A stretch of 63,987 bases of DNA, counting the filler, from Fonticula-like sp. SCN 57-25 (lineage: Eukaryota), in assembly GCA_001724245.1 (NCBI GenBank). It is 6 parts of 6 records of this genome, joined end to end, with 100 filler letters (N's around TTAATTAATTAA, not from the genome) between each part and the next. Parts side by side here need not be neighbours in the genome. Positions count along the whole stretch, not along the records: positions 42,430 to 54,705 come from MEDX01000237.1; 5 more parts are not named here. The stretch is one strand, 5' to 3'. Positions 1 to 63,987 of the stretch are shown here, in pieces. Both the position numbers and the translations under genes were made by a program. Under the pieces are notes generated by a model. That model had not been told where the DNA came from. It saw nothing but the letters and a program-made list of their open reading frames with translations, and ran no database searches. Position 1 is the stretch's first letter, and the number at the start of each line of letters is the position of its first letter.

Positions 1-2526
1 GCGTCCTCTTCGCCCTGCTCGAGGGGCACTTCGACCACAGGCAAGTCAAATTCAATATCACGCAGCCCGCCCAACATTGACGTAAACACAAAAAACTGGT
101 CGCGCATGGCCATAATTGCAAATGGATAATACCCACGTGGCCCCTCTGAAGTGTGCACGTGCCACAGCGTGTGCGTCAGCGAGCCGCGTGTAAGCGCCAG
201 CCGCAGCCAGCACGCCACGAAAAAGGCGTCATCGGGCTTGGGGCCGCACGTGGCCTTTAGCTGGGCAAGCTCGTCGGCGGGCATGTGCGCGGCGAGCAGC
301 GGCCGAAGAATTGTCACGCGGCGGCCAAAGAGGCCAACAAGGGACTCGCAAAGGCCGTGGCGGAGAACAAGTTCAATGCGCTCGAGGAGCGCGCGCGTCG
401 ATTCGTCGCAGCCAGTCAGCTTACGAAGGGCGGCGGCCACGTGGGGGGTAGAAGTGGAAGAGGGGCCGAGGCTGCGCAGTTGGACGCGCGTGATGGCGTG
501 CTGGAGTTCGTTGAGGAGGACGGGGCGGATGCTCTGCTCGCCGACGAGGAGGCGGCGAAGTGACGCCTCGGTCGACCGATGAAGCGACAAAGTAGTATTA
601 GAAGTAGTATTAGTAGTAGTAGATACAGGAGTAGTAGATGCAGGTACTGATGTAGGTACTGATGCAGGTACTGAATCAGGGGTAGAATCAGGTGATATAG
701 GTACTGATGCAGGTACTGAAGTAGTGTCATGGTCATCTGATGCAGGTACTGGTACTGAAACTGATGCTGAATCAGCAGAATCAGAAGCAGCATTATTATC
801 ATTACCAGTATTGCCGGATGATTCATGCAAATCAGATTGCACATTACTCTTTGCCTGGTCCATTCTGCTGAGCACTGACGCGTTGACGAGCGGCGCGACC
901 GACTGGAAAACGGCCATCGCGGCGAGCGACGTGAGCACCTGCGGAGCCCTTTCGGGCTTTTCTCCCGCCGCCGACGCCGCCGCCACGTGGGTGTTGAGCA
1001 GCACAAACTGCTCCTTTGGCTCGACCGCTTCGTCCGCCAGCACAGCATCGTCCGTTTCGTCTTCGAGCCGCACGCTGCTCAGCGCACCAATCGCAAGCGC
1101 TAGGCGGTACTTTCGCGGGCCAAATGCGCGCACGAGCGGGTCCTGCTGCAGCGGCTCAAAGTAGACGCGGTGCGGCGTCACGACGAGCACGCCGCGCACG
1201 GGGCCGTCGCTCGTGAGCAGCCAGCAGAGGTCCTTGCGACGCACGGGGACGACGCGCGCAATGCCGGGGGCGGTCGACGTGCGCGGCGACGCGTACGGCG
1301 CAATTTCCGCCGCGGCGGAGCGCGCTTTTTCAGACGCGTCGGCGGAAGCGTCAAAGTCGTCGTCAGAGTCGTCCAGGGTGTCGGCCGCGAGCAGCGTTGA
1401 TGAGCTGCCGGCGCGCAGCGGCGGCGCGCGCGGAGAGTCACTCACGGTGAAGGGGCAGCGCTTAATGGCCGCGACGCTGCGCCGCCACGCGTCAAAGTCG
1501 TCGGCGTCGCGCACGAGAAAGCCGAGCAGCACGGAAGGGTCAATCGCGTCGGCAGAGACGCGGCGGGGGGAAGTGCAGTGGTAACTGCCGAGCTGATCCT
1601 GCGTGCACGTGCGCGGGTCGGCGTCAAGGGAGGGCTGCGTGCGGTGGGGGTCGAGGCACAAAAAGGAGCCGTCGGCGTCAACGCCAACAAAATGCATCGC
1701 CTGAAGAGCGCGCTATAATTAAAAAGGCGTCAGTTCTGGACCACAAATACCAAAAATGGCGCACCAGGCGCTTGACGCCGAGGCCCGCGCCGAGCATGGT
1801 GGCGAGCGGCGAGCCTGGCTTCCCGCCTGCAAAGCCGATTGTCTGCGGGAGCGCAAGCATTGCCTGCAATATCGGGATGTACGCCGGGTTGAGTTCGATG
1901 CCGAGGCGCAGCGGCAGGAGGATGATGACCGACGACGACCCGCCGGCAAAAGAGAACTTTATGTCGCTCGCGTACAGCGTTCCGTCGCTGCCGACGACGC
2001 ACCCAATGTCGCGCGGGCTGTGCTTGTTGACGAGCGCCGCGAGAATGTGCGCCAGCGAGCTCGGGCCGTGCCACTCGCCAATGGGCGTCTTGAGCGCCTG
2101 GCCGATCTCGGCCATGTTGTGGAGCGAGTAGGGGGCGCTCGAGATCTTTGCGTCCTGGAACCACGATAGAATCGTCTTGTACGTCATGAAAGAGTCGGGA
2201 AGCGCCTCGTTCTCCGCAAGGCCCCACTTGTCGCCGAGAAAGACGCGGAAGAGCGCCTCGCACAGCATCATCTGGCCCGCGCGAAGCATGCAGCCCCAGC
2301 CAGAGTCGGATGTCAGGCGAGCGGGGCCAAGGGGGGGGAAGTTTTTGCGGTACGTGAACCAGCCGCGAGAGTGGAGGTGGACTCGCAGGCGGTGGCGGCT
2401 GCGCGCCTGCTCGTCACTCGAGGACGATGTGTCGAAAAGGCCGCCGGGCGGCATCGGCGAGTAGACCGTGCCCAGCACGACCGCCCGCGGAGGCTCGCCA
2501 GACTTTGGCGCACCTCGCGATGCCAT
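1..2526 (-). CDS. ATG4: ATG4 cysteine protease (peptidase C54) with a long in-frame C-terminal extension (GRAM-like segment, S/T/P linker, RUN domain); 3' end runs off the window
   Basis: Exon 1 (ATG ~2526 to 1765) has WFTYRKNF, TSDSGWGCMLRAGQMML, GEWHGP and GFAGGKP. Intron runs from 1764 to 1713 or 1701 (GTGCG..AG, phase 0). Exon 2 encodes AMHFVG..LCLDPH..SYHCTSPRRV..IDPSVLLGF and stays open to position 1. Confidence 0.9.
590..780 (-). repeat. Low-complexity coding repeat (TCAGTACCTGCA-like and ACT units) encoding a SVPA/T-rich linker in the ATG4 fusion
   Basis: Repeated gcaggtactgat and agtagt units on the + strand; no stop codon in the ATG4 frame. Confidence 0.75.
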
Positions 2527-2832
2527 CAAACGAGTATCAACAGCACTCAATGAAGAAAACAGACTCGGTTACGACGCGCAAAGTACGCACTACAACAAAA
2601 AAGAGGGCGCGATCGTGCGCGCACACAGCAGACCCGTGACCTGCAGGTGACCTGCGATGCGTCCTTGAGGGGCAGCAATTCCCCCGATCCGCCCCAAACA
2701 CCGCCCCCCGACAATCAGAAAATCAGCAGAGAATCAGATCTGATTTGCATATGGTGTGAATATCAACGGTCCTTATCGCAGTTTTCCCGAGCCTGTCCCG
2801 TGCGGTGGAGTGCGAAAAAAAGAGCACAGAAA

Positions 2833-3542
2833 ATGTTTGTCCGGCCACTGCTTCGCGTCGCGCCTTCCATGTTTAGGAGCACTGCTGTTGCCTGCAAGCC
2901 TGGTGCGTTCTTTGCCGCTTTTTTACGCTCTCTTTTTATCGAATTTCTAATGTCTTTTTGGTGCCGATAGCTGGCGCGCTCGCTGTCCGCCATGCGGCAA
3001 CCGCCACGGTTGATGCCGCTGCCGGTGCGCCTTTTCGGCCAATTATTCTCGCTTGTTCTGACCGTCTTTTTGTGTCTAGTTGCCGGTAAGAGCAAGATGC
3101 ACGGCTCGTACCACTGGCTCACCGAGCGCGGTACGTTTTTCCTTTCCCTTGCCCCTCTCCCCTTGTCCGGCGCCATGGCTCACGTCATGCCTGCCTGCAG
3201 CGCTCGCCGCCTCGCTCGGCGTTCTCATCCCGGCCGCCATCTGGATGCCGTCGACCCCCGTTGACTATGCCCTCGGCCTTGTTCTCCCGCTCCACGCCTA
3301 CCTCGGCCTCATGGTGCGCATCCCCACGGTCATATTACCGCCCTATGCTGACTTTTATGCGCGCGCGTGTCTAGTGCGTCGTCACAGACTACCTCCCGAA
3401 GCGCCGCTCCCCCGGCATGTACATGGCCGCTTCGACGACGGTCCGCCTCGTTTCGTTGCTCGCCGCCTATGGTTTCTACGAGATGAACGCCAACGACATT
3501 GGCTTTTCCAATGCCGTGAAGCAGACCTGGAAGGCGATCTAA
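2833..3542 (+). CDS. SDHD: Succinate dehydrogenase cytochrome b small subunit (SDHD/Sdh4/Tim18 family), 5 exons
   Basis: Mitochondrial presequence MFVRPLLRVAPSMFRS; motifs HGSYHWLTER, DYALGLVLPLHAYLG, VVTDYLP and NDIGFSNAVKQTWK; short GT-AG introns. Confidence 0.9.
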
Positions 3543-3830
3543 TAGGAGAAGCCAGCGAAAGATGGACATTGTGAATGCATTTGAACGACGAGATAAGAAT
3601 AAATGAATATGTTGTAGTTTTTTGTTGGTTCAAGCTTTAAGCATGGGCGCTATCATTTAGAGCGTTGGACTTTTGAGTTGTGCGTAGTAATGTGCTCTAT
3701 AGAGTGCTTTAAGCAGCACAGAGTAATGCCTATTGTTTTAATAGGGTGCTCCACATAGACGCCTATTCGCTTGTGTGTCCAGAGTTTGGTCATAAATAAC
3801 GCTATCGCAGTTCATTTACAAACGCAACAA

Positions 3831-4598
<768 letters not shown>

Positions 4599-5068
4599 TC
4601 ACTAACGATCTACGCACGGATGGATGAGCACAGAGTTACCGGATGTGTGGATGCGGGGTCGGATGGATCCACATCCGCGCTCCGCCCCCACCGAGCGCAT
4701 CAAAGCTATGCATCGATGCATCCCGCGTTCTCCGCTCGTCTCCGGAGCGAGAGCACGCTATCCCTGCCCACCCTGCCCACAGAAGCCTCCACGCTGGCCC
4801 GCCGACGCACCTAGCGAGACCGTAGGCTGAGAGGATGAGAGGACGAACCGAATGACAAAGCGGCGGGAAACATCCACCTTATGACGTCACAACCAACCGG
4901 ATGACGTAACAATCAAACCACCAATCGCGATCGAGCAACAAGTGCACCACTTTTTCCCAGTTCCTTTGTCGAGCGATCTGTCGGAAGGGTACGGAGGGGG
5001 CCTCGCTGGTTTCGGGACGCCGGACGCGCTGCTCACGGTCGCCATTTGCGTGTTCTTTAGCTATAACC

Positions 5069-6250
5069 ATGTCGATTCCCGTTGAGAGGCGTGCTGAGCT
5101 TGTTGAGACGGCTGCGCGCATTGTTGCGCCCGGCAAGGGTATCCTTGCTGCCGACGAGAGGTGCGTGAGAGCCTGCGTCACCACGTGCATTGACGATTTT
5201 CCGTGTGTTTTCCAGCACTGGCACCATTGGCAAGCGCTTCCAGGGCATCAACGTCGAGAACACTGAGGAGAACCGCCGCGCCTACCGCGAGCTTCTCTTC
5301 ACCGCCGGCGCTGGTGCGTCACCCCTTCCTCGATGTTCTCCCTCGTGTTAACTAGCGGTGCAGAGATGAGCTCTTACCTCGGTGGTGTGATCATGTACGA
5401 GGAGACTCTTTTCCAGAAGACCAAGGACGGCGTTGCCTTCCCCGAGGTCCTCAACAAGCTCGGCATTGTCCCCGGCATCAAGATCGATACCGGCCTTGTT
5501 GAGCTCCCCGGCACCAACGGCGAGACGACCACCCAGGGTCTTGATGGCCTTGATGCCCGCTGCAAGAAGTACTACGCCGCCGGCGCCCGCTTCACCAAGT
5601 GGCGCTGCGCCCTCAAGATCGGCCCCAACCAGCCGTCCGAGTACGCCATCGAGGCCAACGCCGACACGCTCGCCCGCCAGGCCGTCATCTCGCAGGCCAA
5701 CGGCCTCGTGCCGATCGTCGAGCCCGAGATCCTCATGGACGGCGACCACGACCTGAGCAAGGCCGTCGCCGTCGCCGAGCACGTTCTCGCCGTGACCTAC
5801 CGCCGCCTGCACCTGCACGGCGTGTACCTTGAGGGCTCGCTCCTCAAGCCCAACATGGTCTGCCCCGGCTCGGACTGCAAGACCAAGTACACCCCGTACG
5901 AGATTGCGCGCGCCACCGTGACCGCCTTCCAGCGCACCGTGCCCGCCGCCGTCGCCGGCATCACCTTCCTTTCGGGTGGCCAGAGCGAGGAGGAGGCCAC
6001 CGTCCACCTCAACGCCATCAACCAGGTCGAGGGCCGCAAGCCGTGGCCGCTCACCTTCTCCTACGGCCGCGCCCTCCAGTCGACCGTCCTCAAGACGTGG
6101 CTCGGCAAGGAGGAGAACGTCAAGGCCGCCCAGGAGGCGCTCCTCAAGCGCGCCAAGGCCAACTCGCAGGCCGCCGAGGGCAAGTACGCCGGCGACGCCG
6201 CCGACGAGTCCGCCAAGCAGAGCCTCTACGTCCGCAACTACACCTATTAA
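5069..6250 (+). CDS. Fructose-bisphosphate aldolase, class I (animal/plant-type), 3 exons
   Basis: [55 protein letters not shown] (Schiff-base Lys); [13 protein letters not shown]-terminal Tyr; strong codon bias. Confidence 0.97.
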
Positions 6251-6419
6251 GCGCGCCGACTAGTGGTAGCTTTTCCAGTTTATGCAGTGTGCGAATTCGA
6301 AATGTTATGACAATCACGTGCACACGCCCAATATATAACCGAGATCCCATACACAACCGATCCCAGTCCATGACAGTATAATATTGTAATTTGTGTCGAG
6401 GTTTATTCAGTAATTCATT

Positions 6420-7235
6420 CTATGCTTTTGAGGTCTCCTTGGCCTTGAGCGCCGCCTTGAGAATTTCCTGGTCGCGCTGCTGCTTGATCAGCTTTTCATT
6501 CTCCAAAAAGTGCGTCGACTTTTCAAAGTTTTTGCGCATGGCGTACGCATCCTCGCCATCGGCGTAGTACTTGGCCTCTGTCTCGTGAACGCTGCGATCG
6601 CGGCAATCAGAAAAAATAAGGTGAAAAAATTAAGCGTACAAGAAATTGAGCGTGTCGCGGTAGAGAGCGAGCGCGGCGCGGTTCGTGACGCGCACGTGAA
6701 GCGATACGTAGGCGGCCTGGAACACCTCCACCATGGCTTTCACTGAGCCAATGATCAGCAACAATAAAAAAGGGGCGCGAGATGCGCACTTGACTGCTCC
6801 ATGAGCTTCTGGGCAAGGCCGAGGCGGCGGTACGTGCGCAAAACTGACACTGACGTGATGTGGCCGTGCGGGGCATCGACGGGATCCTCCTCCGTGAGCA
6901 AGAGTCAAGGAACAAACATGGGATGGCGGGAACAGGTAAAAACGCAATTAAAAGAAAACACAAACACAAATAAAACAATATGAAAAGCATATGAGCGGAT
7001 ATATTTTGGCGAGGACGTAGCCGACGACGCGATCCTTGTGGTCCACCGCGACGTACGTGAGCTGCGGCCACGACAGCGCGTGGTACAAGTAGTACTTCAT
7101 CTGGTAGTTTTCGGGGAGGCACGAAAGGTTGCAGTGCTGAATCTGCAAGAGATCGTCCAGCTGCAAAACACAAGTCAGAAGAGCGCGGGATGGCGGGCGA
7201 TCACGCCGTACCGTCGCATTCCGTAGGCTAATCAT
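6420..7235 (-). CDS. NAA10: N-terminal acetyltransferase A catalytic subunit (Ard1/NAA10), multi-exon
   Basis: [57 protein letters not shown]. Confidence 0.95.
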
Positions 7236-7476
7236 CGTGCTGCTGCTGCCGCCTCGCTTCCGATCCGAGCAAGTTTAGAAAAGTGTAAGATTGCCGTAGA
7301 AAATACTGCGAATGAACCGTTCATTATTCTACATCAACATTTCCGTAAAAAATACTACGAATGAGCGGTTCATCTTTGGAGAGTGAATTGCTCTTACGTC
7401 ACGCGTGACGTCACATCAACACCTAATCTCCCAATCCCCACCAGCAGGCATCGGACCGTAGAGGGGCCAGGGCAGA

Positions 7477-8330
7477 ATGGGGTGCAATCAGAGTACCCAG
7501 CAAGGTACGGGCAGTATTGCCGTCGATACACACTTTTACCTTTGCCATTTTTCTTATTATTTGTTTTTAGACACGCAGCAGAGTCGGCAGCGCGAGCCCG
7601 CGCAGGCGACGGCGCCGCAGGCCGCCCGCCAGCCGACCACGGCGCCCACGATGCCCGCCTCGACGCCTTCTCTTAATGCGCCCGTTCGGTTCGTCCTTTT
7701 TTCTCTTTTTGTCCTTTTTATTGTTTCTAATTCAGCGAGCAGGTCAGGCAGGGGCGACAATGACGACGGCGCGCCGTTTTCAATGTCGTACTCGGACCGG
7801 CGAATGCAGGAGCAGGACTTTTACAAGGACCTTATTGCGCGTACCGCAAAGTGCGTTACCAATTGCTCTATAAAGTTGTCTATTGGCCTTGTTTGCTGAC
7901 TCTTTTTGCGCGCAGCAAATTTATCGATGTTGCACAGACTCAGTCGACGCCAACGCTTGAAACGAGCGAGGCGGTCGATCGCGCCTCAAAGTACCGGTGC
8001 GTTCTTTCCTTGTCTAATGGCCTTCTTTTGCTAACTCTTTTTTGCTGCTAAGTGTGGACGTGTCCTCATCGGCGAACCCGACGTCGCTCGAGGCCCTTTT
8101 GGTGCTCCCGATCCCATCAAAGGGCGCCAAGGATGTCGCCGCCGTCCTCTCCGCGCCATCCGCGCTCAGTGCCGCTGACCGTGAATTGGTACGAGAAGCA
8201 GTTTGCAGTTTGCGGTTTGGCTTACTTTTATGTTCAGCTGCGCGCTTCGTGCGAGTCGGTCGTGGGCGCCCTCCGCGGCCTCAAGGTGACGCCGGTCGGC
8301 GACCTTGTCGTCGCCTTCCCTGAATTCTAA
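7477..8330 (+). CDS. LAMTOR1: Ragulator subunit LAMTOR1 (p18/Ego1)-like protein, multi-exon
   Basis: N-terminal MGC myristoylation/palmitoylation signal; DLIARTA.KFIDV core; C-terminal GDLVVAF resembling LAMTOR1 ELVVQF. Confidence 0.75.
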
Positions 8331-8728
8331 ACAGTTTAATGCCTCGCGTGCTTGGCTCTGTGGCCGTACGGCCACAATACTTTTGCTTTTTGATACATTG
8401 TAATACACATTATTTGCCGTGCTATTCATCAGGATCCATGTACCATACCATGATCGATGTCGGAACATGTCAATGATGTCCAGTACATTTTTACAAACGA
8501 TTGTCACTTTATCGGTCACTTTAATGGCAATATTGCTTTAAGAAATAGTATGGCTAGTCATTTATCAGCCCTGCCCTCGTTGATCCCCTTGATCCCAGCT
8601 GATCCTGGCTTCCAGTTCAACCCCCAAATCAGCCCCAAACAATCCTGGGTCGTCCCCCGATTCAGGGGCAGATTCGTTTGGTTGTTGACGTGAGCACCAA
8701 CTGAACGGCTGGACCAGCGCCAGGAAGC

Positions 8729-11156
8729 ATGGCATCGTTCTTTCCGTCGTTTTCGTCAACGACGGTGTTTGATGCGCTCGTTGGTACGTCGCGCGCCGTA
8801 TTAATATTTAGCTACTTAATTCTTTGATATTGAATAGAAAAAGCAACGTCTGAGACGCTGACGCCCCAGGATGACGTGCTTGACCAGCAGCTTGATGTCG
8901 CGGATCATATCCGCGGCAAGCAGGTACCAACTAAAACCGCCGTCGCAACGCTCCGCAAGCGCCTCCTCCACAAGAACCCGAATGTTCAGCTTCTGACGCT
9001 TAGCCTTCTTGACATTTGCGTCAAGAACAGCGGCCAGCACTTTAACGCCGAGCTCGCGCATCCCGATGCGATGCGGGATCTGCAGTCTGTGCTGAACAAT
9101 CCCGCCGTCACGCTCGAAGTGCGCAACAAGACACTGGAGCTGATCCAGTTCTGCGGCGTCGCCTTCCAGGGCAAGCCCGAGCTGCAGGCGGCCGTGCGCC
9201 TCTACGAGGATCTCCGCGTCGCTGGCGTCCAGTTCCCTGATGCCCGCGGCGTCAAGGGCGCCACCGCCATGATCGAGGCATCAGCCGTACGACATCTCAA
9301 ATTGTCTATTGCTTATCTATTTTGTATCTAATTGGGCGTATTAGCCGCCGGAATGGGCCGACAGCACCGAGTGCATGCGATGCCGCAAGACATTCAACGC
9401 CATCTCTCGCCGCAAAGTACGCACATTTTTTCCCTTCCTCTCCCTTCTAACACCTTTTCCCCAGCACCACTGCCGCTGCTGCGGCTTTGTCGTCTGCTAC
9501 GAGTGCTCGAGCAAGACGCGCGCCCTCCCCCGCCTCGGCATCACCACGCCCGTCCGCGTCTGCGACGCGTGCGACGCGGCCGGCGGCGTCGCCGCCCCCA
9601 TTTCCCTCTACTCGCAGCCGGCCTCTTCCGGCGGCATTTATGCGCAGTCAGCGTCTTCTAGCCTTTACGCGCAGCCAACCAGCGGCTTATATGCGCAGTC
9701 ATCCTCTACTTCTTCGGGATTATACGCGCAGTCATCACTTGCTTCGGGCTTTTCCCAGCCCTCTTCTGGCCTGTACACCTCTTCTGCCTCCCCCTTTGCG
9801 CAGTCATCATCCAGCCCATACGCACAGTCAGCAAAAAGCACGACAACTTCCTCTTACGGCGTCGCTTCCAAAGGCACTTCCGAGGACGACATGCTTCGCC
9901 AAGCCCTCGAAGCTTCCATGCAGACACACGCACAAGAGCAGTCACGTGCCCCACCATCACGTGACCACCACGAAGAAGAAGAAGAAGAGGACGCCGACAT
10001 TGCCGCCGCCATCGCCGCCTCCCTTCGCGACGTCCACGTGGGCAGCAAGCCCTCTTCTTCTTACCCCTCGCTGAGCGCCGCCGTGCCCGAAAAAGCGCGG
10101 GAAAAAGCACCGGAAAAAGCTTCTATGGAACAAGTGCCCAATAGCGAGCGCCTATTGGCCACGCGGCCCGCCCCTCCGCCGCCCCTTCAGCATGAACTAA
10201 GTGAAACTGAAAAGAAAAACTTGAGGCTTTTTTGTGACTTGATTGCAAAGGTAGAGCAGAGCGGCGATAATGTTGTTGGTAATAAGACCATTCAGGATTT
10301 GTTTGCAAAGTTGAGTGCGCTTCAGCCAAAGTTGGCGAGGTCGATCGATGAGACATCAAGAAGGCACAGTTGAGACATCAAGAAGGCACAGTGCGGAATG
10401 GAAGAGGGTGGGTTATGGGTTGGTTATGGGTTGATATATGGGTTGGTCAGGGTTGGTTATGGGATGTAGGGGTATCATGTATAGGTATCATGTATGTGTA
10501 TGGTTATCATGTGGTCATCATCTATGTATATGGGTATCATGTATGGGTATCATGTATGTATATGAGTATATGGGTATCATGTATGAGCATGTGTATATAC
10601 AACCGGGTATCATGTATGGGTATCATGTATGGGTATCATGTATGGGTATGTGGGTATGACTATATGGGTATATGACTATATGGGTTGTATGGGTATCATG
10701 TATGGGTATATGGGTATCATGTGTGTATATGGGTATGATGTATGTACATAGGTATCATGTGAGTATATGGGTTGTATGGGTATCATGTATGGGTAGGTGT
10801 ATGGTGTATGGGTATATGGGTTAGTGTATATCAGTGCATGTCTGAGTATATCAGCCTATCTTCTATCATTGCGTCATCCTATCTACCCATACTTTCCCTC
10901 TTTCCTTCCTTCTAACCCCCCCCCAGGAACGTATCTTGACATGACCGACAAACTCGCCTCCTCAATGTCCCTCTTTGACCACCTCCTCGAACAGCGCCTC
11001 AACCTCGTCGCCCAACAAGCCCAGCAGCAAGCCCACGGCGCACCCTCCGTCTACCTAGCAACGGCAGCGCAGCCGCCATACGCACCGTCAGTGTACCAGT
11101 CACAGTACCAGCCACAAGTGCTCGAGAGCCATTCTTTTGCTTTTGCTCCTGCACAT
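8729..11156 (+). CDS. VPS27: ESCRT-0 subunit Vps27/HRS (VHS-FYVE-UIM-UIM-GAT), 3' end truncated by a linker
   Basis: VHS ([31 protein letters not shown]); FYVE (PEWAD..CMRC..RRKHHCRCCG..VRVCDAC); two UIMs ([26 protein letters not shown]); GAT-like helices. Confidence 0.93.
10400..10830. repeat. Degenerate GGGTATCATGTAT / GGGTTATG satellite filling a ~560 nt Vps27 intron (10369-10926)
   Basis: Many imperfect copies of gggtatcatgtat between a GT donor and a ctaac..cag acceptor. Confidence 0.85.
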
Positions 11157-11256
11157 NNNNNNNNNNNNNNNNNNNNNNNNNNNNNNNNNNNNNNNNNNNN
11201 TTAATTAATTAANNNNNNNNNNNNNNNNNNNNNNNNNNNNNNNNNNNNNNNNNNNN
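11157..11256. other. Artificial contig linker (N44-TTAATTAATTAA-N44)
   Basis: Six-frame stop spacer between N runs; identical at five positions. Confidence 0.99.
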
Positions 11257-12389
11257 GAAGGCGCATCCTTTGACATATGGCAGTACTCCAATGCGCTCAT
11301 ACTCTGCCACAACGTCGTACAGGCGCCAACCTAGCGGAGGGCGCGAACGACTTGATGCCACGGCCACGTGATCGGATAGAGCACGCTCGAGGGGCAAAGG
11401 TCGCTCTACGCAACGGGACGTTAATGGTGACTGCCGGTAGCGCGCCAAAGTGTGCGTACGGTGATTGTCGTGCTGCATGTTATGCGCTTGATGGTCGTGT
11501 TGTGCCTCCCGTGTTTCATCAGTCTCATCCTGCACGTGGTCCTCCATCTCGCCTGGCGGCGGCGCGGTGGCAATGATCTCATCAAGCATATCGGCCGGCC
11601 GCTCGGCATGGTAGGCAATGCGAGCGATGCGTCATTGCCCAGGGGTTGCTGCCGTTGTCCAGAGGAAAGGCGGCCAAGTTTAGCTGCTTGGTGAGCAGAG
11701 TGGCATGGGAGAGGGATGTAAAGCCCGTGAAACGAAACAGACGCCCGTCACGGCAAACAATCTCCAAAATATGGAACGGCGCCGACGACACTGACGACGC
11801 TACAGCAGCGGAAGCGACAGGCGGCAGCGGGTTGGACGACGCAGCATCTGCTGCCTCCCCTAGCTGAGGTGCCAAATTCTGGTTCGAAGAGGATGCACCA
11901 ATGGGGGCGGCCAATGAAAGGTGGTCAGAAGTAAGCGGCGCGAGAGGTGCAGACGATAGGTTCACCTTGCGGATGAGGCCCAGCGGGAGTTCGAATACAG
12001 ACTACAGCGGCATGTTAGAGCAAATCAACAAAAGAAGGTGTACAAAAAGGAACAACAATAATATCATTAAGAAAGCTCACTGAATAGACGTGACAAAGGT
12101 TTGCAAAACAAAAATGAACGGATCCTACCAAAAGAGCGACGTACGCGGGTTGTACTGTTGACTTGCACAAACATGACGCGGATGTTGGTGATCGAAATCG
12201 TTCCACTCTGCCAGCCTCGCAAGCAATGCGAATAGTGAATGTTGCGCACTAGATGTGACGCAGGCACCCTCGTGTAAGCATTCCCATGAATTGCCGTGGG
12301 CACGATCGCGTACTTTTTGAAACGATTCGTTCCCCCGGCCATAGCGGTGGGTCATCGTGCTCCTGAAACGCCATGGACGCCTGCATCAT
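11257..12389 (-). CDS. Myotubularin-family phosphoinositide phosphatase, 5' part (PH-GRAM to start of phosphatase region), truncated by a linker
   Basis: PPLWPGE; GTISITNIRVMF; LEIVCRDGRLFRF; AAFP; GWRLYDVVAEYERIGV (MTM-type GW.VY...EY.R.G). Start codon uncertain. Confidence 0.75.
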
Positions 12390-13103
12390 AACCTGACAGC
12401 TAAATATAAATACAACCGTTCTAAACAGCAACCCAGCCTCCCTCTGGCATCGTTGATTTGCCTAAACCCATCGGACAAAGTAGTTCATACCTGAAACTCG
12501 AGACGGTGTTGCAAAGACGAGTCGGGAGAGGTCGATCGTGCCGCCATGACCTCGTACTTCTATATTCGATGTCCGCCCAAAGGGTTTAACAAGTAAAACG
12601 CCACCTACGCAAACTACAGGATATAGAGCGTGTGCTAAAGACGATCGGCTTCCGAGATCCGCGCGCTGACGTAGGTTGTGGTCCTGACAGCCGCTTAACA
12701 GCGAGCTCGCAGGACGCAAATCACAAATCAGAAGGGAATCAGGCATAATCAGGCGCCAATAAGGGCAAAACTCGACCTGGGCCAGCAAAACACCATCACA
12801 TGATCTGCCACAGCCTTGCCACACGCCTGTCAAAAACTGTGTTGGCTCCCTTTCCAGTTTTTAGTTGGTTTCAGTCTGCAGCTCAGGACGAAATCAGAGT
12901 GACGCTTAAAAGGTTTGTCCGACCGGTGTCATCTCTGACAGTCGACTTTGCCTGCGGAGCCGCTCGGCCAGTTGCCTTTGCAGGCTTTTTATTGGAACCG
13001 AACGGTAGTGCGGCCGGGCTTTGTTGCGACCCGCCTGCAGAAAGAGCAGTAGGGTAGCTGACGTACATCGCGGAGCGCCCCGGCAGCGGTACCTGTTAAG
13101 AAG

Positions 13104-16100
13104 ATGGGCGACGAGGAGCAGAGCGGGGTATACGAAGGGGGCAAAAGCACCTTTGTCGCCCGCTTTCTGAGTACCAAGCATTCGTGGAAGGGCAAGTACA
13201 AGCGCATCTTCTCCATCGCTGACAACTGGTACGACCCCGCAAGGAGAGCTTTGCACATGTGGGAGAGGGAGAAGTGATTGTTGAAAGGGCTATAGATGGG
13301 CAAGGGAATGGTTATGGACGTGTGTTTCATCCGCCTGTTGCCTGTTTCTCTCTATTGCATTGTTATTTTTGCTTTACTGACGCGCGGGACCCAGTATTGT
13401 CACGGTGAACCCGCTAACGTGGGAGGTCACGAACCGGTGGGCGTTTCACGATGAATTCGTTGACATCGTTCCGACGCCCAAGTCTACCGAGTTTGTACTG
13501 ACGATAAGAAAGAACAAGACGACCACCCGGACGTCCACCGAGACGTTCTCGTCGATGCAGAGGGCGCATCTTCTGACCTATTTGCAGACGTACCGCAACT
13601 CGTTTGTGTTGCAGCCCAAGCCCTTTGAGCAGTTTTCTGCTCGCAAGCTGTCGTGGAGCGGGCAGGCAAAGTCGTCCACTCTGATTGTGACCGCAGCGGG
13701 CATAGAGCAGGTGGGCGCAGGCGTTCGCCGCACCTCGCTGTGCACATACTTTTACAGGGACATCGAAAGCATCGTAGTGATGAGCGATGTTCCCGGCGGT
13801 TTTGCCATCAAATGTACGATCGATCATTTTGCGCAAGCCCGTGGAGTGGGTTTTGTTGAATGAGTAATGTTACTGACGCCGTTGTTGTAGATGGCGGATT
13901 TGGTCGGCAGCACATCTTTGCTGTTGAGAACCGCGATGACTTTTTCCGCAAGGTGCAGGGGATGGCGCTTGCGATGATTGGCATCGAGCTGCGAGTAGCC
14001 GTAGACACGCCGCTGTCTCGCATGGACACGGAGCTCGGCCGTCTCGGCGTCTTTGGCGACGATGAGTCTATCACGTCACTCGCCGAATTCAAGTACGGTG
14101 ATCAGCGGGGTTGGTTAACGGTGACTGATGTAGCTTTACTATAGGGTGTACAAGGAATCAACGCGGTTCGAGGATCCGGTTTCGCGCATTCTGTGCTTGA
14201 CAGAGAAATGCATCGTGGAGCGCGATCCGTCCTCTTATGGTATGTCTTGCGCATGATTTTGAACGATTTTCTAAGTGGGGGGGGGTAGCCATTGTGACGA
14301 TTCGTCCTTTGAGCCATGTGTTTGCGCTCATTCGCTATGACGAGGATCCTCAGAAGTTTGCCATCGAGCACAAGGTACGATTATTAGGCAGCATATAAAT
14401 GTGGATGTGAAAGTGGCTGCGTCCCTTTATTGTAGGTCCCGTTTGCTTCTCGCTCACTCGTGTGCAGTCTGGCCATGTCCGCCGCTACTTGACCAATGAG
14501 CGCGAGTCTTTGCTTGCGTCTCTGCTGGATGGCGTACGCGGGAGCGGTAATCGCGACGTTTGCGTCAAGATGTCGGAGACAGTTGTGTTTAACCGTGTCG
14601 GCTCGTGGCACCAGTCTGTTGATGAGGAGGTGCAACTTGTGTACTTGCGCGCGCTGGCCCACTTTGACCCGAGCGTGGGCATCACGTTTGACCAGCTGGT
14701 GGGCCGCTTCAACGTGAACGTGGACTATAGCGGTCTGCATCTGCGCGAGATCGTAGATAGCAAGGAGACCGAGCTCATCCACGCGGCGCTCAACAACATT
14801 CTCACTCTCGGCGCGGCATCCTTTGAGGCCTCCCCGGCCGCCGCCATCGAGCAGTTTGAGTGCCTTCGTAGGCTTCTCGCTAGCAAGGTCGGCTTTGAGG
14901 CCTTCACCTCACTTGAAGGTCTCAGGGGCGGCCTTGGGAAGCGCATTATGTCGGCCATTAGAAAGACCTCGGACGGAGTCAAGTATGCCGCCGTCGACAT
15001 GATGGGAGCATTGCTCAAGCCCCAGCACGACTTTTACGACCCCGCACAGGAGCAGCTCAACAAGAAGAGTCTCTTGTCGTCAAAGGCCTTTGTGCAGACG
15101 TACGTTGTTATATTTACACCTCGCTATCTTGCTCATCTGGAATTAGATTGGCAACCTTGCTGGGTACCCACGCGCAGCTTGGAACAGGAGCGCTTGTGGC
15201 GTCCTCGTTGATTGACTTTTTCACCTTTGCGCTCTGCGAGCCGTACAGCCAGACCACCGACGCTGAGCAGTTTGACATGGTCCTTGTATGTAGTTGCCCC
15301 TTTTGTACGGCATTGGCTATTTTTCTCACCTTTGTATTAGGGCCTTGTTGCGGACCTCGGTCGCAGTCTTTTCAAGCTTTTCCAGCACCCTTCGATTGCC
15401 ATTGTCAAGGGCGCTGGCCTGCTGATGCGCGCGATGATCGAAGAGGCATCCCCCGAGCAGCTTGCGCGCCTCCAGGCGCTCGCCCTCGCCGAGGGCGCCG
15501 TACTTAAGCATCTGCAGACGGCTTTGTTTACAGCCTCGACGGACGCGCGTCTGCTCGCGAGTCGAGAGCTGAGCCGTCAGCTGTTAAGCCTTTGGACCGG
15601 GACTGACAACCCGCAAGCGTTGGAGCTTTTGCTGCGCGCCATCCCTCCGGGTCTTGTGGTGTTCCTCGACAGCAAGGAAGTACCTCCCGAGGATGAATTC
15701 GTCGACCTGGACGCGCGGGACAAGCGCGCAGGTGAGCGGCCCAAGCGACTTACGCAAGTTGAGGTGCGTAGTTAAAAAGAAAGGTGGAATAGTATATATA
15801 GGGCAGGGTCCGGTCCTTTCCATCATCGCGGTTCTGTCGTATTGCGTTCTTTGCTCCCTTTCTCTCGCTTTGGGTTTTGCTGACATTGTTGCCTCCTATT
15901 AGAAATGGATTTCGCATTGGCACAATCGCGATTGGCTGCGTACCACGCCCAAGCCGAAGGGCCCCCAGCGCACTGTCGTGATTCGCCAGCGGCGCACTCG
16001 CGAGCGGAACGAGCGCAACTGGCCCATGTTCTATTATCAATTTAGGCAGGACCACTCGCGTGTTGACCTCATTTGGAACCACAAGACACGTGAAGAACTG

Positions 16101-19100
16101 CGGGAGGCGCTCGAAGCAGAGCTTCGCGCGTTCAACATTGATCGCGACCTTGGCGGTTTGACGTTGGCCGTGTCCTGGAACCATGTGGAGTTTGAAGTCA
16201 AGTACGAGTCGCTGTCTGAGGAACTCAAGATCGGTGGCAACTATGTCAGACTTCTTTTGGAGCAAGGTATGTGCATTTGTGTGAATGGAAGCAATTCGTT
16301 TTGGTTGAAGTCAGGGTTTGATACCGTTTGTGGGATTCTTGCGTTGTCGTCGTGTGCTTTGTATCTGACCAGCGTCTGCGTAGGTCTGATGGGTCATGAT
16401 CTCCGTGAGCCTTCCGAGTTCTTCTACGACCTGTATCATCGCTTTCTGCTGAGCACCAGCAGCAAGATGCGCAACTTGTGCTTGCAGGCGATGGCCATTG
16501 TTTACCAGCACTACTATGCTGTAATTGGACCTTTTGCTGATACGAGCTTCCTCGTCCACATGCTCAACACGACACTGTCAAAGTTGGAGCGCGACCATCT
16601 CATCCAGTTTATTGACAAGGTATGATATTACACGGTGATGTGGAGGGGAGATGAAATGGTGATGGGGAGAGGTCAAGTGTGATTTTTGTTGGTTGCGGTT
16701 GGTTTGAGGACCCTGACTTATTTTGGATTTCCCTCCTAGCTGTTGTATCACCGCGAAAACATCAAGCACTTTTTGGACGCGTCGGGTGTGCGCATCTTTA
16801 TTGATTTGCTCACGCTGTGCCACCTGCACACGGACCGCGCCCAAACTCCGCTGCAGTCAAACATGCTGGAAGCCGGAGATATTAAGCGCGAGAGCGAGAA
16901 GGAGTGGTATTATAGCGACTCGTCGAATCAGCAGCAGGGACCGTTCAGCATTGAAGAGTTCAAGCGTCTCTACCAGGAGGAAGTGGTGCGATAGCACTTT
17001 TGTTCTGACTGGTTTGCGTTTTTACTCACTGTTCGATAGATCCGCGGCGAGACCAAGTGCTGGGCGCAGGGAATGGACGGCTGGCGCAAGCTGTCGACCA
17101 TTGCTCAGCTCAAGTGGAGCCTGATGGATACTGTGACGTCGCTTATGAACGAGACCCAGATGGCCACCCTCATCTTGGATGCCTTCATTCGTATCTGCGA
17201 GCTGTTCCCTTCGCGCGACTTTGAGAATGCGGTTATCAGGCCGCTTCCGCGGATCAAGCGCATGCTTAGCGACAACCTGTGCCTTCCTCACCTCGTCAAT
17301 GTGTTCCTCACGTTTGACCCGGCGCTCGTGGAGAAGACAGCGGTGCTCCTCACAAACATCATGCAGGATAACCCGAACGTTCCGAAGGTATGTTGCCATT
17401 CAAGGGGCGGGGATGCAGGTCGTGGGAGATAGGTTCACAATTATTCGAACGGATTATCTGCCGGTTTTGTGATATACCCTCTGCTTCGTCCCTCCTTTTT
17501 TTTATGTGTTTTTTTGCATTCTCTGACCTCTTTTGGTTAGCTCTTCCTTACTGGCTGCTTCATGTTTGCGCTCATGTACACGGGCTCGAACCTTCTCCCG
17601 CTTGCTCGCTTCCTCGAGGCGACGCACGACAAGCAGGCATTCCGTGCCGAGGAAGATGCCCCCGCGGCGCACCCGATGGCTCAGAGGAGTGTGCTCTCCG
17701 CTTTGCTGCCGACGGCTATGGTTTGCTTCTTGCAAAACCACGGTTGCGAAAAGTTTAGCTCGGTCTTCTTGGGCGAGTTTGACACGCCAGAGGCCATCTG
17801 GAGTCATGAGATGCGCCGTTACATGATTGAAAAGATTGCCGTTCACATCGGTGACTTTTCTACCAGGTACGATTTAGTGGAATGGCGGATCTGGGTGGGT
17901 GTTTGAAGGCTGGATGTGCTTTTGGGGTTCCTAGTGGGCTTGCATGGCGGCGGCTCTTGTGAATTTTCTTTTTCCCATTTTGTGTGTTTCTTTGCCCCTT
18001 CTAATGTTCTTGCGCAGGCTTTTGTCGAACACGCATGCGCTGTATCCCTACCATCCGATCCCTACGCTGCTCTATCCGCAACTTCAAAGCGAGCTGTTCT
18101 GCAACATTTATTTCCTCCGCCACTTGTGCGATTCCGCGCGATTCCCGTCGTGGCCTATCAGCAAGCCGGTGGAGCTGCTCAAGGACGTGCTGGATGAATG
18201 GAAGCGCGAAGTGGAGAAGAAGCCCTCGGCCATGAGTGCAGACAAGGCGTACGAGGCTCTTGGTCTTGGTGGTGACGGCGCGGCCGCTATTACGGAAAAT
18301 GACATTCGTAAGGCGTACTTCAAAATGGCCGCCAAGTACCACCCGGATAAGAACCCGGACGGTCGCGAGATGTTTGAGCTGTACGTTTTCCACCGCGAGG
18401 GAGGGGATCACCGTCTCCAATATTAACTGCTGTTGCTTTCTTTAGTGTGAACAAGGCCTATGAATTCCTCGTGTCGACAAGCAAGACCCGTTCCGAAGGT
18501 CCCGATCCGGCGCGCATCGTCCTCCTTCTGCGCACGCAGTCGATTCTGTTCTCGCGCTATGGCAAGATCTTGGCGCCCTACAAGTATGCTGGTTACCCCA
18601 TGCTCATTAAGACCATCCAGCTAGAGACTGCCGACGAGAAGCTCTTCTCGCGCGAAACTCCGCTGCTCCCTGCCGCTAGCGAGCTTGCGTACCATACTGT
18701 TTACGTGTCTGCGCTGAACGCTGAGGAGCTTCGTCGTGAGAACGGCATTGATGTTGTCGCGAGCGCTCTCTCTCGGTGCATGGACGTCGTCGGTGTCAAG
18801 ACGAAGAATGAGGACACTGCGGCTGTTGTCTCTATGTACATTGTCAAGCTGCTTGGCGTCGCTGCTGGGTTTGACGCATGCTGCGAAAAGATTGTGGAGC
18901 AGCCAGAGATTGTCAGGAACGTTGCCCGCTGCCTCTACTACAAGGATATTTCAATGCTTGCGTTGGCTGCCTTGGAGTGTGCTGTCGGATTCGGTCGCTC
19001 CGCTGCACTTCAGAATCTGATGGCTGATTTCGGCGCAATCTGGCATCTCGTCGGTTATCTGTTCCGCTACGACTACACGCTGGCCGAAGGTGGCATTGAG

Positions 19101-21338
19101 GCTGCCGTCGAGTCCAACAAGCAAGAGACGGCCAATCACAGTGCCGTCATGGCATTCAGGGCGCTTGGACGCATGGGAGGCTACCTCACCGGCACTATTC
19201 AACTCAAGCGCGATCTTGCGGAGAGCGTTGCAGTGTCTGAACCAGACACTGAACTCACTGTGGAGGAGGCGAGCTCTCTTGCGGGACAGAACGAGCTTGA
19301 TCTTACGTCGCCTGTGAACGACCGCGTGCGTCGGGCGATGGAGGGCCTTTTGACGTGGCATCTCGCTCGTCAGCTGTCGAGCGTGAGCGCGTCGAGTGCG
19401 CTGAAGATGATCAACAGCAATGCCGAGAACCCCTATCTCATCTGGAACAATGGTATCCGCGCCGATCTTCTTGAGTATGTTGAGCGGCAGGGCGGTACCG
19501 TTGTGCGTATTGGTGAACAGGACGAAGACCTTGGTGCCTCTTTCCTCGCAGCCGATCTCAAGGGAGAGTACAAGGTCGGCAATGTCTACCTTCGCATTTA
19601 CATTGACCAGCCTTCGTTCGTTCTCGAGGACACGGACGGCTTTGTCAACGCGCTGGTAGTGCGTCTTCGTGCGCTTGGAGAGGTGCTGTACCGCCCCGCA
19701 CCGCCTCAGCCGCCGGAGGACGCACCTGCCGACTCGGAGCAAGCTCAAGCAGTCGCCAAGTACGCCGAGGACCGCACTGCTGCATGCCGCGAGTCGTCGA
19801 TGTGCTTGCACGCCCTCGCGACTGTTCTCTCGAATCACCCCGAGTCAGCGACGCTTTTGGTTGCAAAGTTCAAGTTGCTCTTTTATTTCTTGCGCGTGGA
19901 CGACGACGAGGAGGTGCAGGTTCGCGCGCTACAGGCAATTGGGAATGCGCTGGGCAACCGCGATTGCGTCACTGCGATCGGTGAAGCAGGCGTGCTGCAG
20001 AATGTGCTTTTGCTTGTGGCCACTCTGCCTGTGGCTCATCCCGAGATTCTCGCTGCGCTGCAGGGCTTGTTCTCGAGCCCAAAGATTGTTGCGGAGGGTC
20101 TCGCCAAGGGCGCCCTCATCTACATGCTGCAGCTCGTGTGCAACTCCAAGAACCCCGCTGTTCGCATCGGTGCCGCGTTGGTCATTACCAAGATGGCCGC
20201 CGATAAGCTCCACGGCCCGCGCGTCGTCCTCGCTCTTGCAAAGTACCTTCCGCCCATCTTTTTGGATGCGATGCGCGAAAGTCCCGAGGCAGCCGTGCAC
20301 ATGTTTGAAGGAACACACGAGAATCCCGAGCTCATCTGGGAGGACGAAACGCGGCAGCGCGTTCAGCAGACCATCAAGAAGCTGTGTCGGACGTTCTACG
20401 AGGAGCAGTCGGCCAATCCTATTGCGTGCCGGTGGAGCGTTCCCATGGACATGGTGCCGATTTACCAGTCTGCGTCGCAGGAATTCTGTGTGGGTGGAAT
20501 CTTCCTTCGTCTCTTCCTCAAGCAGCCCAACTGGGGCCTGCGCAATCCGAAGGATTTCCTGACCGCACTTTATGACAAGATGTTTGAGGAGGCGAACGCG
20601 AACGTGATGAATGCGAATCCCGACACTGCAGCTGTGGAAGTGCCTGAGGAGCCTATCCGCAGTGTTGCAGAGGCTATTGTCCTGCTCGTCAAGGTGCAGA
20701 CAGTGCTTGCGTCGTACTTGTTCTCCCTTGGTCTGGTGCAGCGGACTTTTTCGCTTATGCGGAGCCCGCAAAAGAGCGTGCTCGTTGCAGCTGCGCTCGT
20801 GTCGCACGAGCTTGCAAGCCACCAAGTCTGCGTCGAAGCCATGACCGCGTTCCCCAGTATCGAGCTCATGATGTCGCTCATGCGAGGTGCACCGTCTCAG
20901 CTCCACCTTGCAGCCGATACGCTGAGGCTCATGTTTGAGTCTACGCTCGCGCCAGAGAAGGGTAGTCTCGTCAAGAACGCGCTGGACGCGCAGTTGATCC
21001 CCTTCGTGATGGGGATTCTCGACAGTGCGCTCGAGATTGATAACTCGTCCGCTGTCAAGGCGCAGCTCGTGAAGGCAATGAAGGCGATGACGAGAGATGT
21101 TACGTACGGAGAGGCGGCTAGACAAGAGCTCGATGCATCACCCGTGTGGGCGTCGTTCCGTGATCAGCGACATGACCTGTTCCTGACCACTGATACTGTC
21201 AGGGGTCTGCTTACTGGCCCTACCGGGCCGTCGACAAAGGGGTACCTGACTAGCAGCACTACGCCGTCTGCGAGCGTTGCGAGGGTGACCATGGGAGGAG
21301 AGTCGAGGAGTGTGTTTAAGCCTCCGGAGCTGGACTAA
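13104..21338 (+). CDS. DNAJC13: RME-8 / DNAJC13 endosomal J-domain protein, multi-exon
   Basis: N-terminal [18 protein letters not shown] repeats ([21 protein letters not shown]); GYF_2 ([18 protein letters not shown]); J domain [34 protein letters not shown]. Confidence 0.96.
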
Positions 21339-21767
21339 ACAAGTCGTAGATGGCGATAGAGATTAATCATTTGCTTTGTTTTCTATTCTTTCTTTGAATA
21401 CCCTCTTGCGCATTCATTCTTTTGTCTCGGTGTCGTGCGCCGTCCAGACACGCTTGCTGCTTATCTTGACGGTGTAATGATTTATCCTTTACTTTCTCTT
21501 GCTACAAACCGAACAATAAGAATCATTGTGCTGAGTATGTGAATGATGCTTTGGGTCCACCTGATGCGAAATAATTGTATGAACAGCTCTTGAGTTCACC
21601 GTCAATATGCAAGTAACCGAGCAAGATGCACACCGGTCAGCCGTCTAGTTACCGCGAGAGGAACACGGCATCATCCTGTCAATAGTGTGACGTACCTTTC
21701 GCGTGAGTGCACGGCGATTGTGTCGCGCCAATACTGCTCAAGCATTCTTAGTCGTCAGAGTTGTCTG

Positions 21768-21867
21768 NNNNNNNNNNNNNNNNNNNNNNNNNNNNNNNNN
21801 NNNNNNNNNNNTTAATTAATTAANNNNNNNNNNNNNNNNNNNNNNNNNNNNNNNNNNNNNNNNNNNN
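21768..21867. other. Artificial contig linker
   Basis: N44-TTAATTAATTAA-N44. Confidence 0.99.
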
Positions 21868-21928
21868 TTTGGCACACTCTTTTTTTCGATCCCCGTCTTC
21901 GAGAGAGTATCTTTAGCAACTTTTCATC

Positions 21929-22661
21929 ATGTCTGAGGCTGGCCTGAACTTTGACTTCCTGTACAAGGAGGACCCCGCCCTCAAGGATCTTGACGTTGCC
22001 AAGTACCGCACGCTCGGCTCTGATGCCGACATTGCCGCCGTCAAGGCCGCCCTCGAGGCCAAGACCCACAAGGTCTCGGTTGTCGAGAACGGCGCTGCCG
22101 CCCTTGAGCTCCTCAAGAACGCCATCCCCGCTGGCGCCTCGGTCAACACTGGCCACTCGACCTCGCTGGTTCGTCTTTTTCACTTTCTTCGTCTCGCTTA
22201 CTAATCCCGCGTAGATTGAGATTGGCTTTGTTGAGCACCTCAAGGTCCAGACCGCGTGGGACAACATCCACGGCAAGCAGCTCGCCGAGACTGACCCGGC
22301 CAAGAAGGCTGCCCTTGCGCACCAGGGCATCACCCCCAACTACTTTGTCGTCGGCGCGAGCGCCATCACCAAGACTGGCGAGATCGTCTCGGGCGATCTT
22401 ACCGGCACCCGCGTGAACGGCATCCTCGGTGCCGACAATGTCATCCTCCTTGTTGGCGCCAACAAGATCGTCGCCGACGAGGCTGCCGGTCTTGACCGCC
22501 TTCACACCTTCTGCCACGCCGTCGAGAGCGCCCGCTCGCGCATCGTGTACAAGGTTGCCGGCTCGTACGTGAACAACGTCGTCGTCGTTCGCGGTGCCAA
22601 CCCGTGGGGCGCCCCCGGCCGCATCCACGTCGTTATCGTCAAGGAGAGCCTCGGCTTCTAA
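21929..22661 (+). CDS. LUD-domain (lactate utilisation LutC/YkgG, DUF162-like) protein, 2 exons
   Basis: IPAGASVNTGHSTSL|IEIG; ASAITKTGEIVSGDLTGTRV; VILLVGANKIV; RIHVVIVKESLGF C-terminus; intron ~22169-22214 (GT..ctaat..TAG). Confidence 0.85.
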
Positions 22662-22888
22662 ATGTGTAGTGTACTGTTGTGTCTATTTCCAATACATGTC
22701 TATTTCCATATTCATGCAGAAAACTTTATATTCATCGACCTTATAACAGGGAAATCGTCGAAGGGCAATTAGGCCATTGACCGAAAATATATGACTTGTA
22801 AAGAGGCAGTGACCATGAACGGGCAAAAAAGAAAAAAGGATAGCTAAAAGCGCGCACGCCCAGGCCACGCGGACGACAGTCTACACTG

Positions 22889-24997
22889 CTATTTTGTGGC
22901 GGCGCTGCCCTCGGAGGAAGCCTCCTTGTCACCGCCCGCCGCCTTTTCACTCTTCACCTCTACAGCCACCAGCTTGCGAGGCTCCTGCGCGGTGCTCTTG
23001 GCGGCAGCCGGGGCTTCCGTGCTGGATTCCCGCTTGGAGCCGCCCTTTGCCTGCGGCGTCGTCTCCTTGGTCACCTTGCTGTCGGGCTTTTTCCGCTCCT
23101 CGCTCGTGTCGTCGTCGTCCGAGGCCTTGCGCTTATTCGAGGCGCTCTTGTCGAGGGCGCCGAGCATCGGAAGCGGGAACTCGGGCACGGGCGTCTCGGG
23201 CTCGGGGCGCGGCGGCGCGTCGCCGGCCTCGCGCAGCAGCGCAGACGCGGCGGGGAGCACCGTCGTGGTGTCGGCCGGCTTGTCGGCGTCCGCGGCGGCG
23301 CCTTCGTCCGTCGTGGGTGCCGTCGGCGACCCCTCGCGCTTCTACACTCACGCCGGTTAGAACAAGGTAGACAAAAGAAGCGGATCTGTGCGCACCGGCG
23401 GCTCGGTGGTGCCGTCGCCGATGCTCGGGAGCGCCGTTGTCGACGGGAGCTGTAGTCGCGCGTCAGATATGGGCGACCAGCAAGAGTGCAATGAAACGTA
23501 CCGGTGCGGTCGCGTTTGCAGCCGCAGGCGCCGCGCCAGCAGGGGCGGCGGCGTCGGCTCCAGCGGCGGTTCCGGCGGGGAGCGTCGGCCTGCGGGCGCG
23601 TTAGGGTCAATGCAAGGCGCGCAAAAGGCATACCTGAAGCCGCTGGTGATCTGCTGCTTGAGGGCGGCGAGGCGGTGCTTGATCTGGACGTTTGTGTGGT
23701 CGAGGTCGGCCGCCCGCTGGTACGCGTCGAGCGCGTCGTTCGTCTGGCTGCACGCCTCGTACAGCGTGCCGAGGTCGAACCACACCTCGGACATGTACGG
23801 GTTCAGGCGGATGGCGCGGCTGTATGCGTCCAGGGCGTCGCGGTACTGGTTGATCTGAAAGTAGAGGACGCCGATGGAGCACCAAAAGGTCGGATTCCTG
23901 TTGTCGCGGTACACGGCCTGCTGGTACGCGTCGTACGCCTTGGTGTACATCTGCTGCGCCATGTAGACGCGGCCGAGAAGATACCACGACTGCGTGTCCG
24001 TCGGGTCTGTAGAGAGGAAACAATCAGCAAACCAGACCAAGAAAAAGAGAAAAGCGCACCGATATCAATGGAGCGCGTCAAAAGCTGAGCGGCGGTCTCG
24101 TTGTTGGCGAACGGCGTCGGCTGGTGGTAGAGCCAGCCGAGCTGCTGGAGGGCCTTGGGGTGGTTCACGTTCTCCGCCAGCGTGCGCTCGTACGCCTCGC
24201 GCGCCCGGACAAGCTGCAAAAACAAAACAAAGAGTCAGTGGCAGCAGTGGCGGGTATACTGCAACGCACCTCCTTTTGCTGCTCGTAGACGTGGCCGATT
24301 TGAAAGTGAATGTCGGCGCTCGTGAGCGGGTGCGGCGGGTTCGACACGATAAAGTTGAAGCATTCGAGGCTGTGCGAAAACTTGCGCTCCTGCTTGTATA
24401 TAATGCCCAACCGAAAGTAAATCTCGTTGGCCTTTTCAAACTTGGGGTCCATCTGGATGACGGCCGTGAAGGCCTCCTCCGCGTGGTCGAGCGAGCCGTA
24501 GCGATCGTACAGGATGCCAATGCCGTACCAGAGCTTCGGATCCTTCGGGTTCGGCAAGTGATACAGCGCCTGCTGGTAGGCGGCGTACGCCTTGTGCAAA
24601 TCGTCCAGCATGAGGTAGCAATGGCCGAGCGCGCCCCAGATCTCTCCGTTGGCATTTTCTATATTGAGAATCCGCTGAAAGTACTCAACGGCCTAGCGCG
24701 ATTCGTAAGCAACCGCAAAAAAAGGCGCAAAGCAAAGACCGGTACCTTGGGAAACTGCTCCCGAATACGGCAAAGCGACGCTACCTGCGTGAGGGCCTTG
24801 ACGCTGTACGGATTGTGGCGAAGCGCGTTCTCGTACGCCTCGAGAGCCCGGTCGTGCTCTCCCATGAGCTCGCTTAGTGAGCCTGCGACGGAATTAGCTG
24901 GCGCCATTACCGCGCGCAAAACGTACCCAGCTGCAGCCACGTGTGCTCATTCATAGCAGTGACTTTTTGAATGATCGTTGACCCTCCTTGCTGCGCC

Positions 24998-25041
<44 letters not shown>

Positions 25042-25161
25042 TTGCTGCTGCTGCTGCTGGTGCATCACCTGCTGCATCTGCTGCTGCTGCTGTTGCTGTT
25101 GAAGCATCCCCGGCATGGGCATCATTCCCACTAGCCCGGCGGGCATAGGTAGCCCCGACAT
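22889..25161 (-). CDS. CYC8: General transcriptional corepressor Cyc8/Ssn6 (polyQ, TPR array, low-complexity tail), multi-exon
   Basis: NEHTWLQ; AYQQALYHLPNPKDPKLWYGIGILYDRYGS; EIYFRLGIIYKQ; AYQQAVYRD.RNPTFWCSIGVLYFQINQYRDALDAYSRAIRLNPY. Confidence 0.95.
25003..25100 (-). repeat. CAG/CAA trinucleotide tracts encoding N-terminal polyQ of Cyc8
   Basis: (ctg/ttg)n on the + strand. Confidence 0.9.
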
Positions 25162-25497
25162 GCTCGCCTGCAGCCGATCGATGGCGTGTCTACTGTCCAG
25201 TCCGCCGGCCCGAGCAAGCGCCCTTCAACGTCCAATCCCAATCCCCTGCACCAATCAAAACGCTCGATCAAGAAATTGCACTATCCGGACGCTTGATATG
25301 GATAATGATTTCCCAAAAAGGCAGTATTTCGGTGCTAATGAGGCGAAGAAAAGTTGCGTCCTTGGTTGCCAGACGAGCCTGTGGCAGGCCTGTGGCATCA
25401 TAATGGCGGGGAATTGCGCGCGACACGGAGTGATAGGAGCTTTGTGCTTGTGGGCTACTGCTGCGCTGGGTGAATGACCTAGGGCGGAGGGAAAGGA

Positions 25498-25842
25498 ATG
25501 GGACGCAACACAACGTCGCTCGATGACGAGCTCCGCGCCGTCAAGGAAGACGTCGAGCGGTTAAGGAGACGCACGCTGGAGGAGAAGAGGCTTGCGACGC
25601 CGACGAAGCGGACGAGGCCAACTGCGCTTCGGGCGGGCGAGGCGACCCTGCAGCAGCGCATCCTGCCACTCCTGATGGCCTTGAACGAGGAGCTGCATCT
25701 GAGCCGAGATGCAATAGAGCCAAAGAATGCGAGCGCCATTCTTGCGCTGCTGACAAACTTTGTGCGGGATTCGCCCGAGCACCGCGAGCATGTGCGGAAT
25801 TTGTTGCTTCCGGCGCTCACGGGCGAGTCGGATCCCGCTTAA
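25498..25842 (+). CDS. Hypothetical 114 aa helical protein
   Basis: Intronless GC-rich ORF with ATG start, followed by AT-rich UTR-like sequence, between CYC8 and the SMG1 3' end; no family recognised. Confidence 0.55.
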   Translation: MGRNTTSLDDELRAVKEDVERLRRRTLEEKRLATPTKRTRPTALRAGEATLQQRILPLLMALNEELHLSRDAIEPKNASAILALLTNFVRDSPEHREHVRNLLLPALTGESDPA

Positions 25843-25967
25843 GTGTACATACGTGTTTCTGTTCAAAATGTTGTAATTGTGAAACTGTATATTAAAATAC
25901 ATAGGGTACAATGGTAAGATCACTGTTGAACATGGTTAATAATGCGAATGCAAGCAAAATTGCAAAT

Positions 25968-28900
25968 CTACACCCACGGCATCCACCCCTCAAACATAAC
26001 CGCGAGCCTGTCCTTGTCGACCGCCTGCTTGACGAGACTCGCGACCTGCCCCTCTGCGCTCATGCGCTCATCCTCGTCGCCCTGCCCCCAGCGGCCCTGA
26101 AGCCGTCTGTGTACCTGAAAGAGAGCGCGGCGCGCAAACGCGTTCGGCGCGTCGAGCGCGCACCCGCTCGTGTCCACAAAGAGGCGGTTGACCGACACGG
26201 CTGCGTCGCCCGCCACGGCGTTCTCCTCCTCCTCTTCCTCAACCTCTTCGTCCTCCTCGTCCATCTCCTGTGGCGCCTGCTCGGGGCGCCGCGCGTCGGC
26301 GCTATCCGCCTGCCGCTCGTCGTCCTTGCGCACGCCGACGAGCCCCGCGAGGGCGCTCGACTTTGCCGCCGAAGCGACGCCCCACACGCGGGCCAGAGCC
26401 TCCGCGCACGCGCGCATATTGGCGGCATTGGGAGTCGCAAGCGCGTCCTGTGCAGCCGCCAGCGCAGCACCCAGATCCTGCTCGGCGCGCGCCGCCGCAC
26501 GGTTGACGGAGGCGCGATCGTCCGAGCCGCGGATCTGCGCCGCCACAGCGCTGGCGCTCGCGGCGAGCGGTTCAAGCGCGTCCGTCAGCGACTGCAGCAC
26601 GGCGGCCGCCTCGCAGCGCTCCGCGTCGGCGACCCGGTTGAGGTCCTCAATGGATGCGCGGAGGCGCTCGACGGCCGGCTCGACCTGCTCAAACTGCGCT
26701 GCAATGTCGGTCAGCAGTGCGGCAGCGTCGGGCGTGAGAGCTGAGCCAGCGGCGGACGTTGGCGGGCTGCGCGACCGCAGCAGCAGCGCGCGCGAGATGA
26801 GCGAGATGGCCACGGTAAAGCGCGCGTGGAGGCCGTCAGCAGCGGCGGCGGCGTCGGGGGCGCGGTTGACTTCATAGTCGGTGATGGCGTCCAGCGTCTC
26901 GATGACCGCGTGCTGCCACTGAGACAGCTCCGTGGGGCCGGCGGCCGAGGCCTGCTGGCGCGCCATGCGGAGCGCGCCGACGAGCTGGCGGCGGCTGCAG
27001 CCGGTGACGTCGACGGGCTCGGGGGCGCCGGGGAACTGAATGTGGCGCTCGTACTGCCAGTAAAGGCTCTCGAGGCGGCGGCTGGGGGAAAGGCAAAGTT
27101 AGCCAGGTATTCCTGATTAATACAAACAAAATACACAACATACTGCACATCATAATACTCCCTCTACATTCAGCATATGGGTACGCACTTGAAAATCTCG
27201 GCCGATCGGTCGGATGCTTCCGCGGCAAAGACAAGCGCCCCTTCCACAAAAACCTCGGCCACCAAAGCGGCGGCCGCCTCCAAGTCCATGCTACGCGACA
27301 CCACCAGGTCGCGCCGCACAAACCTCTCCTGGGCAAGCGCGCGGAACACGGCAGCGATGGCGGCAAAGCGATCGTTCGCGACCTGTCCAGCGACCTCTGT
27401 CGCGCCGCAGAACGCGACCGCCGACTCTACCGCGCGGCGGTGAAGCGCAGCCGTCAGCGCCGGCAGCACAACATTGTGCAGGAAAACCTCAAGGATGTGC
27501 GTTGCGAGCTCGCGGAACTTTTCGTTGTCGCCGGCGAGCGCCGCGCAACACAGCGTCGCAATCGCGTCATCGTTGGCCTGCCGCGCCTGAGCAGTCGCGT
27601 GTAGCAGCGCGAGGTGCGAGTTGAGCGGTCCGCACGCGCGGAGCACCGCGTCCACGACGGATGACGGGCCGGCCACGGCGGCAGCGGCAGAGACCACCGA
27701 ACGCTGTGCATCGGGCGCGCCCGACTTGGCGGCCGCGTCGGCGGCCTGCATCACACTAGGTGGCACTCCGAGCACGAGGATGGCGAGCTCACTGTCGAGC
27801 AGGCCGCCCGCGGCGCCCGCAAACCGCAGTGCCGCCACAAAGGCAGAGGCAACGTCGTTCGCGGACGCATCGGCGGTGCTCGTCACCATGGCTGCAACAA
27901 AGGCCTGCGATTCAGCGCTCAGGCCGAGAGGCACTTCGCTCGTGACGAGCGTTGCAAGCGCCATGGCCATCGGCAGCGTGTCGGCCGGTAGCAGAATAAA
28001 ACGGTCGGCGATAATGTTCTCAATACCTTGCGGAAGCGCGTGGCGCCGCACGGCCTCGACAACCTCTTCCTCGCGCTTCACGCCGGCCGACAGCGACGTG
28101 CGAGCGGCCTCGCTCAGCGCCGTTGCTTCATCGGCAGCGTCCAACTGCGTTTCAGCGATCCAGCCGAGCGCGTCATGCAGCGAGACCAGCGCACTTGCAG
28201 CAAGCGCCACCTGCCGTGCGAGCCGCTTGGGGCCCTCGGCAGGGACAAAGGTGCTGCGCCGGCCGCGCATAGCTTCGCCAATGCTCGAAGAGGTACCGAG
28301 GCGCTCCGCCCGCGTCGAAACGAGGCGGTGCAACTCGGCGAGCCCGTCTTCCTTCAAGTGCTTTGCGCGCAGCGTCGCCTTGCTGTACCCCTCTTTGAGC
28401 GCGCGCGCTTCCGCGAGGGCCAGTGCGACGGCGCCGTCAAAGTCGCTAAATGCGTCGCACGTCGCGGGCGCCTCGCCACCCATGAGCGCCGCCTGCAGAC
28501 GCTCGAGCACCCAGAGCCAGCGCCAGTGCATGCAGTTGTTCTTGACGCGCTCCGGCGATACATGCGCGAGCAGGCCGTCGTAGCGCGCCAGGAGCACGCG
28601 CGCCTGTACGAGCAGCGGCGACGCGCGAACGGCTTCGGGCGCTTGGTCGAGGGCCGCCAGCAGGCGCGGGGCGTTTTGCAGCGCGGTCAGCTGCTTGGTC
28701 ACGACGGGCTGGCACTCGGCGATGAGCGTGGCGGCAACGACGCGCGCCTGCTGCTCAAATGCGGCGAGGTGCGGCAGCGCGTCGCTCAGGCGGTCGCGGG
28801 CCGCGGCGAGTGCAGACCGCAAGCCGGCGAGCTCGGGAACGAGGCGGCCCATAGTTTGCATGCGCGACAACTGCGCGTCGCTGTACGCAAGGAGAAGCGC

Positions 28901-31900
28901 GTATGCTTCGGCCACCCTGGGGCCCTCGGCTGAGAGCTGCTCCACGGCCTTGGCCACGCTCGCGTCGGCGGCGTTCTGCTGCTGCGCCCTGTGGTCGGCC
29001 TCTTCGGCGCGCCATTCAAGGAGTGGGTCGTAGATGAACGCGGAAAGAATGTTGCGCCACGCGCCTGCCGACTGCCGCTGAACCACCTCCATCGTAGCGA
29101 CCGCCGCGTCAGAAAAGACGCCTGTCTCACCCGCCGGGCCGAGCGCGTGGCGCAGGACCCGCGTCAGGCGGAACGGCACCGTCTCGGGGACGCGGAGGCG
29201 GATACCACGGTCAAAGCACACGGCATAGTCAATGTGGGTGACGCGCCCGGACTGCAGGTCGACCAGGATGTTGTTGAGGTGGCGGTCACCGAGGCCGAGC
29301 GTCGCACCGACGGTCGACATGATCGCCGTCGTCCGAGCGTAGGCGTCGCGCGCGTCCAGCCAGTGCTGCACCGTCGGCGCGTGGCACCACAGCTCGTTCG
29401 AGAGGACGCTCTCGGGCAACGCCGCGCACAGGTCCGCCAGAGTCGACCGGAGCACCGGCAGCGGAATGTTCTGGCGTTCGCTCGAGCGCAGCTTGGCCTC
29501 CACGTGGCGCATATCAATCTTCTTGCCTGTGTTCTCCTGAAGCCGCGCCATGAGCCGCTCGGCAAACATTTGGTTCGGGCGGAGACCGCCCCGCTTCCCT
29601 CCGGCCGATGCGGCAGCGGCATGTGCGGCCTGGCGCGCATACGCCATTTGGTACACGCGGTAAATGGGAATGGCGCCGTCGACCCACTGGATCAAGCCAA
29701 ACTGCGCCTCAAACGGCACCACGCGGTACGTCACGGCGCTCAGCTTGCTTAGCCGGGCGCTCTTGTCGCGGCCCAGATCGGCGTTCAGCACCTTGAGAAG
29801 CTGCATGACGCGCTCGTCCGTGCGCACATCCTCACCGCCCTTCATCAGGAACCAAAAGTCGCGGCCGTCCGACCCCCTCATCCGCATGCGCTTGGGGTGC
29901 GTCTTGGAATCAAACACGGTGATGTGGCTGTCCAGCCCGCGGATCGTGACGCCGTTGGCCGCGTCTATCGGGACTTCAATCGCGTCAAATGACGAGTGGA
30001 TGAGCGCCGGTGCTACGTCCTGCAGCGCCAGGCGGCTGCGCGACGCGTCCTGCGGCTTCTTCAAAAACTCGGTGTGCAGCTCCTTGAGCGGCGCCCACTG
30101 TTGCCGGGGGGAGGCATCGGAGGGCGAGTCGCGCACGGCCGCGATGGCCGCCTCGAGCTGCCCGGCGTACTTTGCGATAAAAGCGGCCTCGTACGGCGTG
30201 GACGGCGCCGCCCGCACCGTCTCGTCCATGAGCTGGTCGAGGGCGGCGAGCACGGGGCGGATGGCGGCCGCGCGCGATCCACCCGCTGCGACGCGCTGGA
30301 CAAGGCGGTTGAACTCGCCGCCAAAGCGACCCAGCGCGGTAGACCACACGTCGTCCCAGAGTAGCGCGATGCGGCGCAGTTCGGCGGTGAAGAGCAGCGC
30401 CTGGCTACGCTTCTCGGCAGGCAGGGCCGCCAGGATGCGCGCCCACGCATCGCGAGCCATCTGGCTGCGCGGCGGGGCGACGCTCACGAGCCGCAGGACG
30501 CTCGACGGCGAACCCGACGCGACGCAGATGAGCAGCGCCTCCACACAGTCAACGACCGCGCTGGAGCGGTGCGCGAGCCGGGCCACCAGTTGAGGGACCA
30601 GCTCTGCCCACACATCGGGCGTGGCAGTTTTGACCACAAAGCGGTCAAACGCTGTATGCACAGCCCACGGGTGACGGCAGAGCAGCTGCAGCGCGGCAAG
30701 GGCGCTCTTGATCGAGTGGATGGTGCGCCCGCCCGACCCCATAGACAGCCCATAGTGCTCGACCGCGCTCGCGAGAAGGCCGGCAGCGCCCTGATAGGCT
30801 GTGGCAAAGCGGGAAAGAACGTCATCCGACGGCAGCGGCGACGCCGAAAGGCTCATGTGCCCCATACCCTGCGTGATGTCGTCCAGAGAGGCCACCGACG
30901 GGTCACCGCCAGCGGAAATCCACTGGAACAGCACACAAAGCTGCTGCAGGAACGGCTCGCCGGACCCTTCGTAAGCTTCATCGTCAAAAGCAAGTGCAAC
31001 GCGGGCGGCATCAGCGGACCCGTCCTGGAAGCGCGCGGCAAATGAGTCGCGCGCGGACGCCTCAAGGCGCGCAGCGAGATAGCGGTGAGCCTTGAGCGCC
31101 TCGGGCGAGCCGGCCGCCGACTCGGCGACACCGCGATGGAGCGCGTCGAGGGCGTCAGAGCCGCTCGGCTGGCGGCGTACCCAGAGCAACAAGGCGCGCG
31201 TCGTGCTCGCCTGGTCAAGGCCCGCTTGCGTCAAGCTGGCTAGCCTGCTCAATGCGGCGCTTTGACGGCTCTCCTCCCCGCTGAGCAGCTCCGCCTTGAT
31301 GGTCTCGTACACGGAGGGAAAAACGTCACTGGGCACACCAGAGATCCACCTGAGCGACGCGTCGTGGTTGCCAGAGAGCCTTAGGATGCGCGCCATCGTC
31401 AGGCGTGCCGCAGCGGCGTCCTCGGCGTTCGAAGACCGGCCGGCGCTCAAAGCAAGTGCCGACAGGACGCGTATGAGGCGCGGAGAAGTGCCGACATCGG
31501 CATCGCTGGTCACATCCCACAAACCGGGCGACTTTGCCTGAAGCAGAACGCGACGCAGCGCCGTGTTGTCCAGCTGCAGGCGCAGCTTGCTGGCGAGGCG
31601 GGTATCACTGTCGCCACTGGCGCATCCCATAAATTTAAGGAAGGGCTGCTCGTCGGCAAGAATTGATAAATTGGCCGTAGAAGAGTGAGAGGATGCGATG
31701 GGCACATCGTCCCACTGCGACAAGCTCGCTGCACGGAGAGCGGCCACGTGCTGCGTATCGAGGTGGCTTGAGAGTCCGCGGCCACTGCTGCCCGCCAGCC
31801 ACGCCTCGAGGCCCGCCCAGTCGGCAAGGCTCGCAAAGCAGTCCAGCACCATTCGGTCGACAAAGTGCGCCAGTTCCGACGAGGCAGCGAGGCCTGCCTG

Positions 31901-32069
31901 CCCACTCATCCAAACACGATAGGCGTTGAGCGCGCTCTCAAAGTGGCCTGCCGCGTGCAGCTGCACCGCATGTAGCCACTCAAAACTGGCTGGCAAGTCG
32001 GCCGATTCCAGCATTGACTGCAGCGCAGTGACGTATGCCGGGCGGCCCATCTCGACCGACGCGCGCGCG
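25968..32069 (-). CDS. SMG1: SMG1 PIKK-family kinase (nonsense-mediated decay), 5' part truncated by a linker
   Basis: ELRRIALLWDD; SKTHPK; FLMKGGEDVRTDERVMQLL; LGLGDRHLNNIL..HIDY..LRVPETVPFRLT; FIYDPLLEW; long insertion before FATC LAVMFEGWMPWV*; one intron near 27085-27187. Confidence 0.92.
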
Positions 32070-32169
32070 NNNNNNNNNNNNNNNNNNNNNNNNNNNNNNN
32101 NNNNNNNNNNNNNTTAATTAATTAANNNNNNNNNNNNNNNNNNNNNNNNNNNNNNNNNNNNNNNNNNNN
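32070..32169. other. Artificial contig linker
   Basis: N44-TTAATTAATTAA-N44. Confidence 0.99.
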
Positions 32170-33269
32170 TCCGCCTTCCACCCCGTCAGCATACTAAACT
32201 CCTTGCCCACCAGCGCGAGCTCCCCCGTGCGCCTCCACACGCACGTTGGCGTCCCCATGTACGCGAGCAGCTTTGAGTACTCGACAATGAGCCTCTGAAA
32301 GCACTTTTCCATAAAAATGAGGTCATTGACCGTGAGGTTTTTAATGATGGACAGCAGCGACGGCCTGTAGCTGACGAGCGCGCGGCACACGCGCAGCGTG
32401 TCTTCCCGCGTGAACCGCCCGGTGAGGTAGTCGAGCAGGTGGTGGTGGCCGGGCGTGTAGTCGAACGGGTCGGCCACGCGGTTGTACACGACGTCGGGGC
32501 CGACGGGGCGCTTGTCCTCAAAGGAGAGGACGACGTTGCCGAGGCCGCCCATGGCGTCGCTCACGGGCGGGATCATGCCGCCGACCTGCGCGACATCGAG
32601 CAGGCGCGCATCGACATCGACCATGTCGGGGATGTCGGTCAGCATGGAGAACTCGCGGTCGAGCGCGGCGGACTCGAATTGCGCGCCGGGGTGGTAGTCG
32701 GAGGAGGGGAGCGGGAAGGGATCGTCAGAGACGGCATCGTCAACGAGCTGAAGGGAGCGGTAGGGGGACTGCATGTTGAGCAGGGCGGATGCAGAGGGGG
32801 AGAGGGAGGAATCATCGGCTTTGGGGGAAGAAACCTGCGTGGTGAGGCGAGCGGGGCCGCCGGGGCCAGCAGCAGATGACGATGACGATGACGATGACTG
32901 GAGCGCCACGTTGTCAATGTACTTGACGACGCCCTTGCGAACGCCATCGCGGCACGAGAGGGCGAGGCCGCGCTTCACGCAGCGCTCGCAGGGGCGGCCA
33001 GTGTCGCAGGGGAGATGAGAGCGCTGGCAGTAGATGCACGCGCGGCTCGTTTTTTTCTTCTTTTGGGCAAGCTTGCGTGGCTGGCCATCGCCCGCGGTGG
33101 GTGACGCGGTGGGGGCGGCGCCCTTGCCCTTCCGGCCCGCGGAAACGACAGAATCGGGCGACACGTGCGAGCGAGAGGAGGAGACGGTCGACATGGGCGC
33201 GAGGCCCGTCGAGGGGCCCGCGACGGGGAGATCGCGCTGCAGATGCGACAGGTACCCGCGCTGCTGCAT
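32170..33269 (-). CDS. Zn(II)2Cys6 transcription factor with PAS-like C-terminus (Ert1/AcuK/Rds2 gluconeogenesis-activator family), 3' truncated
   Basis: RACIYCQRSHLPCDTGRPCERCVKRGLALSCRDGVRK; PFDYTPG; DLIFMEKCFQR..EY; GTPTCVWRRTGE..LVGKEFSMLTGW. Confidence 0.9.
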
Positions 33270-34051
33270 GGCGACCGTTGTGGATCAAAAAGGGGGAAGG
33301 GAAGGGAAAGGGGCTCAAATTGAGCTCGCCTCGGCTAGAGTCCTACTTTAAAAGAAAGACACCGCCTCTATCGCTGCTGCACTAGGCTGCTCGCAGGCGG
33401 AGACGCAGATCCCACGACCAAAAAAGAAGCGCCTTGCAACGATCGGTGGGCCGGCGACGTTCTGGCGATAATGAACGGGCGCGCTCCTTATATGAACAGT
33501 GCTGCAGCAATGCTGCGCACATGACTGTCGCATTCCTGCCCACATGTTTGTGAAAATCATGACCATGAGCTGGAAGATCACCATTGTCAGAGCAGATTTT
33601 GCAGCTGGCGGCTTTGTGTTTGGGGCCTAATCAGTCGTGGGAGGCGCTGTGGGCGGTCCGCGAGAAAAAGGAAGAGAAAAGGGGAATTTGCGCGTTGCTG
33701 CAGAGGACCGACGTGCCGAGGACTGCTGTAGGGGTGGTGTGCTGGAACCATCGAGCGCGGCCTTTTTTCCGGCGTGTTTGCGGCGCAGTCAACTTGCCCG
33801 GCTTTGTTGTTTCGCCTGGGTCAAAAAAGGCTCCCGCGGGATCCCGGGTTTGCAAGACCGCCGTCATCTTCTTTGCCGCATCCTTAATTTAACTCGCCTA
33901 CCTTCTTTTTCTGATACTGTCTCTCTCGGGACGACTGCGCGTGTGGCGCAAACCGGCTGGATTTGCTCCGCCCCTCTTGTTTGCCCTTTTTTCCTTGCCT
34001 TTTACGACGAGCGTCGCGCGTGCGTGACCGCGACGCTTGGCACCCACAATC

Positions 34052-36160
34052 ATGTCGTCGCATCTGGGCGGCGACGATCCGTTCGACGATGCCTCGCACA
34101 CTCTCGGCGCGCTGTCGGACACGCTCGGCCCGGCGTCGCTCGAGTCATACGCAAGCAGCACGGCCGAGGGCACGATTGATCTTTTCGGGACGTTTGACAT
34201 GGCGAATCCGATGGAGGGATTCGCTGTTCCCGCACAGGATTCCGGGGCCGCATCGGCGGACGGCCTTTTCACCTTTGAGCACGGGATGGGCAGCGAGTCG
34301 GCCGCTCTTACCGACAACTCGCCAATGCTCCCGCGGCCATCTACCGCCCTTCCGCCGCCACCCGTGGCCCCGCCTGGCTTTTCACAGCAGGCCCGCGCCA
34401 AGCCTTCTTTTGCTGCGCCGCCGCCACCGCCGCCGCTTCAGATTCCGCAGCGCGAGCTTAGGATAGGCGACGGCCCGACGCCGATCGTGGACGACGCGCG
34501 CAGCAGATCGCATCTCCCGCCTCCGCCGCCGCCGCTCTCCGCCGACGTCATCCTGATGCAGCAGATGGCGCCCGCGAGCGACGTTTCCGCCGGCGCGCTT
34601 CCGATGCTTCCGACCCGCTCCGGCCAGCCCGACGCCGCCGACGCCGACGCCGACCAAAACATGGACGCCTCGCACGCCGAGCTCGGCATCCTTTCCAACT
34701 CATACCTCACGCAGGAGCACCTGCGGCAGCGCTCGCAGTCTGCCCCGTCGTACGGCCTCGTCGGCGGGCAGTTCCAGGACTACCCCGTCAACGACACGAT
34801 GAACAGGGTGTACACCATGGAGGACCCGCAGATCGGCGTCTTTGCGCAGCAGCAGCAGCAGCAGCAGATGGCCGAGCAGTACATGTTTATGCTCCAGCAG
34901 CAGCAGCAGCAGTTTCAACAGTACATGATGCCCGCACAGGCGCAGTACCAGCCTCAGATGCAGCAGCCCGACTACGTCTACCTCCAGCAGCAGCAGCAGG
35001 TGATGCCGATGGCCGAGCAGTTCAACCCGACGATGCCGCTGCAGCCGTACCCCCAGGCTCTGACGCCGCGCAGCCATCGCGGCTCGATTTCTTCTTCGCA
35101 GTCTGCCGAGGCGCTGCTCCAGCATGGCCCGCAGATCGCGCACCACCACCCCGCGCCGGCGCAGCTGCTTCACCACCCGCACCAGATGATATCCTCGATG
35201 TCGTCGCCGGCGCTGATGCTGTCGTCGGGTTCTGCGCCGTCGCCGAGCACGCCGCCGCGCGGCGGCTGGTCCAGCATGGAGGAGCTGCCACTGATGCTGT
35301 CGCCGCGCAGCACGACATTGTCGTCGCCGAGCGGGCTCGCCGCCGCCGTCTCGGCCGTAAGCTTCAACTCGCCGATCTCTGCCGTGCAGCTTGCCCGCCG
35401 CGCGAGCCTCGAAAAGTCGACTGGCGACTGGCTGCGCTCGCGCGCCAACTCTGCGCCGACGGCGTCGATGCAAGCCGCGCGCAACCGCTTCAACCGCGCG
35501 CGCACCGCGTCGAGCGCGTCGCTCGTGACGGACCCGTCGCCGCCGCCCGGCGGTGCGCTCGACAGCCCGACGTCCGGCATGAGCTCGCCCGGCGGGCACA
35601 TGTTTGACGACGACGACGACGACTCTGCGAGCGACTCGACGCCCGCGTCGCCCGCGTCGCCCGTCTCGCCCGGCTTTCTCAACGGCCCGCACCGCCGCGG
35701 CAGCCTCGGCACGGGCGGCGTCACCGGGAAAAAGGTGTTTATCTGCGACTTTGACAACTGCGGGCGCATCTTCAAGCGCTCCGAGCACCTCAAGCGCCAC
35801 CTGCGCACGCACACGGGCGAAAAGCCTTTTGTCTGCAAGCACCCAAACTGCAACAAGCTCTTTTCGCGGTCAGACAACCTCACGCAGCACCTCAGGATTC
35901 ACCAGAATTCCGCGGAAAAGAACTCGCGCGCGCAGGTGGCCGCGATGCCGCTCGAGACGTCGTCGTTTTCGCAGTACGCGTTCCACAACGTGTTCCCGTT
36001 CGCGGTGGCGGCCGTGGGGGGCGCGGGCAGGTCGCCGGGGCAGTCGCCGACGGCGGGCTTTCCCGCGCAGCCGCCGCTCCGCGCAGTATCGTTTGCCAAT
36101 AATGGGCACCCGGTGGCGGGGCAGGAGCACGCAGAGTCGATGGAGGGAAGCGCCGTGTGA
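34052..36160 (+). CDS. Intronless C2H2 zinc-finger transcription factor (two C-terminal fingers of the fungal Msn2/Seb1/SteA type; Q/S/P-rich N-terminus)
   Basis: [51 protein letters not shown] at 34052. Confidence 0.9.
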
Positions 36161-36684
36161 GCGCCCGCGGACTCTTTTGTATACTTTTGGGGGTGTTTGG
36201 CGCCGCTGGGCGTGCGTGGCGCGGCGCATGAGGCGCCTGGGAGCGCTCTGCGCGCGCGTTTTTCTTGTTTTTGGAGATGGAAATGGTTTGTTGCATTGCC
36301 GCTTTTGCCGCGTTTTGTTCCCTTTTTGCGACGGGTTTTGCGTTGCTGTGTCGCGAGGGGGCGAACGGGCCCGTATGTACTTACGCTCTTGATGTACTCT
36401 ACTGTTGTAATATTAAGCAATTCGATTGATGTTGTTTAAATTGGCGCGAAAATGGTGTGGCACGGAATCGAAAGATAAAGTGATATTTGCAGACAAAAAC
36501 AGACGAAAAGGGCGCCAAAATAGTGCCAAAAAGGTATTCACAAAGCAAACAGTCGATACAAACCAGAATAAGTTAACTTGTAACACTCGCCGACGATGCC
36601 GGTCATATATAATACAGCGCATTTCATGATTGAAACGTCGCCGATCGCGACTTTTAAAGGCCAGAAAAACCACCGCAAAAATAA

Positions 36685-37849
36685 CTACGTCTCAGCGTTG
36701 AGCCTTCCGAGCAAGTGCGAATTTTCTTCCGCCCCGGCCTTTCTGTAGATCACCTCGCCCGGCAGCGGCAGCGGCACGAACCACAACAAAGAGAATTCGC
36801 CCATGACCTGCCGCCAATTCTGGGCCTTGCCCAGATCGTACCTGCAAAAAAAAGGTGTCAGCGGCGGCGCGAGCCAGATATAAAAGTGTACCTAGAGTAG
36901 GCGGGGTCTTTTTTGTCGACCTTGATGTCGGACATGGTGCGGTTGCGGCGGATGAGGAAGATCTGGTAGCCCATAAAGACGCCGAACCCAAAGCCAAAGA
37001 CGATGGCGATGCCCACGTAAACGACCCACCAAAAAATCGGCGCACTCTAGCGGCCGTAAATGGTTAGTTTGTGGTTAGTTTGTGAGGAAAAGGAATGGCG
37101 CACTTGAGGAATGTAAATGAAGAGGGCGGTAACGCCCGCCACGGCGGTGAAGAGGCAGTACATCACCAAGTACAAGAGCATCTGAATAAAGTAGCGATGG
37201 TTGTGCGCGCCGACGCAGTTTCCAATAAACAAGTTGTGGTGGTCCCTGCGCATCACGCACACGCTGCACAGGCTGCAGTGCTGTGCGCGATCGGGCTGCA
37301 CGGCCTCGCAGACATCGCAGTACCGCAGGCGGCCTTCGTCGAGCCGCTCGGTGAAAACTACCTGGCGCTGCAGGCGGTTGCTAATGATCGCAATCACCTG
37401 ATCAGAGTTGGCCTCGATGGCGCGGTACTCGTGCACGGGAAAGTGGTACGCGGGATGTGGGCCGAGGGGTCGCCGAAGAAACGACATGATTAGGGGAAAG
37501 GCCGTGGCGAACATGAGCAGGGGGCACATGACGGCGAAGAAGACTATTGAAAGAGATCGGTTAGGCGCAAGTAAAAAGAGTAGTAGATAGTCAAGAAAGG
37601 TGAAGCAAGGGAAAGGCGTCGGGTAGAGAGTCAGTTAGCGATGCGGCAAGGAGAGAAGGCGTACGGATCTCATTGAGGCCGCCATTGTTAACGTTGAAGA
37701 CTAGAATGCCGTCAGCACAAGAGAGAATCGACCGATCTCGTACCGCAAATTGTAATAATCGTAGCAACAAGGGATCCAAGAAGAATGAGAGTAACAATAA
37801 TCACGGGAGTTACGCGCCCCGTCTCCTTGAGACACCCTCCTCGCGACAT
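36685..37849 (-). CDS. DHHC-family palmitoyltransferase homologue (ZDHHC2/15/20-Pfa3-like) with DHHN instead of DHHC, multi-exon
   Basis: CDVC..DRAQHCSLCSVCVMRRDHHNLFIGNCVGAHNHRYF; four hydrophobic segments; C-terminal YDLG..QNWRQVMG..LWFVP motif. Confidence 0.85.
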
Positions 37850-38006
37850 CGTTGCATCTGCACGGTCTAAAAGGCAGAGTAGGGCACAGTACTGTCACAG
37901 CATTGTACGCATGCGGGAAACCCCCAATCTGACAGCACTGTCACAGCGCTGTACCAATAATGGATTCTGCCCTTGAATAATCTACAGGCATGTCACATTG
38001 TTGTGG

Positions 38007-38031
38007 GTTCCAGATTCGTCTCGAACTTTCC
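38007..38031 (+). promoter_or_regulatory. Heat-shock element (5 alternating nGAAn/nTTCn units, 2 mismatches) upstream of TATATA at 38063
   Basis: TTC-ca-GAT-tc-GTC-tc-GAA-ct-TTC, ~140 nt upstream of the BAG gene ATG. Confidence 0.6.
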
Positions 38032-38171
38032 CGCGCGTTCTCGTCGCTTCGCCGCATTACGGTATATAGGCGACCGCATTCTCGCCATGCCTCCCTTGTC
38101 ACACTTTTCTTCACCGACACCCGACGATCGATTTCAACACTCAACACCGTTTTGAACTTGATCCCCACACT

Positions 38172-39125
38172 ATGACGAGCATCTTCAACCCCTTCGGCGA
38201 CATGTATGGCAATACCTCTCGCCCTTCCCGCCGCTCCTTCTTTGGCGGCGATGATGAAGACGACTATTACTACTCGCACCCGTCGGCATCCCGCCAGCGG
38301 CAGTACGAGCGCCTGCTCCGCCAGCGCCAGTACGAGGAGGCGCTTCGTCAGCGCCAGTATGAAGAGGCGCTTCGCCAGCGCCAGTACGAGGAGGCGTTGC
38401 GTCAGCGCCAGTATGAAGAGGCGATGCGTCAGCGCCAGTACGAGGAGGCGCTCCGCCAGCGCCAGTACGAGGAAGCACTTCGCCAGCGCCAGTATGAAGA
38501 GGCGCTTTTCCAGCACAAGCAGCAGCAGCAGCAGCAGAGGCGACCCCGCCAGGCTCGCCCCGTCTCGCGCCGCCACGAGCATCTTTTGCGCGTGCAGACG
38601 CTCGCCGCGACAATCATCCAGCGCGCGTACCGCCGCCATCTTGCCCGCCGCGCTGCCGCCCGCTCTTCCGAGGCCGCGGCCTTCCTCGCTGACTGGTACA
38701 TCCGCGCCCGCGATCAGCGCGCGATCCGCCGCTCGCTGCCGATGCTCGCCAAGATCGGCGCGATCCGTCGCGAGATGCAAGACATGATGCGCGAGCTGGA
38801 GCCCGTTGCTTTTTCTGCGCCGCTGCGCCCCGACGGCCGCCTTCCGATGCCGCTGCTCGAGGTCGAGGACAAGTACCTCAAGATGCTGCTCAGGCTCGAC
38901 GCCGTGATGGCGGGCGACAATCTCGAGATCCGGGCGCAGCGCAAGATGCTCGCGAACGATCTCAACGCGAGGCTCGATGCCGTCGAGCGCGTCAAGAAGG
39001 ACATGCTCGCGAGGAAAGACGAGCTCTTGAAGCAGCAGCAGCAGCAGGAGGAAGAGGAGAACTCGTGGTCGATGCTGCCCGGCGACGCGTTCGAGAGCGA
39101 TGATGATGCCATGTCGGACGCGTAG
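38172..39125 (+). CDS. BAG-domain Hsp70 co-chaperone with IQ motif and nonapeptide repeats, intronless
   Basis: IQ motif AATIIQRAYRRHLARR; BAG LLEVEDKYLKMLLRLDAV..NLEIRAQRKML..LDAVE. Confidence 0.8.
   Translation: MTSIFNPFGDMYGNTSRPSRRSFFGGDDEDDYYYSHPSASRQRQYERLLRQRQYEEALRQRQYEEALRQRQYEEALRQRQYEEAMRQRQYEEALRQRQYEEALRQRQYEEALFQHKQQQQQQRRPRQARPVSRRHEHLLRVQTLAATIIQRAYRRHLARRAAARSSEAAAFLADWYIRARDQRAIRRSLPMLAKIGAIRREMQDMMRELEPVAFSAPLRPDGRLPMPLLEVEDKYLKMLLRLDAVMAGDNLEIRAQRKMLANDLNARLDAVERVKKDMLARKDELLKQQQQQEEEENSWSMLPGDAFESDDDAMSDA
38292..38507 (+). repeat. 8 x 27 nt coding tandem repeat (RQRQYEEAL)
   Basis: cgccagcgccagtacgaggaggcgctt variants with mostly synonymous differences. Confidence 0.95.
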
Positions 39126-40066
39126 AGCGGAGCTTGTGTACATTAATAACCATTTTGAGTTGTAAATAAGTCGTTAACATTATGATAATAACATTCTATT
39201 ATGAACTTTATTCAAATTTGCCATCTACACTAGAGATTCATTGCACAATTAATGTCATGCATCTATTAAAATGCGGTCTGAGTCAACTTGATAGACATGA
39301 TCTGGCCTTCAAAATGAAAGAAAAAAGACCTTGTATTCACATTTTATGCGTGTATTGCTTCCCTCTCCTTTACAACATAAATAATTAGCTATGCAACTAC
39401 GTAGTGCACTGCAAAGTTCACGACACTGTCGCCCGTATATCAGATCACGTGATCATAGGCGTTGAATCGAATCCACTCGTGGCCTTGTTGCGCTCGGCGC
39501 CTGTGCAGTGCGTGCCGATCCCCGCTCCTTTGCCTCGCTTTGGCTACCTCTGTCCCGCTGACCGTGCCTTCTTGTTGTCTTGTTCTCCATATCGCGCTAT
39601 CTTGCCTTTCGCCGATCTTTTTACTAACTCACATTTTCATTTTCCCTTTTGCCCCATAGTGAGTACGAGCTCGACCTCGTGGGACTCGATAGCGTCTAGA
39701 ATGGCAGCCAGTCAGCGTGCGGCCGCCGAGGCGCAGGTTTCTGGTTCGTCTTTTGTTCCCTTTCTCATTCAGTTTTGGTTTGATTTCTCTTGTAATTGCC
39801 CTCTTTTCCTTTCCTTTTGCCCTTGTGCCATCTCGCATGACACGCGATTTGCAACGTGATTGCATGGTGCCCGATGCGCGCCTGCTCTTTCTCCTTGTTG
39901 ATATCTCGTCACTTCTATGTTTCATTTTTCATATGAACGCTACTTATATTGATATTATGTGAGTATCCTTTTCTATTTTTCCCTTGTTCTCGCCATTATC
40001 TTTTGTTTTGATGTCTGACGCTGATTTCGCCACCTTCCGTCGGCATCTCCCCTCTCAGATGACAGC

Positions 40067-41190
40067 ATGGACAGCGACAGCGACAGCGACTACTCCAAGC
40101 TGTGGGTCGAGTGGTTCCTCCTGCTCCGCGGTAACGAGTTTTTCTGCGAAGTGGACGAGGATTACATCCGCGACAAGTTTAATCTGACTGGCCTCGGGTC
40201 CGAGGTGCCCATGTACTCATCGGCGCTCGATCTGCTCAACGACAGCCTGGACGAGGAGTTTGAGCCGGACATGAAGCAGGAGGTGGAGAGGGCGGCGGCG
40301 CACCTGTATGGGCTCATCCACGCGCGCTACATCATCACGTCAAGGGGTCTACAAAAGATGGTACGCAGAGGGAGAGGAGAGTGTGGTGATATTGGAATAG
40401 GGACATACTGGAAATAATAGAATAAGGACACACGGGAACGTGTCATATACCATGGTATATATATTGTGAATGAGGAAAATATTTGGAATGAAGTCTGTCA
40501 ATGGTCATCGATGGTCAAATGTGTTCATGGACTGATTGATATCGTGATCATATGATAATGTGTTGATACTGTGTTGATACTGTGTTGATACCTTGATGAT
40601 ACCTTGATGATATGTTGATGACACTTTGATGATGCTCTATCAATACTGTGAATGCCATGAATCTAGTTTAATTATGACTCTTTTACCTTTGATACTTACA
40701 CCCTATTCTTTTCCAGGCCGAAAAGTTCAAGCGCGGCGACTTTGGCCACTGCCCCCGCGCCCTCTGCCACAACCAGCCCGTCCTCCCCGTCGGCGTCTCT
40801 GACATCCCGCGCGTCAAGACCGTCAAGCTCTTCTGCCCCAAGTGCGAAGACATTTACAACCCCAAGTCGACCCGCCACGCGCGCCTCGACGGCGCCTACT
40901 TTGGCACGACGTTCCCGCACATGCTGCTGCAGGTGCACCCGGCGCTGATCCCGCCAAAGCCAGAGGAGCGGTATGTGCCGCGCATCTTTGGGTTCAGGCT
41001 GCATGCCACGGCGCCGCAGAATATCGGGCGGCGGGGGCGTGTCCATGAGGGGGAGCGGGACGCGTTCGGGGAGGAGAGAAGGGAGGGCGAGGTGATGGCG
41101 GCGGTGCAGGCGCAGCAGGGGAGGATCGGGAATTGGGCGACGCATGGGGCGGTGCCGGGATCGTGGGGGGCCGACCCAAATTCGCCGTGA
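40067..41190 (+). CDS. CSNK2B: Casein kinase II regulatory (beta) subunit
   Basis: [81 protein letters not shown]; intron 40361-40716. Confidence 0.96.
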
Positions 41191-41504
41191 GAATGTAATA
41201 GAAAATTTAATGTGATTTTGAAAGCGAAACTGAAGTTGAAAGTGGGGGAAAGTGATACGGAAAGAGACATAGAGAGGATGTATCAGATCTGCGTGCATGT
41301 TGGCGTCGCGGGAATCTGATGCGGCATTCACATGACACTCAAAAGTGAAACCGAGAATATAGGTGAAGTGCCGTATAATGTCGCTGCGCACAGTCCATGT
41401 ACAAATTGCATACCAAGTATACCCTTAGGTTTTGTCACACTTTTGTGCATGGTCTATAATAGTGCAAGTTGACCAGCGCATACGGAAACCACGTGACGTG
41501 AACT

Positions 41505-42329
41505 ATGCCGAGCGCAGCTACGGTGGTCGCCGGCTTTGGCGTCGGCGCCGCGGCCGTGCAGGCGTGGCGCTGGCGGAGAGCGCAGCGCGCGCGCCACCTC
41601 AGAAACGACGACATTCGCCACGCCATCGAGGACGACGCGGCTTCCTCGGACACGTCGGCATCATCGCGGTATGCCGCCATGAACATGTGGTCAATGAGTG
41701 TTTGCTGATTGCGCGAACTTTCAGGTTTCTTCGAACGGCGCGCTCCGAGGCGGCGGAAAAGGCGCCGGGCGCTTCCGAAGCGCCTATTGTTACCGAGTTC
41801 CCTCACTCGTGGGATTGGAACTGGGACGGGCGGGATGGCGAAAAGCGCGGGAAAGCCACCCGGCACATCCTGCTCGCGCGCCATGGCCGGTACAATATCG
41901 ATGCAGAGGAGCCGCAGCTTCAAATTCTAGACCTGCTCGGCGTCGTACAGGTGCGTATTTGCCTATTTGTGTGTGAGGATAGCGTGCTCACATGCTCATT
42001 AGGCATCGCTGCTGGCCGAGCGAGTGGCCAAGCTGCTGCAGGTCGGCACCAAGGTGGACACACTGGTCTCAAGGTACCTATTCATGTCTATTTTTGATAC
42101 TTTTTTGTCCTTTTCGCCTCTTTTTATCCATTGTGCCCCATTTTATTGACACTTTCTCCCTTTCAGTACGATGCCGCGCGCCGCTATGACGGCCGCAATT
42201 GTCCACCGCGAGATCCCGACCGTTCCGTGGACCTCTGACGAGCGCCTCTGCGAAGGCCGCCCTCACCTGCCGTGGCCGCTGCCCGCCGGCGAGCAGACGC
42301 GGTGGGCGGTCCGGGCGGATCGCATCGCC
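41505..42329 (+). CDS. PGAM5: PGAM5-like mitochondrial Ser/Thr phosphatase, 3' truncated
   Basis: N-terminal hydrophobic anchor; WDWNWD motif; ATRHILLARHG phosphohistidine motif; STMPRAAMTA; LCEG.P. Confidence 0.85.
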
Positions 42330-42429
42330 NNNNNNNNNNNNNNNNNNNNNNNNNNNNNNNNNNNNNNNNNNNNTTAATTAATTAANNNNNNNNNNNNNNN
42401 NNNNNNNNNNNNNNNNNNNNNNNNNNNNN
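42330..42429. other. Artificial contig linker
   Basis: N44-TTAATTAATTAA-N44. Confidence 0.99.
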
Positions 42430-42785
42430 AACCTTTGTGGCAATGTCCTACCAGCTCGTGGTCAAAACCATAACCGAGGTGGACCAGACAAAGGACAGGC
42501 TGCCCTCTCAGTCTGTTCGCAAGTACCTACATGCCCATATGAATTCGTTCAATCTCGATGCTGCGCTGGTGGAGGACTACATTAATATGTACGAGCTGGC
42601 GCGCTTCGGCCCCGACCAGCTGACCGAGAGCGACTACGATGAATTCACCACTGTCTTTTACAAGTTGTTGGAAAGGTATGTCTGGCATTGTTTCTTGTAC
42701 CTTTGCGCTGACGCACACTGTCCCTCGCTGTAGCATAAAGTCGGCTCGGCCGAATGATGACTATCTTACGCCCCCGAGCACTTGA
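42430..42785 (+). CDS. 3' end of a C1orf43/NICE-3 (Dlt1)-like protein
   Basis: SVRKYL...YINMYELARFGPDQLTESDY resembles the YE.ARY/FG...EY motif; short GT-AG intron before the stop. Confidence 0.5.
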
Positions 42786-43151
42786 TTCGGACTGTCCATT
42801 TTGAGCTCTTTGCGGATGTACATACGCTTGTTTGGCAAGTCCTTCTTTTCTGTGTGTTTTGTGTATATTTCTTTGCTCATTTTTGTGTCGCCAAGGACCC
42901 CTGTGCCTGCGCAGAATGTCAATTCTACTTTATTTTTGTGTATATACTATCTGTTATTGTGTAAAAAAAAAATTTTGCTGTTCATAGTTGCATAGAATAC
43001 ACGAAAGCCCATATGGTCAGCAGAATATCCCTAGGATGACAATTTACTATCACTGTATTATGAGCGATACAAAAGCAGAACTGAGGTCGGTTCAAAATAA
43101 TTTCGCGCCATTTGATTGGTCGATTTTTTCCATAAGAGCTCAGAATCGGGT

Positions 43152-45306
43152 ATGTCGGGTGCAAGCCCCCAGCGCCGTCGGCACGACGCGTTTCGACAAG
43201 AGCGCGACAACGTGCAGCAAAATGAGGCGACACCTTTGAATTCAACTGTGACCTTGGAGCAGATGAGCATGAAGAATTCCGAGCTGCGGTTGCAGCTTTC
43301 GTCATGCACGGAGTGGATGCTCGCTTTAGATCGACAGACTGCTTTGCAAAAGGAAGTTGCGGGGAGGCTTCGATCGTTTGCTACGTCCCTTATACCGCTG
43401 CTGCCACAAGATGCTCAAGAACAGACTTTGGTCGAGCTGAATAGAATAGCAAGCCGAATCGACCGAGCGCCACAGGCTTCAGTTTTGGTATGGACCGCGT
43501 GGACCTTGCGTGTTGTCGCCATAGTCTAACCATCTTCCGCAAGCCCTCTGACTTACAGCTGCGGCGCCATAGTCTAACCATCTTCCGCAAGCCCTCTGAC
43601 TTACAGCTGCGGCCTGCCTCGCTTAATTCTGTGAACGGATCTATACTGTTGCCCGCGATGATGCAGTCGGAGCGGCTTCATTCTACTTTGGCGCCGATCG
43701 TTTTCCCGTCTTCACCTGTTTCAACGCTGCCGCCCTTGGTGTCGCCACGCGCTCTGGGCCTCGCTAGCGACCCTGGGCCTGCCCAACCGCCAGAAGACTT
43801 GCTCGCTAGAGGTCAGCGCGAGCAGGCTTCTTTAATAGCGAATATACCCACCGACGTGGCTCTCCACCATTCGGTGATCACTGGCGGGACGAAGGCAGCA
43901 GCGGAGACGTGGAATCCTTCTCATCGTCCACCGCTTGCCAGGCCGATTGCCATAAAACCCATGCCACGGGCTGGCGTTGTGCCTCAGCCTCCCTCTGACT
44001 CTATGATGTTGCCTCACTCGAACGATTTACCCGTGAATGGCATGAAGCGCCCGCGGTCTAGCAGCGAGCCACAGCCACCCCTCCACGTGGCAGACGACTC
44101 GAGCAACGAGCACAAGACAATGCGGAGGCAGCGCAAGAACTATGTGTGGGTTTCTCAGTCGTTTAAGGAGCCGACAAAGCCAAAGTCTCCCGTGTACGCT
44201 GTTGGCTCGCGACCGATGCACATGATTAGCTAACGCGCGCTTTGGACGCCCTCAGGCCGCCCCTGTGGCAACGGTCAGTTTTATTTCATGGGACTGTGGT
44301 CTCTGCAATTGCGATGGACGATTCGCACGGTGTTGTTTACACTGGCGGCAAGGGTAACATCCGCAAATGGGACATTATGCGAAAGGAACCACAGCTGCTC
44401 GCAGAGCTCGCCGGCCTCGTACGTCTCTGTCAGATTGTCGTGTGACCAATCTGTTGAACTGTGGTCTGTCCAGCTGGACGGCAAAGTCGTTCGCGTATGC
44501 CAAATAACTCGCGATGGAAGCAAGCTTTTCGTCGCCGGCGAATGCAGCCAGATTGTAGTCGTCGACCTCACCCCTTCACTGCCGAGGCTAGCTGGTACCG
44601 TTGCGGTTTCTGTGCTTGCGATCTATTCTTTGGCCATTAGCCGGGACGGCCGCCACTGCTTTGCCGGCGCCGACAACGGGTCAATCCTGCATATAGACGT
44701 AAATGAAATGAAGGTGCTGAAAACGCTGCAGGCTCACGCTGCAGGTGTCACCTGTATCAACGTTATCTCGAAGGACGGCTCGAGCATCGTATCTGGTACG
44801 GGCGCATATCCACTCTTATTGACACGTAATCTGCTTTTGTTGAGTAGCAATTAACACACTGCTGGAATGTAGGCGGGCTAGATTCGATGCTGCGCGTGTG
44901 GTGCGTTGAGACGGGCAAGCAAACGCTCGAAATATCGCTTGCGGAGCCGGTGTATGCCCTTGCGCCCTTGCGTTGTGCTGAGAACAAAAAGTGCATTTTG
45001 GCGGGTATGGTGGACGGCCAGATGGCGCTTGTCAACCTGGAGACGATGGAGCAAAAGACGATCCCCGGTGTGGACAAGGGTGTGCTATCGATTCGCGTGT
45101 CAAAGCGGGGCGCCTGGTTTGCCGCCATCAGCTTGGATAGCGTTCTCACTGTGTGGGATTCGACCACGCTTGAGAAGCGGACGCAGTTTAGTGACGTCGA
45201 AGGGGTATTGTGTTTTGATATTTCGACTGATGGCAAGAGGGTCATGCTGGGGACGAATAACCACGTGGCGACGGTGTACGATATGTCCGATATTATCAAA
45301 GAATGA
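43152..45306 (+). CDS. Groucho/TLE-like corepressor (N-terminal Q/TLE_N helix plus C-terminal WD40), multi-exon
   Basis: QKEVAGRLRSFATSLIPLLPQDAQEQ (cf. TLE QTEIAKRLN.ICAQVIPFLSQEHQQQ); LFHGTVVSAIAM..VYTGGKGNIRKWDI (cf. LNHGEVVCAV..VYTGGKGCVKIWDI); IYSLAISRDG..CF; GGLDSMLRVW; ATVY. Confidence 0.8.
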
Positions 45307-45572
45307 CCTTTGGGTTACCCGTGCATCCATATCATTTTTGTGCACGAAATGTGCCTAGACTTTTGTTGTAGATAATTGTGTAAATAAGCCAATTTTTTAT
45401 TTGCATATAGAATGATCCCCCTGGACGTGTAAAATAAATAATAATTAACGAGGGAGGATCAAGTCGGAGAGCAGAGTTAATCGAGAGATATTCGAAATGA
45501 CTTGTCAGTCTAAACCTGGAAAAATGATGACGGATGATTCATGCGAGTTTTCGTGTGTGCGCACGAAGGCCC

Positions 45573-46580
45573 CTACAGGGAATAGAGGTACACAGCCAGG
45601 CAGACGAGGCTTGATCCAAGCGCAAACACGGCCGACAGTTGGAAATCAAAGAGGAAAACTGAGATTATGGAGGAAATGATGATCGAAAGCGAAGTGGCGT
45701 ATCCCTTCAAGATGTTGTCGGCGTACTTGACGACGACGGCAACGAGCAAGCCTCCGAGCGCCTGGTTTCCGATCGACAGCCATGTCCACGTGCTGTAGCC
45801 GTAGAAGAAGCCATACTGAGAAATGAGAGCGCCATCCTTGACGTAAGCGCCGAAAAGGCCGATGACGACGCCAAAGAAGCCGAGCTGGACGTTGCGCATC
45901 CACACCGACATATCCGACTCTTTCAGAATCATCTCAAAGTACACGCCTGCCAAGCCCGAGAGGACGCACGCAGAGAGCACCGCGATCAGGCCTGTTAACA
46001 TGTCCTCGTGCTCCTTGGACGGGCCAGGGGTCCCGGCAGCGCCTCCCAGCAAAGAACTGATGGCATCTGGGGGGAGCTGAACGAGGGCGACACCACAGGT
46101 CAACACGAAAAGAGAGATCCAGCGCGATCGGGTAAGCAGCTTGCGAAGAAACATAACAGAGAACAAGGCGGTCGTCAAAATCTTGAGTTGGTAGGTGACC
46201 TGAAAGACGGCGGCGTCGAGGTTGGAGGCCGCGACGTACTGAAGGTTGTTCTGCAGAGTGTAGAGGACGGCCGGGATGCCCAGCTTAAGCGTCTCCTTGT
46301 TAAAAATATCGGTCACAATGCGCTCCTTCCACGCCCTCAGTGACCCCTCCGTAGCGAAAATAAGCCCAAGGCACGCGATCAGCTTGATGACCTCGGACAT
46401 GACCACGGCCGTCGACGACAGGTACATGGGCCCCTCGACGATGCGCGAGTACCGCATGCAGATAACCAGCGAGCTGTTCTGGAACACCAAGCAGCCCAAG
46501 CTAACATACTTGAGCGGCATGCCGAACAGCTGCGGCTCTCGCTGCGGAGCAGATACCATCGTTCCTTTGCGGTCAAGCAT
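45573..46580 (-). CDS. Golgi nucleotide-sugar transporter (SLC35A2/A3, UDP-Gal/UDP-GlcNAc type), intronless
   Basis: [78 protein letters not shown]. Confidence 0.93.
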
Positions 46581-46758
46581 GGTGGCCGCTGCCTGCCTTG
46601 TGCGCGGCTACCGCTTTTTCGCCCAAAAGAAATTCGATCGCGATCTATTTTGGTGGATCCTGATTGGATAGAGCGCGCGACCACAGTGCCCAAATGCGTG
46701 TACGGATTCGATTGCATGGACTGGAGCTGCGCGGGAAGCGACAAGAAGTGCCAAAGCG

Positions 46759-47470
46759 ATGGACAGGTCGTCGAAAGAACGCGAGCTGGTTGAGGAGTAT
46801 CTGAAAGAGGCGCAGCAACAGCTTGTACGCTCTTTTGCGGTGTGCGATGCCTTGATTAACGCGTAGATAGGCGGAGCAGGTCGCTGCGGCGGACCAGCTG
46901 TGGTACGAATTGGCATGCTTTGGAGCTTGCTGACGCACCGCAAATAGCGAGCAAGCCCGCGTACATGTGCGCGAGCTTGTGCAGCGGCGCACGCGCGGGT
47001 TCATCTCAAGCGCCAACATTGCGGCGCGCGAGCAAACCGGGGCGCTCCTCGAGCGCCTGTCGTCTGTGCTTGCAGGTAAGGCCGATATATTCGTGGATGC
47101 CTTCTAATGGTGCGCTGGTAGAGGAGGCGGAACTACAGGACCGCGTGAACGAGCACCATCAGCTGCAATCAAGCAATGACATGCTGGATCGGCAGATAAC
47201 CGCCAATGAGCAGCTGGCGAAAGGTGTGCAGACGCAATTCCCTGCACTATTCTCGGAACTGACCTTTTAGATTTGGAACCTCGCCTGGCTGAGCGGCGCA
47301 CCGAACTGGAAGCCTTGCGCGAGTCCACAAACGCGTTTCATCAAGAAACTGTGCGAACCATCAGCAGCTTGAAGGATCGGCTGAGCGCGTTCGAAGAAGA
47401 GAAAATGGAGGACTATCGCCGCGTGCTTCAGGATGAGGTTGCCAGACTCAAGGCGAATCCCGTATATTAA
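46759..47470 (+). CDS. Hypothetical coiled-coil protein, 5 exons
   Basis: Exons join in frame through four GT-AG introns (MDRSSKERELVEEYLKEAQQQL..AEQVAAADQL..EAELQDRVNE..LKANPVY*); no family recognised. Confidence 0.6.
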
Positions 47471-47501
47471 TTGTACACAAATGCACTCATACAAATACAA
47501 A

Positions 47502-49534
47502 CTAACACCCGCTGAGAACAAATTCTGAATCCTGGGAAGACAACATTTTGGTCTGTTGGATCGAAACTCCAGCGGGCGGCGGCGAATCAACCGCGCGCAT
47601 GCAAAATGACACCACATCATGCTGCGTTGGTATTACCGTGGCAACCAGCTGGAACGAAATAGCGTCGCCAAGGAGCTTTAGCCGCTGGTCCGGCTGGCAG
47701 CGAAGGAAGGCAGCGGCCGACAATCCCAGCAATTGAGTGGTTGGGCGCTGGCCGGTACCGATGAGCACAGTGCTAAAGCCGTCGTCCAGACAGATGGCCA
47801 GATTGAACAGGCACGCTGACGCCGCGTCGGGCGACGATGCCCCGCATACTGAGCAAATATTCTGTTTATTCAAAAGAGCACTGATCCCGCACGGCGAGTG
47901 AATCAGGCGCACCGTGTCGCCGCCATCGCCCACCGGCGCGCCGTCGGCTAGCGTCCATTGCGAGATCGATCCCGCGACAACAGCCGCGTGACCAATCTGG
48001 CGGTTCAGCGCTCGCAGCGGCAACGCCTCGTAGGTAAAGGGAGAGTTGAGTACACCGGTAAGCAGATCAAGCACTGTCACGCGCCCGCCCGACAGCCTGC
48101 TGCAAACCGCGCGCATGCTGCCATCCGCGTCTTGGCCGCACACAATCCCCTCAATGATACACACAGATCCGACCGCAATAGCAGCCACGGAGACCTGGTC
48201 AAAGCCCACTAGGCGCAAGGCAAAAGGGGATTGGACACCTGCCTGGCTGCTTGTATCTGAAAGAAAAAGAGTCTCGTTGTCGCGGTCAACTGATACGACC
48301 CACGCGAGCAGGCAGAGGTTCGCGTGGTTGAGCTGCCGGAGCTCGGCGAGATAGACGCGGTTGGGAATCGCATGACAGTCAATAGTGTCCTGATTGTCGC
48401 GAGCAACGGCTTGAGAAATAACGCCCACCGGCTCCTCGTGTACGTCCTAGATAGAGTTAGAATGGCTGAAAGGCACAAGGGACCGCCGTACTGGCTGTTG
48501 TGGCGCGTTGATTGACATGAAGAGGACGGTCGCAGAGCCGTATTCCAGCAAAAGCATATCTTTCCCCGAAGATGTCGAGACGTACGGCCGATAGATGTGA
48601 AGCACGTCGCCGCGCGCAATGAGAGACGAAAATAATGTCTGGTCGTCCCAGAGCTGCAAGATGAACCGCTCGAACCGGGCGGCCAGCGACGCGTGGCCCG
48701 CGACGGGGCGCAGGTAAACAGCAACGCGCTTGCGCCTTCCGATTTGATGCACAACTGAAACATCCACGACATTTACTGATAGACATACGAGCCCGCGCTG
48801 GTCGGCATCAAACTGCTCTGGGACACACGGCGAGCCAAAATGATGCTTTAAGAACTGGCCTCCCGTCGTGCTGAAGCAATCAATGCCAAGAATAACAAGG
48901 TCCGTTGGAAGAATTCGAGGCACACCAACGCGCGCCATGTCCACTAACCGACACCCAGTCATTCGAATTATGATATCTACAGCAACGATCAGACAGATGC
49001 CAAGGTAGAATAAAGCGCACCTGTCACGAATAAATGAACAAATTCGCCTGGGTGACCAAGAAAGTAAAACTTTTCGTGGAGATACATTTGCACACGCGCG
49101 GTTGAGCGATCTTGGACGTCCTCGGTGACATCTCGCAGAACGGCGATTAAAGTGGTGAAAGCTTGCGCTATGGTTTGTACGCTCTCTAGCCGGACGTCAA
49201 AGGCACAGGAGAAATCAAGCATGGTGTGCCCCTGCAAGAAAGACAGCCTTTGCCGCCTACGAACCGCATCCTGCGCCGAAAGCCCGACTTGCGAGTCTGT
49301 GTTCATATCGACAGTGCGAAGCATTGCAGGCGGGGCGCTCGCCTCCTCCTTGCGATCTAGCAAAGATCGCTGCACTCCGGCCATCGCTAGCGGCCATGTT
49401 ACACCGGTCGGGTACTCGGTAAGAATAGCCGCCAGTGCACTGGCCACGCTCGCCCATGGCACCACCTTGAGCTGAGGGGTGGTCGCCAGCTGGGTGCACA
49501 GTCTAGACAAGACGTCGTCGATCTGCTCGAGCAT
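47502..49534 (-). CDS. Multi-OB-fold protein resembling the S. pombe Cdc24 / plant OB-fold family, with C-terminal Zn-binding cysteines
   Basis: MYLHEKFY; TGCRL; RILPTD; LWDDQ; IYRPYV; LEYGSAT; RD.QDTID; H..C...CSVC; I.LDDG. Assignment from recalled motifs only. Confidence 0.55.
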
Positions 49535-49620
49535 GCTTGCAGTTGCCTCGGCCGCAGATTCGCAGATTTGTGTTTGCCGCGCTTTTTTGCAGCAGTTTGC
49601 AGTTTGCGGGCGGCATCAAG

Positions 49621-52288
49621 ATGGCGGAGGCCGAAGGAAGGCGACCGACCTTTTCGCTACCATTCCGCGCAGCGCTTGAGCCGGATCCCCAGTACAATGA
49701 CGCAGCCACAATGCAAGGCCAGAATGCCGCCATTGTCATTGATAACGGTGCGTTTTGGCACAAATCGACTCGTGCGCTAACAATCGTCTGCAGGATCGCA
49801 CCATCTCCGGGCCGGCTGGTCGACGGAAGATGCGCCTAGACGTACGCTACCCCCCGCTCACGGCGCGCGTGTTAACACCATGAATAGTTGACTTTGTGAA
49901 TTTGGCGGCGCGCTATCGCTCGCGCCCGCTGAACGAGCAGGTGACGCAGGTCGGAAGCGACCTCAACTATGCGGAAGCGGCTCGCCTTGTGCGCTCGCCA
50001 TTCGAACAGAACGTCGTGTGTAGCTTTGACGTGATGGAGGACGTTCTAGACCACACCTTTTCGCGGCTTGGAATTAGGGATAGCTCAGTGGCCTCTCCCG
50101 TTGTCATGACCGAGGCCTACTGCACGCCAAATTTCAGCCGGAAATGTACGAGAACTCCAATTTTTATCGCCGAGCTGACGGAGCGTAGTGATGAACGAGC
50201 TCCTGTTTGAAGGATATGGCGTTCCGTTGGTGTCTTACGGTGTCGACGCTCTGTTCAGCTACTACTACAATACGCCGGCGGGGGGTGCCGTGCCGCGCAC
50301 AAGCCTGGTGGTCGCCAGCGGTCACCAGGCGACACACATCCTGCCCGTCGTCAATGACCTGCTGACGCCGCACGGCCGCCGGTATGAACCCTTTGCTTGC
50401 ACCTTTTTTGCCTAATGTTATTTTCCTTTTAGCATTGATATTGGCGGGTTCACGTACACGACGTTCCTCTCGCGGTTGGTTCAGCTCAAGTACCCCCTGA
50501 CCACCCGCGAGATTTCCACATTTGTCTTTGAGGACCTGTGCCGTGAGCATTGCTACTTTGCCGACGATGTCAACGAAGACTTTAATCGGGCTGTACGTCC
50601 CGAAACCTTTGACGAGCTGAACCGCGTGGTGATGATCTCGACGCCCCCGCCCGCGGCGGGCCCCAAGAGCGAGGAGGAACAGGAGCGCCTCGCCAAGATG
50701 CGCAAGGAGCAAGGCAGGCGTTTGCAGGAGCAAGCCGCCAAGAAGCGAGCTGAAAAGGTGCGCAATGTGATTGTGCTATCTCTTTGCTTACCTTTTTTAT
50801 CTAGCTGGATTCTCAGCAAAAGGAGCTGGACTCTCTCGTGGCCCTTGCCAATCTGGCCGGGTCCAAGGGAGCGAAACTGAAAGAATTTAATCAGCATCTT
50901 TCGAAGCGCGGCTTTACGTCAGTTGAGCAGCTTCAACAGGCAATCGCTGCGCTTGAAGGCAAGGTCCGCCAAGCGCGCAATCGCGAGCTGGGCATTGTAA
51001 CAACCGAGACCAAGGAGCGCCCTGTATTTGACCTCATCGACATCCCCGACAGCCAGCTCGACGAAGCCCAGATCAAGGAGAAGCGCAAGCAGCGGCTTCT
51101 CAAGGCCGGCATGGACGCGCGAGACCGCGCTCGCCTGGCCAAGGAGGAGCAGAAGGCGGAAGAAGAGTCGGCGGCAAAGGCAGAGGAGCAGAGGTACTCG
51201 GAGAACCCGGATGCGTTCTTGCAGGAAAAGCGCAAGGATCGCAAGGTACTTTATTCATTTCTTTTTCTTTGACGCTAACGCGCACGCGCGCACAGGAAAT
51301 TTTGAACCGGCTTCGCGAGAGGAAGCGTCTAAAGACGGATTTGACGAACCGTCGCTCGGCGGCATCGCAGCAGCGCATGCGGTCGCTCGCCGCTCTTGCG
51401 TCCGAGTCGAAAGAGGACTCTGCTAATGAGCGCAAGCGCAAGCGGACAGGCAAGCAGAGCGAAAAGGAGGACACCTTTGGCGCGCAGGATAGCGATTGGA
51501 TGATTTACCGCGAAATCGTGCGCATTCTGCCCATGCAAAAGTGGCTGTTAACCGTTGGTGAGTAGAGCAAGGAAGAGGACTCTGATGAAGAGGATGAGGA
51601 TATGATGTCGCTGCATGCGCTTGAGACGACTATCGCCAAGTTTGACCCCTCCTTTGTCGTGTCCGACTTGAGCAGCGACGCGTTCCTTACAGACAACCAG
51701 TCGACTGGCTCGCTGCTCCCGATGCTTCGGTACGCTACGCCGTCCGGCGATATTGGCCCTTTGCACCAGTACGAGATGCACTTGAATATCGAGCGCTTCC
51801 GTGTCCCCGAGGTACGCTCAGCTGGTTACCGCCGTCATGTGCTTAAGGGCATTGTAGATTCTCTACGATCCCACGATTTGCGGCCTGGACCAGAGCGGAC
51901 TGGCGCGCGTCATTCAGATGGTGCTTGAAAACTACAAGGAGCCGCAGCGGGCGGCCATGTCTAGCGTACGGCTCTTTGGACTTTTTTTGGGTTGCTAACC
52001 GAACGAATACAGGATGTGTTTGTCACGGGCGGCGCTGTGCTGCAGACCGGATTCCGCGAACGGCTACAAAAGGAGCTCACGTCGATCCGCCCATTCAAGT
52101 CGGTCTGCAATATCCGCCGCGCGTCAGACCCGCAGCGCGATGCCTGGCGTGGAGCAGCAAAGTACTCGAGGGATCTCGCCGCCGACATGTCGAAAATCGG
52201 CATCACGCGGCAGCAGTTTGACGAGATGGGCCATGACTACCTTACCGAGCACCAGTGGTCGAGCCCATATTTCCGGGTTCCCTCCTAA
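49621..52288 (+). CDS. ACTR5: Actin-related protein 5 (INO80 complex), multi-exon
   Basis: AIVIDNG; RSPFEQNVV; MNELLFEGYGVP.VSYGVDALFSYY; EKRKQRLLKAG; DTFGAQDSDWMIYREI; LNIERFRVPE; DAWRGA; YLTEH..S.PY. Confidence 0.93.
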
Positions 52289-52570
52289 GTGCAATTAACT
52301 ATTTTATTATTTTACCGCAATTTTCTATTGCATATGAATAATACTTGTATGTTGTATGACTGTGTTGTCCCTCCCATGCATGGATCGAAATCAAAAATCA
52401 GACTGCCCCTCAAGTGGATTGTTACGGAAGATTACGGAAATTACGGTAACGAAACGGTAACGAGGGAAAAAAACCGTTACGACGATGACGATTTCGTTGC
52501 ATCCGCCTGCTCTGGGCATCCACTCTGCATCGCATCCATCCCATCCGTCGTGTGCATTTGAAGCGAGACA

Positions 52571-53552
<982 letters not shown>

Positions 53553-53730
53553 GCTCCTGCAAAGGCGCTGCGGGGTTTATTGTGCCGATGACGCTCCTCT
53601 CTTTCGAGTGTTGGGGCTCATCGCACACTAGCCTGCGTTCTCTGTAGTTGCATTTTGTATATACTATCCGAAATACTATTCTTTGATTCTTNATTAATGA
53701 CAAATACATAAGAGTGTTTTGGTTGAAGAT

Positions 53731-54705
53731 TTACATGGCCTTGCTGTTTGACGGCGGGAAGAGCATTGCCTCATACTTTGCGCGCTGCTTCTTTTGCATC
53801 GACTGGAAGACGCCGACGTTGAAAACAGCCTGCATTTGCTTTGGCGTGTACTCCTGCAACCCAACCTGCGTTAGTGATCGATGGCGCTCGTCAAAGTCAG
53901 CGCACCTTGCTTGTGAGAATCCAGTGCTCGAGCTCGTTCTCTGACAAGTAGTATGCTTTGATGTACTTGTCCAAAAAGTTAAAGTGCGGGATGGGCCGTA
54001 ATGTCGTGAGCTTTTCGAGCTCGCTCATAAACACCTTTGCGTCGAGCTGCATCTGGCCGCGGCCTCCGGGCGAGCACTGCCAAACGCTGCGTTGGCCCCA
54101 GAAGCAAAGGCGCGTGTGTGCGTACCTTTTTGGCGCGAGAATAACCTTCGACGATGGTCTCCATCGCGTTGATGATGGAATGGTACCATAGGATGTTTTG
54201 CACCTCGGCGGGGACGATCTTGAGCCTACAAAACTGTGAGCGAAACGCATAGAGTCGAAAGCGAAAGCGTACGAAGGCTCCTTTTGCATCCGATCCCTGA
54301 AATTCTCGTACTCTTTCAAGAGCACTCGTAAGCGCGAGTCAAGGAAAAACATTAAAATTGCAACAATATCAGTCACAACGCATGCCACAACCCACGCCAC
54401 AATGCACGCCACAATGAAATAACATAATAAGTGTATAGAGCGGATATCGACGTAGGGCGAAGTGGACGTTCCGAGCATCGCAATGTCCCAGTTGGTCGAC
54501 GCGATTAGATTGAGCGCGGGCTCCGTGTTGATGAACCGCTTGGCGAGCATCCTATACATGAGCGTGCGGATCTCCTTGATCATGTCCACCGTCGAGTTGT
54601 AAAAGTGCAGGACGGTCGGCGCGTCCGAGGCCGGAACCGAGTGCTGTGCAAACATTAGTTCTTGAGAGGCGTGTGGCGCGGCCGTACCTCGAATCGCTCC
54701 TTGAC
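53731..54705 (-). CDS. VPS50: VPS50/syndetin (EARP subunit), 3' part
   Basis: VEGYSRAKKCSPGGRGQMQLD..LEKLT.LRPIP..DKYIKAYYLSENELEHWI..EYT.KQ matches the syndetin C-terminal domain. Confidence 0.85.
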
Positions 54706-54805
54706 NNNNNNNNNNNNNNNNNNNNNNNNNNNNNNNNNNNNNNNNNNNNTTAATTAATTAANNNNNNNNNNNNNNNNNNNNNNNNNNNNNNNNNNNNNNN
54801 NNNNN
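54706..54805. other. Artificial contig linker
   Basis: N44-TTAATTAATTAA-N44. Confidence 0.99.
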
Positions 54806-55449
54806 AAACAATGTCTTTCCATACAACGTGCCATAAAAGTTGCTATTCTTTTTCTGTAACTCACTCGAGCTGCCGTTCGTTTTTCACGCTCCGAAGATGC
54901 GCCGCGTTCCTCTTTCGCGGAATGACCGTCCGGCCCCCCGGCCCCCGCCGAGCCGACCAGTGCTGGAACCCCCGCCCCACACGTTCATATCCACGTGGGC
55001 TGCATCTTTGAGTGGACCAATGAGCCGTCGCAACCCCGAAACGTGTAAAAGCAGAATCCTTTTTCACCTTTTATGGAAAATATGGCGGCCAGTTAGCGCG
55101 TGAAAATTACCGGCCCCGATAGCGTTCTCGCCCAAATTCACCCGATTGATTGGACACGCGATTCACTGTAAATCCTACAGGAAACATGTGTAAATAATAT
55201 CCCGCGAATCTGGGCGCATACACGCATGTGTAACCGTGGGAGGATGCGGAATGGGTGTGCACCAACGGGGCAATCTCGTTGGCTGCGGGGAACCAGGGCC
55301 TGGAGCACGTTTGCTTGTGTGGCGGCGGCTTACTTGTAACCCCCACGCGACTCGCTTTTGCGCCTAGCAGCGAGCGTTTTTTGCGTCAGACCGCCTCTTT
55401 CCTCTCGGTGAGCGCTGTACACGCTGAACCTGGAACGCTACCTCGTGCC

Positions 55450-56346
55450 ATGTCGCCCCATACCATGTCTGTAAAGTCGCTGTTGTGCGATCCGGCGCCT
55501 TCGACCTCGCCCGAGCCGAGCCCCACCGGTGCAACCTCCGCAACCGCGAACGGCGCGACCGAGATGAGCCGCCCGTACAAGTGCGTCATGGACGGCTGCG
55601 ACAAGAGCTTTTACCGCCACGAGCACCTGAGCCGCCACATTCGGACTCACACTGGCGAGAAGCCGCACCAGTGCACGGTTGCCGGCTGCCACAAGCGCTT
55701 TTCGCGCTCGGACGAGCTGCGCCGCCACTCGCGCATCCACAGCGTGTCGCGCCAGACGCTCACGCGCCCCGACGATCTCTGCTGGTCGTCCGTCACGGCC
55801 GCCTCCTTTGATGCCCGCACCGTGCCGATCGCGCGCCAGCCCTCTTCGGGCATCAAGGCCGCCTCGTCGCGCCGCCGCCATCTGTGCTCGGTCGACGGCT
55901 GCGGCAAGGCCTTTTCGCGCACTGGCCACCTGATCCGCCACCAGCGCACGCACACTGGCGAGAAGCCGTACCAGTGCCTCGAGCCCGGCTGCGGTAAGGA
56001 CTTTGGCCGCAGCGACACGCTCCGCGAGCAACTCCGCTCGCACGGCATCGTCGCCGGCACCACCAAGGCTTCCAACACCTACGCCGACATGGCCGACGAT
56101 GACGAAGACACCGACGACGACTATTACACCTCGTCGTCGGGCGGCAGCAGCGCCAACGTCTCTCCCAAGATGATGGCCGCGCCCAGCCCGTACATCTCGG
56201 GCGCCCAGCTGTTCAGCAGCGGCGTCCTCGGTCTGCCCCTGCGCTCCATCGTCAAGCCGGAGCCGGTGCGCCCCATGTCCATCCTCGACCAGTTCTCGAG
56301 CATCGCACTTTCGTTCGCCGCGGCGGACGGCGCAATTAGCATTTAG
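55450..56346 (+). CDS. C2H2 transcription factor with a CreA/Mig1-like finger pair plus a second finger pair, intronless
   Basis: [48 protein letters not shown] (CreA/Mig1 signature); second pair [23 protein letters not shown]. Confidence 0.88.
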
Positions 56347-56721
56347 GAGGCCGGCACTGGCTAAAAAAAAAGTAGTTTGTTGTACATAGTTTATTTATAT
56401 CTGTTTGATTGATGAGCATTATTTACGTTGTACGAGTGATGATATGCATTCCACGTTAGAATAAATTGCAGCCTTTGTTACTCTTTTGACAACATCTTGG
56501 TCCATTTTGCGGTAGTATTCTCGAAGGGGCACTAGACATAAGGTACTAGTGTGTATTGGTGACCTGTAGGCCGTCGCATACGTGTCACTGAACAGCCACA
56601 TGGACCAGTTTTACCCATCGTGTTCCACGTATTCGCATCTTATTCTGCATTAAAACAATACTGTTATGTTGCTGTGCATGTGTATTCGATAATAATAGTA
56701 CAAAAAACTGCTTTTCCCGCG

Positions 56722-57629
56722 TTACTGAATGTTGCACGAGTCCTTCTTCTGACCCTGCCCCTGACTCTGCCCCTGCTTCTGACCCTGCTTCTGACCCCCC
56801 TGCTGCTGCTGCTGCTGCCACTTTGCGTGCGCCTCCATCTGCCGCTGCTTGTTGGCGTCCTTGAGCGCCTCCTTTGCCGCCTCGTGCTTGGCGTCATCGG
56901 GCTTGCCGAAAAAGGTCATCTTTTTGGCGGGAACGCCCTTGGGCGGCGGCCCGGTGCACGCGTGATCGGCCTCGAGACGGTGCTTGAGGCAAAACTGCCG
57001 CTGGCACTCGCGGCACGTGGTCGGGACGAGCGTCTTTTCGCGGCAGGAGGGGAGGCTGCAGATGGCCGACTTGGGAACGGAGGAGGTGGGAGGGGGGGCC
57101 GAGGGGCCGCAGCCGCGCGATATGTGCTCATTCATCTGATCGGTAAAGGTCAGTTCAATAGAAACAGAGAGAATCGGTGACAAAAGCAATACGCACACAC
57201 AACACAAAGAGCACATAACAAACAGTTAAGGGTCTATATATGTACATAGTATATGGAAAGGAGTGTGACGTACGCGGATATTGGGGTCTTCGTCAGGGCG
57301 GCCAGGCACAACCACGCCGCACATTGGGCAGACGGCGGCCTGGGCATCGCGCGGGGGATTGGGGCACTTGTGCGCGGCAAACGCATAGTGGTCATTGCTG
57401 AGGGTTAGAAAACGTTAGCAGCAAGGCAACACGCAACAAAAGAGCAACCATTTCTTAATGTTCGTACCAAAAGATCTTGCGGCACCCGTCGCACTTGGTC
57501 GGCAGGAAATCTGGGCGCGCAATGTCAGCGATCTCGCTTTCAAACAAACCATATTCAATATCAAAGATACGGACCTAGTTGACGGCAGTCCGCCTCGGAG
57601 CACTGCGTCCCGACGTCAGGCAGCTCCAT
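56722..57629 (-). CDS. AN1-type zinc finger protein (ZFAND2/AIRAP-like) ending in a CaaX motif (CNIQ), multi-exon
   Basis: MELPDVGTQCSEADCRQL; DFLPTKCDGCRKIF; AVCPMC; HISRGC; CRECQRQFCLKHRLEADHAC. Confidence 0.88.
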
Positions 57630-57716
57630 TGCTGTGTGTGAAGCTGGGACTTGCCCGCCTACAAGTTGACCAAGCAGGGCACAACAAAACTACCGGTACC
57701 TCGTCACGTGACTGCG

Positions 57717-58367
57717 ATGTCGGGGGACGGCGCCGTTGTCGATCTCGAGGCGCGGCTTGAGGCGCTCGAGCGCCTTGTTGGCGCCTCGCAGCCGGACTCT
57801 TCCTCTATTTCACATGCGCTTTCTACTATTGAGACGCGGCTTCAGAATATCAAGAATCGCGATGTGGACCGCCTGCTAGCAATGACCGACACGGCCCAGT
57901 ACGCGCTCACAACATCAAAGTTTAATGCCCTACCTTCGTCGGATGGCCGCGCGGCGGTGATCATTGCGAGTGAGCCGAGCGTGCGCCAGACGGCGGTGCA
58001 GCTCGAGCAGCTTGATGGCCTCTCCAAGTATGCCGAGGGCACTTCCTTCAAGGGTACAATCTCTTTTCGTGGTTGATCCTTGTGGCTCATCCGAACCTAG
58101 ATCTGCCGGCGAATGTGGCGCAGCTTGCCCCGGTGGAGCTTAAGCATGAGGAGCAGTCGGCCGCGTTGGACGCGCTCACGGCCCGCTTGCATCAGATCCT
58201 CGCTGCCTACAACGACAATGTGCGCCATCGCATCCTGTGCCGGCATCGTTGCGCTAATGTCATCGCGGTAGGTGTCGACGCTCAGCCAGGTGTTTATGGA
58301 GTGGGACAGGCGGCTAAGCGAGGCCGAGTGGCTCGTGTCGCGGTTGCACGCGGAGCAGCAGCGGTGA
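57717..58367 (+). CDS. DCTN3: Dynactin subunit 3 (p22/p24)-like, 3 exons
   Basis: LEARLEALERLV; LAAYNDNVSTLSQVFMEWD resembles DCTN3 L..YN....LSKQFVQWD. Confidence 0.7.
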
Positions 58368-58532
58368 TCGGACTGATTGATGATGGCCCGGCATCCTGTG
58401 CTGCGGGGTGCGGGGACCTCGCGTATCATTTGATCTTTTGAAAAATATGGAATATTATAATTGAATCATTATTGAAAAATTGTCTAAGAAGCGAAACAAA
58501 AGACACATTATTTTACGCAGAATGGGACTCGA

Positions 58533-59061
58533 TCAGCGCTGGAAAAGGTTCATCAGATTGCGGAAGAAGGACGGCTTGAGCTTGGCAAGATACTCCTGCG
58601 CCTCGGACCCAAGAAGCTAAACAAATGTCAGAAAGGAAAGAAGCAAAATGTAAAGAGCAAGTACCGCGCCGCGAGCCGCGTATTTCTCAGTGTGCTGCGT
58701 GATGGCAGGATCGCGCGGGTACTGAAAATGGCGAGTCAGTTGAAAAAGTTCCTCAAGAGCCAAAGCGCACTTTTGTGGCAAACTCGTTCGACTGGAGCGA
58801 CTTTAGGGCCTCCAGCTGCTGCCGCCCGTACTGCAGCCTGCTCGTCAGGTCTGCTTCGGATGTCGAAGGCTGCCGCATCGATGAGACATGGGAATGCACG
58901 GCCATGCGTGTGCGTACATTAGAAAACGACGCACGGACACGGCTCGCCATTGCGTCCTTGATGTTGCGACCCGGGCGGTCGGGCTGCGCGGGCCAGCGCT
59001 TCTGCACGCGGAGCAGCGCGCGGAAGAGGCTCCTTGCCTCGACGGCCGCTGGCGTGGCCAT
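58533..59061 (-). CDS. UQCC2: Complex III assembly factor UQCC2/Cbp6-like, multi-exon
   Basis: FRALLR..KRWP.QPDRPGRNI..RVRASF; LEALKSLQSNEFATKYP. Confidence 0.7.
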
Positions 59062-59073
59062 GGCGCGTGCTGA

Positions 59074-59149
59074 CTGATTGTCGTCTGATTCTGTTCTGAT
59101 TTTACTTTTTTGATGATTTGGGCTGATTTTGGTCTGATTTTGCCTGATT
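59074..59149. promoter_or_regulatory. Cluster of six CTGATT motifs in the 110 nt bidirectional promoter between UQCC2 and MPP-alpha
   Basis: CTGATT at 59074, 59085, 59096, 59123, 59134 and 59144, plus ATGATT at 59113. Confidence 0.55.
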
Positions 59150-59171
59150 CTCTTTGACCACGCACATCAAG

Positions 59172-60912
59172 ATGCTGCGCGCTGGAGGCCGCCTTGCGCA
59201 TTCCGGAGCGGCGGCGGCGTCGCGCCTGCTCTCGTCGACCATCTCTAATGCCCCCGCGCCGGCATGGGCAAAGTCCATGTCTGATCCCGTTGTTCCTCCG
59301 GCCGATGCCCTTCGCGCTGCGCCCGAGGACGTGACGCAGACGGCGGTGCTCGCACCGGGGGTCAAGGTCGTGACCGAGGATCGCTTCGGCCTCACGTCGA
59401 CGGTGGGTGTTTTCCTCCCCGGCGGCGCGCGCTTTGAGACGCCCGAGACGGCCGGGTCGACCCTGCTGAGCGATCTGCTCATGCTGCGCGGGACGCGGAC
59501 CATGAGCGGCAACGACATCACTGAGGCTTTCAATGAGATTGGCGCCCAGGTCGGCTGCATCAGCGCCCGCGAGCACCTTGCCGTCAACGCGACCGTGTTG
59601 AGACACCACGTGCCGCGCGCTATGCAGCTTTTGAGCGACGTGGTGAGGAGACCGTACTACGACGAGGGCGATTTTAACGAGCAGCTGACAAATGGCGAGG
59701 TACGATCCCCGGCGATTCCCCCAAGGCCGAGCTAACGCGTGATGCCGGATATTCAGTTTATGCACATGAGGCAGCAGGAGACGTACCCTGAATACCTGAG
59801 CGACCTCGCGCACAAGGCTGCGTTCAAGGACCAGTCGCTCGCTCTGCCCGTCATCCCGACGCCGCAGACGATCGCCAATTTGACCCTGCCCGCTTTTTGG
59901 AAGTACCGCCAGGCGCTACTCCGGCCAAAGAACATGTTTGTCGTCGGCCTTGGTGTCGAGCACAGCGACGTACGACCGAAATTTTTATTATTGAAGTGTT
60001 GATGCTTACCATCTGCGCAGTTTTGCCGGCTGTCCGAGGAGCACTTTGGGTCAGGCTGGACGGACGAGCAGCTCACGGCGCCCGCCCTCAAGACGGAGCC
60101 GAGCAAGTACGTCGGCGGCGAGCTGTTTGTGTCGAACCCGCAGGAGCAATACGTGCACATGATGCTCGCTTTTGAGGGTGCGCAGCATGCTTTTTATTCA
60201 TATTTGTCTGACGTCTGCTTTCTGCAGGCCGCAGCTACCATCACGCCGACATGTTTACCCTTTCTGTGCTTCACTGGTGGCTCGGCGGCGGCTCCAGCTT
60301 TAGCACTGGCGGTCCCGGCAAGGTACTTTTTCCCTCTTTTCTTCCATATCCGCTGCTTACACCGCCGCCCAGGGCATCTTTTCGCGCCTGTACAGCCTGC
60401 TGTACATCTCCAACAGCTTCCAGACGGTGCAGGCGTCGTCGTCCATGTACGCCGAGACGGGCATCTTTGGCGTGTACATTGCCGCGCGCAAGTCGCCGCG
60501 CCGCCGGAGCGACGGGATCGCCGACGCGCTGCGGACGGTCATCCGCGAGCTGCACAACCTCGCGCTGAACGTGCCTGAAGATGAGCTCAAGCGTACAAAG
60601 AACCAGCTCAAGTCGTCGCTTCTTATGAATCTAGAGACGTCATCTGTCAGCTTTGACGTACGTTTTTCCTTTAGTTATGTTTTCTTTGCTTGCCACTCAC
60701 ACTTTGACTATCCGTAGGACCTGGGCCGTCAGCTGCAGTCGTATGGGAAAAAGTATGGCAGCGCCGAGCTCTGCCGCTTGATAGACAATGTCACCGCCGC
60801 GGACGTGTCCGTGCTGCTGCATGGCATGCTGGCGTCGGCGCCGACGCTCGCCGCGTACGGAGACACGAGCATCGTGCCGCCCCTTGAGCAGGTCGCCAAG
60901 TGGCTAAAGTAA
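59172..60912 (+). CDS. PMPCA: Mitochondrial processing peptidase alpha subunit (M16 family), multi-exon
   Basis: Presequence; TVGVF..GGARFE; glycine-rich loop GGGSSFSTGGPGKG.FSRLY; KNQLKSSLLMNLE; no HXXEH zinc motif. Confidence 0.9.
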
Positions 60913-61132
60913 GGGGACGGCTGATGCGCCGTTTTTTTGTTGATTATCCAATGTTATCATCATCATTACTATCGCTTTGTTTTATAATAAAGAGCTGTAT
61001 ATTAAAAAGACGCGTGCCTGTATGGACATTTTCGCTGAAATCGGCGGTTTCCCTTTAGGCATTGTGCGTTACCATAATGGTATAAGATCGACCGATCGGT
61101 ATGGTGGAATTAGTAATCAACTGGAGGCGGCG

Positions 61133-63987
61133 ATGGTTGGGTCGACGGCATCCTCGGCCCGCCCGGCTGCGGACAAAGGGTGCGCTCGTTTTCTGTGAGC
61201 TGCGCCGCATGTGATACTGACGCGTTTATGCTTTATGTAGAAGCATGCTCGACCGGATGTACGAAGGGCTTGTCGACGCGGCGGTCCTTTCGGGCCGCAC
61301 GTCGCAGGCTATCAAGGCCATCTCGAATGCGCTGCCCAAGCAGCTGATTAAAAAGGCGAACCCCGCCAGTCTCGTTGTGGTACGTTTTCCTTTTTGTTTT
61401 AGTATTATGAACACACTTTTTATATTTATTTGGCTTTTTTTATGTCCGGCGGCCTTTTGTTCCCCTGCATTTTCATTTTCTGTTTTTTTTTGGCTGACCG
61501 GCAATGTTTAGACCATGCGGCACGTGTCTGCGGTCACTGCGCTTGCGCGTCTCAACACGCTCACGCGCGGCGAGCACTTTGACGAGCTCTATGACCTGCT
61601 CACCTGGATCCCGCTGAACCTTCTCTCTGTCCAGTGGGAGTCTGTTCCTGGTACGCCAATGGTTCATTCCGCCATCCGTTGCTCACCGCCCTCCCCTGCA
61701 GAAGGCTCCTCTCGCCTGGTGCCGCACGCGCTCAGCCAGGGCCTCGTCACTCAGCTTGCCCTCCTGAACACCAAGAACGCCGTCGCTGGCCTGCGCGCTC
61801 TGCGCTTCGTGGTCGACTACCTCACCACGATCCTCGATGCTTTCGACGGCGCCGTCATCGATCAGCAGTTCCGCGTTCTCCTCCCGGCCGTCCGCGGCGC
61901 GCTCGCCGGTCTGCACGCGTGCATGCTTGCGACGCCGCTTGTGAACGGTGCGCCTTTTTTAATGCTTTTTTTTAGCGTTTCGGCGTCGCTTACGTACTTT
62001 TGCCGTTCTTTTTTGGCCTTTTTTGCTCCTTTTAGAGCTGATTGCCGTGCTGCAGCGCGTGCTTGGCCCCGCCTTCACCGCCGAGAACGCCGTTCTTCAG
62101 GCCGCTCTGAGCAGCGCCGGCACCGTTGACGCGCAGCTTCTCTCGCCGTACGCCAAGGAGCCGTACTCGCGCGCCCAGTGGGCCGCGTCGGTGGTCCGCG
62201 TGTCGCACCGCCTTGCCGTCGGCGCGGGGCAAGGCAAGCCCGACATGGCCGTTGCCAACGCGCTTTACAACATTGTCAACGGCGAGTTTGTCAAGCAAAA
62301 GGTCGAGATTGAGGCGGCGATTCGCGCAAATATTCCTGTCGATCCCTTTGCCCTGCAGATCTGCGAGACGGCAATCGTACGTTGGATGGTTATTTGTGAT
62401 GTGAAAGTGGAAATTATGTTGAGTATATTTAGTTTTGGATAATGTATATGTCCTTATTTTCATGTCCTTTTTTCGTATTCTTTTTCTTGTACTTGTACTT
62501 GTTCTTGTTCTTGTTCTTGTTCTTGCATTAGTTTGCTAACTTTTTCCACAGAAATGCTTTGTCCCTCTTCATCAACTTGGCGCGCCGATCGCCCCCGCCG
62601 CCATTGTCGACACCGCCATGGCCGTCTGCATGCTCCAGCCCATCTCTCGCAAGGGCGGCGCCGCTCTCGCCCCTCAACTGGCCCTCATCAAAGTCGCATG
62701 CGACGCCATTCACGCCGTCGCCGCCGCGTACGACGCCCTTTTTTAATCATATTTTATGAAATTTATCTGACTTTTTTTTGCTTTGTAGTCATGCTGCTGT
62801 TGCCTCGCAGGCGGTCAATGCACTTGAAGCTGCGTTTGTGTACCCGCTGCCGCTCTTTTTGGCGCTTGAAGGCGACGATGCGCGTCAGCATGAGCTGCTG
62901 CACTCGCTCGCGGACACGATGGCGGGTCTCGCCAATTTGGAGTTGGAGCGCAGTGGGCCGGGGACGCTTTTGGCGCTGTCGGATAGTCTGTCGCACCCGT
63001 TGCTCGTGGCGGGCAATTTCCGCGGACTCAAGAACATGTCGGTGCGTAATGATTTTATGGCGTATTTTGGTGTATTTAGTGGTTTTTTGTGGCGTAGTTT
63101 GCTGTATTTTATGACTTTTTGTGACATATTTTGCTGTATTTTATGACTTTTAGGCCTCTTTTGTTGTCATTTTCCATCTTTTTGTCCTTCTTTTTCTCTT
63201 TTTTACTGACCAAATCCGCAGCAAAATGAGCAGCTTATTGCCGAGCGCAACGGCTATTACGCCCTCGCGCACCTCGCCCGCCACTTCCCCAAGGTCAAAG
63301 AAGTCTCCCAGCAAGCCGTCTCGGCCATCACTGCCCGCTTTGGCAAGTCGCCCGCCGCGCTCGACAACTTCCTCGTGTCGCTCATGAGCAAGCTCGTCTG
63401 CCGCAGCTCGCCCGCGATCGTCCCCGCCGCCTTTGGCTTCCTTCAGCGCGTGCTGACCGAAAAGGCCGACGAGGAAGAGGAGGGCAAGGAGACGGCGCGC
63501 CACGCGGCCATTCGCACGCTGTCGCATATTGCGCGCCATTTGAACCCGGTGGGCGAGCGCGCAGAGGCGCAGGAGATGCTCATTTCGGTGCTGCTGCATG
63601 CGTTTATCGAGCGTGGTACGAAATTTAAAGTGGTGTATTGGGTGATACTGATGAGGGTGTGTAGCGTCGTCGATGCAAAACAAGCTTGCGCAGGACGCTG
63701 ATGACAAAAAGGTATGTTTTTTGACTTGATTTTGTGACTTTTTTGTGAGAATTGATGTCAGTTTTATGACCTTTTATGTCAGTTTATGTCGGTTTTTGTG
63801 ACCCTTATATGACCTCACCTGTTCTAATTCCACTTTCCAGGCCGCCCTTGATGACCTGACTGCGCTACTTTCGGCCGTCGCGGACGTCACTCGCCAGCCC
63901 CACTTTACCGTCACCGTCGCCGCCTCCCAGGTCGAACTCTTCCGCCGCACGTGGCTCCTCATCGTCCTCACCGGCCTCGACACGATG
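61133..63987 (+). CDS. Phosphatidylinositol 4-kinase alpha (PI4KA/Stt4)-like N-terminal helical solenoid, multi-exon, runs off the window
   Basis: AVTALARL..HFDELYDLL...L.VQW; L.P.ALSQGLVTQL; AFVYPLPLF; LFRRTWLLIVLTG resemble the PI4KA N-terminus. The kinase domain is not in the window. Confidence 0.62.

Follow-up and report, generated by a model that had tools for sequence, protein, structure and literature searches.

The window (the whole stretch of DNA analysed here, 63,987 nucleotides from Fonticula-like sp. SCN 57-25) opens with a minus-strand gene whose predicted product is an ATG4 protease with a long C-terminal extension (Table 1). Exon 2 lies in a minus-strand frame, 1712..3, which comprises 570 open codons up to the window edge, in line with the approximately 565 codons counted in the earlier note. 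Stop-to-stop frames of at least 570 codons number four among the 24 frames of at least 300 aa listed for the whole window. After the ATG4 domain, the frame is open for approximately 580 further codons. Translation past position 1, which had been suggested, is provided by P0003, a 666-aa database ORF that is identical to the window over the common part and adds 101 codons past the edge up to a stop. Window and P0003 extension together give a full predicted product of approximately 925 aa. The identical ORF has also been called on two other contigs.

The splice joining the two exons had been placed at 1764-1713, with 1701 as a second acceptor, and both the protease profile and the intron type argue for it. 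Exon 1 scores 188.5 bits against Pfam Peptidase_C54 (PF03416; cut-off 25 bits) over profile positions 5-203, and residues 4-78 of exon 2 match positions 203-275 (score in Table 1), so that the profile is continuous across the junction. The donor, length class and acceptor of the intron are the same as in two nearby RPL10 introns, which were read by eye (donors GTGCGT and GTGCGC, about 53 and 62 nt), and this type is usual for the genome. Splicing to the alternative acceptor at 1701 would keep the frame as well, the sole difference being four residues, RALQ.

Table 1. Features of the ATG4-type gene at the start of the window (positions along the window)
Feature	Position	Strand	Basis or remark
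Exon 1	1765..2526	-	ATG at 2526; N-terminal 254 aa of ATG4 (translation, Pfam)
Catalytic Cys motif GWGCMLR	2301-2281	-	exon 1
GEWHGP, with conserved Trp	2079-2062	-	exon 1
Insertion of ~18-23 aa after GGKP (SPLATMLGAGLGVKRL + RALQA)	1698..1818	-	family-specific; split by intron
Intron, 52 nt	1713..1764	-	GTGCGC...CTGAC...TATAG
Exon 2	1712 to beyond base 1	-	ATG4 C-terminal lobe, then extension
ATG4 C-terminal lobe	1428..1712	-	Peptidase_C54 58.3 bits
LDPH, Asp and His of triad	1655-1644	-	exon 2
Acidic patch TLDDSDDDFDAS	1344..1379	-	where canonical ATG4 proteins end
PH-GRAM-like segment	978..1247	-	P0004+P0066 profile; weak Pfam, fold and language-model matches
CWLL..VYFEPLQQDPLV (CWLL..DPLV), conserved core	1226-1131	-	exon 2
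Island of 86 codons in frame	591..848	-	S/T/P/D/N-rich; within unalignable linker
Divergent RUN domain (very probable)	21..530	-	core 398-33: LLERIELVLRHGL, ACWLRLALTRGSL, YYPFAIM, MLGGLRDIEFDL
Helix IRPVLLNELQ before RUN core	530-501	-	sequence
Acidic/His-rich tail, start	3..32	-	ORF leaves window, 101 more codons to stop (P0003)

The protease part is that of a canonical ATG4 (human ATG4A-D, yeast Atg4), with the same full C54 domain and a complete triad, as had been noted: the Cys lies in GWGCMLR and the Asp and His lie in LDPH, in a domain that scores above the Peptidase_C54 cut-off. The conserved Trp in GEWHGP is shared as well, and the motifs of the earlier note are found slightly inside the approximate ranges that it had given. 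A relative, P0004, aligns to human ATG4B (PDB 2cy7) across both the GWGC and LDPH motifs and, through this alignment, the acidic patch falls at the terminus of human ATG4B, so that the window protein has an acidic stretch at the place matching the ATG4B C-terminal tail. Here, the earlier statement that the patch marks the usual end of an ATG4 holds. The closest named ATG4s, among the matches listed, are at most 38% identical.

Two features set the protein apart from these enzymes. One is the approximately 580 extra C-terminal residues, which comprise the PH-GRAM-like segment and the RUN domain. The other, relative to ATG4B, is the 18-23 aa insertion after GGKP. In the alignment of P0004 to 2cy7, 18 residues are inserted after GGK-x-N, at a point occupied in human ATG4B by no more than a short loop; counting from D278/H280 places the insertion between ATG4B N261 and S262. 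The insertion is kept in P0004 and in a second relative, P0066. Its position is presumably the site of the ATG4B 'regulatory loop'.

Beyond the acidic patch lies the segment that the earlier note had likened to the GRAM region of OXR1/NCOA7. A profile made from P0004 and P0066, with the window left out, scores 35.1 bits on this part of the window protein, and all 300 shuffles stay at or below -0.1. Pfam GRAM (PF02893) gives 14.3 bits in the whole protein and 16.9 bits with the region alone, the cut-off of 23.6 not being reached, and has no match at E up to 10 in P0004 or P0066. This weak match, over the GVLVVTPHRVYFEP part, is one element of the likeness to the PH-GRAM domains of myotubularins and GRAMD/Lam proteins. 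In an AF2 model of the segment, only model residues 21-60 reach a pLDDT of 83-86; approximately 50 residues are confident, and they form three strands and short helices followed by a fourth strand, which is the first half of a PH-like fold only. A Foldseek search of the PDB with this model returned no matches at E 0.001 or better (best E 0.19), with MTMR2, PH-BEACH, BBS5 and Lam6 among the top rows. VIA placed the MTMR2 PH-GRAM domain first (Z 5.5, a value that the tool calls common; rmsd 2.6 over 73 residues), and its matches to the confident half are nearly all PH-superfold domains. In the ESM Atlas, ORF residues 125-300 resemble GRAM by features (0.87, labelled as a lead only). By structure, they resemble four NCOA7/OXR1 clusters (TM 0.55-0.62 by query; region labelled PF30805), as well as myotubularin and BAGP1 GRAM at TM 0.50-0.53. 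We consider a PH-GRAM-like fold moderately probable for this segment.

The GRAM assignment thus stands as a weak likeness in Pfam, fold and language-model comparisons, below the Pfam cut-off and undetected in P0004 and P0066. The narrower likeness to OXR1/NCOA7 is seen in one language-model/structure look-up, next to weak PH-GRAM fold matches, and membership of that group is at most tentative. Compared with OXR1/NCOA7, the window protein has neither LysM nor TLDc, and no TLD match was found in P0001, P0003 or P0004 at E up to 1. In OXR1/NCOA7, TLDc is the domain that binds V-ATPase, according to excerpts of PMC12146697. As no TLDc domain was found, the link to V-ATPase that had been proposed fails.

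The GRAM-like segment is followed by a long, disordered, S/T/P-rich linker, which is variable and unalignable in relatives, and then by the segment in which RUN-domain hallmarks had been noticed (from LLERIELVLRHGL to MLGGLRDIEFDL, 389-42 on the minus strand). It is very probably a RUN domain, and this identity comes from homology to the RUN domains of relatives, which score well above the Pfam cut-off. The window segment itself scores 19.1 bits against Pfam RUN (PF02759; E 0.0015, positions 68-129 of 131), the cut-off of 22 not being reached, and the scores against the full profile are 58.2 bits for P0004 and 67.9 bits for P0066. The window segment matches the RUN region of P0004 at E 3e-4 (BLASTP), and its Smith-Waterman scores to the relatives are 62 and 64, reached by none of 500 shuffles (maxima 41 and 44). 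The P0004+P0066 profile gives 7.8 bits on it, with all 300 shuffles at or below -0.6. Searched against the PDB, the family profile finds six solved RUN-domain chains at E <0.001, the best being PLEKHM1 (5.4e-17) and PLEKHM2 (5.5e-9), followed by RUFY3, Rab6IP1 and FYCO1. The RUN claim is therefore upheld by transitive homology. The window RUN segment alone, searched against PDB sequences, retrieved no RUN structure and three unrelated matches (E 0.69-1.3). In the ESM Atlas, ORF residues 395-666 come out as RUN-like both in features (0.87) and in structure (TM 0.50-0.58), the feature score being labelled as a lead only. An AF2 model of the whole 666-aa ORF, from a three-row alignment, was unusable (mean pLDDT 34.4), with only helices predicted for residues 363-544. 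With respect to profile support overall, C54 has it and RUN has it in the relatives; the RUN and GRAM parts of the window are below their cut-offs and TLDc is absent.

Judged from these profile matches, the RUN homology of the family is closest to the PLEKHM1/PLEKHM2 type, as the RUN domains of PLEKHM1 and PLEKHM2/SKIP (PDB 8jc5, 8jca) are its best matches of solved structure. Unlike in PLEKHM1 and PLEKHM2, the RUN domain in the window protein forms the C-terminal part of an enzyme, and PH and C1/RH domains are absent. It is also without a TFWP-type block that is present in P0004 and P0066. A MAFFT alignment suggested that the C-terminal tail is conserved as well; this was rejected, as the profile score is -4.3 bits and, in 2000 shuffles, the Smith-Waterman scores of 17 and 19 were equalled or exceeded 1433 and 864 times.

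The relatives P0004 (830 aa) and P0066 (906 aa) are metagenome proteins, each encoded by a single ORF that contains C54, the GRAM-like segment, a linker and RUN. Their contigs, of 2752 and 3204 bp, carry little else. P0066 was found by a search from P0004, and its 90% cluster includes a 918-aa member. Between P0003 and P0004, the BLASTP match (E 3e-23) is continuous from the ATG4 C-terminus through the GRAM-like segment. This shared domain order, found in uninterrupted ORFs of two other organisms, bears out the in-frame ATG4 fusion described earlier, and we regard the fusion from C54 to RUN as almost certainly real and conserved. By sequence comparison, the order has been kept by two or more further organisms, which are deeply diverged.

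As sampled, the family is tiny and consists of three clusters at 90%. Its size follows from an exhaustive phmmer search of 1.84 billion representatives with the extension, which recovered only the protein itself and P0065, and neither P0004 nor P0066. P0065 (1340 aa) was judged a spurious relative, since it is a tandem-repeat protein. Among 8000 candidates scored in a word-based search with the extension, the one match was the ORF of the window itself, and family alignments searched against metagenome contigs and viral contigs found no locus. C54 and RUN occur together in one of the 61 long ATG4 relatives listed (P0004). The family profile matches 4 of 66 collected proteins, all of them family members or pieces of the window's own protein, which indicates that the other long ATG4s listed are without this extension. 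The ATG4-RUN/GRAM architecture was not found described or named in databases or in the titles and abstracts of the literature, in agreement with what had been supposed. Of the papers listed for ATG4 together with RUN domains, none deals with a fusion. No paper pairing Peptidase_C54 with a RUN domain was found, and nothing relevant came from titles and abstracts on the domain architecture or fusions of protist ATG4, or from the listed titles on ATG4 C-terminal extensions and oomycetes.

Taken as a whole, our reading is that the locus is a two-exon gene for a multidomain ATG4 of approximately 925 aa in which the added modules act as a membrane address, and this we narrowly favour. The predicted order is a C54 protease with an enlarged active-site loop, the acidic patch, a PH-GRAM-like beta segment, the linker, the RUN domain and an acidic/His-rich tail. 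Going by its sequence, the protease would still prime and delipidate Atg8. The RUN and PH-GRAM-like modules would provide its built-in address, with RUN binding the GTP-loaded form of a small GTPase (Arl8, Rab or Rap type) and the PH-GRAM-like segment binding either a lipid of the membrane or a protein. Through the two modules, Atg8 would be deconjugated mainly at one particular endomembrane; the likeliest candidates are the late endosome, the lysosome or vacuole, and maturing autophagosomes. We put this targeting mechanism at a little short of an even chance. A more specific and speculative form, which we think rather doubtful, is an endogenous GTPase-addressed Atg8 deconjugase, that is, an ATG4 that now serves an Arl8-type small GTPase of lysosomes or late endosomes as its effector, with coincidence detection by a PH-GRAM-like lipid reader. 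The choice of an Arl8-type GTPase comes from the PLEKHM1/PLEKHM2-like RUN domain. Such an enzyme might strip Atg8 from vacuolar/lysosomal and single-membrane compartments (non-canonical Atg8ylation), and its enlarged active-site loop might keep it off until docking.

Long open frames arise by accident in GC-rich DNA, so that an ATG4 ending near the acidic patch could be followed by a separate GRAM/RUN gene in the same open frame. Against such a gene-model artefact, the same order is found in the single ORFs of the two small contigs, the alignment with P0004 is unbroken from the ATG4 C-terminus into the GRAM-like part, and GC3 is steady at 0.80-0.82 through the junction region. In addition, inspection of the sequence between the domains found no stop, GTGCGY donor or start context, and we regard the artefact as extremely improbable. 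Only slightly less remote is the reading in which the RUN and GRAM likenesses reflect convergence or are spurious, and the extension is built from folds specific to the lineage that serve some unrelated function. The direct Pfam scores of the window are indeed under the cut-offs, the fold-search scores lie in a non-specific range and the ESM scores of 0.87 are leads only. However, RUN is far above the cut-off in P0004 and P0066, to which the window segment is significantly similar and, for GRAM, Pfam, ESM features, ESM structure and VIA are four weak but independent kinds of evidence that agree. It is also possible that the protein is shorter, because an island in the linker (848-591), or part of it, is either an intron of an unusual kind or an insertion, be it recent or introduced by the assembly; GRAM-like segment and RUN would still be fused. 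GC3 is 0.08 in this island and 0.70-0.85 in the rest of the gene and, apart from one due to an N run, no other island of this kind occurs in the 57 frames of at least 200 codons in the window. It is partly built of 12-nt tandem units, and no second copy that would mark it as a dispersed repeat occurs within the window. Other frames through this stretch are open on both strands (e.g. 416..1078 minus and 583..1164 plus), which is attributed to its repetitive make-up, and in-frame GT..AG pairs exist (e.g. 847-647 or 842-567). The donors of these candidate introns would be GTAATG or GTGCAA, the acceptor would be CGAG and the lengths would be 201-276 nt, whereas the three introns seen in the window are 52 to ~62 nt long with a GTGCGY donor and a YAG acceptor. 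The length of exactly 86 codons and the two other contigs with the identical ORF also speak against a shorter protein, as does run X1, whose contigs (Logan) cover the window only at 663-939 and 1189-1627 and differ from it in sequence at 1319: one, covering 789-939, spans the 848 boundary. As the linker is variable and unalignable in relatives, it evidently tolerates insertions. Part of it has had an uncommon history and might represent an intron in frame or inserted sequence, and we judge a shorter protein quite unlikely.

A real extension could also be regulatory or scaffolding rather than an address, in that the RUN and GRAM-like domains and the enlarged active-site loop hold the protease in an autoinhibited state until a partner binds, or in that the protein is chiefly a PLEKHM1-like tether or adaptor with a protease attached. 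The insertion conserved in the family is located in a loop adjoining the catalytic site, and the closest solved RUN relatives, PLEKHM1 and PLEKHM2, are multivalent adaptors. In the free enzyme, this region of ATG4B covers the catalytic Cys, as described in portions of PMC5799747. The whole-protein model, too poor to show an intramolecular contact, makes none evident, and the long disordered linkers between domains suit independent modules. This reading is unlikely, though less so than a shortened protein.

It is still an unsolved question in autophagy where and when ATG4 takes Atg8 off membranes. The known ATG4s have essentially one domain and rely on short LIR/AIM motifs, according to excerpts of PMC5799747. 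A conserved fusion of ATG4 with a PLEKHM1-type RUN domain and a PH-GRAM-like segment offers a concrete, testable hypothesis and points to some eukaryotes having delipidation hard-wired to a membrane that a GTPase and lipids define. PLEKHM1 itself is an adaptor for autophagosome-lysosome fusion that binds Arl8, Rab7, LC3 and HOPS (PMC10852212, in part). The value of the finding is limited by the tiny sampled family. An ATG4 with a GRAM-like and RUN tail is a rare but conserved arrangement, in which the enzyme may be steered to particular organelle membranes. Its modules might be transplanted to steer ATG4 activity experimentally.

The principle proposed for the window protein has a precedent in RavZ of Legionella, an Atg8-PE deconjugating cysteine protease with a separate lipid-binding domain; this domain binds PI3P and brings the protein to autophagic membranes, as related in sections of PMC5799747. 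The analogy is one of mechanism, as RavZ, a bacterial effector, is unrelated, and its cleavage is irreversible and at a different bond. If the proposal is true, a GTPase-addressed deconjugase would be the eukaryotic equivalent of RavZ in design, and would serve as a natural tool for locating delipidation. A second combination is found in P0015 (627 aa), from a marine protist transcriptome, in which an ATG4 (C54, 310.8 bits) is likewise joined to a PH-superfold domain (PH, 37.3 bits), which shows that lipid-binding additions to ATG4 arose more than once. In P0015, the PH domain lies at the N-terminus, RUN is absent and no similarity to the extension of the family is seen.

The minus-strand ATG4 gene is divided into two exons. 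Exon 1 begins with the ATG at 2526, comprises 254 codons and ends at 1765 with the translation ...GFAGGKPGSPLATMLGAGLGVKRL. Exon 2, from 1712, remains open for 570 codons up to the window edge, in keeping with the open frame described in the earlier note, and only four stop-to-stop frames across all 64 kb of the window are as long. P0003, a 666-aa database ORF identical to the window where the two overlap and present on two contigs, adds 101 codons past the edge before a stop and, therefore, the predicted protein is ~925 aa. In its unusual donor and its small size, the intron of ATG4 matches the two introns of the gene for ribosomal protein L10, 2 kb away (donors GTGCGT and GTGCGC, ~53 and ~62 nt, TAG acceptors, read by eye).

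The catalytic domain is reconstituted exactly by splicing, since the positions of the Pfam Peptidase_C54 profile meet across the junction: exon 1 covers profile positions 5-203 at 188.5 bits, and exon 2 opens with positions 203-275 at 58.3 bits. The triad proposed from GWGC and LDPH is complete, with the Cys, Asp and His all present. The alternative acceptor at 1701, also raised previously, is in frame as well and alters just four residues. The loop at the splice is 22 residues long in the relatives, compared to 23 with acceptor 1713 and 19 with 1701, making 1713 slightly better.

Coordinates of the ATG4 gene features and of the neighbouring genes
Feature	Position	Strand	Description
ATG4 catalytic Cys	2301-2281	minus	within GWGCMLR
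ATG4 Asp/His pair	1655-1644	minus	within LDPH
ATG4 intron	1764-1713	minus	52 nt, GTGCGC...CTGAC...TATAG
Family-specific insertion, ~18-23 aa	1698-1818	minus	immediately downstream of GGK(P) in the ATG4 domain
In-frame island, 86 codons	848-591	minus	GC3 0.08 vs 0.70-0.85 in every other gene part
Succinate dehydrogenase small subunit gene	~2836-3545	+	divergently transcribed; last exon 3375-3542, Pfam CybS 45.5 bits
Ribosomal protein L10 gene	~3831-4586	minus	Pfam Ribosomal_L16; two introns with GTGCGY donors

The fusion is genuine and conserved and gives a well-known enzyme a rare domain architecture. A search listed 61 long relatives of the ATG4 N-terminus, and the best match among them, P0004 (830 aa, on a 2752-bp metagenome contig, 44% identical), is the only one annotated with both Peptidase_C54 and RUN. 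Searching with its extension found P0066 (906 aa, 3204-bp contig), whose 90% cluster holds one further member of 918 aa. One unbroken alignment of P0003 with P0004 (E 3e-23) extends from the C-terminal lobe of ATG4 across the acidic patch and into the GRAM-like part, and a second covers the RUN region (E 3e-4). A gene-model artefact, either accidental read-through or an assembly chimera of two genes, is very unlikely because relatives just 23-44% identical to the window protein carry the fusion, in the order originally proposed, in single uninterrupted ORFs. No description of an ATG4-RUN or ATG4-GRAM fusion was found in the literature searched, which agrees with the earlier note, and no named protein with the order ATG4-GRAM-RUN is among the 61 listed relatives. 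The known relatives are three metagenome proteins only; an exhaustive single-sequence search returned no further family member and contig scans for the family gave 0 loci. Many other ATG4s among the matches listed are 600-1900 aa long, having long extensions with no Pfam domain.

The C-terminal segment is assigned, by transitive homology, as a divergent RUN domain nearest to the PLEKHM1/PLEKHM2 type. This assignment is made because the segment is similar to its counterparts in the relatives and the family profile matches solved RUN domains. The RUN hallmarks noticed earlier are thus upheld via the relatives, where Pfam RUN matches over the whole model at 58.2 bits (P0004) and 67.9 bits (P0066) in our own scans; the window copy itself matches just the second half of the model, at 19.1 bits, below the cut-off of 22. 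That the resemblance to RUN and GRAM is spurious is a less likely alternative. Alone, the window RUN segment matched no RUN structure in the PDB. Against a profile built from P0004 and P0066 only, it scores 7.8 bits, compared to -0.6 for the best of 300 shuffles, and its Smith-Waterman scores with the two relatives (62 and 64; shuffle maxima 41 and 44) are reached by none of 500 shuffles. By features, the ESM Atlas groups residues 395-666 with RUN clusters (0.87, 181 shared); by structure, it groups them with RUFY4, PLEKHM2, SNX29, RUFY2 and PLEKHM1 (TM 0.50-0.58). The three-sequence family profile matches the RUN domains of PLEKHM1 (8jc5, E 5.4e-17) and PLEKHM2 (8jca, 5.5e-9), both presumably solved as complexes with Arl8b, as well as those of RUFY3/RPIPx, Rab6IP1 and FYCO1. 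PLEKHM1 binds Arl8, Rab7, LC3 and HOPS (PMC10852212). A conserved C-terminal tail, hinted at by a MAFFT alignment, was borne out by neither statistical check (profile versus shuffles and Smith-Waterman).

Within the extension, conservation is highest in the GRAM-like segment, which scores 35.1 bits against the two-relative profile with none of 300 shuffles above -0.1. Pfam GRAM covers GVLVVTPHRVYFEP but stays under its cut-off of 23.6, at 14.3 bits with the whole protein scanned and 16.9 with the region alone, and leaves P0004 and P0066 unmatched. AF2, run on a three-row alignment, gives pLDDT 83-86 for model residues 21-60 only, which form three strands, short helices and a fourth strand. Foldseek with this model reached a best E of 0.19, its top rows being MTMR2 PH-GRAM, PH-BEACH, BBS5 and Lam6. 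VIA, which is independent of Foldseek, also placed MTMR2 PH-GRAM first (Z 5.5, rmsd 2.6, 73 residues), followed almost solely by PH-superfold domains, with Z values that the tool itself grades as common. By features, the ESM Atlas places the segment in GRAM clusters (0.87); in its structural matching, the NCOA7/OXR1 clusters (TM 0.55-0.62 over a region labelled PF30805) precede the GRAM domains of myotubularin (0.53) and BAGP1 (0.50). The segment is thus called PH-GRAM-like, a putative rather than an assigned member of the GRAM family. The proposed likeness to the OXR1/NCOA7 GRAM region remains a lead that one tool, the ESM Atlas, supports. In OXR1/NCOA7, the GRAM domain is described as a phosphoinositide binder and the TLDc domain as the binder of the V-ATPase A subunit (PMC12146697). 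Pfam scans found neither TLDc nor LysM at E up to 1, and the suggested V-ATPase link is without basis in the window protein because the V-ATPase-binding part is absent.

All three family members share the insertion after GGK(P) (P0004 residues ~226-246), and the only intron of the window gene falls inside it. In P0004 aligned to human ATG4B, it lies between N261 and S262, counted from D278/H280, a site which we take to be the regulatory loop. This loop and Trp142 cover Cys74 in the free enzyme and LC3 lifts the loop (PMC5799747).

The low-GC3 island in the linker consists in part of 12-nt tandem units, has no second copy in the window and is the sole such island in 57 long frames, bar one due to an N run. 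Other frames across it are open too, on both strands, and openness by itself is therefore no proof of coding. Our preferred, tentative reading is a minisatellite-derived insertion that keeps the frame, within a linker tolerant of length change. It may instead be a foreign insertion, or an atypical intron that would yield a shorter protein once spliced out; in-frame GT..AG pairs are present around it, unlike the introns of this genome. The downstream frame is retained whether the island is an insertion or an intron. A contig of the sequencing run X1 spans the boundary at 848. At position 1319, the one base that differs, the X1 contigs have T and the window A (plus strand); by codon reading, Thr would replace Ser in the linker that follows the acidic patch. 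This suggests that X1 represents another strain or allele.

On sequence grounds, one predicted polypeptide carries an intact catalytic domain of ATG4, the conserved PH-GRAM-like segment and a PLEKHM-type RUN domain. Judged by the functions of these families, the enzyme would process and delipidate Atg8, and the two C-terminal modules would recruit it to a membrane marked by a small GTPase in its GTP-bound form together with a cue from a lipid or a protein. Late endosomal, lysosomal/vacuolar or maturing autophagosomal membranes would be the likeliest targets, and the enlarged active-site loop could act as a further gate. The extension might otherwise have a regulatory or adaptor role. By analogy, the principle of recruitment would resemble that of RavZ, a bacterial Atg8-PE deconjugase, which reaches autophagic membranes via a separate PI3P-binding domain (PMC5799747). 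The fusion gives a clear, testable hypothesis on the spatial control of Atg8 deconjugation. The proposed principle also calls to mind P0015, an unrelated 627-aa ATG4 from a marine protist transcriptome, which has an N-terminal PH domain (37.3 bits) and, by its domain matches, is a second, independent fusion of ATG4 to a lipid-binding domain.

The neighbours of the ATG4 gene are housekeeping genes. The N runs at 11157-11256, 21768-21867, 32070-32169, 42330-42429 and 54706-54805 are five pairs of 44 Ns with 12 bases between, ~10-12 kb apart, and look like masking or scaffolding, not biology. A single N lies at 53692.

Follow-up and report, generated by a model that had tools for sequence, protein, structure and literature searches.

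Groucho is a gene-silencing protein known from animals. According to Copley (2016, PMC4943189), Groucho occurs only in animals, in the holozoan Teretosporea and in the excavates Trimastix and Naegleria, and Tup in fungi, Fonticula, Nuclearia and many other eukaryotes. Naegleria has both, both are suggested to have been present in the eukaryotic ancestor, and for the outlying Grouchos that account does not decide between ancient origin, transfer and contamination. It also describes the TLE Q domain as a long helix followed by a short one, and names F661/E677 of TLE1, as opposed to Y580/L596 of Tup1, as the pocket pair which discriminates between the families. The Tup state is argued there to clash with the aromatic residue that comes first in eh1 or WRPW motifs and to prefer motifs beginning with an aliphatic residue. 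Roles of R534 and L743 of TLE1 are described in two preprints, and mutation of R534 is stated in preprint form to abolish WRPW/EH1 recognition. The TPRs of Cyc8 are orthologous to those of KDM6A (UTX) and UTY, which bind TLE1 (Copley 2016, PMC4943189), and this binding is described as involving TPR1-3 and the N-terminus of TLE1 (PMC11137763, PMC10047809).

The window analysed here is a stretch of 63,987 nucleotides, filler included, made up of six joined contigs of the assembly GCA_001724245.1 of Fonticula-like sp. SCN 57-25 (9.5 Mb in 749 contigs). The fifth of these contigs (G000:C237) carries a gene for a Groucho-like protein, which a preliminary description had correctly placed at 43152..45306. 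The gene runs on the + strand from the ATG at 43152 to the stop at 45306 and, with the predicted splicing, its five exons form an intact frame of 613 aa containing no internal stop. All four introns are of the GT-AG type, with the donors GTACGC, GTACGT, GTACGG and GTATGG. The product consists of a Q-type helix pair, then a Pro/Ser-rich linker, then a WD40 propeller:

43152..43487 (+), exon 1: aa 1-112, Q-domain-like, with a predicted long helix at aa 35-83 and short helix at aa 86-104
43488..43606 (+), intron 1: 48-nt tandem duplication of the 3' end at about 43517-43564; true length most likely about 71 nt
43607..44193 (+), exon 2: aa 113-308, a 196-aa Pro/Ser-rich linker with 16% P and 12% S
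44256..44418 (+), exon 3: first WD40 blade; TGGKG motif of the TLE type (K340, equal to TLE1 K504)
44474..44795 (+), exon 4: WD40 blades with R369 (R534), E385 (E550) and Y413 (Y578)
44873..45306 (+), exon 5: last WD40 blades, retaining L472 (L636), L541 (L702) and L582 (L743)

The 48-nt repeat in intron 1 supplies a second possible acceptor. As it is skipped in the contigs of three of the four runs compared (X1, X3 and X5), the repeat was treated as an artefact, most likely of assembly, and the 613-aa model was kept. The linker had no Pfam match; it contains basic clusters at aa 259 and aa 285, which may be NLS-like. Further along the window, at 47505-49615 (-), there is a gene with CDC24 OB1 and OB3 domains, one piece of which appeared as a weak chance match in the search with WD40 exon 4.

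When the exons were compared with 177,635 PDB sequences, TLE1 was the top match of exon 3 (E 2e-8) and exon 4 (E 6e-15), while TLE6 and TLE1 were the top matches of exon 5 (E 1e-12 to 2e-11), TLE6 having the best score. The TLE matches of the three exons were colinear and no Tup1 chain was among their listed PDB matches. In the ESM Atlas structure search, TLE/groucho clusters occupied rows 1 and 5-8 of 10. The protein has the Groucho state in 27, the Tup state in 7 and a neutral state in 6 of the 40 diagnostic columns tallied by eye against the alignment of Copley (2016). The TLE-only TGGKG and PR motifs are present, and Tup-type WD40 motifs (GH before blades 3, 5 and 7, VCC and GSKD) are absent. 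All the TLE motifs named in the preliminary description were found in the sequence, and its reading of the blades as TLE-like and not Tup1-like agrees with the exon matches and the column tally.

The N-terminal region is more diverged. The comparison of TLE_N with Tup_N which had been proposed as a check went only part of the way: exon 1 matched Pfam TLE_N weakly (E 0.037, 14.8 bits against a cut-off of 32), and Tup_N was not listed for it at E up to 1. The TLE1 Q domain was found at ranks 2-3 of 3 in the PDB search with exon 1 (E 0.13-0.16, weak), and TLE1 Q-domain chains at ranks 1-3 and 5 of 54 Foldseek matches of the exon 1 model (E 0.46-1.9, weak). In the Atlas, exon 1 had no family, and a Q domain was not among the 50 rows listed. 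In the predicted model, exon 1 forms a long helix and then a short one, as given for TLE by Copley. An aberrant Tup1, or an unrelated WD40 protein with a TLE likeness arisen by chance, would account for the weak TLE_N score, the seven Tup-type columns and the Tup-like pocket pair described below. However, four separate exons all indicate TLE, in the correct order, and the GH motifs found before three blades in the Tup rows are missing whereas TLE-only TGGKG and PR are there, so that we give this explanation hardly any credence. Judged from its sequence, the protein very probably belongs to the Groucho/TLE clade rather than to Tup1, as a genuine but fast-evolving member of it. A search of 1.84 billion representatives gave no relative among the 150 best that were listed, nor did a metagenome scan yield one.

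Compared with human TLE1 and animal Groucho (PDB 1gxr, 2ce8, 2ce9; Q domain 4om2, 4om3), the protein has the same plan of Q helices, P/S-rich linker and C-terminal WD40 domain, and keeps the equivalents of K504, R534, E550, Y578, L636, L702 and L743. It differs from TLE1 by C488S, Y532V, F661Y, E677V and K718L, by a TLE_N score far under the cut-off, by much greater divergence overall and by a host which is probably a fungal-side opisthokont. With Tup1, Tup11, Tup12 and the Tup proteins of Fonticula alba and Nuclearia it shares the plan of coiled coil and WD40 domain, the pair of tyrosine and an aliphatic residue in the pocket, and a Cyc8 alongside, but it differs from them in having no Tup_N match, in lacking the GH and VCC-type motifs and in having the Groucho state at most diagnostic columns.

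That R534, E550, Y578 and L636 of the top face are retained had been noted in the preliminary description, and this is correct, but Tup1 has all four as well, so these residues do not discriminate between the families and do not serve as evidence for TLE. R369 and L582, the equivalents of R534 and L743, are retained as expected of a canonical eh1/WRPW-binding Groucho. The more telling point, which had not been made, lies in the diagnostic pair itself, for which the translated gene has the Tup-like residues Y/V and not F/E, and in a third position of the pocket:

44953..44955 (+), Y497: at TLE1 F661 and Tup1 Y580, Tup-type state
45010..45012 (+), V516: at TLE1 E677 and Tup1 L596, aliphatic and Tup-like
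45133..45135 (+), L557: at TLE1 K718

Relative to Y580/L596 of Tup1 the tyrosine matches and valine stands in place of leucine. In the Copley alignment, tyrosine at position 661 occurs in none of 33 Groucho rows and in all 33 Tup rows which cover the site; the second site has leucine in 32 of 33 Tup rows, and an aliphatic V or L at 677 in none of the 33 Groucho rows. Canonical Grouchos and the Tup rows retain the lysine at 718, which TLE6 has lost. The non-animal Grouchos of Copley (2016), from Ichthyosporea, Corallochytrium, Trimastix and Naegleria, are likewise unicellular members of the Groucho clade, and some of them depart from F/E in their own ways (Trimastix F/Y, Naegleria L/E, Corallochytrium F/S); yet all 33 Groucho rows lack a Y at 661 and an aliphatic V or L at 677, and none is from Holomycota. 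With the Tup-like pair Y497/V516 and the loss of K718, canonical binding of WRPW/eh1 motifs appears doubtful. The seven Tup-type states adjoin top-face positions and five of them are also WDR5-like, hence convergence on Tup looks the same here as relaxation towards a generic WD40 state.

A relaxed or repurposed Groucho, comparable to vertebrate TLE6, which has lost motif reading and acts as a scaffold, is one reading of these changes. TLE6 is the best PDB match of exon 5 and has lost the same F661, E677 and K718, and the absence of relatives from the 150 best representatives listed and from the metagenome scan points the same way. So does the variation of exon 1. In run X1, exon 1 is represented by a bubble of two contigs with 46 differences in 314 nt; their depths, 9.6 and 6.8, together approximate the 15.5 of the single downstream contig. 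The bubbles of this run extend over 42430-43495, i.e. the upstream region and exon 1, and include a further 32 differences in 315 nt, while the next 3.9 kb are nearly monomorphic (one other letter and one gap). Related alleles of the upstream and exon 1 region were found in other runs. Among the 14 codons of exon 1 for which differences are shown, 8 change the residue and 6 are silent, which fits fast evolution of the Q region. Against a relic, the equivalents of R534, E550, Y578, L636, L702, L743 and K504 are all retained, the Q-type helices and the basic clusters of the linker are present, and human TLE6 is itself without TLE_N. We consider a relic improbable, and the likeness to TLE6 is probably due to parallel relaxation.

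The preliminary description had emphasized the co-occurrence of the Groucho-type protein with Cyc8. The latter gene, which we take to be CYC8/SSN6 from the poly-Q and the TPR array familiar in this family, lies on the third contig of the window:

23634..25161 (-), CYC8/SSN6 gene, exons 1-5: poly-Q followed by a TPR array; next donor at 23633
24926-24883, 24745-24693, 24269-24214 and 24059-24007 (-), CYC8 introns

CYC8 is of the canonical, stand-alone fungal type, and a Pfam scan of nearby frames gave no JmjC match. The two genes are physically unlinked, being on different contigs of the same assembly. The CYC8 donors (GTACGT, GTACCG, GTGCGT, GTGCGC) agree in dialect with those of EF-1alpha and, in the Groucho-like gene, with those of three introns out of four, and the tetranucleotide correlation of C237 with the CYC8 contig (r 0.66) is within the span of the window's own contigs (0.61-0.80). 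The GC contents of the two contigs differ (0.545 against 0.642). The co-occurrence thus holds at the level of the assembly, and it is very likely that both genes are from the same organism. The situation resembles that of TLE1 with the TPR1-3 of UTY/UTX (KDM6C/A), where a Groucho also stands beside a Cyc8-type TPR array; the Cyc8 found here differs in being a stand-alone fungal-type protein with poly-Q and no JmjC match, and the association is known here at the level of the genes. By analogy with animals, pairing of Cyc8 with the Groucho-like protein may be a reasonable hypothesis, albeit a tentative one.

For the placement of the host, the EF-1alpha gene of the assembly was used (L018:616-1887 (+), G000:C63). 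It has the insertion common to the animal and fungal rows and absent from the plant rows. In a tree of 32 rows chosen from the 120 matches listed, it fell in an environmental clade (93/94) outside the sampled Holozoa (95/82) and outside Fungi with aphelids (83/59). A quick tree of 112 rows agreed, the environmental clade making up 35 of the 112 rows, with no named member among those looked up. Probably the host is a Fonticula-like opisthokont, and that it is holomycotan we hold to be likely. Grouping of EF-1alpha with Holozoa was, however, not rejected in the AU test (p 0.13), and among 11 coding stretches whose GC3 was measured, the Groucho-like gene has the lowest value, 0.63. Both would fit an ordinary Groucho of the Teretosporea type, present here because the host is a unicellular holozoan, the contig mis-binned or the gene laterally acquired. 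The shared splice dialect, the tetranucleotide r within the window range and the similar GC3 of the neighbours on the same contig (0.66-0.77) speak against this origin, which seems to us a slim prospect.

The metagenomes which best match this DNA are labelled bioreactor, wastewater, aquatic and 'fungus'. Other genes in the window include RME-8/DNAJC13 at 13381-21335 (+), syndetin at 53900-54703 (-) and a class I aldolase at 5267-6247 (+), which to our knowledge are absent from most yeasts and moulds; they fit a gene-rich, early-branching lineage. A transcription factor with Zn2Cys6 and an ERT1/acuK-type PAS domain, a fungal-type regulator, is encoded at 32172-33284 (-). Elsewhere in the assembly, the frame L008:300-1334 (-) (G000:C678), which we take to be homoisocitrate/isopropylmalate dehydrogenase-like, possibly indicates a fungal-type lysine pathway.

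The suggestion in the preliminary description that the lineage may keep both repression systems was not borne out, as Tup1 was not found in this probably incomplete assembly, either with the Tup_N profile or with three DNA patterns fitting the Tup rows of Fonticula and Nuclearia. The absence is weak evidence, since RPS30 also gave no match in the assembly and the profile search missed the Q domain of the Groucho-like gene itself. The Tup pattern matched tandem short-exon WD40 genes (L104-L113; G000:C58, C93, C151, C336, C645, C695 and C706), which probably belong to a WD40-SAM family. True loss of Tup1 is conceivable at somewhat less than even confidence, and an unassembled Tup1 is somewhat more likely.

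If Tup1 had been lost, the Groucho-clade protein could have become the partner of Cyc8, with its Q helices docking on TPR1-3 and convergence on the Tup state enabling its pocket to read Tup-type motifs such as MSVKSLL. The failure to find Tup1 by profile or DNA patterns, the intact and canonical Cyc8, and the tyrosine at 661 (in no Groucho row and in every covering Tup row) are consistent with such a replacement. It would also parallel the binding of the N-terminal part of TLE1 to TPR1-3 of UTY/UTX; TLEs are said, in the title of a report by Grbavec from 1999, to bind yeast SSN6 too. One possible ligand was found in the window:

55465..55485 (+), eh1-like motif MSVKSLL: near the N-terminus of an EGR/WT1/KLF-type C2H2 zinc-finger gene at 55450-56343

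In this motif, on a contig other than those of the Groucho-like gene and CYC8, M replaces the F of eh1, whereas the motifs of the Amoebidium C2H2 factors are F-first. The C2H2 factor is a candidate client of the co-repressor on the strength of this motif, a single observation made after the fact. No second motif-bearing transcription factor was met among 80 loci read in wider scans. The F/Y-type eh1 pattern had 336 matches compared with 309 in the control, none of the 37 F/Y-type loci examined was tied to a transcription-factor domain, and WRPW did not occur in the three window ORFs checked. Besides the scarcity of such factors, the replacement is opposed by the weakness of the Tup1 absence in a 9.5-Mb, 749-contig assembly without an RPS30 match, by the presence of Tup in both sampled nucleariids (Copley 2016, PMC4943189), and by a divergence far above that apparent for Cyc8, which would be odd in an obligate partner. 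We regard the replacement as rather unlikely.

The explanation we prefer, held with about even confidence, is that the gene was inherited vertically and encodes a fast-evolving protein of the Groucho/TLE clade in an uncultured opisthokont, probably a Fonticula-like relative of fungi, where it is likely to serve as a co-repressor. Most likely the protein would be a transcriptional co-repressor without a DNA-binding domain of its own. As in TLE1, the N-terminal helices may oligomerise, the linker would take the protein into the nucleus, and the top face of the propeller would read short amphipathic motifs of DNA-binding repressors. With Y/V at F661/E677 and L at K718, and following the argument made by Copley for Tup, the pocket would probably refuse the first aromatic of WRPW or F-eh1 motifs and prefer aliphatic-first motifs. 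Cyc8 would be encoded in the same genome.

Because UTX/UTY of animals still contain Cyc8-type TPRs, the presence of Cyc8 is by itself of minor importance. Groucho together with Cyc8-type TPRs is therefore not new, and the 'ancestral hybrid complex' put forward in the preliminary description is unsupported: it overreaches, as Groucho and Tup are both already placed in the eukaryotic ancestor by Copley. What is new is probably that a likely holomycotan has a Groucho whose pocket is Tup-like; no fungal-side Groucho was reported in the literature searched (Rozella, nucleariids, Holomycota, Fonticula), in which subscription journals were thinly covered. The Y/V pocket offers a natural variant in which to study the residues that determine whether WRPW/F-eh1 or Tup-type motifs are chosen. 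It is also possible, though unlikely, that a basal lineage of the fungal branch lost Tup1 and retained Groucho, which there became the partner of a fungal-type Cyc8; the pocket of this Groucho would have reached the Tup state independently and would read Met-first eh1-like motifs. If true, this would be a natural swap experiment, in which the co-repressors are interchangeable and the F/E versus Y/aliphatic pair sets the choice of motif. If the preferred explanation is true and the intron-bearing Groucho is native to a nucleariid-like genome, the last opisthokont ancestor would have had both co-repressors, and animals and fungi would have lost opposite ones.
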